Virus record (IMG/VR): IMGVR_UViG_3300050025_000126 | Location: 43,277-107,276 of that record | Source: a virus | Length of the DNA stretch: 64,000 nucleotides | Direction: 5' to 3' (one strand) | Shown here: positions 1 to 64,000 of the stretch, in pieces | Layout of the letters: the number at the start of each line of letters is the position of its first letter | How positions within the stretch are numbered: position 1 is the first letter of the stretch | The notes under the pieces: model-generated | Seen by the model: only the letters and a program-made list of their open reading frames with translations | What the model was told of the DNA's origin: nothing | Database searches by the model: none | Translations under genes and position numbers: made by a program

Positions 1-135
1 CTACACCTTTGATATCAACGTCCGACCCTTCTATGTTTGTGTTATAGCAGTGACTACCAGCCAAGGTCAAAAAAATAACGTGTTCTTTCAACCATTTTGG
101 ATTTTGTGGATATTGAAGTGTGTCTAGATCTATTT

Positions 136-834
136 TCACTTAAGCCCCGCTTCTATCTGTCCCCTAGTCTTAGACCTATCCTTGGTCAAAGCCCAGTAAA
201 TATCTAATAGGTCGCCAGCGTTTTCAGGAATATAATGAACGTCTACCGCCTTTAACTGATCTAGGAAGTCCTTATAGTCAGTAAAACCTCGTTTGGTCAA
301 ATCAGCCAAGACAGAAATGGTCATGTTGGTCGACTCTCTGCGGCCTAAACCAATCTTCTTGACTACCTTGGGAATTCTAATTAAAGAAGACAAAGGATAG
401 TTAGAGCCCGTATAAGATGTAGTTTGCAAGGCCATATCCCGCTGAAAGCCCTCTGAACAATAAAAAGCTGTCAGGTCGTTCTCAAGGTTCATCCAAACCC
501 CAATTTGGCAATGCGTAAAGTCAAAGCTGTCAACGAGAGCCCTTAAAGTAGGTTTGAAGTATTTACACAATTGGACCTTCTTGTCATCAATTGTAATTGT
601 AGCGGCATTAAGGTCGTTCTTTTTGACCCCCAGCACATCGTTAGCCACTAATTCAAATACGGTTTGGGATTGTTGGGTTGGGTAAAGGTCTAAGTCATCG
701 AATTCCTTAAGTAACCCTCCACCAGCCAAAACGACCGACCTGATGTGCTTGGATAGAAGATAATCCTTAACTGCCCCTCTTACCCTTTGTATCGCTCTTA
801 GTCGGAATTCTTGCTTTAGCTTGTTGTCCATCAC
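136..834 (-). CDS. Pol beta-family nucleotidyltransferase (polyA polymerase/CCA-adding head domain-like)
   Basis: LAGG...DLDLY catalytic motif and SFDFTHCQ (cf. RDFT motif of class II NTases). Confidence 0.6.
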   Translation of the reverse strand: MMDNKLKQEFRLRAIQRVRGAVKDYLLSKHIRSVVLAGGGLLKEFDDLDLYPTQQSQTVFELVANDVLGVKKNDLNAATITIDDKKVQLCKYFKPTLRALVDSFDFTHCQIGVWMNLENDLTAFYCSEGFQRDMALQTTSYTGSNYPLSSLIRIPKVVKKIGLGRRESTNMTISVLADLTKRGFTDYKDFLDQLKAVDVHYIPENAGDLLDIYWALTKDRSKTRGQIEAGLK

Positions 835-1088
835 TTCACAGCCTCAGGTAGGTGCTTCTTCCAAAACTCCGTCATAGCCTGGGCAATCAAAACGCCCACT
901 GTATCCTGCAATTGCTCTGGATACTGCATATAAGAAATTCTACCCCAGCCACGAACCCTAAGGGCAGCGTCGGTATCTTTCAATACGCCGTCTGCTACCA
1001 TATTGTCCTTTGCGTCATAGATATACCCATGAACATATCGGAATGGTGGGTGATACAACGTCAGGGCTACTTTAGTGATTTCGTTCAT
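831..1088 (-). CDS. Hypothetical phage protein
   Basis: 85-aa ORF coupled to the downstream gene. Confidence 0.6.
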   Translation of the reverse strand: MNEITKVALTLYHPPFRYVHGYIYDAKDNMVADGVLKDTDAALRVRGWGRISYMQYPEQLQDTVGVLIAQAMTEFWKKHLPEAVK

Positions 1089-1124
1089 TTCTTGGTTATA
1101 CCCTTCTTCTCCTAAATAGTCAAC

Positions 1125-1466
1125 TTAAAACGGAGCCTTTTCTACTTCTGGCTCTTTGCCTTTTCGGATGGCCCCGTAGTACCTTTGGTTAATTCCGCCA
1201 TCTTTACAATTACAATCGTGACAAAGCAAGGATAATTTACCGTTTCCGTAGTCTTCTTCATATCGCGTCATCCTCATTTGAGGACTTAGCTTCCTAGCCT
1301 CGTATTCCTTGCCAAAGGGATGGTCGAATTCTAAATTTTCGCTGGACCCACACTTTCGGCACTTACCACCTAGCTTTATGATAAGAAACCCACACCTAAT
1401 ATCAAGTCTGGCTTTTGTTTTTAGCCATTCTTTATGATAGTTGCGTTTTCTTTTGTTTTGCGTCAT
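1125..1466 (-). CDS. HNH endonuclease
   Basis: CRKC...LEFDH...LLCHDCN. Confidence 0.8.
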   Translation of the reverse strand: MTQNKRKRNYHKEWLKTKARLDIRCGFLIIKLGGKCRKCGSSENLEFDHPFGKEYEARKLSPQMRMTRYEEDYGNGKLSLLCHDCNCKDGGINQRYYGAIRKGKEPEVEKAPF

Positions 1467-1544
1467 AATTAAGTTCGTCGGTAGAATCTCCTGGTCTCTC
1501 CGACACCCGTCTCAGCCCTAGTAGCCAGGCCTTGGTCTGAAACA

Positions 1545-1922
1545 TTGCAGACATATTATCACATCGGGTTTTTAAGTCAAGAAGTAATCTTAGGGGTAGG
1601 AAAGGCGGGTAGCCAAATCATAATCCCTTCAGATGAAATTGTGTCCAAAAGCATCGTAGGAAAACTTGGGAACAAGGTCCTATGGGCGGTTTCAACCATT
1701 GGAGGACTTTTTCTAGTAGAATCTAGATCTCCAGACGGGTCCAAAACTGTCTTAGGAGCTGGTTCGCACCGAGGTGTCGCTCGCATGGTGGCTAAAAGAC
1801 TACAGCCCGATATCGAATGGACGGTTTTAGAGAAAAACCAAGAAATTGATGAACGCGATGTCGAAGATATTTTACCGTTCTGGATTCAAGTCGTAGAGAT
1901 GGCCCAAAAGAAACTAAGCTAA
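1545..1922 (+). CDS. Hypothetical late protein (start uncertain)
   Basis: Open frame abutting the next gene; no ATG after the AATCTT motif. Confidence 0.55.
   Translation: MQTYYHIGFLSQEVILGVGKAGSQIIIPSDEIVSKSIVGKLGNKVLWAVSTIGGLFLVESRSPDGSKTVLGAGSHRGVARMVAKRLQPDIEWTVLEKNQEIDERDVEDILPFWIQVVEMAQKKLS
1553..1591. promoter_or_regulatory. Divergent promoter cassette: minus-strand sigma70 promoter plus plus-strand AATCTT motif
   Basis: Minus TTGACT-16-TAATAT with extended TG; plus AATCTT at 1586-1591. Confidence 0.55.
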
Positions 1923-2750
1923 ATGGAATCTCCTGGTCTAAAGCCTACAGTCAACAGTATTCGTTTCCCTACAGCTACTAGCGTCGCGTTTGACCTACAG
2001 GCTTTCAACGATGGTATTGCCGCTCACGGATTACTTTTTATTCATCTCCGAGCCATGCGTGACCCCGTTGGTTTAATTGATAAATTTGACGCCCGAAGGC
2101 CTAATCCTAGTAGTAAGGAAGCTCTTAATGGATGTATTCATACTCGGGCAGGCATAGTCAGAGCGTTGTGTCTTGGTAACACTAAAGAAACAAAAGCTTC
2201 CGATGCAGGACTAACTGACTCGGCTCAGGCTCAATTCACCCCATTGAGTCAATATGAAGACACAGGTAAAAGAGTGTTCCTGGCCCCTTATGACCGATTG
2301 CTATTGCAAGAAGAATCGGTTTTGGTGACGAGACACGAATTGATAGAAGCTTCCCCCACTGGTATTGACCGTCCAAAATTCCCGGCTGTGGAGATACTAG
2401 ACTGTATCGACGCTAACAGCATCAGGTATCACCAGGGTACCGATTTTGAGATTACTCAAGACGGATTAATTGTATGGAAAGATAGAAGGCCTGGACAAGA
2501 TGTATCCTCTGGGAAAGGAATTGTTTTTGGAATTAGGTACGTCTATAGACCGTTTTGGATTGTCGCTAGGATGATTCACGAAATTAGAATGGTACAATGC
2601 GATAATTTTCTAACTGGCGAACGTACCATGGTCCAAGCGCCTCAATCAGCATTGATCTATCGCGAATTCTATTTTGAAAGCGAAGCCGCTGATTCTGGCA
2701 CTAGAGCGTCAGAAGAAGGCCCTTCCAACGGGCAAATAACTGCTCAATAG
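1923..2750 (+). CDS. Probable virion structural protein (neck/head-tail adaptor-like)
   Basis: Plus-strand late context, beta-rich, YHQGTDFEITQDGLIVW segment typical of virion proteins; function inferred. Confidence 0.4.
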   Translation: MESPGLKPTVNSIRFPTATSVAFDLQAFNDGIAAHGLLFIHLRAMRDPVGLIDKFDARRPNPSSKEALNGCIHTRAGIVRALCLGNTKETKASDAGLTDSAQAQFTPLSQYEDTGKRVFLAPYDRLLLQEESVLVTRHELIEASPTGIDRPKFPAVEILDCIDANSIRYHQGTDFEITQDGLIVWKDRRPGQDVSSGKGIVFGIRYVYRPFWIVARMIHEIRMVQCDNFLTGERTMVQAPQSALIYREFYFESEAADSGTRASEEGPSNGQITAQ

Positions 2751-2778
2751 CAATCTTCCTAAATAGGAGAAATACAAA

Positions 2779-3231
2779 ATGACTGACATCGTAGCCACCG
2801 TAGAAAATGCAGTAAAAGCCGCTGAACCCGTAGTTGTAGCAGAAGCCGCAAAGGTCGAAGCCGCAGTCGCCCCTGTTGTAGCTGTTGTAGAGACTAAAGC
2901 TCAAGAAGTCGCCAAGACTCTATCTGATATGGCTGTAGAAGCTGTTAAGGCCGCTGAAAAAGAACTAGAAGTAGCTAAGGCCAAGGCTGCTACTGTAAAG
3001 GCTGACCTGGAAGCTTCCCTAGCTAAAGAAGCAGACCGCGTTAAATCGGAGCTTGCTAAGATTCAGGCAATTACAGAAGTCAAGAAAGTAGAACAAGCTG
3101 TTGCCTCCGTAGCCAAAGAAGTGGTGGCCGAAGAAGCAACAGTTGTTAAAGGTCATCCTAATCTAGTAGCGCTTGTAATTGCTGTAGTAAGTCTAGCTAT
3201 TGGTGTTGTCGGTACCTTGATTCTAAAGTAA
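2779..3231 (+). CDS. Ala/Val/Glu/Lys-rich coiled-coil protein with C-terminal membrane anchor
   Basis: AGGAG RBS; low complexity; C-terminal LVALVIAVVSLAIGVVGTLIL. Confidence 0.75.
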   Translation: MTDIVATVENAVKAAEPVVVAEAAKVEAAVAPVVAVVETKAQEVAKTLSDMAVEAVKAAEKELEVAKAKAATVKADLEASLAKEADRVKSELAKIQAITEVKKVEQAVASVAKEVVAEEATVVKGHPNLVALVIAVVSLAIGVVGTLILK

Positions 3232-4002
3232 TTACGACACCTTGCGGCGGAAGCGTCTCCCCGGAGTGGTGCTACCGGTGCAACTTGGCCAAATAACAGG
3301 AATATAACCAACAGAAGCCTTCACCTTCTTCCATCCGCGCTTACACGTATAATACTGGTCATTTTCCTTAATAACCTCTGTAGGCTCCAATTCTCGATAC
3401 TTAGAGGCCTTCTTTGCTGGCTTCTTTTCAACCACATCTACCAATTCCAACTCATGGTCGGCATACTTAGGCGTATCTCCTCCGACTACCAAAACAAAGT
3501 TGCGCCATGATTCTGGGGCGTCTTTCTCTAGGACCTTAAAGACCTTACCAATTTCGCCCTTGCGTCCTGCGTGAAGAATCTTGACACTTTGACCAACCTT
3601 GAACTTGGTTTCAACGGGCTTAACAATCTTGCGGCGACACCGACCTGCGTTACAAGCTGACAAGTGTTCTGTTCCCGGCTGCGTACAACCGTGGTCATAG
3701 GTATGCCACTCCTTATGGTCGTCTGTCCACTGATCTCCTTTTTGAATGACGTCGCCCACCTTCAAATAATAGTAATCATTATTGGTAGGGTCTGGGCGGT
3801 ACCAGTTCCGACAAATCTCTTCATCCCGCAGAACGTTATTGCCAACATTCCTAGAAATGACCGGCTCTGACTTGGCATACTTGTAGAGCCAAAGGTCGCC
3901 TTCCTTGATAACATCTCCATACTTAAGGAAGCGTCCTGGGGGCAAAACTTCTCGTACTTGCTCTGTCTTGGTGATTTCGCGGGTCCACACATGTTCGTTC
4001 AT
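3232..4002 (-). CDS. Protein with 3 copies of a YxxLxxGDxIxxGD...YRR repeat plus a KOW/SH3-like domain
   Basis: Repeats visible in translation; KFKVGQSVKI...GEIGKV; GGAG RBS and sigma70 promoter upstream. Confidence 0.8.
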   Translation of the reverse strand: MNEHVWTREITKTEQVREVLPPGRFLKYGDVIKEGDLWLYKYAKSEPVISRNVGNNVLRDEEICRNWYRPDPTNNDYYYLKVGDVIQKGDQWTDDHKEWHTYDHGCTQPGTEHLSACNAGRCRRKIVKPVETKFKVGQSVKILHAGRKGEIGKVFKVLEKDAPESWRNFVLVVGGDTPKYADHELELVDVVEKKPAKKASKYRELEPTEVIKENDQYYTCKRGWKKVKASVGYIPVIWPSCTGSTTPGRRFRRKVS

Positions 4003-4029
4003 TGATATTCTCCTGAGTTGTTAAAAGTA

Positions 4030-4068
4030 ATAATACCAAAGGTTCGTAGGCGAGTCAACAACAATCTT
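4030..4068. promoter_or_regulatory. Divergent promoter cassette
   Basis: Minus TTGACT-17-TATTAT; plus GTCAACAACAATCTT ending 10 nt before ATG 4079. Confidence 0.7.
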
Positions 4069-4078
4069 TTCTTTAAAG

Positions 4079-4831
4079 ATGTTACCGTCATTTTTCAAGG
4101 AAATTTTAGGAGAGCAAGGCGCCTCAGTAATGATGCAATTGGCCAAGACGTCTAAAGAGCTTGGGGCCTATCTTACTCCTCGCATCATAGTTAGCTGGCT
4201 TAGGCAATCTGAATATGGGGCTATGCCTATTCCCGCTGGTTGCCCTCTTACTTCTTTGACTAAAAACGGATACGGCTATTCTGGCACAAGCAATATCCTA
4301 GGTCAAGATTATTCTTTTAAAAATTCATCGGAAGAACACATTGCAGCAGTTATTGCAGTTGCGTCAAATCAGAAGATAGAGCCGGTCGAGGTCAAAGATG
4401 TCGACCTAGCGAGACTAGCTAAAACCATTGACCTATTGTGTAAAATTGCTTTAAAGGCTCCTAACGACCAACACGAACGCACCCAGACCGCCTCTAATAT
4501 CCAGCCCGAAGAGCCTATCCAACCAGTCCTAAAGCAACCTGCTCAGAATCAAACCAAGACGCCTGTTAAGAGTAGAATCCCTAAGATAAAGAAGCCGTTA
4601 GTTAATATTCAAAAGCCCTTGAAGGTAACCAAGAGCGAATCGGAGAGTCTTTGTTTGGTGTGTGGCGGCAAGATGTTTCAAAAGGGTATTTTCGTTGGTT
4701 GCACTTGTTTTAAGCCGATGGCCAAGAGCGTGAAGACTTCTGTAAGTGGTGGTGGGTATTTACTTACGTTTGATGATGAGTGGGATATGGACGCACATTT
4801 AGCTTTGATTGGAGCTTTGAAACGTGGATAA
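4079..4831 (+). CDS. Hypothetical late protein with C-terminal Cys motifs
   Basis: 250-aa ORF; CLVC...CTC. Confidence 0.7.
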   Translation: MLPSFFKEILGEQGASVMMQLAKTSKELGAYLTPRIIVSWLRQSEYGAMPIPAGCPLTSLTKNGYGYSGTSNILGQDYSFKNSSEEHIAAVIAVASNQKIEPVEVKDVDLARLAKTIDLLCKIALKAPNDQHERTQTASNIQPEEPIQPVLKQPAQNQTKTPVKSRIPKIKKPLVNIQKPLKVTKSESESLCLVCGGKMFQKGIFVGCTCFKPMAKSVKTSVSGGGYLLTFDDEWDMDAHLALIGALKRG

Positions 4832-5303
4832 CCAAGAAAAACCAAAATGGCGCAACGTATACGAAACTCTTAAACCAGAGGACCACGACCAATTAGAAGC
4901 AAATTCTGCCATTAACGAGTTTAGGGGTGGACTTCCAAAAGAGGAAGCCGAATCCAAAGCACACCAAGACTACCTCAAGAACCACGCTATGGATAGTGCA
5001 GCTTTTCACTATATCGGGATGCGCGCTGCAACAGCCGCTCAACACGAACCAGCCGCCAAAAAACACGGGGCCGCATACTCCTTGGCTATGAAGCACCTCG
5101 GTTTAAACCCGCTAGATGCTCCACCCAAAGAAATACTAGATCGCGTGAAGGATGTTGAAAAGTCTCCGTATAAATTCTCTCCACATAGTGCAGATGAATT
5201 TTTTGTCCCTAAAATGCCACAACTTCCAGAGCCAACAGAAGAACAAAAAACTCTAGAGCTAGTTGAAAAGCTTAAATCTATGCGAACAAACAGTCCTAAA
5301 TAA
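4824..5303 (+). CDS. Hypothetical late protein
   Basis: 159-aa ORF with GGAG RBS, overlapping the upstream stop. Confidence 0.7.
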   Translation: MDNQEKPKWRNVYETLKPEDHDQLEANSAINEFRGGLPKEEAESKAHQDYLKNHAMDSAAFHYIGMRAATAAQHEPAAKKHGAAYSLAMKHLGLNPLDAPPKEILDRVKDVEKSPYKFSPHSADEFFVPKMPQLPEPTEEQKTLELVEKLKSMRTNSPK

Positions 5304-5308
5304 CACAA

Positions 5309-6289
5309 ATGTCGCTCTCAGAAACTCCAACGTTTAAAACATGTCCAGACTGTAAAACAAAGAAGCCAAGTTCCGCCTTTAACAAAAATGGAAACAAGCT
5401 TCAAGACTATTGTAAAGACTGTCACTCAAAACGTCAAAAAGCCTCACGCGAAAAAAACAGCAATAGAAAGAACATTGTAATACCAGATTTTAAAACATGC
5501 TCTAACTGTGGCGTTGAAAAACCGTCTTCATGTTTTTGTAGGTCTAGGGGCAATAGAAGCGGCCTTGGCTCTTTTTGTAAGGACTGTCAGTCCAAACACC
5601 AGAAGCGCTCATACGGGAAGAACAAAGCTAGAAAGTATATTTTAATCCCAGACTTTAAGACATGTCCGGGATGTAACATAGAGAAACCGGGTTGTGTTTT
5701 TGGGCAATCTAGGGGCTCGAAGGATGGACTTGGTGTATACTGCAAGGTATGCTCGGCTATTCATAACAGAAAGCGTAGATACGGTGTCACGGAAGAGTGG
5801 TACCAGGCAATCTTACTCGCACAAAATTACTCTTGTGCTATTTGTAAAACCAAGACACCTGGTGGTAAGGGCACTTGGCACACAGACCACAACCATTTAA
5901 CGGGTGAAGTTCGCGGACTGTTATGTAACAACTGTAATTCGGCAATCGGTTGTTTTAAAGATTCTACCTTTTTAATCGATAAAGCAATTAAATATCTAAG
6001 CCTTCCTATGTCGGGTATTGTCTACAAAAAAGCTTCGGCTAAAAACATAAGTGCCGCATTTTTAAAGGCCCAAAACGGTTTGTGTAAAGTCTGCCTAACT
6101 GACCTATCTATAAAGGGCTCTTGTTTAGACCACTGTCACTTAACTGGAATAGTTAGAGGCTGTCTTTGTAGATTTTGTAATTTAGGGTTAGGGCGTTTTG
6201 GGGATTTTGGGGATTCAGCATCAGTAATGCAAAGTGCTATCGAGTATCTAATTAAGTTTGAATCCCTTAAGGTCGCTCCGAAAGTTTAA
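5309..6289 (+). CDS. Endonuclease VII-type HNH homing endonuclease with 3 zinc-finger repeats and 2 EndoVII domains
   Basis: 3x FKTCxxC...YCKxC; DHNHLTGEVRGLLCNNCN and DHCHLTGIVRGCLCRFCN. Confidence 0.85.
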   Translation: MSLSETPTFKTCPDCKTKKPSSAFNKNGNKLQDYCKDCHSKRQKASREKNSNRKNIVIPDFKTCSNCGVEKPSSCFCRSRGNRSGLGSFCKDCQSKHQKRSYGKNKARKYILIPDFKTCPGCNIEKPGCVFGQSRGSKDGLGVYCKVCSAIHNRKRRYGVTEEWYQAILLAQNYSCAICKTKTPGGKGTWHTDHNHLTGEVRGLLCNNCNSAIGCFKDSTFLIDKAIKYLSLPMSGIVYKKASAKNISAAFLKAQNGLCKVCLTDLSIKGSCLDHCHLTGIVRGCLCRFCNLGLGRFGDFGDSASVMQSAIEYLIKFESLKVAPKV

Positions 6290-6417
6290 TAACCTCCGCG
6301 TACCTCTTAGCTGTCATCTTTTTGCCCTTAGCTAATCCTAGGGCTAATAGGTGTCGTTCTTGCCGCCTACGACGTTCAAGAGTAGGATTAGAATTCTTGA
6401 ACCGTGTTCTGGTGCGC

Positions 6418-7398
6418 TTAGACATTAGTCTTATCCTTGCTGTACCATTCTGTGCGAGCCTTGACTGCACCATCAAAGGCCTTAAGGCAATTCGCTAGAT
6501 ACTTGGCCAAAATATAATCCGGTGTGTCACTGCCGTTTTCGAGGGTATACTTCTTAATAAGCAGCTTTAGCTCATGGGTGAAGGTAGTTGACTTTTCTTC
6601 TACTTTGGATTCTACTGGCTTGACGTCTGGAATTGTGGTCTCCTTCTTTACCACACTAGTAATCTTGCGACGATAACGGTCTCCCCCTTTCCCAAATCCC
6701 GAATCTCCTACTTTGGCATTGTAAGGCGTATAATGTCCTGAGGACCCCATCCAGTCGTCACGACGGTATTCAAACTGGTCTCCTTCAATCAACTTCTCCC
6801 CAATGTCCAAATAGCGATGCGTTGCGTCTTGCATACGAATAGGACGACGAATCTCTCCATTCTTTACCCAACTCTTCCCTACAACCATGCCATGCGCCCC
6901 AGGGCTAGTAACGGCTTCCCACACGCCCCTATTATTCTTCCACTGGTCAGTAGTCGTAGTCGCTACTTCGCCCTCTGCAAGAATACGATATTCAATCTTT
7001 TCAACCGGTTTAGCTACAGGTTCAGAGGTCTTAACCTCAACAACAGGCTTGGTAACTCGCGGGCGACGGTATTGGGCCTCTAGAATGTCTTTCTTTTCTA
7101 GAGCTTCCCCGTAAGACGACACAATCTTTTGCCACTCCTTTTGATTCCTACACCGGTATTCGTCACCCTTACGCAGCTTGTCACCAGTGCGTAGCTTGAT
7201 GTAGGGCGAAAGAGTCTTTGGCACAGGACGGCGAAACCGGAATCGCAATACTCCACTGTTTTTCCACTTGTTGGGAGTGTTGATTCCATCTCCGGTCCAC
7301 TTATTTACATCTTCCCACTTATCCTTAAATGGGTATGCCCACTGGTCTCCAAGCTTAATGGCTTCGTCTGCTCCTAAAATTCTATACTTTGTCTTCAT
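6418..7398 (-). CDS. Protein with 4 copies of the YxxLxxGDxIxxGD...YRR repeat and a C-terminal helical domain
   Basis: Repeats visible in translation; C-terminal ENGSDTPDYILAKYL. Confidence 0.8.
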   Translation of the reverse strand: MKTKYRILGADEAIKLGDQWAYPFKDKWEDVNKWTGDGINTPNKWKNSGVLRFRFRRPVPKTLSPYIKLRTGDKLRKGDEYRCRNQKEWQKIVSSYGEALEKKDILEAQYRRPRVTKPVVEVKTSEPVAKPVEKIEYRILAEGEVATTTTDQWKNNRGVWEAVTSPGAHGMVVGKSWVKNGEIRRPIRMQDATHRYLDIGEKLIEGDQFEYRRDDWMGSSGHYTPYNAKVGDSGFGKGGDRYRRKITSVVKKETTIPDVKPVESKVEEKSTTFTHELKLLIKKYTLENGSDTPDYILAKYLANCLKAFDGAVKARTEWYSKDKTNV

Positions 7399-7808
7399 TG
7401 TAGCGGTACCTCGTTCCTTGTGTCTGCTCGTTTGTATTGTTCCGCTATTGAATTACTACATAAATCAACCAGGTCCTTAATGCACTCCGCTGCGGCATAT
7501 CGAAATGCTGGATAGCTGATTGGTTTTACCGTTAGCATAATCGCTTGGATTAGCTCATTGATTTTGTCTGTTTCATCCTTGATTACATTTAGAATAGTAG
7601 CAGGCCGGGCTTGGTAAGCTTCTCTAAGCATAGAGATTGCTTGGCTTTTGAAAGTCTCCATACGGGCCTCAACTTTTTCATTCAAGGCTGTCATTAATTC
7701 AGTGTAGTCTTCTTCAAACGCCTTAGCCTTAGCTGCTGTGGGTTCTTCCTGGGCCTTGATATGGCCAGTCATTTTAATGTTTCTACGTTGTTTCTTGTTC
7801 AATGCCAT
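7395..7808 (-). CDS. Hypothetical helical protein
   Basis: 137-aa ORF, ATGA-coupled to the next gene. Confidence 0.7.
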   Translation of the reverse strand: MALNKKQRRNIKMTGHIKAQEEPTAAKAKAFEEDYTELMTALNEKVEARMETFKSQAISMLREAYQARPATILNVIKDETDKINELIQAIMLTVKPISYPAFRYAAAECIKDLVDLCSNSIAEQYKRADTRNEVPLQ

Positions 7809-7817
7809 TATTATACC

Positions 7818-8603
7818 TTAATTTGAGGAAAGGTCAAGGTTTAAGTTTTTGTATATCAGTTTTACCAGTTCTAAGAAGTCCTCATAAGACATAGCCAACT
7901 TGGCGCGATTGCATCTTCCACAACAGGAAACACAATTATCGATCTCGTAACCCTTAGAGTTATCTTTTCTGTCTATACCATTGTAGATGTATATTGATTT
8001 TTCTATGCCTCTAGCGGTTACGGTATTTCCGCTTGATTTAATTATTTGTGAGGGCTCTTTCCCGCAATACCAACACGGCTGCTTTGACAGCCATTTGATG
8101 TCGTCAATGCCTAAAGAAAACGTCAGACTACGTCTTATAGCGTTAGCTTTATAGCTTCGACACAGCCTACGGAAGCTGGATTCTCCATCTGGAAGAGTCC
8201 AATTTGCCATTCTATTACAGCCACAAGATATTCTTCGCCCTTTTCTTAAACAAAAACCAGTTACTAAGACTTCTTTGCCGCAAAAACACTGACAAATCCA
8301 TTCGTATGATTTTTGGGAAGATTTTGATTGACCTATTACTTTAAGATATCCAAAAACAGATCCTATCTTTATAGGTATTTTGTTCTGTTTGCCAACCTTT
8401 CTCATTGTTTCAGATTTAATACATCCACAAGAGGTCCTTTTATGATCTCTTAGGCTTTTGCTTGTAGCCTCTAACGTTTTATCACTACCACACTCACACC
8501 TGCAAAGCCACAGTATTTTATTGCGGGCAGACCTCTTACCGGTTTTATTTAAAACCCTAAGACGACCATATAGATGTCCTGTAATATCTATTTCAGGTGG
8601 CAT
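7818..8603 (-). CDS. HNH homing endonuclease
   Basis: Two WxCxCxCG...SCGC repeats; CWYCG...GIDRKDNSKGYEIDNCVSCCGRCN. Confidence 0.85.
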   Translation of the reverse strand: MPPEIDITGHLYGRLRVLNKTGKRSARNKILWLCRCECGSDKTLEATSKSLRDHKRTSCGCIKSETMRKVGKQNKIPIKIGSVFGYLKVIGQSKSSQKSYEWICQCFCGKEVLVTGFCLRKGRRISCGCNRMANWTLPDGESSFRRLCRSYKANAIRRSLTFSLGIDDIKWLSKQPCWYCGKEPSQIIKSSGNTVTARGIEKSIYIYNGIDRKDNSKGYEIDNCVSCCGRCNRAKLAMSYEDFLELVKLIYKNLNLDLSSN

Positions 8604-9764
8604 TTAATCATAATCTCGGATGCTTTTTCCAATAGGGAACCGAGGAATTCCATAGGCGGTAAGTTGCTGATACTTTATTGTAAGTAACTTGTTTTTCCAC
8701 TGTTTTGGTTCGTTAAACAACTCCCTGCGCCTCTCATAAGTAGCCCTTAGGCGTGCTTTAAATTCCGATCCATCCTTGGTCTTACATACAAATGCCCCAA
8801 CCGTTCCGGCGTCCTTACCTCGGCCCTCTTCTGCACCAATTATAGGCCACTCGGCTTCCTCAAAATTCTTTAGTTTTTGTAAATAGTAAGAGCGCTTGCC
8901 TCCTTCGTAAGGGCCATCTCCGCGAACCATAGATCCTTCAAAGTTTCCTTCAAGGTTTTTCTCGTGACACGCCATAATTTCATCGTCATTATGACAGATA
9001 GCCGTTTCTACAGGAACAAGTGGGCCACCAAAGCAATTGTAATTATCCTTTAGCCATCTGTCTCTAACAGAAAAAGTACCTTTATTACTTGGTACGTCAT
9101 AGATATGATAATCCACCTTCTCATGACCTGGTCCAGGTTCACTTTGGCGGATAAGACTCATAAGTTCTTCAAATTGATCGTGATACTTGACTGAATAAGC
9201 CTCTCCATCAAGAACCAGATCGGGATACTTTTTGCCAAAACGTTCTTCAACGGCTTTGACAATATGTGGCAAGGAATTCACCTGTTTTCTGGTGCGACTC
9301 CACAGTGTACACTTACCGTTGCTCAAAACGGCCACTAGACGCGAACCATCATATTTGCTCTGTACGTAAACAGGAAACGTAAGCTTGTGCTTAAAGGTAG
9401 GATAGATTTTAGACGGGGCAAGCATAACATCAACCCCACCTAAAATAACAGTAGAATCAATCTCTCCGTTTTCTGCATCCTCAAGGCTTTCGACGTATTT
9501 CTTCTTTTTTTGTTTGGTCCACCTCGCTTCTGCCTCTGCCAGAGCCTGTTGTGCCGCCGTGGTCGCATTGGCCCTGCCCTGGTTCTTGCCCGACTTAATC
9601 GTCTCAGTGGCTACCTGAATAGCCCCACCAAGTTGACCATGGCTTACCGTGATTTGGTCTCCATTAACCTGAATCTGCCAGGTTTGAATAGCTCCCGTAG
9701 ACGACTTTTTATAGAGAATCGGGAGAGTGTTTGTGTTTACGCCGTTTTTTAGTTCTTGAAACAT
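8604..9764 (-). CDS. lig: ATP-dependent DNA ligase
   Basis: KYDGSR motif I, LDGEAY, YDV, FEGSMVR, KLK, C-terminal PRFP. Confidence 0.92.
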   Translation of the reverse strand: MFQELKNGVNTNTLPILYKKSSTGAIQTWQIQVNGDQITVSHGQLGGAIQVATETIKSGKNQGRANATTAAQQALAEAEARWTKQKKKKYVESLEDAENGEIDSTVILGGVDVMLAPSKIYPTFKHKLTFPVYVQSKYDGSRLVAVLSNGKCTLWSRTRKQVNSLPHIVKAVEERFGKKYPDLVLDGEAYSVKYHDQFEELMSLIRQSEPGPGHEKVDYHIYDVPSNKGTFSVRDRWLKDNYNCFGGPLVPVETAICHNDDEIMACHEKNLEGNFEGSMVRGDGPYEGGKRSYYLQKLKNFEEAEWPIIGAEEGRGKDAGTVGAFVCKTKDGSEFKARLRATYERRRELFNEPKQWKNKLLTIKYQQLTAYGIPRFPIGKSIRDYD

Positions 9765-9776
9765 ATGTCCTTTATA

Positions 9777-10253
9777 CTACTTCTTGTTCTTTTTGGCAAG
9801 CAATTTCTTTGTACGCTTTGTGATTTCTAGGTCTACGAACAACCTGGCCATACGTAGCCGCTTGGGTTCTTCAAATGCGTCAAAAAACCACAAATAAAAC
9901 AAGGCCTTCTCAATGTTCCTAGGTGCCTTCCCTACGATGGCGACAATCTTATTACCGCTCTGGTGGTTAAGGCACGAAGAGTCTTGCTTCCAGCGATTCT
10001 TTTTGTCTCCCTTACGGAACCTAAGGGTCTTTCCTGTCTGTTGAAAGTATTCCCTATTGACATACCAACGGGCCTTCTTCAAATCCTCTAGGGGGCTCCA
10101 TTTGTTTTCAAAACGGAACAGATACTTAAAGGCGTTCCCAGGATTAAATCCCATATATCCACACATTTCAATTGCTTCTATACCAGAAGGGTGCGAGGTA
10201 TAATGCGCTGGGTGGTTTACGGGATTGTTGACGAGCTTAGACTTTTTGGCCAT
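9777..10253 (-). CDS. DUF3310 / T7 gp1.7-like protein
   Basis: VNHPAHY...GNAFKY...EDLKKARWY; start at 10253 lies 7 nt below a TATAAT. Confidence 0.8.
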   Translation of the reverse strand: MAKKSKLVNNPVNHPAHYTSHPSGIEAIEMCGYMGFNPGNAFKYLFRFENKWSPLEDLKKARWYVNREYFQQTGKTLRFRKGDKKNRWKQDSSCLNHQSGNKIVAIVGKAPRNIEKALFYLWFFDAFEEPKRLRMARLFVDLEITKRTKKLLAKKNKK

Positions 10254-10294
10254 ACTGGTAATTATACTCCGTTTGTTGAAATTGTAAAGCAAAA

Positions 10295-10444
10295 GCCTGA
10301 GGTAGGGATTGCACCTACACCGTCGTCGGTTCTGGCCTACGCCTTGATTGGATACTTGGGCCGAGGCCTTGCGCCTGTCAAGGTTGGTAGGATTACTAAG
10401 ACGAAAGTTCCCTTAAGCCGCTAGCAGCACTTCGGAACTCAGTT
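10295..10444 (-). ncRNA. tRNA-like RNA A5 (about 150 nt; acceptor-like stem and T-arm, non-tRNA core)
   Basis: CTGAG/CTCAG terminal stem; GTAGG-TGCAATC-CCTAC T-arm; internal hairpin CCTTG-ACAGGCG-CAAGG. Confidence 0.5.
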
Positions 10445-10446
10445 CG

Positions 10447-10568
10447 TGTACAGGTTTGGAATCGAACCAAAAATTCCACCGGTTCAAGGTGGTGATTTAC
10501 CTCTGCGTATCTGTAGATGTGGGTGACTATAGATTCCACAACCCAGATTATCTTTAATCTACCTGCAC
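10447..10568 (-). ncRNA. tRNA-like RNA A4: Phe(GAA)-like cloverleaf with about 50-nt D-loop insertion
   Basis: GTGCAGG/CCTGTAC acceptor; TA; GATT/AATC D-stem; CCACC-TTGAACC-GGTGG; TTTGG-TTCGATT-CCAAA. Confidence 0.65.
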
Positions 10569-10577
10569 GTATTAAAT

Positions 10578-10640
10578 TGGTGCGGAACAGCGTCTTATAC
10601 GGGGCGATAGCGCCTATCTCATATAGGTCCGATGTTCCGT
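10578..10640 (-). ncRNA. Mini tRNA-like RNA A3 (63 nt) with encoded ACCA end
   Basis: CGGAACA/TGTTCCG stem followed by CACCA; internal CCTAT/ATAGG hairpin. Confidence 0.5.
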
Positions 10641-10642
10641 TT

Positions 10643-10742
10643 GGGCAGGAGGAAGGAATCGAACCTTCGGTAGAGCGTATTCGTTAGAATCTTGCTCTGG
10701 CGGTCGTAATGCTGCTGTGTCTACCACTTCACCACTCCTGCC
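10643..10742 (-). ncRNA. tRNA-like RNA A2: Leu-type scaffold with mismatched anticodon arm and oversized variable arm
   Basis: GGCAGGAG/CTCCTGCC; D-arm GTG-AAGTGGTAGA-CAC; AGAGC...GCTCT arm; GAAGG-TTCGATT-CCTTC. Confidence 0.65.
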
Positions 10743-10746
10743 ATAT

Positions 10747-10879
10747 TTGCCCTCTTGTAGCTTTTTATCCGGATTAGTTATGCTACGACTGTAAGGTCGG
10801 TAAACGTCATTCCTTACTGTTCTGCGGATGCTCTCCAGCTGTCAATGACCGACTGGCATATCTACCACCGCAGGGGCAA
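10747..10879 (-). ncRNA. Structured multi-stem RNA A1
   Basis: TTGCCC/GGGCAA closing stem enclosing TGCGG/CCGCA, GTAAGG/CCTTAC and GTAGC/GCTAC arms. Confidence 0.4.
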
Positions 10880-10885
10880 TGTTAA

Positions 10886-11134
10886 TTACTTCTTTGCAAT
10901 CGGATTAAACAGACTGAACCCAATAAAGTAAATAGGTACAACTACCGTCTCTACCAAAAGAGCTGTCCAAATAATATTTCCTACGCTTACCTCATAGCGG
11001 ATTGTGGGGTCTTTGTTTTCGTCCTTGTTCAGTAGGCCATATGTAGGCTGACACTTACCTTCGATTACCTTTGGTTCTCCACACCCAACCATTAGACAGG
11101 CGCTTAGAACCACGGCAGCAATCAACTTCTTCAT
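10886..11134 (-). CDS. Small lipoprotein with C-terminal hydrophobic segment
   Basis: Signal peptide with LMVGC lipobox. Confidence 0.75.
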   Translation of the reverse strand: MKKLIAAVVLSACLMVGCGEPKVIEGKCQPTYGLLNKDENKDPTIRYEVSVGNIIWTALLVETVVVPIYFIGFSLFNPIAKK

Positions 11135-11352
11135 TACTCTACCACCGGCTCTTCCACAACCTTCTTGGCCCGTGTCTTGACAGGCACTCCAGTTGCTGCA
11201 CTGCGAAGCTCATACATCCTCTTGAGGCCCATACGGCTACCATGCTTGAGAGCCAGGGCTTCGTTGACGTCCTTTACAGAGCCGCCAGCCTTAAACGCCG
11301 CTAGGGCTTCTGCTTCTCGTTCTTCTACTACATTCTTTGCTAATCGTCCCAT
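11134..11352 (-). CDS. Small basic, possibly HTH DNA-binding early protein
   Basis: 72-aa ORF directly under a consensus promoter. Confidence 0.6.
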   Translation of the reverse strand: MGRLAKNVVEEREAEALAAFKAGGSVKDVNEALALKHGSRMGLKRMYELRSAATGVPVKTRAKKVVEEPVVE

Positions 11353-11374
11353 TTTACTTCCTTTCGATTTTGTA

Positions 11375-11402
11375 ATTATATCAGGTTTCTTTTTGTTGTC
11401 AA
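11375..11402 (-). promoter_or_regulatory. Strong sigma70-type early promoter
   Basis: TTGACA-16-TATAAT with extended TG; leader sequence duplicated at about 11772-11795. Confidence 0.8.
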
Positions 11403-11554
11403 CCTACGTTTTCGGATTCAGCCGCCAGCACCTTAGTACCGAGCATTGCGTCAAGCTGGGCCTGTTGCTCCTTGGTTAAGGGTTCTCCTAGCTTTGGAAA
11501 ACATCGCAAAACATCGTTCTTCTTTAGGTTCTTTGGTACACTTGTTTTTCCCAT
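11399..11554 (-). CDS. Small hypothetical protein (51 aa, not in ORF track)
   Basis: AAGGAG RBS; MGKTSVPKNLKK...SENVG*. Confidence 0.6.
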   Translation of the reverse strand: MGKTSVPKNLKKNDVLRCFPKLGEPLTKEQQAQLDAMLGTKVLAAESENVG

Positions 11555-11563
11555 TTCGCTCCT

Positions 11564-11764
11564 TCAATTAAGCCACGGATAATAAGTAATGGCCGTTCCA
11601 TCTTCTAGAACGTCCACAAACCATGATTCTTCCCCTGGGTTTACGTCACGTAATACGCCAGCGGTCTTGTCAGATACAATCGCATCCAACATTTTGGCCC
11701 CAGGAAGACATCCTCCGTTGAAGCCAAGCTCTCCGTTCAAAAAGTTCTTTAGATTTGCTTTCAT
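11564..11764 (-). CDS. Small hypothetical early protein
   Basis: 66-aa ORF downstream of promoter. Confidence 0.65.
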   Translation of the reverse strand: MKANLKNFLNGELGFNGGCLPGAKMLDAIVSDKTAGVLRDVNPGEESWFVDVLEDGTAITYYPWLN

Positions 11765-11786
11765 ATGTTTCCCTTTCGATTTTGTA

Positions 11787-11824
11787 ATTGTATCATATTT
11801 TTAAACCACGTCAACAACAATCTT
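11787..11824. promoter_or_regulatory. Divergent promoter cassette
   Basis: Minus TTGACG-16-TACAAT; plus GTCAACAACAATCTT 7 nt before ATG 11832. Confidence 0.7.
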
Positions 11825-11831
11825 TAAAACG

Positions 11832-14800
11832 ATGAGTATTTCGTCGACACCAACGCCCCAGTCGTATCAGCAAATTTTAGGTGCTCAGCTTAACACTGTG
11901 CGTAGTAGACTTGGGTTAAGGAAATTCAAACCAGGTGGCCAATTCCTCACGATTTTCGAGGCTTCTGCCCAAAGTGACGCCCGTATTTCCGCCGACGTTT
12001 TCAAAGGTTTACTATCACAGGACCTGGATGCGTCAGAAGGCATTGTTCTAGACCGTATTGGTAATAGCGAAGGTGTGCCACGACGCAGCAAGAAAGCTTC
12101 TCAGGGTCAGATTACAGTTACCGACCCATCGTTTCAAAAAGTTTCGTCTACTGTATATCATGGTAAGCCAGCTCCTATCGTTGGCTCAGTGTCGGTATAT
12201 GTAAGCAAAGGTAGTACGTTTGATTTAGCCCCTCCCACAGGTCAAGTTTACCTAGGCCGAGGAACAGTTAATTACGAAGGGCCTCTAAGCTATTCAGCTA
12301 AAACAGATTCTGGATCTTGCTGGACTCTGACCCTTTCGTCAACTACTAAATTCCACAACCAAGGCGAATCTGTAATCTTAGCTCAGGGCGGCAATAGGCC
12401 TATCCAAATTGGTCAAATCGTTTCAACTACCCAAGGCGCCTCGACTGCCCCCGTCACCTTTACAACTGCCCAAGCCGCCGCTGTAGCCGATGGTGAAGTA
12501 CAAATAGACCTAGTCCCTATTACTTGTACGGTCGATGGCATTGCCGGTAACCTAGCTCCTAATAGCATCGTCTCGTTTGGCGACTCTCCTCCATTTACAA
12601 ACGCAACAGTTACCAACCCCAAGGCTATTAGCTTCGGTAGAGATGTAGAACAAGACAACGATTACAGAGATAGAATTAGGCAGGCAAGAGCTGACAAGCA
12701 AAGAGGGACAGCTACCGCCATTAAAGGCGCCGTTATTGATATAACTACCTCCGATGAAACCTCTTCTGTTCTTTCAGCTAATGTAGTCAAACGCAAAGAC
12801 AAGCCTACCGTTCTATATATTGATGATGGTAATGGATATGAAGAAAAGTCTGATGGTGTAGGTTATGAAACCGTTGTAGACCAAGCTGCTGGTGGAGAGA
12901 CAGATTTTCTATCTATTATGTCTCCTATTGCTCAGGCCTATGTAGAAGCAACTAACCAAGCTCCTTATACAATTCTAGACGGAACAACTCTTACAATTAG
13001 AGTTGGTGGAGTAAGTTCTACCCACTACTTTGATTCAGCTACTTTTACTTCACCTCTATCTGCGTCATCTTTTGATGTGGTGTCGTCTGTAAATGCTAAT
13101 TCAAGCCTTCTATTCCAGGCTAGACTTGCTCAAAACACAGCTTCAGTTGCTTTCTACGCAAAGTCAGAAACCAATGATGACCTACAGGTTATTCTGGCTC
13201 CAGACCCTACTATGGATGCGGCAGTTGTATTGGGATTAAGTACCGCTCCAGTCTACACTACTTCTCTGTATAGAAACGACGTTCTTCTTTCTAAGGATGG
13301 TCTTTTAGCTCAAGTCGTATCGAATCCTTTCTCTACTTGGTCGCCTTTGTTTACTTCTGAAACCCTTATCGTAAACACTGACGCAACAGGTAATATCACC
13401 GTTACAATTAATGACACGGATTTTCAAAACCTTGGATACCCAGCCCTAAGCAACGCCGACCCTAAGACTTGGGCTGACGTATTGTCCCATAAAATCCCAG
13501 GCGTAACCGCTACAGACGAAATCGACAAAGTAATCCTTACCTCTAACAAAGGCCGCTCTTCGTTAGCGTCTGTTTCTATTATAGGAGGTACTCTTGTAAC
13601 CAAGGGCGTATTTGCTCCTTCTTCTAGTTTTGGTGTTTCTAACGACTATAGCGTAGACCGTTCAGTCGGAGCGATTGCTATAAACACATCTTTGATTCAG
13701 GACGACCTTTTAAGCCTTGGTACTCAATGGTCAGAAGCCTTTATTGAAACCGACTTCGGCTATAACTTTATCGACCTTACCTCTGACGCTTCTTATTATC
13801 TAATTGTTGACGATAATACCTCCGAGATAATCCCAACCAGTATGTTTAGAGCCGGTCTCTTTACGGCACAGCGTTTTGAAAGTTCTCCCCTCTTTACCTC
13901 TTTTGATATTTGTGATGGAACTGCTCCTGGCCCTATTCTTCCAGATATTACAGTTCCTGGCGCAGCTGATGGTGATTGGGTTTTGTTGACTGACCCTGCT
14001 TTTGATCCTACTTGGAAAGGTGTTTACAGGAACAGCGCAGACAACCTAATTAGAATTATCAAAGACGCAGATACAGCTACTAGAATTGGTCATACTTCTA
14101 CAGCTCTGGATGGCACTGCTTCTCTGTTTGTGTTAATTTGCGGCGGGTTAACTACTATTCAAAGCGGCGTTGGTTTGCCTGGGGCCATTAAGGGACGTGG
14201 CGTCACGGGGAATTGTCGTCTATATGATGCTAATTTAGGTGCGTGGATTCAACTACCCGATTTGATTACTCCTAGAGCTTACCACACCGCAACTCTTTTG
14301 CCAAGTGGTAAGGTGTGGATTACTGGCGGATTTGACGCATCTGGCAATCCGTTGGCGTCAACCGAAACTTTCGACCCAACCACAAGAACCTTTACTGCTG
14401 GGCCTCCTCTTCCTATTAGCTCTGTAGACCTTACTCCTCAACCCAGAGTCCACCATACGGCGACCTTGTTGACAAATGGTCAGGTGGTTGTTGTAGGTGG
14501 ATGTAAGACAACCGCTTTGGGTGACTCAGCCCTAAACACAAGCGTTCAATACGAACCAATCACAGGAACCTATCTCCACGACGGCACCCTCCATGTCGCT
14601 AGATATGGGCACCAGGCTCTATTAGACGTCACCCAAGACCTTGTTATTGTTTTTGGGGGTGTCTCTACCATTGCAGCCCCTGCCACGCCTATAACGAGCG
14701 TAGAGAGCTATACAGACACTGTCTCCACTTGGTTTAATAGAGTCCCCATGACCAGTGGCAGGGCGTTCTTTGGTGCTGAAAAGATTCTTGGGGGAGCTAA

Positions 14801-17800
14801 TAGTAAAATCGTTGTAGCCGGTGGCTCGCTGCATCTATTTTCAGACAACTCTGTAACCACTACGGCAGCTACAGGTACGTATCAAACCTATACTCCTGCT
14901 ACCGACAGCTGGACTACAGAAAGCAATATCAACACAAACGTTCCTACTATAACTATAAATTTTGCTCAAAGCGACCTGGTAAGAACTTATACAACAAATA
15001 CCGTTATCTTAGGCGGACTTGCTAGCCAGCTTCTAAAATACAACAATTCAACGGACGCTTGGGACGCTTTAAGTGCCGACCCAGGTATCAGCCTTTATAT
15101 TGTCAGTAGGGAAGGGTTTACAGCATCAGCCCCTATAAGTGGTGGTCCTAAGGGCGATAACTGTGCCTGGTTTGGTGGAGCTATTCCAAACTCGACTTCA
15201 GAACAGAGCTTCCAAGGCATCGCTAACGTAGACTTTTTGGATACGGTGGTAAACCTAAGAAACCATCCATATCCTGTGTTTGCTTCTCTAGCTCTAACAA
15301 ATGGTCGAGTTACCGTTGTAAGAAGCGAAACTCCTCCAGATGTAATTACTGTGCCTGCTAATGGTGGAACTTTCTATACAGCAGATTCCTTTGCTCCAGC
15401 CATTAACTTAATCGCTCAAAACGAAGTAGCAAAAGTAAAAGACACTACCAAGGTAAGGCTGTCAACTCTATCTACCGACGGGTCTATTTCTATTGTTGAC
15501 CAAGACACGACCCTACCTGTATTCGCACCTAAGAAGACAGTTGTAAGTCAAAGGTCCCAGCACGCTATCGTTGTTTCTGGTAGCGATATCTCTGTTCCTT
15601 CTGGATTCCAACTACGCACTGTTTCATCTAAGACGGCCAACTCAACCGGGTTACCTCAATCCGTCATTCTTCCAGACTATGGCCCTGAATTAGACTTAGG
15701 ACACATCCCAGAACCGCTAAATATTAACGGTAAGGTTGTAGGACTAAAAAATATTCCGTTTGGTGGTCCGCCAGTAATTTCCAGATCAACCGATTTTGGC
15801 TTTGGCGACGCTAAAGGTGTTACTTCGCTTATTGGTAGTTTTAGCAGCCCAGGAGTTTTTGAAGAGACCTCAACCTCTACAGTTTCTTCTTTGGGTTCTT
15901 ACCTTGGTCTTCGGTCTGCTTTGCCTGTGACCGTTGGTAACCCCGTTTATGTAGCAGAGCCTTTCAAGTTCTCAGTGTCTGACTTTCTGGACATAACCGT
16001 TGATGGAGACAGCTCTACAAAGCGATTCTCTGTTCCTATGGCTAGAAAGATGACTACTGTTGGTAGCTATCAATCTCCCCTAACGCTTAAAGACGCCGAC
16101 AATTCTAATTCTACGATTGCCACTGCCTTTGGGACTGACTATAGCTTTGACGACTTTGCTATTCTTTCAAGGGCTAGGGTAATTTCAGACCCAGCTGATG
16201 TTAGCAAGCGGGCCTTGTGGCGATATTACCGATACGGTGAAGAGGGCAACTATGCCTCTGTAAGGTACGTTTGGCCAACAGGACCCAACCAACCTATATC
16301 CGTGTCTGCTAGTTCTGTTCAAAAGCCCTCGGACTTTTCTTATTATAAAGGCCTCCCCAAGGCAACTACCGATATCAATATTGGAAGCGGAGCATTGCGC
16401 AAAAACCGTAATATTTCTCTTAATACCAGAATTGGTGTAGGTAAAGGTAGCGTAATCCTTACAAGCAACAACATTTGGACAGTTACATTACAAGTAGGCT
16501 TCACAGTTGTTAATGCTAGTCGACTTGTTCTCAATGGAGACACAACCCTTAATATTACCACTCTGTTTGGTCCAGGTCTACCCGGCCCAGGTCTAAATCC
16601 TGGCGATGTTTTATGGTTTGAGGGAAGTTCTCCGGCTTCTTCTACTTTGCAAACCGGGCAGTTTGTAATTAAAACCATCGCTCCAGCAGGGCCTCCGGGG
16701 GCATGGACAATCACTATCAACTCCATGATGTTGAATGATGGTACGATTTGGCCTCTTACAGCCAATCCCGGTACGATTAGCACAGACCCAAATCAAAAAG
16801 CTAAGTTTGACGATGAAGTTCTTGTAGGAGATTTGATCTCCTTTAATGATCCTACTGGCAATCTGACAAGTGAAGTTATGGCTATTTCGGTTATTGACCC
16901 AAATCGTCAATACATTGAATGTAACGCCGTAAACTTCAACCCAACTCCTGTAAGCACATTAGCTTACGGAACGATGCCCAAGCTAACCGACCTACAAATC
17001 TTTGCTCCAGCTTCAAATACAATTACTTCTGTCGTAGCTGCCGTTAACGCCAATCCTAATAGCCCCATCCAAGGAACTGTGACGGGTACGGGCGCAGGCA
17101 TTATCAATACCGCTAGTTGGGTTTCTGGTTCCAACGCAGATTTTAGGTACAATCTAAGCGACGGTATCAATTACGTAGCAAACACCAACAAGCCCGCTAA
17201 CCCAACCATCCAAACCACGTTCTACCTTAAGTTGCCGGTAACAGGTTCCTTAACAACAAACAACGATTTCGCAAATGAAACGTTTTACGTCATTCCTCAA
17301 TTAGCTTCATCGGTTGTTAAGTGGCTAAACACTCCACCCGTAACGGGTTTGTGGTCAGTTGCGTCAATAACTACTTGCGCGGATGGTAGCAAGGTCCAAA
17401 TTAAATCCAACACTGCCGGAAGCGCCGGGTCAATTCTTGTTGAAGGCGGCACTGCAAATCTAAAAACTGCCGCAGTAATCGGTCAGGCCACAGAAAGTCA
17501 ATTTAACAGCAACCTAACCAGCGGCTTAGTCATTACCACCACAGCCGCTGAAGCTGAAGGGTTTTGCGGCAACTCTTGGGTAGAGCTTAATAATACCGAA
17601 AGACTTCCCAAGCTAGTCGATACTTCTCCTAATTGGTCTGGAAATACAATTACGTCGATTTCTCCTGGTGGTCTAATCACATTTTCAGCTCCTCCCTATT
17701 ACCTTTCTGATCTTGGAAGTGGCTCGCCGGTATTCTTCACTGTAGAAAAAGTAGGCAAATACGTAACTATAAACCTCCTTAAGTCATTCTGCGATATTTC

Positions 17801-18773
17801 TCTATTTCACGCCCCTACAGACTGGATATGGTTACAGGATTCAATTATATCGGGTATCTTCAAAATCCTTAGAGTTTCTCAGACCGAATCGGCCTATACA
17901 TATTGGATTGATTATCCAGAAGCAATTGAATCCACAGCTGGTCATAGCCTAGTCCATACGATTTCTGGATATAGCCCTATCCCAGGCGATACACTATCTA
18001 TTAATAGCAACGTTTTTGGTGAAGCAAATCGTGGTAGTTGGATTGTTACTAACGTAGGCAATGGGTACACGGACAATACTCTAAAGGTGTCTGTGGTTGA
18101 CAAACCTCTTGTTGCCTTTTCGGGTAGTGTATCTACAAAAGTAAAAGATGTCTCTGTTGTAGAAAAACTTCCTTTGACAGCAATCAAGAAATTGTTGTCC
18201 GTATCGCCAAATTCTGCGAACACAGAAAACGCAGACCTTCTCTTGGACGATGCGTCAAACATTGAAAGCTGGAGCCAATCTGCTGGCACCGTGTTGACAT
18301 CTCTAAGCAAGCTGTCCTTCCCAAATACAATTCAAGTGGGCAATGATGCCTATCGTTTCAATACCGGTCTAATCGCAGAGTCAAAGCGCGTCATTTACGG
18401 AGACAGCGCAGACGTTGATAACTACCCAGGTTACGTATCAGATGGAGCAAGAGTCCTAATTCAAGGTCCAACTATCAAGCAAATAAAGCTAATTCTTCAG
18501 GTAAGACTCCAAAGCAACGATATTACATCTGCTGATATCGTAGGGTCTATAAAGTCTGCTGTAGCTGGAGTCGTAAATTCTTCCCCTGTTGGATTCCCGA
18601 TTGCTATTTCAGACATCGTCTCAGCTGCACAAGCCATTAGCGGCGTTATTGCCGTTAGCGTGGTTTCTCCCGCTTACAGCTCTGTGCAAGACCAGATTCC
18701 AGTAAGAGGTCAAGAAAAGGCTATGGTTGTTGACCTTGATAATGATATCAAAATCCTAATCGTAGGTAACTAA
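11832..18773 (+). CDS. Giant baseplate J/wedge-like protein with inserted Kelch beta-propeller
   Basis: LDRIG...RR, GIAGN...GRDVEQDNDYRDRI...GT and C-terminal ISDIVSAAQAISGVIAV baseplate-J motifs; PRAYHTATLLPSGKVWITGG Kelch repeats. Confidence 0.85.
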   Translation: MSISSTPTPQSYQQILGAQLNTVRSRLGLRKFKPGGQFLTIFEASAQSDARISADVFKGLLSQDLDASEGIVLDRIGNSEGVPRRSKKASQGQITVTDPSFQKVSSTVYHGKPAPIVGSVSVYVSKGSTFDLAPPTGQVYLGRGTVNYEGPLSYSAKTDSGSCWTLTLSSTTKFHNQGESVILAQGGNRPIQIGQIVSTTQGASTAPVTFTTAQAAAVADGEVQIDLVPITCTVDGIAGNLAPNSIVSFGDSPPFTNATVTNPKAISFGRDVEQDNDYRDRIRQARADKQRGTATAIKGAVIDITTSDETSSVLSANVVKRKDKPTVLYIDDGNGYEEKSDGVGYETVVDQAAGGETDFLSIMSPIAQAYVEATNQAPYTILDGTTLTIRVGGVSSTHYFDSATFTSPLSASSFDVVSSVNANSSLLFQARLAQNTASVAFYAKSETNDDLQVILAPDPTMDAAVVLGLSTAPVYTTSLYRNDVLLSKDGLLAQVVSNPFSTWSPLFTSETLIVNTDATGNITVTINDTDFQNLGYPALSNADPKTWADVLSHKIPGVTATDEIDKVILTSNKGRSSLASVSIIGGTLVTKGVFAPSSSFGVSNDYSVDRSVGAIAINTSLIQDDLLSLGTQWSEAFIETDFGYNFIDLTSDASYYLIVDDNTSEIIPTSMFRAGLFTAQRFESSPLFTSFDICDGTAPGPILPDITVPGAADGDWVLLTDPAFDPTWKGVYRNSADNLIRIIKDADTATRIGHTSTALDGTASLFVLICGGLTTIQSGVGLPGAIKGRGVTGNCRLYDANLGAWIQLPDLITPRAYHTATLLPSGKVWITGGFDASGNPLASTETFDPTTRTFTAGPPLPISSVDLTPQPRVHHTATLLTNGQVVVVGGCKTTALGDSALNTSVQYEPITGTYLHDGTLHVARYGHQALLDVTQDLVIVFGGVSTIAAPATPITSVESYTDTVSTWFNRVPMTSGRAFFGAEKILGGANSKIVVAGGSLHLFSDNSVTTTAATGTYQTYTPATDSWTTESNINTNVPTITINFAQSDLVRTYTTNTVILGGLASQLLKYNNSTDAWDALSADPGISLYIVSREGFTASAPISGGPKGDNCAWFGGAIPNSTSEQSFQGIANVDFLDTVVNLRNHPYPVFASLALTNGRVTVVRSETPPDVITVPANGGTFYTADSFAPAINLIAQNEVAKVKDTTKVRLSTLSTDGSISIVDQDTTLPVFAPKKTVVSQRSQHAIVVSGSDISVPSGFQLRTVSSKTANSTGLPQSVILPDYGPELDLGHIPEPLNINGKVVGLKNIPFGGPPVISRSTDFGFGDAKGVTSLIGSFSSPGVFEETSTSTVSSLGSYLGLRSALPVTVGNPVYVAEPFKFSVSDFLDITVDGDSSTKRFSVPMARKMTTVGSYQSPLTLKDADNSNSTIATAFGTDYSFDDFAILSRARVISDPADVSKRALWRYYRYGEEGNYASVRYVWPTGPNQPISVSASSVQKPSDFSYYKGLPKATTDINIGSGALRKNRNISLNTRIGVGKGSVILTSNNIWTVTLQVGFTVVNASRLVLNGDTTLNITTLFGPGLPGPGLNPGDVLWFEGSSPASSTLQTGQFVIKTIAPAGPPGAWTITINSMMLNDGTIWPLTANPGTISTDPNQKAKFDDEVLVGDLISFNDPTGNLTSEVMAISVIDPNRQYIECNAVNFNPTPVSTLAYGTMPKLTDLQIFAPASNTITSVVAAVNANPNSPIQGTVTGTGAGIINTASWVSGSNADFRYNLSDGINYVANTNKPANPTIQTTFYLKLPVTGSLTTNNDFANETFYVIPQLASSVVKWLNTPPVTGLWSVASITTCADGSKVQIKSNTAGSAGSILVEGGTANLKTAAVIGQATESQFNSNLTSGLVITTTAAEAEGFCGNSWVELNNTERLPKLVDTSPNWSGNTITSISPGGLITFSAPPYYLSDLGSGSPVFFTVEKVGKYVTINLLKSFCDISLFHAPTDWIWLQDSIISGIFKILRVSQTESAYTYWIDYPEAIESTAGHSLVHTISGYSPIPGDTLSINSNVFGEANRGSWIVTNVGNGYTDNTLKVSVVDKPLVAFSGSVSTKVKDVSVVEKLPLTAIKKLLSVSPNSANTENADLLLDDASNIESWSQSAGTVLTSLSKLSFPNTIQVGNDAYRFNTGLIAESKRVIYGDSADVDNYPGYVSDGARVLIQGPTIKQIKLILQVRLQSNDITSADIVGSIKSAVAGVVNSSPVGFPIAISDIVSAAQAISGVIAVSVVSPAYSSVQDQIPVRGQEKAMVVDLDNDIKILIVGN

Positions 18774-20053
18774 TGTTAGCTATACAAGATGTAGCAAATA
18801 GTAATGGTCCAGCCACCATTGGGACAGATTTCTTACTTAGCTCTATTGAACTGGTAGACGATCAAACTCTTTTGGTTTGGTTTACGAGAAATACCACTGG
18901 GGCAACCACTACCAGCAACTATACTGTGACTGGACCCTCTGCCAGATCTGTAATCTTAGCCCAACAAAATGACCTAAACGGAGCTAGGATATATCTAGAT
19001 CTACCGCTAACGGTAGGCCAATGGACTCTATCCGTAACCTCTATCACATCAAACGACCCAGACGCTTTAACCCTTCCATCAGACACTAAAGTAATTTTCG
19101 ATTTGGTAGATAAGTCTACTCAAGATACTGTAGGCACCAATCTAGTCGAAGCTCCTGTATCAAAATTCATCCCCAAGGAGTTTAGGAACAAGAAGGTAGT
19201 AGGAGCTATCATCGCTGGCTTAGAAACCGGTGACGCTATTGTTAGAGATCAGACCCGCCTAGCTTTTGACCAAAGCTTCTTGTCTACGGCTAGCGGCAAA
19301 TATCTAAACACCAAGGCAAGTGATAGAGGCGTTCCTAAGCCGACGAAACTAGGATTGTCTGACACACAATTCAGAAAACTAGCAATAGATATAACAAACA
19401 GTAAATTGACCAATGCCGCTCTTTTGTCAGTTTTGGAAACTATGTATGGCGAAGATTCAGTAAGAGCCTATGTAGAGACAGAGATGTCGGGACCTTTCCA
19501 ATTATTCGACCAAGGATATCTGGATTTTTTTGTAGACGGCAAACATTCCTTTAGATTTGTAGCAAATATTTCAGGTTACACAACACCGACAGCCGTAACA
19601 TCTGTTGAGTTGTGTAATTCTTTGAACTTTGCTTTTGATAAAAACAGCTTTCCAGCGCATGCAATTATAAAAAGAGAAAAGGTTAGGGTTTACAGTAATA
19701 CGACAGGCATCCAGTCTAAAATATCAATAAAAGGTGGAACACTACAGCCTTACGTCGGATTTGATTTAGATGTTTTTGAAGGAACGGGTTCCTTAAACCA
19801 ACTTTCCAGTGCTTCCTGGACCCTTACCAACCCAAGACCAGGGATAGTAAGATTTACGTTGGTAAACCCAGAGCCTGCTCTCCCAGGAGTTCTAGCTTTC
19901 GTTACAGAAAAAGACTATGTTACTGTAATTGGTAGTGAATTCCCACTACCATTAAGGGGTAGCTACAATCTTGTTGCCGTAAACTGGACACAAACCTCTC
20001 CAACCGTTTGTGTTCAGTGGTTTGAGATTGAATCTTCCTATGTGGTAGTCTAA
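18773..20053 (+). CDS. Baseplate wedge subunit-like protein
   Basis: TASGKYLN...GLSDTQFRK motif typical of gpI/wedge proteins; follows baseplate J. Confidence 0.6.
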   Translation: MLAIQDVANSNGPATIGTDFLLSSIELVDDQTLLVWFTRNTTGATTTSNYTVTGPSARSVILAQQNDLNGARIYLDLPLTVGQWTLSVTSITSNDPDALTLPSDTKVIFDLVDKSTQDTVGTNLVEAPVSKFIPKEFRNKKVVGAIIAGLETGDAIVRDQTRLAFDQSFLSTASGKYLNTKASDRGVPKPTKLGLSDTQFRKLAIDITNSKLTNAALLSVLETMYGEDSVRAYVETEMSGPFQLFDQGYLDFFVDGKHSFRFVANISGYTTPTAVTSVELCNSLNFAFDKNSFPAHAIIKREKVRVYSNTTGIQSKISIKGGTLQPYVGFDLDVFEGTGSLNQLSSASWTLTNPRPGIVRFTLVNPEPALPGVLAFVTEKDYVTVIGSEFPLPLRGSYNLVAVNWTQTSPTVCVQWFEIESSYVVV

Positions 20054-21708
20054 TGAGCATCAACCAAACCTATTTAAAAGATCTGTGGTTCTGGAACCCT
20101 AAGACCAAAAGAATCTTCGATAACGATTTGTGGGCCTCTGTAACTCAAATAGACGGCGTAGCCAAGGTTTCTATTCCCGCGACCTCTCAAGCCGTAAACA
20201 GAACAAACGGATTTGCAGCATATTTAAGGTATCCTTTCTATGTAGAGCCAACTATTGCAATTAGCCCCGCGCCAAGTCAGGTAACCAGATCTTCTCAGGC
20301 TTATTCTGACGCAGAAGGTAATGTTCAACCCAGAATCTCTGCTATTTATTCAGCATCTGCGTTAATTGTAACTTCTGATGGCAACCCCTCCCCGGCCCCT
20401 GGCTTAGATGTAGGTAGCGTTCTATTAGTCGAGGGATCTGTTAATAACGGCCCTAGGGGTTCTACTGCCGCTACTGTCTATCCAGTCGCCCCAGCGGCCT
20501 ATAAACCTCACGTAGGCGCTTTGGGACAGGCGGTAGTAGGCCGTTCTACGACTTCTAATACTCAAAACATGTGGTTTGTTGGTGGGAACGCTAGCTTTGG
20601 CTCAGCGTCTTTATATTCTCCTAAAACAGGCGTTGATTTTGTCCAAGTTACCTTGAATGACGATAGCTCCTTGACGGTTACAGATAGCCTAGTTGGTACC
20701 GTAAATAACCTATTCCCGTCTTGTTGCGTTATTGAAGGGGAGAGATTTCTAGATCAATTATTCTACACAGGCGGAATGACTTCTTGGTCTACCCTTAGCG
20801 CAGCAACAAAAATGATTAGTCCTACAGGCGTAGAAACAGCTGTTACAGACTGCCCAGAAAACGTAACAAAAGCCGCTTGCCTTAGCTCTCCTTACCCAAC
20901 CACAACCTTTCTCCCTACTACAAAACACTATATCACCGTTATCGGTGGGTTAAACGATGCTTTAACAGACTCTAAAGATAGCGTATGGTCGTATGACCCC
21001 TACCTGGACGAATGGGGAACTAACCATCCCTTGATTACTCCTCGTAGAGACCACCAAACGATCAACATTAATGTCAAAAGGGCCAGCAATTGGGATATTT
21101 TAGTTGTTGGTGGTAAAAGGGGCATCTTTTCAAACGGTGGACAATTAGGTCCCGCTCCCTCACCTTTGGGTGTTCCTCTAAATTCTTGCGAAATCATTGG
21201 TGGATTTGGAGGGGCGCCCTCTACCCAAGACCTTTCTCCTCAACGCACAGGTCCTATGGCAGATGCCCGATACGCTTTTGGTATGACGACCTTGCCAGAC
21301 GATAGGGTGTTGGTTTGTGGTGGCATTGGTTACAACCCTAGCTACCCTCAACTCGACCCTGCTGTACCTGAATACAATTACGAGCTGAGTCGTTGTGAGG
21401 TTTACGATCCTGAAACACAACTGTGGACACCTATCCAGCCTATGCTAGAAGCTCACAGCTATTGTGTCTGCCATTGGGTTAAAGAAGCTAACAAAGTGTA
21501 TGTGTATGGAGGATATGGGTCTACATTGATTGAATACCTGGACCTTGACACTATGCTTTGGCACAAATCAGTCTATACCATGCCTTCGCCAGTTGTTGTT
21601 GGTTCTCCTTTTGGTATGGACCACGGTTTTATGGGTCTTATTGGTGGCGGGGCTTATGATACGAATACGGGAATTTTTACTCCTAACGATAACGATATTT
21701 TAATGTAA
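20053..21708 (+). CDS. Kelch-repeat virion protein
   Basis: Repeated GG...YDP...W Kelch signatures. Confidence 0.75.
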   Translation: MSINQTYLKDLWFWNPKTKRIFDNDLWASVTQIDGVAKVSIPATSQAVNRTNGFAAYLRYPFYVEPTIAISPAPSQVTRSSQAYSDAEGNVQPRISAIYSASALIVTSDGNPSPAPGLDVGSVLLVEGSVNNGPRGSTAATVYPVAPAAYKPHVGALGQAVVGRSTTSNTQNMWFVGGNASFGSASLYSPKTGVDFVQVTLNDDSSLTVTDSLVGTVNNLFPSCCVIEGERFLDQLFYTGGMTSWSTLSAATKMISPTGVETAVTDCPENVTKAACLSSPYPTTTFLPTTKHYITVIGGLNDALTDSKDSVWSYDPYLDEWGTNHPLITPRRDHQTININVKRASNWDILVVGGKRGIFSNGGQLGPAPSPLGVPLNSCEIIGGFGGAPSTQDLSPQRTGPMADARYAFGMTTLPDDRVLVCGGIGYNPSYPQLDPAVPEYNYELSRCEVYDPETQLWTPIQPMLEAHSYCVCHWVKEANKVYVYGGYGSTLIEYLDLDTMLWHKSVYTMPSPVVVGSPFGMDHGFMGLIGGGAYDTNTGIFTPNDNDILM

Positions 21709-21714
21709 GGAAAC

Positions 21715-22512
21715 ATGGCACCTCCAATTGGGTCATCTTGGAACGCGATAAGGGCTGACATACCTGAATACAACAGATATGACAGTTTAAATTCGGAATG
21801 GCGTGTCAATAGTTATGACGCAAATACCGATACGTTATATTTAACCTCTGCGTCATTAGGAGATTTTACTAATACCGACGTTCGTTGGTCTGATGCTGCC
21901 ACAGACCGACAAGGAGCCAGGTTTGTTCTAGCAAAAGCTGTGCCAAGTTTTGAAGTTGATATTATTGGCCCCTATATTTTTGATTTGGGTCAGCCATTCG
22001 CCGTTAGCGGCGTTAATTTGACCCTTAACCAAGAAGTCTTCAAAGGCCTTTCGTATAATGCCCTCGCCGTGACCGGAGACGCGCATTTGGTAGGTCCTGG
22101 GTGGTTGGTGTTCAATTACGGTTATGCGAGCCAAGAAGGCCCCGTGCGGTGCCTTGGAGCGACTGACGATGTAACCCTTACGATTGACGCTGGCTACAAG
22201 TTCAAAAACATGCTTGGATTTGGAAGCAAAATTAACGTTCTTTTCCAGAGAGCCGCATTTGAGCCTAGCTCGCCCGTTGGTTCATTTTGGCTTACCGCTT
22301 CAAACGCGGGTAGAGCTGCGGCAATTGACTTGTTACGTCAGATTTCAGCAGCGGGCATCGAAATGGATATCACAACGCGTTATCCTGGCGACCGGGGAAT
22401 TGGAGCAGAAGGATTTCCTGTGTCGAATAACTATAAGCTATCCGATATCGTTGAATGCTTTGGTCGAGATGATATTAACGTAGAATTAGAAGAGGCTCGA
22501 AATGGCAATTAG
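21715..22512 (+). CDS. Probable baseplate/structural protein
   Basis: Context; ISAAGI segment resembles wedge-protein C-termini. Confidence 0.45.
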   Translation: MAPPIGSSWNAIRADIPEYNRYDSLNSEWRVNSYDANTDTLYLTSASLGDFTNTDVRWSDAATDRQGARFVLAKAVPSFEVDIIGPYIFDLGQPFAVSGVNLTLNQEVFKGLSYNALAVTGDAHLVGPGWLVFNYGYASQEGPVRCLGATDDVTLTIDAGYKFKNMLGFGSKINVLFQRAAFEPSSPVGSFWLTASNAGRAAAIDLLRQISAAGIEMDITTRYPGDRGIGAEGFPVSNNYKLSDIVECFGRDDINVELEEARNGN

Positions 22513-22921
22513 CAATCTTGTGACGAGTCCCCATTGCGTTGCTTATGTGAACAGCGTCCCTTTTGCTCGGGTATGTGGCCTTACGTATGATATAGTTTCT
22601 CCTAGAAGAGAACTTCACGGAATAGACATCTTAGAACCCACCGAATTGGTGCCATCAAGTCTTTCTATACATGGTACAATCCAGGTGTATCGTTTGCACC
22701 AAGATGGAGGAGTCGAGGCAGCTGGGTTGGTGGCTACTTGGCAAAAGTTAACCAAGGAGAAGTACGCGAGTTTAATGGTACTCGACAGGGCAACGGACAC
22801 GGTTCTCGTTCAGGTTGACAAATTCTGCGTTAATAATCAATCATGGCGCATTACACCTAAATCATTTGTCCTGGGAACTATAACCTGGACCGGGTTCGGT
22901 TATTCCAACGATTCGGACTAA
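22502..22921 (+). CDS. Tail tube-like / baseplate hub protein
   Basis: 139 aa, beta-rich, GIDILEPTELVP; size and context. Confidence 0.45.
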   Translation: MAISNLVTSPHCVAYVNSVPFARVCGLTYDIVSPRRELHGIDILEPTELVPSSLSIHGTIQVYRLHQDGGVEAAGLVATWQKLTKEKYASLMVLDRATDTVLVQVDKFCVNNQSWRITPKSFVLGTITWTGFGYSNDSD

Positions 22922-22965
22922 TAGCAATCTTTAAAAGGCATGAATACGCCTAAGGATAATTTATA

Positions 22966-25092
22966 ATGGCTGTTAACGCGGACGGCAATTGGCTTGGACA
23001 AGAACGTGTAGACGTCCCCCATCTACGACTCATCGAGTCAGGAGTTCGCTATGACTTCGACTCATTGGCTTATATTTTAGTCGGAGAACAGCCCATGGTC
23101 ATCAAGGGCTTTGAGCTGTTGTCCAACCCTGTAGGTTTTGAAGCTTCTTTACTCACTTTCAAAGTAGCCGGTAGTAAAGTAATCCACCCCCTCGCAAGTG
23201 AATCTGGAAGCATCTTCAGTGTCCCTACCGCGAGAGCAAATGAAGTAATCAACCCCAATATCAATACCAGGGTACTCAGTTCTATTCAGCCCAATTCGGT
23301 TAACTTCATTGGGATTGATCTTCAAAGAAGTCCCGATGCGTCAACAGCCGATGTGGTACAGCTCCTCGATCCTTCTCTAAATCAAGAATCACCACAAAAA
23401 GTTCCTCTTAGGAGAACGCTTGATTACGTTTGGATTGTTTCTGCCGTCGATTTTACCTTTAATCGCTCTGTATGCCCAGTAGCAATTGTAACAACCAACG
23501 CTTTAAATGTTGTAACGGCTTTCCAAGACGCTAGGCCGTTAATGGGGAGACTAACGCCCGGTGGAGCTGTGTCTACCGAAGTCAATCCCTTTGGCTGGCC
23601 CGGTGGTCGTTCTGATGTTACTCTTTCTTCTACTAATCCAATTGTAGGAGACAAGGCCCTCAGGAGCTTTAAGGACATTATCAACGCTATTGAAACAAGG
23701 TTGTGGGAACTTGGAGGTGGGGATTCGTGGTACTCGCCGACAGCAGACAGAAACGTCAATCTACTAACTGGCTCAAGCGTCTTTACTTCTAGTGGTGAAA
23801 GCTTTGAAATCGTTTCCGGTAATCTGCACTGGAAAGGGTTGAAAATATCCTACGATAACTCGTTACAGCACGTTACCTCTATAGTAGATCAAATTACAGA
23901 TGTCCCTGGACTCACTGACCTTATTGACGGCGAGTGTATTTATATCGATTTAGACCGTACCTCTGGTAGTTCTATACATGCCCAAAAAGCCCTGTTATCA
24001 TTCTTGGGTCTAGGTGCAAAGCCTGGTTCTCGTTGGGTTATTGCTTCTAGGATTGGGAGCAATTATTATGTAAATGGCATTCCCTATCCGATTGGTAGTT
24101 CCTTTAGCTTAGCTACAACGTCACATTCGGGCACACTAAAAACCAATTTAGACGTTGCTTCACCAAATCCTATTGCTGCTACTATAGTGCCTTCTGGGGC
24201 ATTTTTCGATTATGCGGCTGGAGTTGTTACAGGAAGAGGCCTCTCAAACAATAGAGACATTGGTTCAGTAAGGACCTTCGACACCAACTCGGATTTACTA
24301 ATAGGTCGTGGAACCGCCGCTGGTGACAACAATGTTCAAATTCATACAGACACGACCACAACTGGGACTGTTGTAACAGGAAGTGGCGATGTTAATCATC
24401 CTTATTTAGCTGTAAACCCAAACGGAAGCGGAATAACCACGTTTAACAGTACTCCGCTCGATTTAGTGTCCTCTAGATATGAAGGAACTAAGTCGTGGAG
24501 AATTGAAGCTATAAACGTTTTGCCATTTATACCATCGGCAGGTTCTTTGAAATACTTTTACAAAAGAGAAAAAACATTTAAAACAGATTGTCGACTGTTG
24601 CTAGACGATCCTGGACCTTTTGCCTACAACGATACAACAAAAACTTTAACGGCGACATCTCATTATGTTGTTTCTATTGATTCGACTGTGATAGGTTTAG
24701 GTGACAGAATATTTGTAAACAATCTCTCAAGTGGTCTATATAATGGTATTTACGTGGTTTCTCAGCTGGGGATATCAGATCCCGGAGGTCAACCGGCAAT
24801 TCTTACCAGAGCATTTGATTGTTGTGGACCTCTTAGCGCCACTGTTTTAAATTTAGGTTATGACGCATTTGATGGAACTTCAGTTAGAATAACCGCAGGC
24901 ACTACATATTCGGGGACTTCTTGGGTTCTGAATGCTCCTAGGGTTGCGGGTAGCGTGGTTCTTAATGGTACAGTGTCAGTTATTTGGAGCCAAATAACAC
25001 CAAGCGATAAAAACGCAGATCAGTTTTGTGTTATGTGGTTTGATGGAAGTTACACACCAATTACAACTAGTCCAGAATATTCATTAACCTAA
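22966..25092 (+). CDS. Tail fibre/baseplate-attached structural protein
   Basis: GDRIFV...NGIYVVS...LTRA motif common in fibre proteins; late context. Confidence 0.6.
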   Translation: MAVNADGNWLGQERVDVPHLRLIESGVRYDFDSLAYILVGEQPMVIKGFELLSNPVGFEASLLTFKVAGSKVIHPLASESGSIFSVPTARANEVINPNINTRVLSSIQPNSVNFIGIDLQRSPDASTADVVQLLDPSLNQESPQKVPLRRTLDYVWIVSAVDFTFNRSVCPVAIVTTNALNVVTAFQDARPLMGRLTPGGAVSTEVNPFGWPGGRSDVTLSSTNPIVGDKALRSFKDIINAIETRLWELGGGDSWYSPTADRNVNLLTGSSVFTSSGESFEIVSGNLHWKGLKISYDNSLQHVTSIVDQITDVPGLTDLIDGECIYIDLDRTSGSSIHAQKALLSFLGLGAKPGSRWVIASRIGSNYYVNGIPYPIGSSFSLATTSHSGTLKTNLDVASPNPIAATIVPSGAFFDYAAGVVTGRGLSNNRDIGSVRTFDTNSDLLIGRGTAAGDNNVQIHTDTTTTGTVVTGSGDVNHPYLAVNPNGSGITTFNSTPLDLVSSRYEGTKSWRIEAINVLPFIPSAGSLKYFYKREKTFKTDCRLLLDDPGPFAYNDTTKTLTATSHYVVSIDSTVIGLGDRIFVNNLSSGLYNGIYVVSQLGISDPGGQPAILTRAFDCCGPLSATVLNLGYDAFDGTSVRITAGTTYSGTSWVLNAPRVAGSVVLNGTVSVIWSQITPSDKNADQFCVMWFDGSYTPITTSPEYSLT

Positions 25093-25100
25093 AGGACAAT

Positions 25101-26123
25101 ATGCCAACGCCCGGATTTATAGGAACTGGTTTTTATACTTCAAAGCTGTTGTTTGGTGGACTTTTAGACGGTGGGTTTACCAATCCGTGGGTTGTGTCTA
25201 GTCCAACAAACCTAACCGCAGACTTAATTACTCAAAACATTGTTCTTAATAATGCGTTAAATGTGTATTCTGGCAGTGGTAATCGCGATTGCTACAAGAT
25301 AATCTGTTCAGGCACCCTAACTATAAATAGCGGCGGGTATGTGTCAGCCTCTGCAAATTTATTTAATGGAGGTAATACCACGACGGCTCTTTCGTCTCCG
25401 GGACTTGGTTTTGGTGGGTCTGTAGGTGGAAGTGGGTTTGGTGGTGCCGCTGAATTGGCAGCAGGAGCAGCAGGCGCACCATCTTCTCCACAGCCGGTAT
25501 TCTTAGGTGGCGCAGGAGGCCACGGTGGTACCCGTGGGGGTGATGCAGGGGGGGCTGGAGGAACGTCTTCGCCAGCAAGTATTAACAATCGGTTTCAACC
25601 TTCTATATACGAACACGCTGGAGTTTGGGTTAATCCCGCTATATATGCCGACTCCCCTTCTACTTTTACAAATTGGGCTGGGGCATACGCCCCTGGTTAT
25701 GCTATGGTCCCTGTTTGTGGTGGATGCGGTGGTGGCGGATGCTCAGATATCGGAAGTAACAATAACGGCGCTGGTGGGGCGGGCGGGGGCGTTGTTTACA
25801 TTGCCGCCAATAAGATTGTCATGAATGGCGGTAGTATTTCCGCTAATGGCCAAAGCGCAGGAAATTTAACTGGTGGAGGTGGAGGTGGAGGTGGTGTTAT
25901 AATACTGGTTACAAACGATTTGGTTTTTGTCCCAGGTTCTGGGAGTTCCATTACGGTTAACAAAGGGTTTGGTGGGGGATTAGGTTCTACTGATGGAGGG
26001 GATGGAATGACCGTTCTTTTTAGTGATCAGTTGGTAGCATCGTTTTCCGCCCCCTTAACCGAAATCGTATATAAACAAGCTGTAATAAATTTTCAATTTC
26101 AAGGTAAAAAACTAACAAGTTAA
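25101..26123 (+). CDS. Glycine-rich tail fibre-like protein
   Basis: GGGGGG runs with GGVVYIAANKI repeats. Confidence 0.65.
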   Translation: MPTPGFIGTGFYTSKLLFGGLLDGGFTNPWVVSSPTNLTADLITQNIVLNNALNVYSGSGNRDCYKIICSGTLTINSGGYVSASANLFNGGNTTTALSSPGLGFGGSVGGSGFGGAAELAAGAAGAPSSPQPVFLGGAGGHGGTRGGDAGGAGGTSSPASINNRFQPSIYEHAGVWVNPAIYADSPSTFTNWAGAYAPGYAMVPVCGGCGGGGCSDIGSNNNGAGGAGGGVVYIAANKIVMNGGSISANGQSAGNLTGGGGGGGGVIILVTNDLVFVPGSGSSITVNKGFGGGLGSTDGGDGMTVLFSDQLVASFSAPLTEIVYKQAVINFQFQGKKLTS

Positions 26124-26833
26124 CAAGCTGGTCCACCGGAAAACTTGTAATTTGGGTAATTTTTACAAGACACAGCGCAGTATCCGCACGAAGCAAAATA
26201 GCTGTCGTCACAAGCTCCTTCATTGGCTAGTGTAGAACAACTATCCCTAGTAATAGCAATCTTTTGATTTAATGAAGTATAACCTAGCTCCAGCAGTCCC
26301 ATAGGTGGCAAAATGTCCTGACAAGCTTCGGGGGTCTTATGTTGTATAAAAACGCTGTACGAGGACGATAGGAGTTCTGGCACGGTACATCCGTCGACAA
26401 ATTCGTCTACCACAACTGCCGTATTTGTAATCGTCAACGTTTTTGTTTTGTCAGATCTGTCTACATAAGTCATTGTTTGGGTTTCTGTTCCCGTGGAGGT
26501 AACCGTGAAGGTAGTGGGGCCAGAAATCGCCGAAGTAAAGGTTTCAGTGTTAGTCTGACTCACTGTCCCAGTATTCGTCTGACTCACTGTCCCAGTATTC
26601 GTATCGCTAACGCTAACGCTTTGCGTATTGGTTTGGCTTTGTGTGTCACTTGAGGTTGCGGTTTGGGTGTTCGTATTAGTCGCTGTACCAAACTTTCCAA
26701 CGCCACCGGTTGAAGTCTGCGTGTCGGTTTGCGTCGAAGATGTGGTCGTAGAAATGCCGTCTCCAACCCCGATGCCGGAACCGCTCATTTCGCATCCGGT
26801 CAAAAGTATAATAGCTAAAAATATGTTCTTCAT
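26120..26833 (-). CDS. Lipoprotein with Thr/Ser-rich stalk and Cys-rich C-terminal domain
   Basis: LLTGC lipobox; AAGGAG RBS; own sigma70 promoter. Confidence 0.8.
   Translation of the reverse strand: MKNIFLAIILLTGCEMSGSGIGVGDGISTTTSSTQTDTQTSTGGVGKFGTATNTNTQTATSSDTQSQTNTQSVSVSDTNTGTVSQTNTGTVSQTNTETFTSAISGPTTFTVTSTGTETQTMTYVDRSDKTKTLTITNTAVVVDEFVDGCTVPELLSSSYSVFIQHKTPEACQDILPPMGLLELGYTSLNQKIAITRDSCSTLANEGACDDSYFASCGYCAVSCKNYPNYKFSGGPAC
26553..26600. repeat. Perfect 24-bp tandem duplication (NTGTVSQT x2)
   Basis: gtctgactcactgtcccagtattc occurs twice in tandem. Confidence 0.95.
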
Positions 26834-26859
26834 GATTTGTATCTCCTTAGGTTGGACCT

Positions 26860-26898
26860 ACCATACCACTAGACTTTCTTGGTGTCAACAACAATCTT
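26860..26898. promoter_or_regulatory. Divergent promoter cassette
   Basis: Minus TTGACA-17-TATGGT; plus GTCAACAACAATCTT. Confidence 0.65.
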
Positions 26899-26937
26899 TT
26901 TTATATGCCATCACTTATCTCTTGGGAGCTAAAATAA

Positions 26938-28317
26938 ATGCCCAGTCTAGACATCCCCGCCCAATCATTTTCAGTAACAGCAGTTGCTTACGGAGACCTT
27001 ACTGTAGCTGCCAACCCTGGGTACAATGTCAACAATTTGTACAGCGGTTTGATCGGCTACATTGTAGGCCCTGGAGGAACTCCCGCTTCACAACGCATTG
27101 TGATAGAAGCCGTTGTGTCGACTGGCGTTATTAGATGTCGCGTTGCTCCATTTGAAGGAGTTGGAGGGGCTGGTACATCTTTTAACTTCGCTGCTTATAA
27201 CGGGGGCAACCTTACATTTGAAGCTCAATTAGCTACCGTTGCTTCTTTGTATTTAGACGCCGGTCAAATTGCTGGCGGCGATTTAGGTGGTTCTTTCCCT
27301 AATCCAAGTGTAGTTAGTGGGGCGAATATTGTTGCTTCTACTTTGCCTATAGCCACCCCCCTCCAGCCGGGGGCGATGAGCGCCGCCGACAAAGCCAAGG
27401 TGGACAACGTCCCCGCCAACACGAACGCATCGCTGGCTCTCCAGGCTGATGACTATTTCGTCGGAACGGCAGGGGCGGGCGACCTTGCGGCCAATAAGCT
27501 GTGCTACTACGCCGCTGCATCGTCCACGTTGCTCTACGCCAAGGCTGACGCCATTGCGACGGCTCGTAAGATCATGGGTGCCACCACCGTGGCCGTCACC
27601 GCTGGCCAGCAAGCGACGCTCATTCGACTGCGCCAGGCTCGAATCACCGTGGCCGCTGGATGTGCCCCTGTCATTGGTGCACCCGCTTACTTATCGGGAG
27701 CAACCGCTGGCTGCGTGTATCACGCCATCTCGGGCACGATCTATCCGCGCAAGGTCGGGACATTCTTGGAGGGCGCAGCGGACGGCAGCAGCACGGTACT
27801 GGTGCAGCTTTCGCTTGACGACGAACGCGACGACGAACGCCTGTGGGTTATCGCCAACGACACGCTGGCCGCCGCTGCGTCGTCCATCTCCTACGCCACC
27901 ACCCGCGCACTCTGGCGGGAACTTCGCATTGACTGCGACCTCGTCGGCATCGCGCCGGGAGCCGCATCGACAGACATCACCTACCCGTCCGACATGGCCA
28001 GGGGAGCTCTCGTTCTCATCGGTGATGGACCGATCACCTCGTACAGTTCCGGGAAGATCAACTACATGCGCGTCTACAACACCGGGGCGGGCAAGAAAAA
28101 CATGCTCAAGATGGTCGACACGTGGCTGTCTGGGACCATGTGGGACACCAACGCCGAATCGTGGGCGAACAGGGCAGCTCAGAGCGCTTTGGGCTGGTGC
28201 ACGTCCAAGGGGGCGAAGGATGCACCAGCCGACGCCATGGCGTTGTCAACGTCTGGAGACCTGGCATTTCAGATCGGGACCACCGTGCGAATCAGCGGGA
28301 AGGTCAGGCTGCCGTAG
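26938..28317 (+). CDS. Chimeric tail fibre protein
   Basis: AGGDLGGSFPNP and GAMSAADKAKVD fibre motifs; abrupt GC increase near 27350. Confidence 0.7.
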   Translation: MPSLDIPAQSFSVTAVAYGDLTVAANPGYNVNNLYSGLIGYIVGPGGTPASQRIVIEAVVSTGVIRCRVAPFEGVGGAGTSFNFAAYNGGNLTFEAQLATVASLYLDAGQIAGGDLGGSFPNPSVVSGANIVASTLPIATPLQPGAMSAADKAKVDNVPANTNASLALQADDYFVGTAGAGDLAANKLCYYAAASSTLLYAKADAIATARKIMGATTVAVTAGQQATLIRLRQARITVAAGCAPVIGAPAYLSGATAGCVYHAISGTIYPRKVGTFLEGAADGSSTVLVQLSLDDERDDERLWVIANDTLAAAASSISYATTRALWRELRIDCDLVGIAPGAASTDITYPSDMARGALVLIGDGPITSYSSGKINYMRVYNTGAGKKNMLKMVDTWLSGTMWDTNAESWANRAAQSALGWCTSKGAKDAPADAMALSTSGDLAFQIGTTVRISGKVRLP

Positions 28318-29753
28318 TGGCTATCACCTATCTGCAAGTCAGCGGCCAGACGTTCCAGTTCAATGCTGACGCGGGAATGGTACCTGCTGCGCTGATGGCG
28401 GCGAGTGCAACCACGGATAGGGTCGCAGACCTGGAAAACTTCGGATTGCAAGGTGGGAACCACGATGACACAGGGGCATTTTCCGATGCCCTGACCAAGC
28501 TCGGGGCGGGCGGGACTATTAGAATACCCACAGGCGACTTTCAGATCGGCCCGCTCGCCATTCCCGCGTCGACGCAAAGCCTGTGCATCGAAGGTGTCCA
28601 GGGCTCCTACGCTCCGTCAGGAATCGGCTCGCGCATCGTGGCCGGTGGGTCAGGGGCCAGTCTTCTAAGTGTCATCGCCAGCACCACTAAGCTCACCCTG
28701 CGAAACGTGGCGCTTGACGGGATGGCACGCACTGATGATGTAGTGCTGTTTCTTCAGCAGGGCGGACAGATCATCGACTTTATTCTCCTGGATGGAGTCG
28801 ACTTCCACAACGTCAAGGCAGGAGGCTCGTTCATCAAGAGTTGGGCTGACGACTTCGTGGGCGGCGAAAACGCCCTGGTGGTGATGCGTGGATGCACGTT
28901 CAACCTAAATGGTTCCGTGTCTCCGTCGTCGAAGGGAAGCGCTCTGAAGTTACGCAACTACGGCGCCTGGGGATGGCTCGCAGAGAAGTGTAATTTCTTT
29001 GGAGGCTCGGGGGACGAAGGCTCCGTGGTGTTGGAATCCGGAGAGCTGACCATCCGCGATGCTGAATTTGAAAACAACTCAGTCCACGACATCGTTATCT
29101 ATGGCGCTTCCAGGTTTCACGGGGACAACATCCATTCGCAGTCCCCCGCCCCCGTGCTGGATATTCTTCCTCCGCTCGACGGGTCCGATACTTCATTGCT
29201 TTGGTTCCGCGACGGGGTGACGGTCGACAATCTCCAGCACCGAACCACCGCCACGCCTCCTGCCTGCAGCGTGCGGGACACCGGCAACTTGCCGCTGCGC
29301 CTGCGCAATGTGAACGGATACGGCGTTCAGATGGAATTCTCTGGTAACAAGGTTTTCGAGGTTGATGGCAACCACGGGGGACTAGTCACGCTCAATGGCG
29401 TGGATACCGTCGCCTCAATGGTTCGCTCTCAAATCATGGGCGATGATGGGCAGGACATCCAGCGGCTCTATTCACGTGACGGAGGCGCCTTCTGGGGAGT
29501 CGGATACACTCCCGCCACGGGGGAGGTCGGCGTGCAGTCGTATCGGTCGGGAATCGGATACCAGAACATGTCATACTCGGCGAGCTTGCATCGCTTCCTC
29601 TTTGGCCCCGTAGAGCTCGGGAAAATTACCAGCCTGGGAACTCCGCCAGCAGGCGCCCTTCGCTTTGGGTGCCTCGACAACGGGTCCGGGAAGATGCAGC
29701 TCGTGGTGCAGTTTCCTACAGGCGCCATCCAAGTGTTAGGGACCGAGCCATGA
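28317..29753 (+). CDS. Pectate-lyase-like beta-helix tailspike/depolymerase
   Basis: FGLQGGNHDDTGAF...GGTIRIPTGDF motif; likely GTG start overlapping the upstream TAG. Confidence 0.7.
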   Translation: MAITYLQVSGQTFQFNADAGMVPAALMAASATTDRVADLENFGLQGGNHDDTGAFSDALTKLGAGGTIRIPTGDFQIGPLAIPASTQSLCIEGVQGSYAPSGIGSRIVAGGSGASLLSVIASTTKLTLRNVALDGMARTDDVVLFLQQGGQIIDFILLDGVDFHNVKAGGSFIKSWADDFVGGENALVVMRGCTFNLNGSVSPSSKGSALKLRNYGAWGWLAEKCNFFGGSGDEGSVVLESGELTIRDAEFENNSVHDIVIYGASRFHGDNIHSQSPAPVLDILPPLDGSDTSLLWFRDGVTVDNLQHRTTATPPACSVRDTGNLPLRLRNVNGYGVQMEFSGNKVFEVDGNHGGLVTLNGVDTVASMVRSQIMGDDGQDIQRLYSRDGGAFWGVGYTPATGEVGVQSYRSGIGYQNMSYSASLHRFLFGPVELGKITSLGTPPAGALRFGCLDNGSGKMQLVVQFPTGAIQVLGTEP

Positions 29754-29854
29754 CCACCGACGAGCGCGAGGCGACGAACGAGGAGTAGACCGCGATGATC
29801 GATAAGACCAGGGATGTCACCGACACCGACGAAAGACTAGAGTAGTACCCAATA

Positions 29855-30712
29855 TTATAGTAGTCCAATCAAGCTAAAGCATTCGTACTCAAGTAGTTTA
29901 GCTTTCAAATTAGAAAAATCTCCGCTTACTTTTACCACCGATTCCTGTTTGAAATCGAGTTGGGGTAGAACAACCTCGTAGTTCTTTTGTACTCTAGATT
30001 TCTCCAACTGTAATTTGTCCCAATTCTTCAAGCTAACGCACTGAGGCTTAATAGGCCCCATAGTCTGATAAAAGGCTTCAGGCGTATCTACATTCAAAGC
30101 GTTTAAAAAAGGTTCTACCTGTTTCTTTGTTAATCTCTCTACCCCCTTGATCCCGTCTGAAGCATCACCAAACAGCGCCTTAGCGAGGTAGATGCGTCCT
30201 GGATTGTTTACTAGGTGATAGGCCTCATAAATATCTGAATCCTCCACAAATCGCTTTAGATTAGGCGAGAACACCTTTACATTGGGGAACTGTAGAAGGC
30301 TCCATAGGTCACGGTCGCCAGTTAGAATAACGCACGGCTTTCCTTGACGCATCTTGACAGCATATGCCATTGCATCATCTCCTTCCTTGCTGTCTTCCAA
30401 GAGATGTAATCCAGGCCATAACCTCAATACCTCGCAAACCTCGGGTAATGGGTCTATGTCTCTAGGAATTCTATTTGCCTTGTAAGTGGGAACAATTGTC
30501 CTTCTGAAGTCTTTAGCATTCTTGCCATCATAGCAAAAACACATAACTACGTTTTGACCAGCCATCTCATTACGCAAGAATGCTAACAGACTAGCAACCG
30601 CTCCAAACACATGCCCGCTAAATCTTCCTTGAGAGGTAGTTAGATTACGATTGGCGTATGCACTTCTGTAGGCAGCGTTACTTACGTCAATTATTAGAAA
30701 CGTGTTAGGCAT
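29855..30712 (-). CDS. 5'-3' exonuclease / flap endonuclease (Pol I N-terminal, T4 RNase H-like)
   Basis: IIDVSN, YKANR, EGDD, TGDRD, GDASDGIKGV. Confidence 0.92.
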   Translation of the reverse strand: MPNTFLIIDVSNAAYRSAYANRNLTTSQGRFSGHVFGAVASLLAFLRNEMAGQNVVMCFCYDGKNAKDFRRTIVPTYKANRIPRDIDPLPEVCEVLRLWPGLHLLEDSKEGDDAMAYAVKMRQGKPCVILTGDRDLWSLLQFPNVKVFSPNLKRFVEDSDIYEAYHLVNNPGRIYLAKALFGDASDGIKGVERLTKKQVEPFLNALNVDTPEAFYQTMGPIKPQCVSLKNWDKLQLEKSRVQKNYEVVLPQLDFKQESVVKVSGDFSNLKAKLLEYECFSLIGLL

Positions 30713-30713
30713 C

Positions 30714-31916
30714 TTATCCCTTTAACATAATGAATTCTTGTTGCCATTCAGCCCCAGAACGAAGAGGTCCGTTCAGGGCATCCTTTTTGATCTTAGATAG
30801 GAGTTTTTTGCCCCCTCCAAAGAATGCCGAAGCCATTTTCCCAACCTCAGCTGGTTTCATTAACCCGATTTCAAACTTCTTGTCAATCCTACCAGAGCGG
30901 ATTAAGGCTGGTCGCAACTTCTCAATGTGATTTGTCGTCATCACCAATATCCTGCCCTCAATAGAGCAAGCCCCGTCAATAGCATTTAAAACAGCTGACA
31001 TTGAAACCGGCGACGTTTGATTGTCTTCTTCTTTATCGTTCTTCTTTTTGTTTTTATTAGACTTATCGGGTGGTTCTAGGACATCAGCGTCTTCAATTAG
31101 TACGATAGCGTTCCTAGGAACATTAGAAAAGGCCTGAGAAAAATTCTGTTCACTGCCGGAAGAAAAGGGGTTTAGAAGGTAGAGGGGCCTATCTAAAACC
31201 GAGGCCATGGTAATCGCCGCAGAGGTTTTTCCAGTGCCAGGAGGTCCGTAGAAAAGATACCCCATTCTGTAGGGTACACCTCTCTTTAAGTACCAACTCT
31301 CATTTTCGCAAAACCATTTAGCGTGGTCAAATATTTCTGTCTTTAATTCTTCTGGGATAAATAAACGGTCCAGGGGTCTTTTCGATCTTGTCTCTATTTC
31401 TGTCCAATATCCATAATTCCCAGTGACATACAGCCTTATCTTGTCTTTCTTGTTTTTTTCTTGTTCCTTCTCGATTTTTTCAATAATATCCAATATCTTC
31501 TTATGGCTTCTGCCAAAAACAGTGAGATAGATGGTCTCCTTTGGCCTTATTGTATAAGCCCCGCTATTTACCTTATCGTCCTGTACTCTTCTTACAAATA
31601 TTGGTAAAACGTTTCCGTCCCAAAAAACATGTTCACCAAACCCAGGAGCGAGTCTAGCTGTGGCTGACCCAATAGAAAAGAACTTCAGATTTCTTGATTT
31701 CTCGGAAAAAGACTGCTGAGACAACCAAACGTTAATTAAATCAAACGCTTTATCTTCTCCAGTTACGGCAAGCGTTATTGTTATTCTTCTCAAAAGGAAA
31801 GAATAAACTTTAATCGGCAATGACTTAAACATGTACATTACCGCACCGGAAATCATTACGGCAATCACGCCTTCCACAACAGGATTTTTGAACAGACCAG
31901 AAAGGAATTCTATCAC
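30714..31916 (-). CDS. BCS1-like membrane-anchored AAA ATPase
   Basis: N-terminal TM; WYLKRGVPYRMGYLFYGPPGTGKT; IEDAD; TTNH...ALIRSGRID. Confidence 0.88.
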   Translation of the reverse strand: MIEFLSGLFKNPVVEGVIAVMISGAVMYMFKSLPIKVYSFLLRRITITLAVTGEDKAFDLINVWLSQQSFSEKSRNLKFFSIGSATARLAPGFGEHVFWDGNVLPIFVRRVQDDKVNSGAYTIRPKETIYLTVFGRSHKKILDIIEKIEKEQEKNKKDKIRLYVTGNYGYWTEIETRSKRPLDRLFIPEELKTEIFDHAKWFCENESWYLKRGVPYRMGYLFYGPPGTGKTSAAITMASVLDRPLYLLNPFSSGSEQNFSQAFSNVPRNAIVLIEDADVLEPPDKSNKNKKKNDKEEDNQTSPVSMSAVLNAIDGACSIEGRILVMTTNHIEKLRPALIRSGRIDKKFEIGLMKPAEVGKMASAFFGGGKKLLSKIKKDALNGPLRSGAEWQQEFIMLKG

Positions 31917-32311
31917 AATGACACCACAGGTCTAAAGCCAGTTACAATTGGAACAGGGCGTTTATTAATTGCAAACGATTCATAGACCAAAGTACTAAAT
32001 TGAGCAGCAGTGAAAGTAGTCCCTAAAGATGGCATGAAGATGTCTCCAATTAAAACAACAGTGGCCAGGTATGAAGGTGCGAATGGGGTTAGCAATCTAA
32101 ACAACACCACGCACATATCCGAGGTAGGCTTTGACAAAATATACGTGGCATGCTTTTCAAAGAAGGCTTGTAGATGCCACCTGTTCATGTAAGGAGAATC
32201 AGCAAACATAGAGTTAAACATCAGCCTAAGCTCTTCCATCTCGTTGGAGTCAAGCTCTTCTAGGCCGGTCAACTCTTCCCAGCTATGCCTAATTATTTTT
32301 GCGGCTTTCAT
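31913..32311 (-). CDS. Hypothetical protein
   Basis: Open frame in operon; start approximate. Confidence 0.55.
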   Translation of the reverse strand: MKAAKIIRHSWEELTGLEELDSNEMEELRLMFNSMFADSPYMNRWHLQAFFEKHATYILSKPTSDMCVVLFRLLTPFAPSYLATVVLIGDIFMPSLGTTFTAAQFSTLVYESFAINKRPVPIVTGFRPVVSL

Positions 32312-32507
32312 AAAGATTATCCACATAGGCAGAATACATCATAAGAACGAAGACGATTGGCCACACAAACGATAGTAAAACTACCGCTGCATTGTGTTGC
32401 TTCCAGTCAAGACCGTCTTTAAAATAAGAAGTCAACCCTATCTTTAGACCGATTGCTAAACCTACAGCGTAAATGATAAGCACTCGTATCCAATAAAACT
32501 CGTCCAT
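32289..32507 (-). CDS. Small two-TM membrane protein
   Basis: Two hydrophobic helices; probable start MDEFYW. Confidence 0.55.
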   Translation of the reverse strand: MDEFYWIRVLIIYAVGLAIGLKIGLTSYFKDGLDWKQHNAAVVLLSFVWPIVFVLMMYSAYVDNLYESRKNN

Positions 32508-32508
32508 C

Positions 32509-32658
32509 CTACTTCTTCGCTTTCTTCCTTGGTCTATAACTAGGATCGTCCCCGTTAGACAACTCAAACTCGTCTAACAGGTCACTTAGGTTCTCTGGCT
32601 TGTTACCATTAAGTTTTTCTAGCTTTTCTTTTTCGTCGAACGTTAGGTCGTCTTGCAT
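32509..32658 (-). CDS. Small hypothetical protein (49 aa, not in ORF track)
   Basis: AAGGAG RBS after a sigma70 promoter; MQDDLTFDEKEK... Confidence 0.55.
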   Translation of the reverse strand: MQDDLTFDEKEKLEKLNGNKPENLSDLLDEFELSNGDDPSYRPRKKAKK

Positions 32659-32681
32659 CGGTGCTCCTTAAATCTGCCTTT

Positions 32682-32721
32682 ATATTACCCTACTTGGATA
32701 TAAAACGCAAGTAGTAATCTT
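32682..32721. promoter_or_regulatory. Divergent promoter cassette
   Basis: Minus TTGCGT-17-TAATAT; plus AATCTT 6 nt before ATG 32728. Confidence 0.55.
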
Positions 32722-32727
32722 AGGGAT

Positions 32728-33309
32728 ATGTATCAAGAAAATCGAGTTACAACAAAAGAATTCGGGTCACTGGCTACTAGCTCTGACCTGTTAGTAAACG
32801 TTCCTACAGCTCCTGGACACCCCCAACAACGCCTACATGTAGTTGCCGCTAAACTATTGGTTCCCATGTCTGAAGCCGTACAGAGAGACCTGGGCTTTCC
32901 TCTACTGGTAGCCTCAGGTTGGCGCCCTCATCGTTGGGCGTCTAGAGAACAGTATGAACAGGTTCTGATTCAAAAATATGGAAGCGTAGCTAAAGGTAGA
33001 TTATATTTGGCTTTTGACTCACCACATGAAACGGGCCTAGCAATGGATCTAGGTTGTGGCGGACTTGAACCAGTTTCAGCAACAATTGAGAAGCAAAAAT
33101 CAACCCCTCTGTTTAAATGGCTTGTTGAAAACGCTTATAAATACAATTTCACTCCATACCGCGTTGAGTCATGGCACTGGGAATGTCGGATTAGCTTAAA
33201 CGCATACGATTCTGGAGTAGCAGACAACACCACTCCAGAACCCGTAACTACTTGTATGGACCCAAATGACGTTTGTATCGAAACGGTTACAGCCCCGCTA
33301 ATGCCCTAG
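32728..33309 (+). CDS. M15-family (VanY-like) peptidase, probable endolysin
   Basis: SGWR, SPHETGLAMD, ESWHWE zinc motifs. Confidence 0.85.
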   Translation: MYQENRVTTKEFGSLATSSDLLVNVPTAPGHPQQRLHVVAAKLLVPMSEAVQRDLGFPLLVASGWRPHRWASREQYEQVLIQKYGSVAKGRLYLAFDSPHETGLAMDLGCGGLEPVSATIEKQKSTPLFKWLVENAYKYNFTPYRVESWHWECRISLNAYDSGVADNTTPEPVTTCMDPNDVCIETVTAPLMP

Positions 33310-34741
33310 CTCTAATTACGTCAAATCCTTCTTCGTAGACAAACTTACCGTCTACCCAAACCGGTTGCAAAACGCTTAGGGCTTCTTGTTCTGGTGTTGC
33401 CTGGCTTATTAGTTCAAGCTTACCGTTTGCATTAGGAATCACGGCTAGGCGACCTTTAGCAGAATTCTTCATGCCGTTATCTGTAATTGGCTTCTTGAAA
33501 ATGTCGTAGCCTTTGCCATCGATCTGAACCCAGGTAGCCTTCATGGCGAAACCAAAGGTGTCTCGCGTCACGTATTGATATGTGAAGCTGCCGATACCAA
33601 AGACCATATTGCCAGAAGCAAAGCCTTTCTTGGCCAAACCGTTGCAAATTGCCTCACAGCGCTCAAACGTAATAGAGTCGCCGTAGATGCATCCGATGTG
33701 CTGGTCAAGTAGTCGGTGCCCGGTATTAGTTTCCGTGCCTCCAAAGACGTCCCAGAGGCATTCCACGACGCCTTTATAGGCAGGGCTGCCAACGGCTGCG
33801 TCTGGGTCGCCACAGATAATCTTTACAGGGTCTCCGCTATCTGGCCGAATGACCACTTTGCCATAACGCGCCATAATCCTAGTCTTAAGGGCTGGCAGAA
33901 TCTTGGTGAGAACGGCCCAAAGGTCCCAAGTATCTGACACAATGCTTACAATGCCAGCAGGGTAGAGGTCAAGAAGACGTTCAAAGGTCTGCTGTTCGGA
34001 CATTTCGCCACCAGCACACATGACGCTGTGTTCGGTTGCCGCAACGCTTCCACCAATAAAATAATCTGAAGGTGGAGTATAGTAATCCTCAACAAAATCC
34101 AAGGCCGGAACCGTATCTGTACCGATAAAATACAACAAGTGCCCCGCTCCAGACGACGCAGCCGCTTCAGGACAGCCCATACCACGGAAGCTAAAATCAT
34201 GTCCCTGCCAGCCGACAAACCCATCGGGGCTACCAGTTAGCTTGGCCTTCTCATTCAAAAGCTTGCGCATCCTAGAAGCAGTAGTAGCAGATGTACAAGG
34301 CATCCATAGGACGCAAGACATAATTGTCTCAAAGTAGTTGACCAACCAGGCAAAATCTTTGTGGGTGTTTTCAACTGTCAGCATCGGGCAGCGAAGGGGG
34401 ACCTTAGAACCCTCCTTGACGGCAGAAAACTTGAGAGGCAGGTAACCTAAATTGTGTAGTTCGCGAATGTGGTCTGAGCCAATTTGGTTTGGGCCAAGAT
34501 AGCCATTGACACGCTTGGTATATCGGTCGCAGACTTCATCAACGTTAGAGGTAAAGAACTTGTTCCACTCTGCCATCATGTACTTCTTGAGGAAGAACTG
34601 GAGGCCGAAGAAAACAACCTCGTCCTGGGCAGCGATACGGGACATCCTGGGGGTCCAGTTGCTGTATACAAATTCCGTACATGTAGGATATTGACGCCTA
34701 TGGTCAAATTTGTATCCGTCAATCATAGTTTCTGGCTTCAT
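33287..34741 (-). CDS. nadV: Nampt-family enzyme (probably Namat of NARP1)
   Basis: DGYKFDH, HDFSFRG, ATEHSVM, SDTWD, IRPDSG, YGDSIT. Confidence 0.93.
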   Translation of the reverse strand: MKPETMIDGYKFDHRRQYPTCTEFVYSNWTPRMSRIAAQDEVVFFGLQFFLKKYMMAEWNKFFTSNVDEVCDRYTKRVNGYLGPNQIGSDHIRELHNLGYLPLKFSAVKEGSKVPLRCPMLTVENTHKDFAWLVNYFETIMSCVLWMPCTSATTASRMRKLLNEKAKLTGSPDGFVGWQGHDFSFRGMGCPEAAASSGAGHLLYFIGTDTVPALDFVEDYYTPPSDYFIGGSVAATEHSVMCAGGEMSEQQTFERLLDLYPAGIVSIVSDTWDLWAVLTKILPALKTRIMARYGKVVIRPDSGDPVKIICGDPDAAVGSPAYKGVVECLWDVFGGTETNTGHRLLDQHIGCIYGDSITFERCEAICNGLAKKGFASGNMVFGIGSFTYQYVTRDTFGFAMKATWVQIDGKGYDIFKKPITDNGMKNSAKGRLAVIPNANGKLELISQATPEQEALSVLQPVWVDGKFVYEEGFDVIRARALAGL

Positions 34742-35610
34742 TAGTAATTACCTTTCATCAATTGTTCACAAATTTCAATAACTTTTACACCTGGAATGTC
34801 TTCTGGCCGATTTACAATCGAATCAGTAGTATATACGTTTTCAAACCGCTTAGTCAAGGCTTTCGTTCCTTGGCTGAAAATACCGTGAGTTACAAAAAGG
34901 TCCGCATTAATATTGCTCTCTGCTAACTTATCACCGAGGCCTAGAAAGGTTCCTCCACCGTCGCAAATATCATCCACAATCAAAACCTTGTCTGTAGGGG
35001 CAAATGGTTCATGACCAAATCCTGTAATTTTGCCGTCTTTGACATCTCTAGACTTCCAGGCGTGGATAAGAGGAACCTTCATAGCCTTAGCAAACATCCC
35101 AGCACGCTTTTCAGCTCCTGCGTCTGGGCTAACTACCGCGCAATACTTTGGTTGGTAAAAATATCCAGAAAGGTGAAAAGCTATGTCGCTATGGACGACT
35201 TCGCAATTATTGATAAGGCCTGCAATTACCTCAGAGTGTGGGTCCAGGACGATAACCTTCCTAAACTGACGCTCATTAATCATATTAGCTACAGACTTAG
35301 CTGTAAACAAGAAGTCTCCTGTATTGTTCAAACGGTCTTGTCGTGCTCCTGGAACCGAGGGAAGGACGAGTGTTGGCAGGTCGTATCCACGCCACTTAAA
35401 GGCATCTACAAAAAACAATGCAGCAAGTAAATCTGTCATTGTAAGAGGCCTTACGAGGATAGATTTAAGGCTACCTTCAAATGGCCGAGCCTGACCCATA
35501 ACGTAATACTTTGGGTGTTGTACAATAGGAACATTGTCAGGATAGACGTTGTTGTCGATCTCGATAATTTGATTGGTGTTTGTTAGAGCGTGGATTCTTA
35601 CGTTTTTCAT
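34741..35610 (-). CDS. prs: Prs-like pyrophosphokinase (probably Adps of NARP1)
   Basis: ARQDR, DPHS, SPDAGA, IVDDICDGGGTF, THGIFS. Confidence 0.92.
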   Translation of the reverse strand: MKNVRIHALTNTNQIIEIDNNVYPDNVPIVQHPKYYVMGQARPFEGSLKSILVRPLTMTDLLAALFFVDAFKWRGYDLPTLVLPSVPGARQDRLNNTGDFLFTAKSVANMINERQFRKVIVLDPHSEVIAGLINNCEVVHSDIAFHLSGYFYQPKYCAVVSPDAGAEKRAGMFAKAMKVPLIHAWKSRDVKDGKITGFGHEPFAPTDKVLIVDDICDGGGTFLGLGDKLAESNINADLFVTHGIFSQGTKALTKRFENVYTTDSIVNRPEDIPGVKVIEICEQLMKGNY

Positions 35611-35624
35611 GGACGTACTCTACC

Positions 35625-35921
35625 TTATTTCTTGTCTTTTGGCAAGTCTTTTATTCGATAGGTTGCCGGTTTGTCATTACTGTAAATCTGAACTAGAAGC
35701 GGGGTATTGGGGCGGTCGTGTCCCTCATGATCCTGGCAAATCTTATTCCAAATCCTTACCGCTTCATAAAGAGTTCTTGCCTTCGATTGCCACGAGAAGG
35801 TACATTTAGGATTGGAGCAAAAGATAAGAATAGTTCCCTTGCCATCAATTCTAATTCCCCAGCCGCAAGTACACTTCGGGCAGTTAGAGGGCTCATTCCA
35901 TTCGACAAGTTTAGTCGGCAT
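35625..35921 (-). CDS. Lar-like zinc-ribbon protein
   Basis: CPKC...CSNPKC...AVRIWN. Confidence 0.55.
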   Translation of the reverse strand: MPTKLVEWNEPSNCPKCTCGWGIRIDGKGTILIFCSNPKCTFSWQSKARTLYEAVRIWNKICQDHEGHDRPNTPLLVQIYSNDKPATYRIKDLPKDKK

Positions 35922-36009
35922 ACTTCTTTAACATTTTTCTCATTGCTTGAATATCTTTCAATAGGCGGTATTGCCATACGTTTAGGTTGACCTTGCTGTC
36001 CATGATCAC

Positions 36010-36048
36010 ATTATAGTATTTTAGATACAAATAGTCAACAACAATCTT
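36010..36048. promoter_or_regulatory. Divergent promoter cassette
   Basis: Minus TTGACT-17-TATAAT; plus GTCAACAACAATCTT 6 nt before ATG 36055. Confidence 0.75.
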
Positions 36049-36054
36049 ACAGCT

Positions 36055-36681
36055 ATGAATGAAATTGCCCCCATAGAAGGTCTATATCAAGTTTTGTTAA
36101 AGTGGTGCCCCAAATGTAAACTAGAAAAACCTGTTGATATGTTTGGTAAAAGCCGAAGGACAAAAGACGGATTACGCTGGTGTTGTAAATTGTGTAATAA
36201 CATATCTTCGATAGCGTACAACGAAGCTCACCCGGACCAGATAATCGCGAGTAAAAAATTGTGGCGTGAAAACAACAAAGATCGAATTCTAGCCAAATCA
36301 AGATTATGGCGCCATGCTAATAAGCCAAAGATAAACGCAAGAGAAAAAAACCGAAGACTGACAGACCCACAACATAAACTGTCGAGCAACCTAAGATGTA
36401 GGGTTAACGCAGCTATTAAAAGTGGTCGCAAGGCTGGCTCTGCTGTAAGAGATTGTGGATGCTCTATGGAGTTTCTGAAAGCTTATTTGGAGGCCAAATT
36501 TCAGCCAGGCATGAGTTGGGGCAATTGGGGACGCAAGGGTTGGCATATCGATCACATCACCCCGTTAGACGCCTTTGACCTTACCAATCGTGAACAATTT
36601 TTAACAGCAAACCACTACACCAATCTTCAACCTTTGTGGTGGCAAGATAATTTATCAAAACATAATTCGATTAATTTATGA
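36055..36681 (+). CDS. HNH endonuclease
   Basis: CPKC zinc finger; WHIDHITP...HYTNLQPLWWQDNLSK. Confidence 0.85.
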   Translation: MNEIAPIEGLYQVLLKWCPKCKLEKPVDMFGKSRRTKDGLRWCCKLCNNISSIAYNEAHPDQIIASKKLWRENNKDRILAKSRLWRHANKPKINAREKNRRLTDPQHKLSSNLRCRVNAAIKSGRKAGSAVRDCGCSMEFLKAYLEAKFQPGMSWGNWGRKGWHIDHITPLDAFDLTNREQFLTANHYTNLQPLWWQDNLSKHNSINL

Positions 36682-36683
36682 CT

Positions 36684-37787
36684 TTATTCAGTTATACCGA
36701 TTAGTTTCATGTATGCGCCTAGAGACAGTTTAGGTGATGTCAGACATTGAGCGGCTGACGCTCCGGTCTTGCGCATCTGGAAGAGAATAGAGGCGAACGG
36801 ATACTTGGTAGCTTCCAGGGCGAATTCCTTTTGGTTCTCAATATGCTTGATAGACTGATATGCCATAAATGCCGTGAAGCGACAATTAGCGTCTAGCTCG
36901 AAAATCTCGTCAAAAATCTTCCTCAATTCTGGGAAGCTATTGAGGGCCAACCCAAATTCAGAGGCTTCCCCCTTCCTAATTATTTCGCACATTCTCTTCT
37001 TGGACAAAGAGTCCTTGGCGTGGTGCAACATAACGTAGGCTGGCGACTTGATTTTAACACGGTTGAAATTGGCGTCAACTACAACGTACCCCTCGTGCTC
37101 CAAAGGATTAAGGGCTTCTGCTGCTTTGATACAATCATCAACAGAATGGAGAGGAAAGCTCTTAGGACAGGGGGTGTTGAGCTTATGTCCTAGCCCCAGC
37201 ATATTGGGAGTTAGCTCCTGTAGAGTGGTGTTGTCCCTAGCTCCTAGTAGCCAAATTTTACAATCCTTATGGTCGACTACAACCCTATTGAAAGGTGTGG
37301 TTAGTTCAAAAATCCAGGTGTAGCTTGGGCCTAAAAATTCAATCGTTGCTTTTTGGGCTTTAACAGTCTCCCAGAATAGCTCCTTGAAGGTCTTGCCAAA
37401 GCCGTTTACTTCACCAGATGCGTCAGGGGTTCCAGATGTTGCAATGTGCCACTTGTTGTCGTAATGGTAAAGCAGAATGAGGCTTCCGTCAATTTTTTCT
37501 TGCACCTCCGCAGTAAGCCAGTCGATGTTTGCGGCTAATGATTCGCTCTGGTTGTGGATTTTTTTAAATCCCATTGCCACAACGTTCCAATTGTCCGATT
37601 CGTCAAGTATGATTCCTCGGGCCTCTTGAACGATAGGCTCTTTGAACGGTGAGTCAATTTGATTATATTTAAAAAGACAAAGCTGCGGGTATTCACCGTG
37701 GCGCTTACAATCAATAGCAAAACGAGACTTTAGCTCTTCGATGCCATTTGGCGTTTCTCGTAAGAATTTTTGAGTTTCTAGTTCCAT
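36684..37787 (-). CDS. T4 Rnl1-like RNA ligase
   Basis: EARGIIL, EKIDGS, FEL, EGYVV, VKIK. Confidence 0.88.
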   Translation of the reverse strand: MELETQKFLRETPNGIEELKSRFAIDCKRHGEYPQLCLFKYNQIDSPFKEPIVQEARGIILDESDNWNVVAMGFKKIHNQSESLAANIDWLTAEVQEKIDGSLILLYHYDNKWHIATSGTPDASGEVNGFGKTFKELFWETVKAQKATIEFLGPSYTWIFELTTPFNRVVVDHKDCKIWLLGARDNTTLQELTPNMLGLGHKLNTPCPKSFPLHSVDDCIKAAEALNPLEHEGYVVVDANFNRVKIKSPAYVMLHHAKDSLSKKRMCEIIRKGEASEFGLALNSFPELRKIFDEIFELDANCRFTAFMAYQSIKHIENQKEFALEATKYPFASILFQMRKTGASAAQCLTSPKLSLGAYMKLIGITE

Positions 37788-37842
37788 GATTCTGTGATTC
37801 TTTTAATTAACGCTTCCAAATATCTTCAAAAATACAAGGGAA

Positions 37843-46034: not shown

Positions 46035-46606
46035 TTTGCTCCAAATCCTGGTGGTAGGGGGTCTGAGTCTTGTTCTACTTGTTTTTGTGTTGGTGGAGGA
46101 GCAAACGATTGTGGCTTATTTGCGTCCCCATAATGTTGCCCAGGTAGACTTGGGCCTGTTACCAACTTCTTAACGCTGTTGTAAGCGTTGTAGAAGGCTT
46201 CCATTTTACCCCTTAGCGTGTCCAAAATAAAGGAAATTTCGTCTAACCGGTCTTTTGTTGCCTGAACTGTAGGGTCTTTCTGTACAAAGGCAGCTCTTAA
46301 ATCGGCACTGGCTTTGGTATGGCCAAGTTTTTGTAGAGCCTCTTCGGTACAAGCAAGCTTGGCGTCTGCAATAGCGTTCTTGTGGTGATTGTCGGCAATA
46401 TTCTTTTGGTAGGTTAACTGGGTAACAGACCTGTTGAGTTTAAGCCACACCGCATTAAACGTTGATAACATCTCTGGCGCCGTAAACTGATTTACAATTG
46501 CAACATCTTGAAGCCTTAATTCAGCCTGTACAATTTCCTCAATGTTGATAACAATTTTGTTCTTGCCATCTCCAGTAGGAACTAGATAGTTTGTTTCTTC
46601 GGTCAA
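46031..46606 (-). CDS. Helical protein, possibly UvsY-like recombination mediator
   Basis: Lies between SSB and RecA; DLRAAFVQKDP helical pattern. Confidence 0.45.
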   Translation of the reverse strand: MTEETNYLVPTGDGKNKIVINIEEIVQAELRLQDVAIVNQFTAPEMLSTFNAVWLKLNRSVTQLTYQKNIADNHHKNAIADAKLACTEEALQKLGHTKASADLRAAFVQKDPTVQATKDRLDEISFILDTLRGKMEAFYNAYNSVKKLVTGPSLPGQHYGDANKPQSFAPPPTQKQVEQDSDPLPPGFGAK

Positions 46607-46615
46607 GATACCTCC

Positions 46616-46663
46616 AAAAAGAAAAGCTAGCCAGAGACGAAAGGAGCACCGCCCCTGGCTAGC
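46616..46663 (-). terminator. Rho-independent terminator after the SSB gene
   Basis: GCTAGCCAGGGGCG/CGTCTCTGGCTAGC stem followed by TTTTCTTTTT. Confidence 0.8.
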
Positions 46664-46672
46664 ACGAACAGT

Positions 46673-47704
46673 TTACGTCCAGAGGTCGTCGAAGTTTTCT
46701 GGAGCCGGTGGGGCCTTGGGCTCTTCCTTGGGAGCCTCGACCTTTGCGGGTTCAACTTTCGGTGTCTCTGTAGGTGTTACAACTACACTCTTCTTGGACT
46801 CGCCCGGTGTTGCAGACTCTCCCGTAGCTACCCCACCCGTGTAATCAACATCGTCAACCGGAGCCGCCTTCTTCTTTTCGACTTCTAGAATGAGGTCTAC
46901 TTCCTTGGGGTCTGGACTGCCCTTGCCAGCCTTATCTAGAGCCACCAGGGCGTTGATTTGCTCAACTGTAATACGGTTCTGCTCCCGTAGGTCCTTAAGG
47001 TCAGGAATGCGTCCTGCGGCTTCCATAAGCTGTTCGTCTGAAATACGATGGATATCCTTGATTTCGGAACCGTCGGCTTGAGTAATGCGGTTAACCACTG
47101 CCTTGTCAGAAGTAGGAGAGGCCTTGCCAGTACGAGTGAACTTGAACCAGACACCCTTACGACCAGCAGGCTTGATAAGCTCTGTAGTACCAGGGTAGGT
47201 TTGTGTTCGTAATTGACGCATCTCTTCCTTAAGGCTCTTAACGAAATTGTAAGGAGCTACAAAGATACCAAACTGCCCTTGCTTATTAATGCAAGGAATA
47301 CGGAACTTACCATCTAGACCGTGGTCATCCTTCCAGGCCTGAAGCTTCTTACCCATTTCTGAATTAGGGTCAGTTGCCTTAATCTTTTCAATAAAAGAGT
47401 TGCGATATGTACAAGCAGGGCACTCCGTTGTAATCATCCCGTAATTCTTCTCTTGAATACAAAGGAATGGGTGATAGGCCTTCTTGGAAGGGTCTTTGTC
47501 GTTGATACCATTCCAGCCATAGTGAAGAGCCCAGTACAGCCCGAAATCATCAAGCTGCAACAGAGACTTCATCATAGGAAGGACTCGTAGGATATGCTCA
47601 TCTACTTCACCGTCCTTGATGTTCTTGAACTTCCAGATTTCATACTTTTGCGACATACCACTTGGGTCGCCAAATCCTGCGGGCAATTCGTTGTCATTAC
47701 TCAT
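46673..47704 (-). CDS. Single-stranded DNA-binding protein (gp32-like)
   Basis: LRVLP, HY...C...CPAC zinc site, acidic tail FDDLWT. Confidence 0.75.
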   Translation of the reverse strand: MSNDNELPAGFGDPSGMSQKYEIWKFKNIKDGEVDEHILRVLPMMKSLLQLDDFGLYWALHYGWNGINDKDPSKKAYHPFLCIQEKNYGMITTECPACTYRNSFIEKIKATDPNSEMGKKLQAWKDDHGLDGKFRIPCINKQGQFGIFVAPYNFVKSLKEEMRQLRTQTYPGTTELIKPAGRKGVWFKFTRTGKASPTSDKAVVNRITQADGSEIKDIHRISDEQLMEAAGRIPDLKDLREQNRITVEQINALVALDKAGKGSPDPKEVDLILEVEKKKAAPVDDVDYTGGVATGESATPGESKKSVVVTPTETPKVEPAKVEAPKEEPKAPPAPENFDDLWT

Positions 47705-47705
47705 T

Positions 47706-47957
47706 CTACTTCTTCTCCTTTTTTACTTTCTTCTTTGGTTTTAGGTCTTCGACCTTTTCTTTTGCTTGATGGGCCTCTTCGCCCAGTTTGAATTCGGGGT
47801 ATTTATTGATAAGCTCTTCTGTCTTTAGTTTTACTAGAAAATCTTCTAAAAACGATTTAACGTCCTTTACAAATTCAATCCGTGCTCCGTAACTCATCTT
47901 CCCTAGTTCGTAAACAAAGGCGTAAATTCTGGGTTGCTCGTCGGTTACTTTATTCAT
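47706..47957 (-). CDS. Hypothetical protein
   Basis: 83-aa ORF in operon. Confidence 0.6.
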   Translation of the reverse strand: MNKVTDEQPRIYAFVYELGKMSYGARIEFVKDVKSFLEDFLVKLKTEELINKYPEFKLGEEAHQAKEKVEDLKPKKKVKKEKK

Positions 47958-48690
47958 CTGTGCTTTCTACTTGTACTGGCTTTTGGGCCTTAAACAACGC
48001 TACAATCTTTGCTGCCGTGGGTACAAACCCTACAGGTAGGACACAGTCTGAAGACCTACTAAAAAGTGTTGCAATTGCGTTTCGCTCTTCCATTGACCCA
48101 ACTCCAGTTACCATTACGGGGATTTGCTTAGAATCGATTTCATTCCGTACTATACCATCTACAAGGGTCTTAGTCAAGAGGTCAATGTTGGCTTGGTCCC
48201 CTACCCGACATTCACGAAGAATACTTCTAATGTGAGCTAGTGTAGCTGCTGCATCCTTACAGACAGCTTCACGGAACTTTGGAGACTCAATCTCCATATA
48301 GCCCAGGTCGGTAGCAATCTGAGAAATCTTCTGGACCATCAAGCTATATTGAGTAGTGCAAAAAAGACGGTCAGCACTATAGGAGGGCTCGACTAGATCA
48401 GTAATGGATTGATAAAGCTGTGCTGCGTCTAAAACCACTCCCTCGTTATCATTAAGGAACTTGGCCGTGCTTTCCATAGCCTCCTTGTCTCCACTTACAA
48501 ACAATCCAACCAAATTAGAAGGAATTACAATTGCCCTCATTTCGTCTAGGAGCCTGGGAAGCTTCTCCGACGCCTGGATAACTTGTATCTGTACCGCTGG
48601 CCTTTGACCATAAGGAACAGCTTCAATCTCCTGTGAGATGACTTGGTTTGTGTTCTCGATGTCCTTACTAACTTCTGCAATTGTTCTCAT
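47950..48690 (-). CDS. Hypothetical protein, possibly degenerate NMP-kinase-like fold
   Basis: AAGGAG RBS; strand pattern GLFVSG / VVLDA / VMVTGV without a P-loop Lys. Confidence 0.55.
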   Translation of the reverse strand: MRTIAEVSKDIENTNQVISQEIEAVPYGQRPAVQIQVIQASEKLPRLLDEMRAIVIPSNLVGLFVSGDKEAMESTAKFLNDNEGVVLDAAQLYQSITDLVEPSYSADRLFCTTQYSLMVQKISQIATDLGYMEIESPKFREAVCKDAAATLAHIRSILRECRVGDQANIDLLTKTLVDGIVRNEIDSKQIPVMVTGVGSMEERNAIATLFSRSSDCVLPVGFVPTAAKIVALFKAQKPVQVESTDE

Positions 48691-48699
48691 AAATCTCCT

Positions 48700-48885
48700 T
48701 TAGTTCAATACTATCGTTGCTTCTGCTTCTTGTTTTACTTGTGCTACCGACTTGCCCAAAAGGGTCTCTAGAAACACCAGATGCTTGTGTTGGTGTTCAA
48801 GTAATTGTAAACTAGAGTTAAGCTCCCTGGTAAGCTGTCGGATTAATCTTTGGTCTCTTGTGAGCGGCTTACTTTGTTTCTTCAT
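48700..48885 (-). CDS. Small coiled-coil protein
   Basis: 61-aa ORF in operon. Confidence 0.55.
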   Translation of the reverse strand: MKKQSKPLTRDQRLIRQLTRELNSSLQLLEHQHKHLVFLETLLGKSVAQVKQEAEATIVLN

Positions 48886-51151
48886 CTTTTACCTTTTCTA
48901 CGGGGCCTCTAATTAATTGTAATTTGCGGAAACTCCAGCCTTTGTTCAAGTCGGTTTTGGTAATTACTCCGACTATAATTGAACCGACCTTCAAATTCGT
49001 TACTTCTGCTGGGTATCCTCCATCTTGACCTGGCCATGATACCACTTCTTTTTTGAAACCGCAAGCGTCGATGAAAACTTTCTTGGCCGACTTGGATTTG
49101 TTTTGGTAGGAGAACGTCTCCAAATTGTCTACATGTCCTACAATTGCACACTTGAACCCGTTCTGTGGCAGTTCCAACGCCGTGTCCACATCAACAAGGT
49201 CTGCTCTACTTACAACCCTATCTACTGAATCAACCTCTTCTCTAGCTTCTCTGCTCCAGGCCTTGTAGTGGTAAAGCAAATCTCCCGTTTCGTTTTCGGT
49301 AAAATAAAGCCCATCGTTTACCGACATCAAATTCCTAATATCCTCTGAATAAGCAGGCAATACATCTTTCTTTACCTGGAAGCGCCCCAATGCGTCTAAT
49401 GTAGGATATTGGACCTTTGACTTGTTATACTTTTTCCCTTCTGCCAGCGTATAACGCTTTAGCAGTGTCTGGTATTGCTCGATTCGTTCTGCGATTGATA
49501 AATTGGGGTCGAACAAGCTGTCCAAAATCCCAGCGACAAACAATGTATGCATAGTTCCAATTGTAATAGCACTTCTACGCCACTTACCCTCTACCGCCCC
49601 AGCCTTCCTATACTCCACAATCTTCTTGCAAAAATCGTCTGCCGATTCGTAAGGCGCATATTGATTGAGCTGGGCATGGGCCGTTTCACCAATACCATAG
49701 CACAAATCAATAGGGGCTCTAATTCTATCACCTACAATAGCCCAAGTAGGCTTAGACAATTTGATATCTGGTAAGTCTACGATATTTTCGACGTAAGGCC
49801 AGAATTTTTCTGTCACTTCTTCTTTTTTAGCGTTTTTTAATACGCTACACCACCACTCTAAGGGATAGTAATGCTTGAGCCAGGCACAAGCATAAGAAAT
49901 AACTACATATCCCACACTGTGTGCTTGGCAAAAAGAGTAAGCAGAAAATTCGAGTAAGCCAGACCACACTTCTTTTGCCTTATTTAATCCAATCTTAGGT
50001 GCGGCACGTTCGGTGAAAAAGGTGTATAATTTTGCCATTTCTTCGGGCTTCTTTTTTGCTGACAATCGGCGAAACGCTTCCGCTTCGCCTCCTGTACACC
50101 CGGTTAGATTTTGATAAACCTTCTGCAACCCCTCCTGGAATACAATTAGACCATAGGTGTCAGGAAGAAGAGCGTCAAATTCTGGTAAAATGTCTTTACT
50201 ACCAGGAAGGCCTCTAACCCTTCTAGCGTACTCTACTAACAGATTGTGTTTCTGCCCTGGTACGTCTGGATTGCTGACCACATAATTAAGCGGTCCAGGG
50301 CGGTCCAGGGCGGTAAAAGCTGCCATAGCCGCAATGCTATTGATTCCAGGAGTACCGTCGGGCCTTATGTGGTTAAATTGTCTTAGCCACTGAACGGCAG
50401 ATGCTGTGTTATACTGAAATACGGTTTCTGTTTTACCTTGACTGACATCTTTGTACACATCTAGATCTGTCGGAAGGTCCCAGATATCAACAAAATTATG
50501 GGAGACAGGGTCTAGAACAAGCCGGTGAGAGGGCACCTTGCGACCGTTTACGTTTTGTTCTACGGGGGACAATTGATTCTTTCTGCTGGCAATCAATTGT
50601 AAACACGATTGAATGTCCCTTAAACACAGCACGACAAGAAAATCAAACTTTAGAGCGCCTACATTTTCAATTTCTGAACCAGTAAAGGCTGTTACCTTAA
50701 TTCCAGATACGGACGTAATAGGGATAAAGTCACTGATTGGTTTGGGAGCAATTACGAATGCAGAAGCGTGCCTTCCTCTTTGACGTGGAAGTGCTAGTGC
50801 AGACTTGGCTATAGCCCACTGTTCTGGATATTTACTAATGTAGGTCTTTAGGGCCTCGTCCCTCTCGATGCTGCCCTGATGGTTGCCTTCATCGTCAGAC
50901 CATCCCATGATAAACCTTAGGTCCGAAAGCCCCTGAGGAGGCATTTCAAATTTCTTTACAAGGTCTTCGATATCTTGAGGGACCACCCCTAGAGTAAAGC
51001 GGGCCACGTCCTTAACACTGTTCTTTAGCTTAAGTGTAGTCAAAACACTTACCTGCGCCTGGCAATCTCCAAATCTTTCCTGAAGCCAGCCAGGGAAATA
51101 TGGCTTAAGGGTGCCATTTTTAGAACTATTTGTTATTTTTGCGAATTTCAT
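48869..51151 (-). CDS. dnaE: DNA polymerase III alpha, C-terminal part (split gene)
   Basis: GRHASA, KFDFL, VFQY, DRPGP, TYGLIVFQE, YSFCQAHS; ATG (MKFAK) overlaps the upstream TGA. Confidence 0.92.
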   Translation of the reverse strand: MKFAKITNSSKNGTLKPYFPGWLQERFGDCQAQVSVLTTLKLKNSVKDVARFTLGVVPQDIEDLVKKFEMPPQGLSDLRFIMGWSDDEGNHQGSIERDEALKTYISKYPEQWAIAKSALALPRQRGRHASAFVIAPKPISDFIPITSVSGIKVTAFTGSEIENVGALKFDFLVVLCLRDIQSCLQLIASRKNQLSPVEQNVNGRKVPSHRLVLDPVSHNFVDIWDLPTDLDVYKDVSQGKTETVFQYNTASAVQWLRQFNHIRPDGTPGINSIAAMAAFTALDRPGPLNYVVSNPDVPGQKHNLLVEYARRVRGLPGSKDILPEFDALLPDTYGLIVFQEGLQKVYQNLTGCTGGEAEAFRRLSAKKKPEEMAKLYTFFTERAAPKIGLNKAKEVWSGLLEFSAYSFCQAHSVGYVVISYACAWLKHYYPLEWWCSVLKNAKKEEVTEKFWPYVENIVDLPDIKLSKPTWAIVGDRIRAPIDLCYGIGETAHAQLNQYAPYESADDFCKKIVEYRKAGAVEGKWRRSAITIGTMHTLFVAGILDSLFDPNLSIAERIEQYQTLLKRYTLAEGKKYNKSKVQYPTLDALGRFQVKKDVLPAYSEDIRNLMSVNDGLYFTENETGDLLYHYKAWSREAREEVDSVDRVVSRADLVDVDTALELPQNGFKCAIVGHVDNLETFSYQNKSKSAKKVFIDACGFKKEVVSWPGQDGGYPAEVTNLKVGSIIVGVITKTDLNKGWSFRKLQLIRGPVEKVKDEETK

Positions 51152-54100
51152 TGGTTGTTCCACCAAGGAACGAAATCTATGTTTTCTTCTACCACTTTTT
51201 TAATAGGAAGTACACCTTTTTCTGTTTCTACTCGAAAATCTTCCGGGAGAACATGTTTTGTGCCATCTTCCGCCTCAACCTCTACGACATCACAGTCCTT
51301 GCCGCAAAGAAGATCTCTATTAGAGAAATCCAAATCCACGTCTGGCATAGTGTGGGACTTAATTCTGTCCAATGTAAGAAACCTGTCTAGGCTAAGTCCA
51401 TGTTGAATGGGGTCAATCGAGGTGATACCTAACAGATAAGAAAGTAACACACCTCCTGCGCTATTGTGTACCGCGTATTCAGAGGTCAAAAAGGAATGGT
51501 CATGTTCAACTTCGAGGTCAAACACCTCTTTTATTGATGAATATTCCTTACTTAAAACAGTAGACCAATATCCTATAGTTGATTCATTGGACCATCTAAA
51601 CTCTATTTTATAACTTCTATTACATAGATATTTTCCACGATAAAAAGGCTCTCTTGTATTTACAGACGATGGGATTCCAAACCTTAGAAGAGCTTCCCTA
51701 AAAGAATCCTTCAGAAGCACGCTGGTTGTATCGAAGGTGTAGCTTGGTCTTCCCTTTCCTTTTTTAGGTTTTTTTGTGTGACCATCAGAGTCCATGAGGC
51801 CCAGGAGGAGTGATTTTAGCAAATTTTTTGGCCAATTCAACCACTCTTTCGGGATGTATTTTGTTCCAGAAGAGTTTTTGTACAACGGAAACAAGCTCCG
51901 GAATAGTTTACACAGAATACTTGAACTTGCCATCAGCTGAACTAGTTTTTTAGTCTTGTGTTGGACCTCAACAGGTTTAGATACGCAGTAAGGGGCTAGA
52001 ATGGCTTTTATCTTTTCTATGCCGTCACGATCTTTTGTGTTGAACGCAACCCCTAGTCGTTGTTCTTTGTTTATCCAACCGTCCCCAATCCACCGACCCA
52101 GAAGATAGGAAAAATCTTCAGAGACGTTAATATACCTTGGGTGGTTAACAGTTTTGGGGGTCCTCCATTCGTCGACCGTGAGACCAACCTTACTTAGTTC
52201 ATCGTTTATTTTAGATAAAGCTAGAATGCTTCTTGTGGCTTTTCTCCCATTTTTCATAACAAGAGGCGGGACGTATCCGTTTCTGACTTTCCCTAGAAAG
52301 GTCCTGTTCCCACCGAGACGTCTTCCTCCAGGTATTTCGCTGATAAAAGTCCGTGAGATAATCTTCGACTCTTCAACGTCCACCCCGTCGTGGACAAACT
52401 CAGCCAAGTCTAACGGGTCTGGGGAAACTTCTTTTACCAAAATTCTAGGAGTGAAAACAACATCTCCGACTTTAAGAGCATCCGCTTCTATCCAGCTCGG
52501 GACCCATTTTTCATCTTTCCAAACCCTGATACTGGACAGAGTTGATTTGCTGAGCCTTTCCAATCCGGCAATTTTCGATCTTTTGAAACCGTATACTTTG
52601 TGGTCTTTTGTTAGAAGAAATGGAGTGTGTTTGTAGGTTGTCTTAAGCTTCACGCATTCTTCGTCTGTGTTGTATTTGAAAGTGTTCGTAACTTTGCGAA
52701 CATTTCCCTGGTGGGAGTAAACTTCATCACCGACTTTTATGTCTCTTATTTTCCTGTACCCACATGTTGTAAGAATTAAGGCGTCACCTTCTAGACAGCC
52801 TCTGGAACTGCCGACAAGAACGCCCTGGTTTTCATACAAACGGCATTGCTCCTCGCACGTAAAGAAGTAGGGCAATAGGTCCACTGTTCCGTTACGGTGG
52901 AACAGCTGTATCTCCTGCTTTAACCTAGCAATATACCTGGGGTCATCTTTAGGCATTCTGCCATGTTGTTCGATAAGTTTCTTGGTGTGACCTAAGGTAT
53001 CTTGGGGATAGAACTTTGTGGGTAGTTGTAGGGTGTTGTCGAATTTGAAGTCTTTGAACGAATCTCTAAACGCATAGCTGTTGTCAACCCAAGATTCAAA
53101 TTCTTTTTCTGAAATATTATGTTTCTCTTTGAAGTGAGCAAAGGCTTCGTCACTTGAATATCGGTGATACGAGGATGCGAACCGCCAGTCCCCCATTTGA
53201 GAAAGTTTTACATCCTGGACGATTTTCATATTTGGTGACGCGAAGTGACAATCGTCCGAGACAACTATGGGTAGGTTATATTTTTTTGCCATACCCATCA
53301 TGAAAACGTTTACCCCCCATTGCAGGTCGCCTCCTGGGGCCGCTGGAGAGCAATCATTTTGTATAAAACCTTCGTGCTTACGAACACCTATAATAGGTAG
53401 AGGAACCTCAACGTCAGTCCAGGTGTGAAAGTTCTTGATAGCCAACAGTGTTAGCTTCTTTTTTCCATTCCACTTGTCGGCTAACTCCTCGGCTTTAATC
53501 TCCCCATCTTCGGTTTTTAGGGTCTTGCCGTAGTAGAACTTCAGAGTCTTTTTTGCTTCACCTTCTCCGACCTCGATAAATACTCCTTTAGAGAATTCTC
53601 GGTCACACACATGAGGAAACACCTCAACAATCATTCTGTCACCAAACAGATGATGAAGTCTTTCAAAATAGCCCTTGGCTGCGCCTAGCTTAACGCTAGC
53701 GGGGCTCTCGGTGTTGATTAGGTGTCGGCTGACCATTCCAACCAAACACCCTGATCCAACAGTTGTTTTAGTTGCAGCAAGCTCTTCCAAATCCGACCAA
53801 TCAAACAGTGGCTTGCGCTCTGAGCCGTGGATTTCCGCTCTATCGTCAGCCTTAGATAAAAGTTTGACGCCTTTAAGATAAGCGTCGTAATTTTGAAAAC
53901 CTAACGTGATGTGGTAATATTTATTGTAAGAGTAAAACGTTCCATCTGGATGGTCAGCCTTCCAGTTATCCTTATCCATGCCACGGGGCACGGTGTCAGT
54001 TTTAGGAATGCCTAATCTAGTTAGAATAGGACAATCGTTTGACCTAAAATACGCCTCAATACCTGGAATTGCGATTAGATTGTTCTTTTTTGCAAGTGCA

Positions 54101-54249
54101 GAGATCCTGTAAATAGCGGCCAGACTTCCGTGGTCGGTTGCTGTAATGGCTCCTGTACCTAGTTCTATTTCTCTAGCACAAAAGGCCTCTGGAGTAGAGG
54201 CTGAGTCTAGAGACATTACGTGGACGTGTGGAGAAACAAAATTCTTCAA
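51148..54249 (-). CDS. dnaE: DNA polymerase III alpha, N-terminal part with PHP domain and intein
   Basis: HVH..SLDS, TDHG, GIEAY, DCH, RG|SAGG, RFL...MPDVDLDF. Confidence 0.92.
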   Translation of the reverse strand: MKNFVSPHVHVMSLDSASTPEAFCAREIELGTGAITATDHGSLAAIYRISALAKKNNLIAIPGIEAYFRSNDCPILTRLGIPKTDTVPRGMDKDNWKADHPDGTFYSYNKYYHITLGFQNYDAYLKGVKLLSKADDRAEIHGSERKPLFDWSDLEELAATKTTVGSGCLVGMVSRHLINTESPASVKLGAAKGYFERLHHLFGDRMIVEVFPHVCDREFSKGVFIEVGEGEAKKTLKFYYGKTLKTEDGEIKAEELADKWNGKKKLTLLAIKNFHTWTDVEVPLPIIGVRKHEGFIQNDCSPAAPGGDLQWGVNVFMMGMAKKYNLPIVVSDDCHFASPNMKIVQDVKLSQMGDWRFASSYHRYSSDEAFAHFKEKHNISEKEFESWVDNSYAFRDSFKDFKFDNTLQLPTKFYPQDTLGHTKKLIEQHGRMPKDDPRYIARLKQEIQLFHRNGTVDLLPYFFTCEEQCRLYENQGVLVGSSRGCLEGDALILTTCGYRKIRDIKVGDEVYSHQGNVRKVTNTFKYNTDEECVKLKTTYKHTPFLLTKDHKVYGFKRSKIAGLERLSKSTLSSIRVWKDEKWVPSWIEADALKVGDVVFTPRILVKEVSPDPLDLAEFVHDGVDVEESKIISRTFISEIPGGRRLGGNRTFLGKVRNGYVPPLVMKNGRKATRSILALSKINDELSKVGLTVDEWRTPKTVNHPRYINVSEDFSYLLGRWIGDGWINKEQRLGVAFNTKDRDGIEKIKAILAPYCVSKPVEVQHKTKKLVQLMASSSILCKLFRSLFPLYKNSSGTKYIPKEWLNWPKNLLKSLLLGLMDSDGHTKKPKKGKGRPSYTFDTTSVLLKDSFREALLRFGIPSSVNTREPFYRGKYLCNRSYKIEFRWSNESTIGYWSTVLSKEYSSIKEVFDLEVEHDHSFLTSEYAVHNSAGGVLLSYLLGITSIDPIQHGLSLDRFLTLDRIKSHTMPDVDLDFSNRDLLCGKDCDVVEVEAEDGTKHVLPEDFRVETEKGVLPIKKVVEENIDFVPWWNNQ
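51463..52797 (-). mobile_element. Intein with LAGLIDADG endonuclease in DnaE (445 aa)
   Basis: RG|CLEGD...TKDH...LLGRWIGDG...LLGLMDSDG...AVHN|SAG. Confidence 0.93.
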
Positions 54250-54254
54250 AATAC

Positions 54255-54464
54255 CTACTTTAGCTCTGCTGCAACCTTGGCCATGGCGCCCTCAATGACA
54301 ACCTTAGCGTTTACCTCTTGGTTGTGGGCAGCTTCTTTTTCTTTAAGCTGCTTAACCAATGTGTCAATTTCGTGTTTAATATTCTTGATGTTTTCTACCT
54401 TACGACCTCTGTCAATGGACAGTCTAGCCAAGGTATCATACGGGTCTTCTTTTGTATCAGACAT
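54255..54464 (-). CDS. Small coiled-coil protein
   Basis: 69-aa ORF with AGGGG RBS. Confidence 0.6.
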   Translation of the reverse strand: MSDTKEDPYDTLARLSIDRGRKVENIKNIKHEIDTLVKQLKEKEAAHNQEVNAKVVIEGAMAKVAAELK

Positions 54465-54629
54465 GTTTACCCCCTTAAAGTCTACTAATTACAACGGCCC
54501 AGTTTGCGATTGCAAGAAAGAGTAAAAAGAACGCTTGCCACAATTCTCTTTTAGCAAAGCTACGTCCTGCTAAGTTAGCGCACCACATAGCAATGGCCAT
54601 ACCATAAACGATCCAAAATATATATCCAT

Positions 54630-54797
54630 TAAATCCTACTTTCTTCCCACGCTTCTTCGAGGTGAGAGGCTAAAGAATAGCACAGCAGCCCGCACAAAGC
54701 AAACGTTAAAAGGTCTCCGTCACAAAAAGCTCCGACGGCATGCGTTCCAAAGAACGCAGCAGCAAAGCCATGAACACAAGCAGAAAGGTATCTCATA
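54630..54797 (-). CDS. Small hydrophobic protein (55 aa, not in ORF track)
   Basis: MRYLSACVHGFAAAFF...ESRI*. Confidence 0.45.
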
Positions 54798-54804
54798 TTT
54801 CGTA

Positions 54805-55014
54805 CTATACGCCCATTTGAGCGCGAAGTACAGAGATAATTTTTTGATAACGAATTTCTACTTCTTCTTCGGTGATATTGAGGGCTTGGGCGATGATGTG
54901 AGCGGGGGCGCCTTCGGGGTAGCGTTTTTCTAACGCAGTTATACTATTACCATAACGCTTAACAGCAATATAGTCTGGCAGTGTTTCTAGCATGTTTTGT
55001 ACATCTTGCGTCAT
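54805..55014 (-). CDS. Small HTH protein resembling sigma region 4
   Basis: IIAQALNITEEEVEIRYQKIISVLR. Confidence 0.55.
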   Translation of the reverse strand: MTQDVQNMLETLPDYIAVKRYGNSITALEKRYPEGAPAHIIAQALNITEEEVEIRYQKIISVLRAQMGV

Positions 55015-55400
55015 TGACTTCCGTGGAGGCCCGAAACGTTAGCTTCTGCTTTTGCCAGCTGCTTTGCCAAGGCTCCATAAGAATCTTGGTACAGTTTTTG
55101 CATCTTTTTTACGCTTAGGAGCGCCGCCTGGATAACCGACTTGTGAGACTTCGCCTGCTCTAAAAAATTCTCCAAGGTGTTGACATCCTTGCAAGTAGCC
55201 AAATATTCATCTCTATTGACTAAATCCTTGTCCTTGCAATCTTTACGCCTCTTCTTGGCTACTTCCAAGCCTTCTTTAGTTGTTACCTCGGTTACGATAG
55301 CTTTATCTAGGTCAGCTTGAGTATGTTGGATTCGTACTTCTAAGTTTTGTAGCTCTACGTGAACTACCCCCATTTTGCTCGTTATTTCGGTGGCGGTCAC
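55011..55400 (-). CDS. Coiled-coil protein
   Basis: 129-aa ORF in operon. Confidence 0.6.
   Translation of the reverse strand: MTATEITSKMGVVHVELQNLEVRIQHTQADLDKAIVTEVTTKEGLEVAKKRRKDCKDKDLVNRDEYLATCKDVNTLENFLEQAKSHKSVIQAALLSVKKMQKLYQDSYGALAKQLAKAEANVSGLHGSQ

Positions 55401-64000: not shown

Follow-up and report, generated by a model that had tools for sequence, protein, structure and literature searches.

A 122-nt gene on the minus strand of an uncultured phage (10568-10447) encodes a tRNA-Phe(GAA)-like RNA, the D-loop of which is split by an insert of 51 nt. The reading that ranks first, held tentatively, is that of a functional non-standard tRNA-like RNA, a tRNA mimic, that retains the insert as a fifth arm. 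Short inserts in phage tRNAs have already been published, and it is the D-loop site that is new here: in the literature searched, none was described in the D-loop of a tRNA from a phage or a bacterium.

The window, the stretch of 64,000 nt that was analysed, comes from an IMG/VR virus contig of 107 kb with an estimated completeness of 65%. Near-identical DNA is present in peat metagenomes. The target lies in a 585-nt stretch otherwise without genes (10295-10879), flanked on one side by small ORFs and on the opposite side by a DUF3310 gene and an ATP-dependent DNA ligase gene. This stretch consists of an array of five structured tRNA-like RNAs on the minus strand, of which the target is the fourth, and spacers of 2-9 nt make the packing tight. 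A perfect consensus sigma70-type promoter (11375-11402) is found upstream of the array on the same strand, sigma70 promoters being a bacterial-type feature of the phage. No tmRNA was called over the window.

Anatomy of the split gene

The 5' piece of the gene (10556-10568) is separated by 51 nt (10505-10555) from the downstream tRNA body, which is otherwise complete. From the 5' end of the RNA, the acceptor strand GUGCAGG (10562..10568) is followed by U8-A9 and the 5' D-stem strand GAUU (10556..10561), and then by the insert (10505..10555), which falls between tRNA positions 13 and 14, or 14 and 15, as the assignment of one A is ambiguous. The body resumes with the D-loop part AGAGGUA, in which A14, G18, G19 and A21 were recognized from the sequence, and the 3' D-stem strand AAUC (10494..10504). 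After a single A (A26) come the anticodon arm CCACC-UUGAACC-GGUGG (10476..10492), with the anticodon GAA at 10483-10485, a variable loop of 4 nt (AAUU) and the T-arm UUUGG-UUCGAUU-CCAAA (both within 10455..10475), which has a canonical T-loop with a G53-C61 closing pair. The RNA ends with the 3' acceptor strand CCUGUAC and the discriminator A (10447..10454). All these elements are on the minus strand. CCA is not encoded, and the next RNA of the array begins 2-3 nt past the discriminator. The anticodon arm (10476-10492) and the U-run at 10466-10475 (AAUUUUU) together form a weak intrinsic-terminator-like site.

The two acceptor strands form seven of seven pairs, one of them G-U (10562-10568 with 10448-10454), and this long-range helix has a pair probability of 1.0 in the thermodynamic ensemble. 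The bases for tertiary contacts are all intact. Of the features of the Rfam tRNA family (RF00005), the 7-bp acceptor stem, the discriminator base and the UUCRANY T-loop closed by G53-C61 are present, whereas the D-loop of the gene amounts to 58 nt, against 7-11 nt canonically, and comes within that range only after deletion of the 51 nt. The initial annotation had proposed a tRNA-Phe-like, near-canonical cloverleaf once about 50 nt are taken out, and this was borne out: with the 51 nt deleted in silico, ARAGORN finds a regular 7/4/5/5 tRNA-Phe(GAA) cloverleaf of 71 nt with a 7-nt D-loop. The C noted at position 37 is indeed unusual, and it is not alone. The anticodon loop UUGAACC lacks the purine expected at 37, and positions 37 and 38 are both C. 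A canonical tRNA-Phe(GAA) is encoded elsewhere in the genome (39322-39396).

In the intact gene, only 10446-10516 was called by ARAGORN, with five of seven acceptor pairs and a D-stem of one pair. The Rfam tRNA model scored 24.3 bits over 10447-10506, as a D-armless tRNA, against a threshold of 29 bits. The upstream 5' piece is thus overlooked by standard tools. It is nevertheless no chance match, as only 138 of 200,000 dinucleotide shuffles (~7e-4) contained, anywhere in 300 nt upstream, a 13-nt piece offering seven of seven acceptor pairs and four of four D-stem pairs with the right spacing.

The boundaries of the insert are ambiguous because AAUC occurs twice, at 10546-10549 and at 10494-10497, and deletion of the 52 nt between the two copies likewise yields a cloverleaf. 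The 5' D-stem strand can alternatively close a local hairpin, GAUU-AAAGAU-AAUC. In the free fold, the probability of this local D-stem hairpin is 0.43, versus 0.01 for the distal D-stem, and the free-energy minimum is without the distal D-stem. Just 5' of the body lies a second, weaker 5'-half look-alike, CUACAGA-UA..., which is the one chosen by ARAGORN.

The hairpin of the insert and a lake-water relative

A UGGGU/ACCCA hairpin had been recognized in the insert; it proved to be part of a longer, imperfect hairpin of 40 nt (10509..10548, minus strand) with 12 bp and a 13-nt loop (10523-10535), which forms in free as well as in cloverleaf-constrained folds. The hairpin fills 40 of the 51 nt, being preceded by 7 nt and followed by 4 nt of the insert. 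When the hairpin alone is removed, a D-loop of 18 nt is left and no tRNA is found by ARAGORN. The insert is no CCA-ended acceptor/T-arm minihelix, its loop being no T-loop and its 3' flank being ACGC rather than NCCA. The apical 24 nt (10521..10544, minus strand), which include the loop motif UCUAUAG (10527-10533), are identical in the one diverged relative known. This 24-nt core is unique within the window with three mismatches allowed, and it was therefore rejected as a repeated element.

Contigs of four public DNA runs were compared with the window over 10150-11000. Runs X3 and X4 have no coverage of the target. Run X2 is identical to the window here and may stem from the same population as the phage of the window. 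The relative is found in run X5, from lake water, where a 290-nt contig of depth 4 (record 10) matches 10521-10603; it was read partially, 56 nt including the 3' acceptor strand lying outside the view. There are no differences in the 24-nt tip, against eight substitutions and five gapped bases in the other 59 of the 83 aligned positions. The acceptor strand reads GGGCAAG instead of GUGCAGG, UAGAUU is kept, and the linker is GAAGGA instead of AAAGAU. Past the tip, the relative has a different stretch of 17 nt, comprising the 3' strand of the hairpin and a linker, and then CAGAGG-CUU-AAUCA, so that CAGAGG and AAUCA are likewise shared with the window. The insert of the relative measures 53 nt and occupies the same place, with the canonical D-loop bases on its 3' side. 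As the first base after the D-stem is G in the relative and A in the window, A14 must derive from the 3' side.

Both hairpins have a folding energy of about -11.7 kcal/mol. That of the relative is formed by a different 3' strand, in a shifted register. When the 3' strands were shuffled, the fractions were 0.06 and 0.05, meaning that the hairpins beat about 94-95% of the shuffled strands.

Further relatives were sought widely. Exact-pattern searches of IMG/VR with the 3' part of the tRNA, the 24-nt core, the upstream mini-RNA and the Leu-like neighbour gave no match, nor did the 24-nt core pattern in GTDB genomes. Chance matches alone (E ~1) were obtained by blastn against cultured phages. No relative of the whole array was detected with blastn and nhmmer among 174 fetched loci. 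The translated open frame across the target gene had no match in the protein collection, and searches with single neighbour proteins recovered no relatives of the RNA. Insertion-free alleles, which the initial annotation had suggested seeking among relatives, did not turn up in any collection searched (IMG/VR, GTDB, cultured phages, fetched loci and DNA runs).

Neighbouring RNAs, the second array and the RNA ligases

Other members of the array are also aberrant in structure. A Leu-like tRNA (10644-10741, minus strand; 37.6 bits) has a mismatched anticodon stem and an extra arm of 27 nt, and another member is a 60-nt hairpin with an ACCA end. The RNA that follows the target, of 150 nt (10296-10445, minus strand), has a small hairpin in its D-loop and, in the place of the anticodon, a long nested hairpin. 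A second contig of the lake-water run (X5 record 9) is identical to 10404-10463 and 10298-10320, and in it 122 unrelated bases replace the 83 nt from 10321 to 10403, which form this nested hairpin. From this comparison of sequences, the inserts on the tRNA-like scaffold of 10296-10445 appear to be exchangeable, and it is in such inserted modules that these arrays vary.

A second array at about 38840-39700 contains the canonical tRNA-Phe(GAA), a tRNA-Arg(CCU) and a tRNA-Ile(UAU) (38840-38927, minus strand) that has a fifth arm of 17 nt in the variable region. The loop of this fifth arm is anticodon-like, with the 7 nt CUAACAA, and CUAACGA is seen in the extra arm of the Leu-like RNA. By eye, at least one permuted tRNA-like RNA was also noted in this array (39234-39319, minus strand), consisting of a T-arm, a hairpin-closed acceptor-like stem, UA and a D-arm; its ends pair over 6 bp at the position of the anticodon stem. 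The literature searched held nothing specific on permuted tRNAs in phages. This topology, with the T-arm before the D-arm, matches that of the bacterial YrlA Y RNA, and it is not that of the target, which has the normal tRNA order. Neither Ro60 (TROVE) nor CCA-adding enzyme families had a match in the 107-kb contig, of which the completeness is estimated at 65%.

The motif UCUAUAR occurs in four hairpin loops of the two arrays, all on the minus strand: 10527-10533, 38889-38895, 38981-38987 and 39069-39075. These are four sites in about 1.5 kb of arrays, versus 25 in 214 kb over both strands. The recurrence was spotted post hoc and is a lead only. The loop of the target hairpin reads UCUAUAG and the anticodon loop of tRNA-Ile(UAU) reads UCUAUAA, the other two having UCUAUAA or UCUAUAG. 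In the tRNA-Ile(UAU) loop, C replaces U at position 33, and the same loop is found in the viral locus L095.

Two RNA ligase genes stand beside the second array, 26 kb from the target. One is of the T4 Rnl1 type (36684-37787) and the other has a PHA02142-type OB fold (37843-38868). RNA ligases of this kind are known for tRNA repair. Near them is an NAD-salvage pair, NAMPT and a PRPP-synthetase-like gene (33287-35610). Together, the pair and the two ligases resemble an island of counter-defence genes next to the second tRNA array. Locus L095 contains the closest ligase relative, with 80% identity, and the tRNA-Tyr and tRNA-Ile(UAU) genes at its matching site are ordinary; the aberrant set of RNAs is therefore specific to the lineage of the window. 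The ligase-anchored loci have ordinary tRNAs near the ligase, or none, and these are no homologues of the target RNA.

Retention, splicing or decay of the insert

If the insert is retained, the RNA would be freed from a polycistronic transcript by host RNase P and 3'-end processing, and its 3' end would be completed by a host CCA-adding enzyme. The body would then adopt an L-shape from which the hairpin projects near the D-loop, and the invariant tip could conceivably be a handle that a partner, protein or RNA, recognizes by its sequence. The C37-C38 anticodon loop, together with the canonical tRNA-Phe(GAA) encoded in the genome, suggests that the RNA may act as a mimic or an adaptor, or perhaps, more speculatively, as a decoy, in a contest of phage and host over tRNAs, rather than as an ordinary Phe decoder. 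Phage tRNAs are now regarded as a means to counter those host defences that act by cutting or disabling tRNAs. The two RNA ligases and the NAD-salvage genes would fit such a contest.

Several observations argue for a retained arm. The 5' piece is not there by chance and the acceptor helix is robust. The tip is conserved at 24 of 24 positions while the linkers, the acceptor strand and the 3' strand of the hairpin differ, and the stem still forms. The hairpin makes up only 40 of the 51 nt, and its removal alone gives no tRNA. The extra arms of neighbouring RNAs (that of 10296-10445, of the Leu-like RNA and of tRNA-Ile(UAU)) cannot all be introns. The contig revealed neither splicing machinery nor a splice motif, the cut sites are unmarked, and the C37-C38 anticodon loop coexists with a normal tRNA-Phe(GAA). 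The presence of UCUAUAR in four hairpin loops of two arrays points the same way. Against a retained arm, position 13/14 adjoins bases that are buried in the tRNA core, and an arm kept there may hinder the contact of the D- and T-loops. The remainder sums exactly to a canonical tRNA, as an intron would leave it, and the distal D-stem, with its probability of 0.01, is absent from the free-energy minimum. Conservation is judged from one partial relative only, a single contig of depth 4 with the 3' acceptor strand outside the view.

The insert was earlier taken to be either a ligase-dependent mini-intron or a permanently appended domain. For the former, the ligases are real, but neither a bulge-helix-bulge (BHB) motif at junctions that would yield a canonical tRNA nor a ribozyme, EndA or RtcB came to light; the invariant tip and the extra arms of the neighbouring tRNA-like RNAs tilt the balance towards the latter. 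A protein-dependent mini-intron ranks second and is considered doubtful. Nucleases of the host or phage would excise the 51 nt while the acceptor and D stems hold the halves together, and a phage RNA ligase would seal them, giving a 71-nt tRNA-Phe(GAA) with an altered anticodon loop. Exact removal does restore a perfect cloverleaf with a canonical D-loop of 7 nt, and the phage possesses a T4 Rnl1-type and a second RNA ligase. The insert adjoins bases of the tRNA core, and the G that follows the D-stem in the relative places A14 on the 3' side, which is what an intron at 13/14 would entail. Short, sequence-invariant "enigmatic" introns have moreover been published for Lak megaphage tRNA genes (PMC6784885). 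However, an enumeration over the 122 nt uncovered no BHB at junctions that would give a canonical tRNA. The two strict BHB motifs in the 122 nt would each remove parts of the tRNA body and not the insert alone, and with AUCU/AGAU, the sole relaxed motif in the insert, a D-loop of 22 nt would remain. No meaningful family beyond tRNA was detected by Rfam over 10380-10800 with E up to 10, group I introns and self-cleaving ribozymes included. With 51 nt, the insert is also too short for a group I intron, the core of which takes roughly 200 nt or more. It is no mini-tRNA with a CCA end, of the sort that could be released by RNase P and RNase Z, and its hairpin stops 7 nt and 4 nt before the junctions, so that there is no structure at the cut sites. 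EndA (PF01974) and RtcB (PF01139) had no match in the 107-kb contig, estimated at 65% completeness, and could be supplied by the host. The ligases adjoin the other array and are of the tRNA-repair type, and no allele devoid of the insert is at hand. That the 51 nt are a true D-loop intron, with protein nucleases for the excision and a phage RNA ligase for the resealing, is judged unlikely.

It is also improbable, and ranked third, that we are dealing with a decaying or chimeric gene, namely a Phe tRNA gene that had its 5' end displaced by recombination or partial duplication in a tRNA array and that no longer gives a working RNA. In its favour are the AAUC repeats that flank the insert, the weaker 5'-half look-alike upstream of the body, C37-C38, the variable loop of 4 nt and the sub-threshold Rfam score. 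Two changes in the 5' acceptor strand of the relative would be mismatched with the 3' strand of the window, and ordinary tRNA-Tyr and tRNA-Ile genes occupy the matching site in the closest ligase relative. Yet the acceptor stem is paired at seven of seven positions, and the look-alike is absent from the relative. An invariant stretch of 24 nt amid change and a hairpin rebuilt with a different 3' strand are not expected of junk, and this reading is further contradicted by the intact bases for tertiary contacts and the tight packing of the array, with its 2-9-nt spacers. Highly improbable is the notion that the conserved 24 nt act at the DNA level, as a promoter or protein-binding site, or belong to a small plus-strand gene. 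An ORF of 56 codons does span 10517-10687 on the plus strand, which also reads GGGTGAC-TATAG, a sequence that we take to resemble faintly SP6- or T7-type promoters. The motif is, however, unique in the window even with three mismatches, and no sigma70-like site lies on the core, so that a sigma70 promoter there was rejected. In the relative, the plus-strand frame has lost the ATG and is ended by a stop after 17 codons, and the ORF was rejected as a gene on these grounds.

In Lak megaphages, the insert sequence is identical across variants of the tRNA genes; the calls came from the eukaryote mode of tRNAscan, in which introns are assigned to the anticodon loop, and alleles free of the insertion exist for some of them (PMC6784885). 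The target resembles them as a short insert in a phage tRNA, too small to self-splice and with an invariant sequence, here the core. It differs in lying in the D-loop, in the presence of C37 and in that no insertion-free allele was found. The tRNAs of archaea and of the red alga Cyanidioschyzon contain non-canonical BHB introns, including in the D-loop (review PMC4090602). As with those introns, the insert is outside the anticodon loop, its removal restores a cloverleaf, and the genome also holds permuted tRNA-like genes. Unlike those introns, it has no BHB at its junctions, and it belongs to a contig in which EndA is not found and the promoters are of the sigma70 type. Five-arm tRNAs, such as class II tRNAs and the tRNA-Ile(UAU) of the window, share with the target an added hairpin with an anticodon-like loop, the retention of which is putative here; their arm comes from the variable region, known to tolerate one, whereas that of the target comes from the D-loop. 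The tRNA cluster of phage T4 encodes small stable RNAs, species 1 and 2, which are structured, of obscure role, and transcribed and processed along with the tRNAs. The likeness lies in the association of structured RNAs with phage tRNAs, with no evident relation in sequence or fold. Intervening sequences of bacterial 23S rRNA are removed by RNase III without re-ligation. They too are extended hairpins at a loop, and the halves of the target could likewise stay paired, but a stem of 12 imperfect pairs is short for RNase III.

If the insert is retained, the tRNA fold can bear a functional D-loop arm, and the locus would point to a family of tRNA mimics in phages, each with a handle of specific sequence. 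If it is spliced, protein-dependent tRNA splicing extends to bacteria or their viruses, and to a site other than the anticodon; a true D-loop intron would reveal a cut-and-rejoin route of tRNA splicing in the bacterial world. To our knowledge, non-anticodon splicing of this kind is so far known only from archaea and a few eukaryotes. As it needs only a gene of 122 nt and the two ligase genes, and as the outcomes differ clearly in size, the locus is a compact test construct.

Other tRNA-like genes with inserts were observed in viral contigs that encode distant ligases. Genes of the tRNA-Ile(UAU) type measure 111 nt in three of them (L066:9561-9671, L075:10505-10615 and L076:7208-7318, all on the minus strand) and 124 nt in two others (L045 and L046:5131-5254). 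They have an insert of about 37-45 nt right after the anticodon, the start of which can pair with the anticodon loop, and this post-anticodon insert is conserved across three contigs. In two further loci (L058:10380-10537 and L080:9865-10121), tRNA-like ends enclose structured RNAs of about 120 nt and about 220 nt, respectively. These ends comprise a 7-bp acceptor stem and a canonical T-arm, and have the 3' strand CACUUCA in common.

Follow-up and report, generated by a model that had tools for sequence, protein, structure and literature searches.

A phage DnaE replicase split into two genes within a non-splicing half-intein, a probable clasp between its halves

The usual view of inteins is that they either splice or are lost, the reason being that an intein that no longer splices should kill its host protein. 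The 64,000 nucleotides of phage DNA analysed here (the window) come from an uncultured peat phage and carry a replicative DNA polymerase whose gene is broken in the palm domain, with additional residues on both broken ends. We ask what these residues are, whether the break is real, and how two such polypeptides might make one enzyme. The features of the locus are collected in Table 1.

Table 1. Features of the split dnaE locus in the window
Feature	Position	Strand	Description
dnaE-N gene	51148..54249	minus	1033 aa; PHP, full LAGLIDADG intein, first palm part with two catalytic Asp, half-HINT tail
dnaE-C gene	48869..51151	minus	760 aa; remaining palm, thumb, fingers, C-terminal domains
PDVDLDF palm motif	51325..51345	minus	two of three catalytic Asp; aligns with PDIDMDF of Mx1 DnaE
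dnaE-N tail	51151..51306	minus	52 aa; N-piece of half-HINT module
ATGA overlap	51148..51151	minus	gene 1 stop TGA (51148-51150) and gene 2 ATG at 51151; -1 offset
dnaE-C head	51092..51151	minus	20 aa, net charge +4; begins MKFAKITNSS
KFDFL	50636..50650	minus	in dnaE-C; located by sequence
Separate LAGLIDADG-endonuclease intein	51463..52797	minus	445 aa, SSRG/CLEGD...VHN/SAGG; Pfam LAGLIDADG_3, Intein_splicing, Hint_2

The two genes together encode a DnaE (Pol III alpha) polymerase, with PF02811, PF07733 and PF17657 all exceeding their Pfam cut-offs. dnaE-N matches PF02811, PF07733 (profile positions 66–111), PF14528 and PF14890, and dnaE-C matches PF07733 (profile positions 120–259) and PF17657 and is 39.8% identical to the DnaE of Myxococcus phage Mx1. 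In dnaE-N the PDVDLDF motif is followed by SNRDLL and then by a tail that begins CGKDCDVVEVEAEDGTKHVLPEDF; the break point lies 13 residues past PDVDLDF, and the tail that follows is acidic (net charge -7 for its 49-residue core, which extends to WW). dnaE-C returns to DnaE sequence at GWLQERFG, its residue 21. Because the PF07733 match ends at profile position 111 in the first gene and takes up again at 120 in the second, the break carries about 70 additional residues; Mx1 DnaE, which is unsplit, has just five residues at this position, and unsplit relatives have a loop of 0–9 residues where the tail and head stand here. In E. coli Pol III alpha the third catalytic Asp is D555. We take KFDFL of dnaE-C to be the counterpart of its motif, in which case both polypeptides contribute to the active site. 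The separate LAGLIDADG intein within dnaE-N is apparently intact and has no part in the split. Megablast of the locus against a phage collection found no match. A preliminary description of this DNA, made from the sequence, had the MKFAKITNSS start, the ATGA coupling and the return of DnaE at GWLQERFG in agreement with the ORF coordinates; it also placed the tail correctly after PDVDLDF, but it stopped gene 1 after ...ENIDF, whereas the frame continues through VPWWNNQ to the TGA.

The split is conserved. The tail and head are kept in about 15 protein clusters from environmental phages, a tail of identical type terminates at least 17 N-half proteins, and the same head opens another five C-half proteins from the protein database, with more encoded in the loci of relatives. 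The two genes are disposed in at least six different ways among these relatives: the ATGA overlap of the window recurs in L031; the halves overlap by 20–29 nt in L007 and L008; in L109 a TAG is followed immediately by TTG, both halves being in one frame; in L029 a TAA is followed by a TTG; L005, an 83–85% identical relative, has a 630-nt gap that holds an antisense HNH/EndoVII-type gene (phrog_1035 endonuclease VII, E 7e-24) exactly between tail and head; and in L030 four small ORFs lie in a gap of 1.25 kb between the halves. The break in the window has no free-standing homing endonuclease gene, the two genes there overlapping by ATGA. In five cases (L033, P0029, P0030, P0032 and P0037) the insert is present in frame in a fused protein, and L006, which is nested within the clade, has lost the insert and encodes DnaE as one chain.

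From a conserved tail and head in so many gene arrangements it follows that neither an assembly error nor a frameshift accounts for the split. The -1 offset of the ATGA overlap could in principle host ribosomal frameshifting, and the L109 halves, separated in frame by a single TAG, could be joined by readthrough; against this, some of the clusters that keep the split have 0.6–1.25 kb of other genes between the halves, every C-half has its own start codon, and two of the starts are preceded by purine runs that by eye may be Shine-Dalgarno-like. The junction is also identical and free of indels in contigs from two other metagenomes. An artefact of assembly or sequencing, or a joining of the halves during translation, thus has next to no likelihood. 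Separate translation is the rule because the arrangements differ between relatives, and programmed frameshifting or readthrough was rejected as a general mechanism, since frames and spacings vary among them.

What, then, is the extra material? AlphaFold2 (AF2) gave confident models of the module, of similar quality for the fused L033 protein (pLDDT 83.3, pTM 0.70) and for the two halves of L109 joined across their one TAG (pLDDT 84.9, pTM 0.72), and in them the head is a β-strand, at residues 67–72 in the former and a nine-residue strand at 62–70 in the latter. In two VIA-align searches against 48,161 chains the top 27 matches were in each case all HINT domains (inteins, hedgehog and BIL domains), the best being the gp41-1 intein (Z 6.3, rmsd 2.3 Å over 66 residues, model residues 10–82 against chain residues 41–107). 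Nearly all of the top Foldseek matches were likewise inteins, with probabilities up to 0.97 and weak E-values of 0.15 or more. Roughly half of a HINT fold is present, aligned by VIA-align with about residues 41–107 of a 125-residue intein. The first nine or so residues of the head are predicted to form the strand that completes the sheet of this half-HINT, the counterpart of the first C-intein strand. The natural split of gp41-1 is at 88/89 (an N-piece of 88 residues), a point that its match with the model spans, and that of Npu is at 102/103; the profile register and VIA-align ranges put the gene break at the gp41-1 point and within about three residues of the Npu point. The break therefore coincides with the canonical split-intein or endonuclease-insertion site, and the first gene product ends in one HINT piece while the second begins with its complement, as in a split intein.

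Sequence comparison leads to the same family. A profile of the module, compared with PDB sequences, gave 15 hits, all but one of them chains of cyanobacterial-type DnaE split inteins (best E 4.8e-4), and in the alignment the tail stands opposite N-intein residues ~52–96, its PEDF being aligned with TKDH of the Npu and halophilic DnaE inteins. L030 has a live mini-intein in its own dnaE-C, and this too resembles the tail (BLASTP, 38% identity over 37 aa, E 0.001; hhalign, E 4e-4), its TEDH opposite PEDF. Single sequences (tails, fused inserts and short family members) matched no HINT family in Pfam even at E 10, and an HMM search of 1.84 billion protein representatives returned no bona fide intein at E≤1e-3; three matches from that search were rejected as false, being repeat proteins (one granulin-like, one ankyrin-like and one a repeat artefact). 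As the large search lacked inteins, the sequence link stands at E-values of about 1e-3 to 5e-4 from small searches.

These null results, and a Z range of 5–6.3 that is moderate and can reflect common β arrangements, could mean that the insert is a native small β-domain unrelated to inteins, perhaps with some other role such as partner binding, which has converged on half a HINT; neither the invariant His of DGTKH nor the WW has a counterpart in inteins. Convergence would, however, have to account for two lists headed by HINT domains only, for sequence-only intein hits that are exclusively DnaE split inteins in one register together with the live dnaE intein of L030, for a gene break at the canonical split-intein site and, in L005, for a homing-endonuclease-type gene exactly at the break. 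We consider it improbable. DnaE appears to be split inside a degenerate half of a HINT domain, as the preliminary description had proposed and as the ORFs, the structural searches and the profile comparison with PDB sequences agree; its likening of the first piece to the second half of cyanobacterial DnaE N-inteins finds the same register in the profile, and that of the second piece to the start of a C-intein is borne out by the head strand in the AF2 models and by the VIA-align ranges. Its own test, a search for HINT similarity by Foldseek and profile, found inteins.

The splicing residues are lost. Block A is missing, nothing in the module corresponding to intein residues 1 to ~50; the Thr and His of the block B TxxH are replaced by the Pro and Phe of the conserved PEDF; and blocks F and G are missing, the head having only 20 residues before DnaE sequence resumes. 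The residue after RDLL is Cys in 13 of 27 tails and V, E, T or A in the other 14, and it is E in the fused forms. In the head, Arg takes the place of the Asn of ITN/SS in L008, L030, P0026 and every fused form. Across the family, neither a splice nucleophile nor a terminal Asn is conserved. Because all of these elements are gone, the module should be unable to splice and should remain in the mature enzyme; the fused homologues, which by their sequences have the insert and no splice residue at all, also argue that it stays in the mature protein.

A subgroup that includes the window and L005 nevertheless combines the Cys with Asn-Ser (in the window, RDLL/C and ITN/SS), and the ~60-residue element might there be an ultra-minimal trans-splicing intein of the form C...N/S, which the preliminary description had offered as its less favoured reading. 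A Cys does open nearly half of the tails. L007, L031 and L109, however, keep the Asn yet have no Cys; the rest of the chemistry is missing as described, and the smallest known active inteins, such as gp41-1, have ~125–135 residues. Trans-splicing is therefore very unlikely, and its proposal fell with the variable Cys and Asn and the lost block B Thr and His. The replacement of TxxH by PEDF and the absence of blocks F and G had both been read correctly, and a domesticated, non-splicing intein remnant is what the fold, the sequence profile and the family comparison all support.

We think it probable that this two-chain DnaE, broken inside a non-splicing split-intein remnant, uses the remnant as a non-covalent clasp, which is the most likely role of the module. 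The ~70-residue β-domain inserted in the palm would be what is left of a degenerate DnaE-type split intein, with the acidic 49-residue core of the DnaE-N tail corresponding to the second half of the N-intein and the basic 20-residue head of DnaE-C supplying the strand that matches the first strand of the C-intein. Of the functions of a split intein the module would retain docking alone: the head strand would join the sheet of the tail, assisted by their opposite charges, and so provide the binding energy for assembly. Kept together in this way, the halves would form one active site from the two Asp of gene 1 and the presumed third Asp of gene 2. The ATGA overlap would serve to couple their translation. 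Splicing-dead split inteins serve in the laboratory as high-affinity docking pairs; the phage pieces would likewise bind and not splice, but the laboratory pairs are engineered, full-size and point-mutated, whereas the phage module is natural, about half that size and fixed in a phage lineage. On balance we also favour, less firmly, the stronger statement that this half-HINT of ~70 residues is a self-sufficient, high-affinity docking domain turned permanent replicase subunit interface, which would make it a naturally occurring 'dead split intein' and the smallest HINT-derived fold to stand on its own. A more radical version of this statement is that the Cys/Asn-bearing subgroup may still carry out cleavage or ligation chemistry of a non-canonical type.

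Two observations count against a clasp. L006 deleted the insert cleanly and has a normal one-chain DnaE, so that the insert is dispensable for polymerase function as such, and the fused lineages retain it though they need no clasp. Both would suit a functionally neutral module, a passenger left by a dead mobile element, with the halves joining through the palm itself. Such a relic is expected to decay or vanish more often than is seen here. The tail is constant in length (49–52 aa), and EAEDGTKH, LPEDF and WW are highly conserved; the charges remain complementary (mean net charge -7.3 for 27 tails and +2.25 for 12 heads); and the head strand is retained in every tail-bearing split form examined. 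The insert and the flanking palm, the catalytic core, have equal dN, and omega is 0.13–0.22 where dS is defined; because most pairs are saturated at synonymous sites, dN and these few omega values are the usable measures. A neutral passenger is thus unlikely, though of the alternatives considered it deserves the most weight, and a dead half-intein retained as a clasp is the reading that we carry into the comparisons below.

The nearest known systems are the naturally split cyanobacterial DnaE inteins, Ssp and Npu DnaE-n/DnaE-c (Wu et al. 1998, as cited in PMC2677866), with which the phage module shares the DnaE host, the two polypeptides, the point of the break in the HINT fold, the alignment of its tail with the N-intein, and an acidic N-piece with a basic C-piece. 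Structures of DnaE split inteins are in the PDB as 4lx3, 2keq, 1zd7 and 7qil. The insertion site differs, as had been noted from the outset, being in the palm after PDxDxDF in the phage and in the fingers in cyanobacteria; the phage gene halves are adjacent and the cyanobacterial ones at separate loci; and the phage module is about half a HINT that lacks Cys1, TxxH, blocks F and G and the terminal Asn, on which account no splicing is expected of it.

Fractured phage-like genes, in which a split intein and a free-standing homing endonuclease gene lie between the halves, include three DnaE loci (Dassa et al. 2009, PMC2677866). They resemble the present locus in having adjacent halves in environmental phage DNA and HINT pieces at the broken ends, and the relative L005 even has its HNH/EndoVII-type gene between tail and head. 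Their inteins, however, retain the full set of six HINT motifs and five catalytic residues (PMC2677866), of which the phage module has none, and the window has no endonuclease gene at the break. In Aeromonas phage Aeh1 the insertion of mobE split NrdA into NrdA-a and NrdA-b and created tails that are protein interaction domains (Crona et al. 2010, PMC3045599). There too a mobile element broke an essential phage enzyme at its active site, and extra C- and N-terminal tails rescued it with no RNA or protein splicing. The Aeh1 tails are needed for higher-order assembly and are dispensable for heterodimer formation (PMC3045599), a point in favour of the passenger reading, and they are not reported to be HINT-derived, whereas the tails described here are two pieces of one recognisable, ancient domain. 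Our literature search found no published description of a DnaE split by a half-HINT.

The module exemplifies a third fate for inteins: the split intein of an essential replicase has lost its chemistry and half of its fold and is still kept under purifying selection across a phage clade. That clade contains two-chain enzymes, one-chain enzymes with the relic inside and, in one lineage, its clean removal, and so offers a graded set of natural cases in which to study how the breaking of a gene by a mobile element becomes permanent. For protein engineers the 49- and 20-residue pieces are a candidate minimal docking pair. The module also touches on the long-standing proposal of a half-size ancestor of the HINT fold, because half a HINT is here predicted to fold alone.

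The patterns used to scan metagenomes came from the conserved part of DnaE, and for this reason most of the 80 scanned loci are ordinary bacterial or phage DnaE genes with no insert. Viral scans with P0028 and P0018 yielded no usable locus. P0018, P0044 and P0045 have divergent tails, and P0028 has a divergent head.

The DnaE-type polymerase of this 107-kb IMG/VR viral contig from peat is encoded jointly by two minus-strand genes of the window, dnaE-N (gene 1) and dnaE-C (gene 2), which divide the Pol III alpha palm between them; gene 1 carries Pfam PF07733 profile positions 66–111 and gene 2 positions 120–259. The TGA of gene 1 shares bases with the ATG of gene 2 (ATGA, frame offset −1). The preliminary description correctly reported extra sequence at the C-terminal end of gene 1 but had it stop at ...IDF; this tail in fact has 52 residues and ends ...VPWWNNQ. 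Gene 2 opens with a 20-residue head (MKFAKITNSS...PYFP), after which DnaE sequence restarts at GWLQERFG. Its KFDFL motif presumably corresponds to the one with the third catalytic aspartate in E. coli Pol III alpha and, if this equivalence holds, the active site needs, and is built from, both chains. The surrounding genes lie in the order found in Myxococcus phage Mx1, with only about 40% protein identity.

Mx1 is the closest named phage and shares this gene neighbourhood, and its DnaE is a single protein of 1289 amino acids in which 5 residues lie between RDLL and GWL (0–9 in other unsplit relatives); the extra sequence at the DnaE break is an insertion. The same tail forms the C-terminal end of at least 17 N-half proteins (575–606 amino acids), the same head opens the C-half proteins of relatives, and an HMM run exhaustively against 1.84 billion representative proteins yielded about 15 true clusters for the module (tail plus head). 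The two genes overlap by ATGA in the window and in the related locus L031, and by 20–29 nt in L007 and L008; in L109 a TAG is followed directly by a TTG start with the frame unchanged, in L029 a TAA is followed by TTG, and the halves are separated by a 630-nt gap with an antisense HNH/EndoVII-type gene in L005 and by a 1.25-kb gap with four small ORFs in L030. Because the halves are arranged in so many ways, both a sequencing error as the cause of the split and a conserved recoding event joining the halves are ruled out. The junction is also identical, with no indel, in contigs of two other metagenomes, each of which bridges only ~21–23 bases on one side. Contigs of two other metagenomes (runs X2 and X3) start or end within ~25 bases of the gene junction (window 51127–51151), which might reflect co-existing junction variants, such as one that has an endonuclease gene and one that lacks it, or chance.

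Features of the split dnaE genes and of related loci (window coordinates unless a locus is named; / marks an intein junction)
Feature	Position	Strand	Description
dnaE-N (gene 1)	51148-54249	-	1033 aa; PHP domain, complete LAGLIDADG intein, first palm part
dnaE-C (gene 2)	ATG at 51151, to 48869	-	760 aa; finger domain and PF07733
PDVDLDF	51325-51345	-	in gene 1; then SNRDLL, then tail
CxxxC of tail	51292-51306	-	Cys pair after RDLL
KFDFL	50636-50650	-	in gene 2
Separate intein	51463-52797	-	complete, LAGLIDADG endonuclease domain, in dnaE-N, site SSRG/C...VHN/SAGG
Neighbourhood in Mx1 order	46673-56506	-	metallophosphatase, small ORFs, dnaE, 246-aa protein, ssDNA-binding protein
L005 ORF	L005:5278-5946	-	222 aa, antisense to dnaE, exactly between tail and head
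L030 intergenic ORFs	L030:3795-5018	+	four (78, 72, 73, 202 aa), between dnaE halves
L030 live mini-intein	L030:6209-6610	+	134 aa, CLYEDQ...AVAHN/C, in dnaE-C, inserted at AYGFN/CSH
L020 break	L020:6576-7209		DnaE broken after ...KMDFLSV..., ~630 nt between, frame changes; unsplit at the present site

AlphaFold2 models of the naturally fused insert of locus L033 (92 amino acids; pLDDT 83.3, pTM 0.70) and of the L109 pair, which is split in nature and was modelled by reading through the single TAG between its halves (89 amino acids; pLDDT 84.9, pTM 0.72), have the same small β-domain, in which the tail forms four strands and a short helix and head residues 1 to ~9 a long strand; the two models share one alignment and are not independent. 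VIA-align against 48,161 PDB representatives gave inteins, hedgehog or BIL domains in the top 27 rows of both searches, the best match being the gp41-1 intein (Z 6.3, rmsd 2.3 Å over 66 residues, model 10–82 against chain 41–107), and the Foldseek comparison with HINT domains that had been proposed earlier returned almost only inteins in its top rows, with weak E-values (≥0.15) and probabilities up to 0.97. Sequence searches, which use no structural model, agree: a module profile run against all PDB sequences had 15 matches at E ≤10, 14 of them cyanobacterial-type DnaE split inteins (best 7qil, E 4.8e-4; Npu N-intein 4lx3, E 0.0038). The tail lies opposite N-intein residues ~52–96, as expected from its suggested likeness to the second half of a DnaE N-intein, and its conserved PEDF falls opposite the block B TKDH, the replacement for TxxH that had been proposed. 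The second half of the live mini-intein of L030 is 38% identical over 37 residues to that locus's own tail (E 0.001; hhalign E 4e-4), with TEDH opposite PEDF. This mini-intein is inserted at what we take to be ~3–4 residues from the cyanobacterial split-DnaE site, and cluster P0026 has a similar intein in the same place. Taking the split points to be 102/103 in Npu and 88/89 in gp41-1, the gene break falls at the gp41-1 split point and no more than ~3 residues from that of Npu. In full inteins the endonuclease domain sits at this position, and the HNH-type gene of L005 is placed at the same break. Single module sequences gave no match to the Pfam HINT family, and the search of 1.84 billion proteins returned no real intein. 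Both the DGTKH His and the WW at the end are nearly invariant in tails and lack an intein counterpart.

Judged by its residues, the module does not splice. Block A (intein residues 1 to ~50) and blocks F and G (the last ~18 or more residues) have no counterpart in it, the lack of F and G having been recognised at the outset. Minimal trans-splicing through C...N/S, the less favoured of the earlier proposals, fares poorly: of 27 tails, 13 have Cys directly behind RDLL and the others V, E, T or A, and the second Cys position is likewise variable. In L008, L030, P0026 and all fused forms, the head has Arg instead of Asn ahead of Ser; the Asn is kept in L007, L031 and L109, all of which lack the tail Cys, so its conservation does not follow the presence of a nucleophile. 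With Glu or Val at one of its junctions and Arg at the opposite one, the insert of the fused forms must stay in the mature enzyme. None of the catalytic features by which inteins are recognised holds for the module. All 13 tails with Cys after RDLL also have Cys four positions on (CGKDC, CGMDC, CGYDC), a pair with no obvious role. The observation of a DnaE split within a degenerate half-HINT domain is confirmed, and its reading as a domesticated non-splicing intein remnant is supported by the structural and profile matches to HINT and the unconserved splice residues. The separate intein of dnaE-N has every expected end residue, so that a seemingly live intein and a dead relic sit in the same gene.

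The module would act like a split intein stripped of its splicing chemistry. Three published systems come closest: the cyanobacterial split DnaE inteins; the fractured genes of Dassa et al. 2009 (PMC2677866), with inteins in which every catalytic residue is kept; and the Aeh1 NrdA tails (Crona et al. 2010, PMC3045599), which confer function without splicing and are reported there without any description as HINT. Full-text literature searches returned no account of a half-intein that is natural, does not splice and lies at a gene break.

The whole insert is fused in frame within a single DnaE chain in L033 and clusters P0029, P0030, P0032 and P0037, a linker of 7–12 residues standing at the point of the break in the other forms. 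In a maximum-likelihood tree of DnaE C-terminal parts, rooted at the midpoint only, all DnaEs with the insert fall into a single clade (support 100/99) and fused L033 clusters with split L031 and L109 (94/92). L006, with an unsplit, insert-free DnaE whose helix is canonical (RDLL-IDF-LEKRYG), branches deep inside the insert clade as sister to the group of the window (99/97), and the alignment of its N-part with the gene 1 extein (78% identity) ends exactly at RDLL, indicating a clean local loss of the insert in this lineage. A single gain, one or more re-fusions and one clean loss make up the simplest history, in whichever order splitting and fusing took place.

Most likely, the half-HINT module holds the DnaE halves together. 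The head strand would join the tail's sheet in the way that a C-intein binds its N-intein, clamping both halves, restoring the helix that follows the catalytic aspartates and completing the palm; through the ATGA overlap, synthesis of the halves would be coupled and near-equimolar. Tails are strongly acidic (mean net charge −7.3, 49–52 residues, n=27) and heads basic (mean +2.25, 20 residues, n=12; +3 to +6 in fused forms), recalling the split-intein strand charge pattern stressed by Dassa et al. (PMC2677866). The main rival is a relic that is only tolerated, the palm halves assembling anyway; L006 and the fused lineages show that the insert is dispensable for catalysis as such. Module length is constant across the family, and its non-synonymous divergence is on par with that of the flanking palm (omega 0.13–0.22 where dS is defined).

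The L005 ORF matches phrog_1035 (endonuclease VII, E 7e-24) and HNH endonuclease families; in this relative (83–85% identical) the gene 1 tail has 11 more residues read from the inserted DNA, and P0002 and P0031 have similar extensions. The four L030 intergenic ORFs have no Pfam or PHROG match, and L111 has a tail and head identical to those of L030, spaced about as far apart. The C-half protein P0028 has a different, very basic head of 14 residues and lies outside the insert clade. P0018, P0044 and P0045 have divergent tails that lack the His, PEDF and WW, and could be intermediates or independent events.
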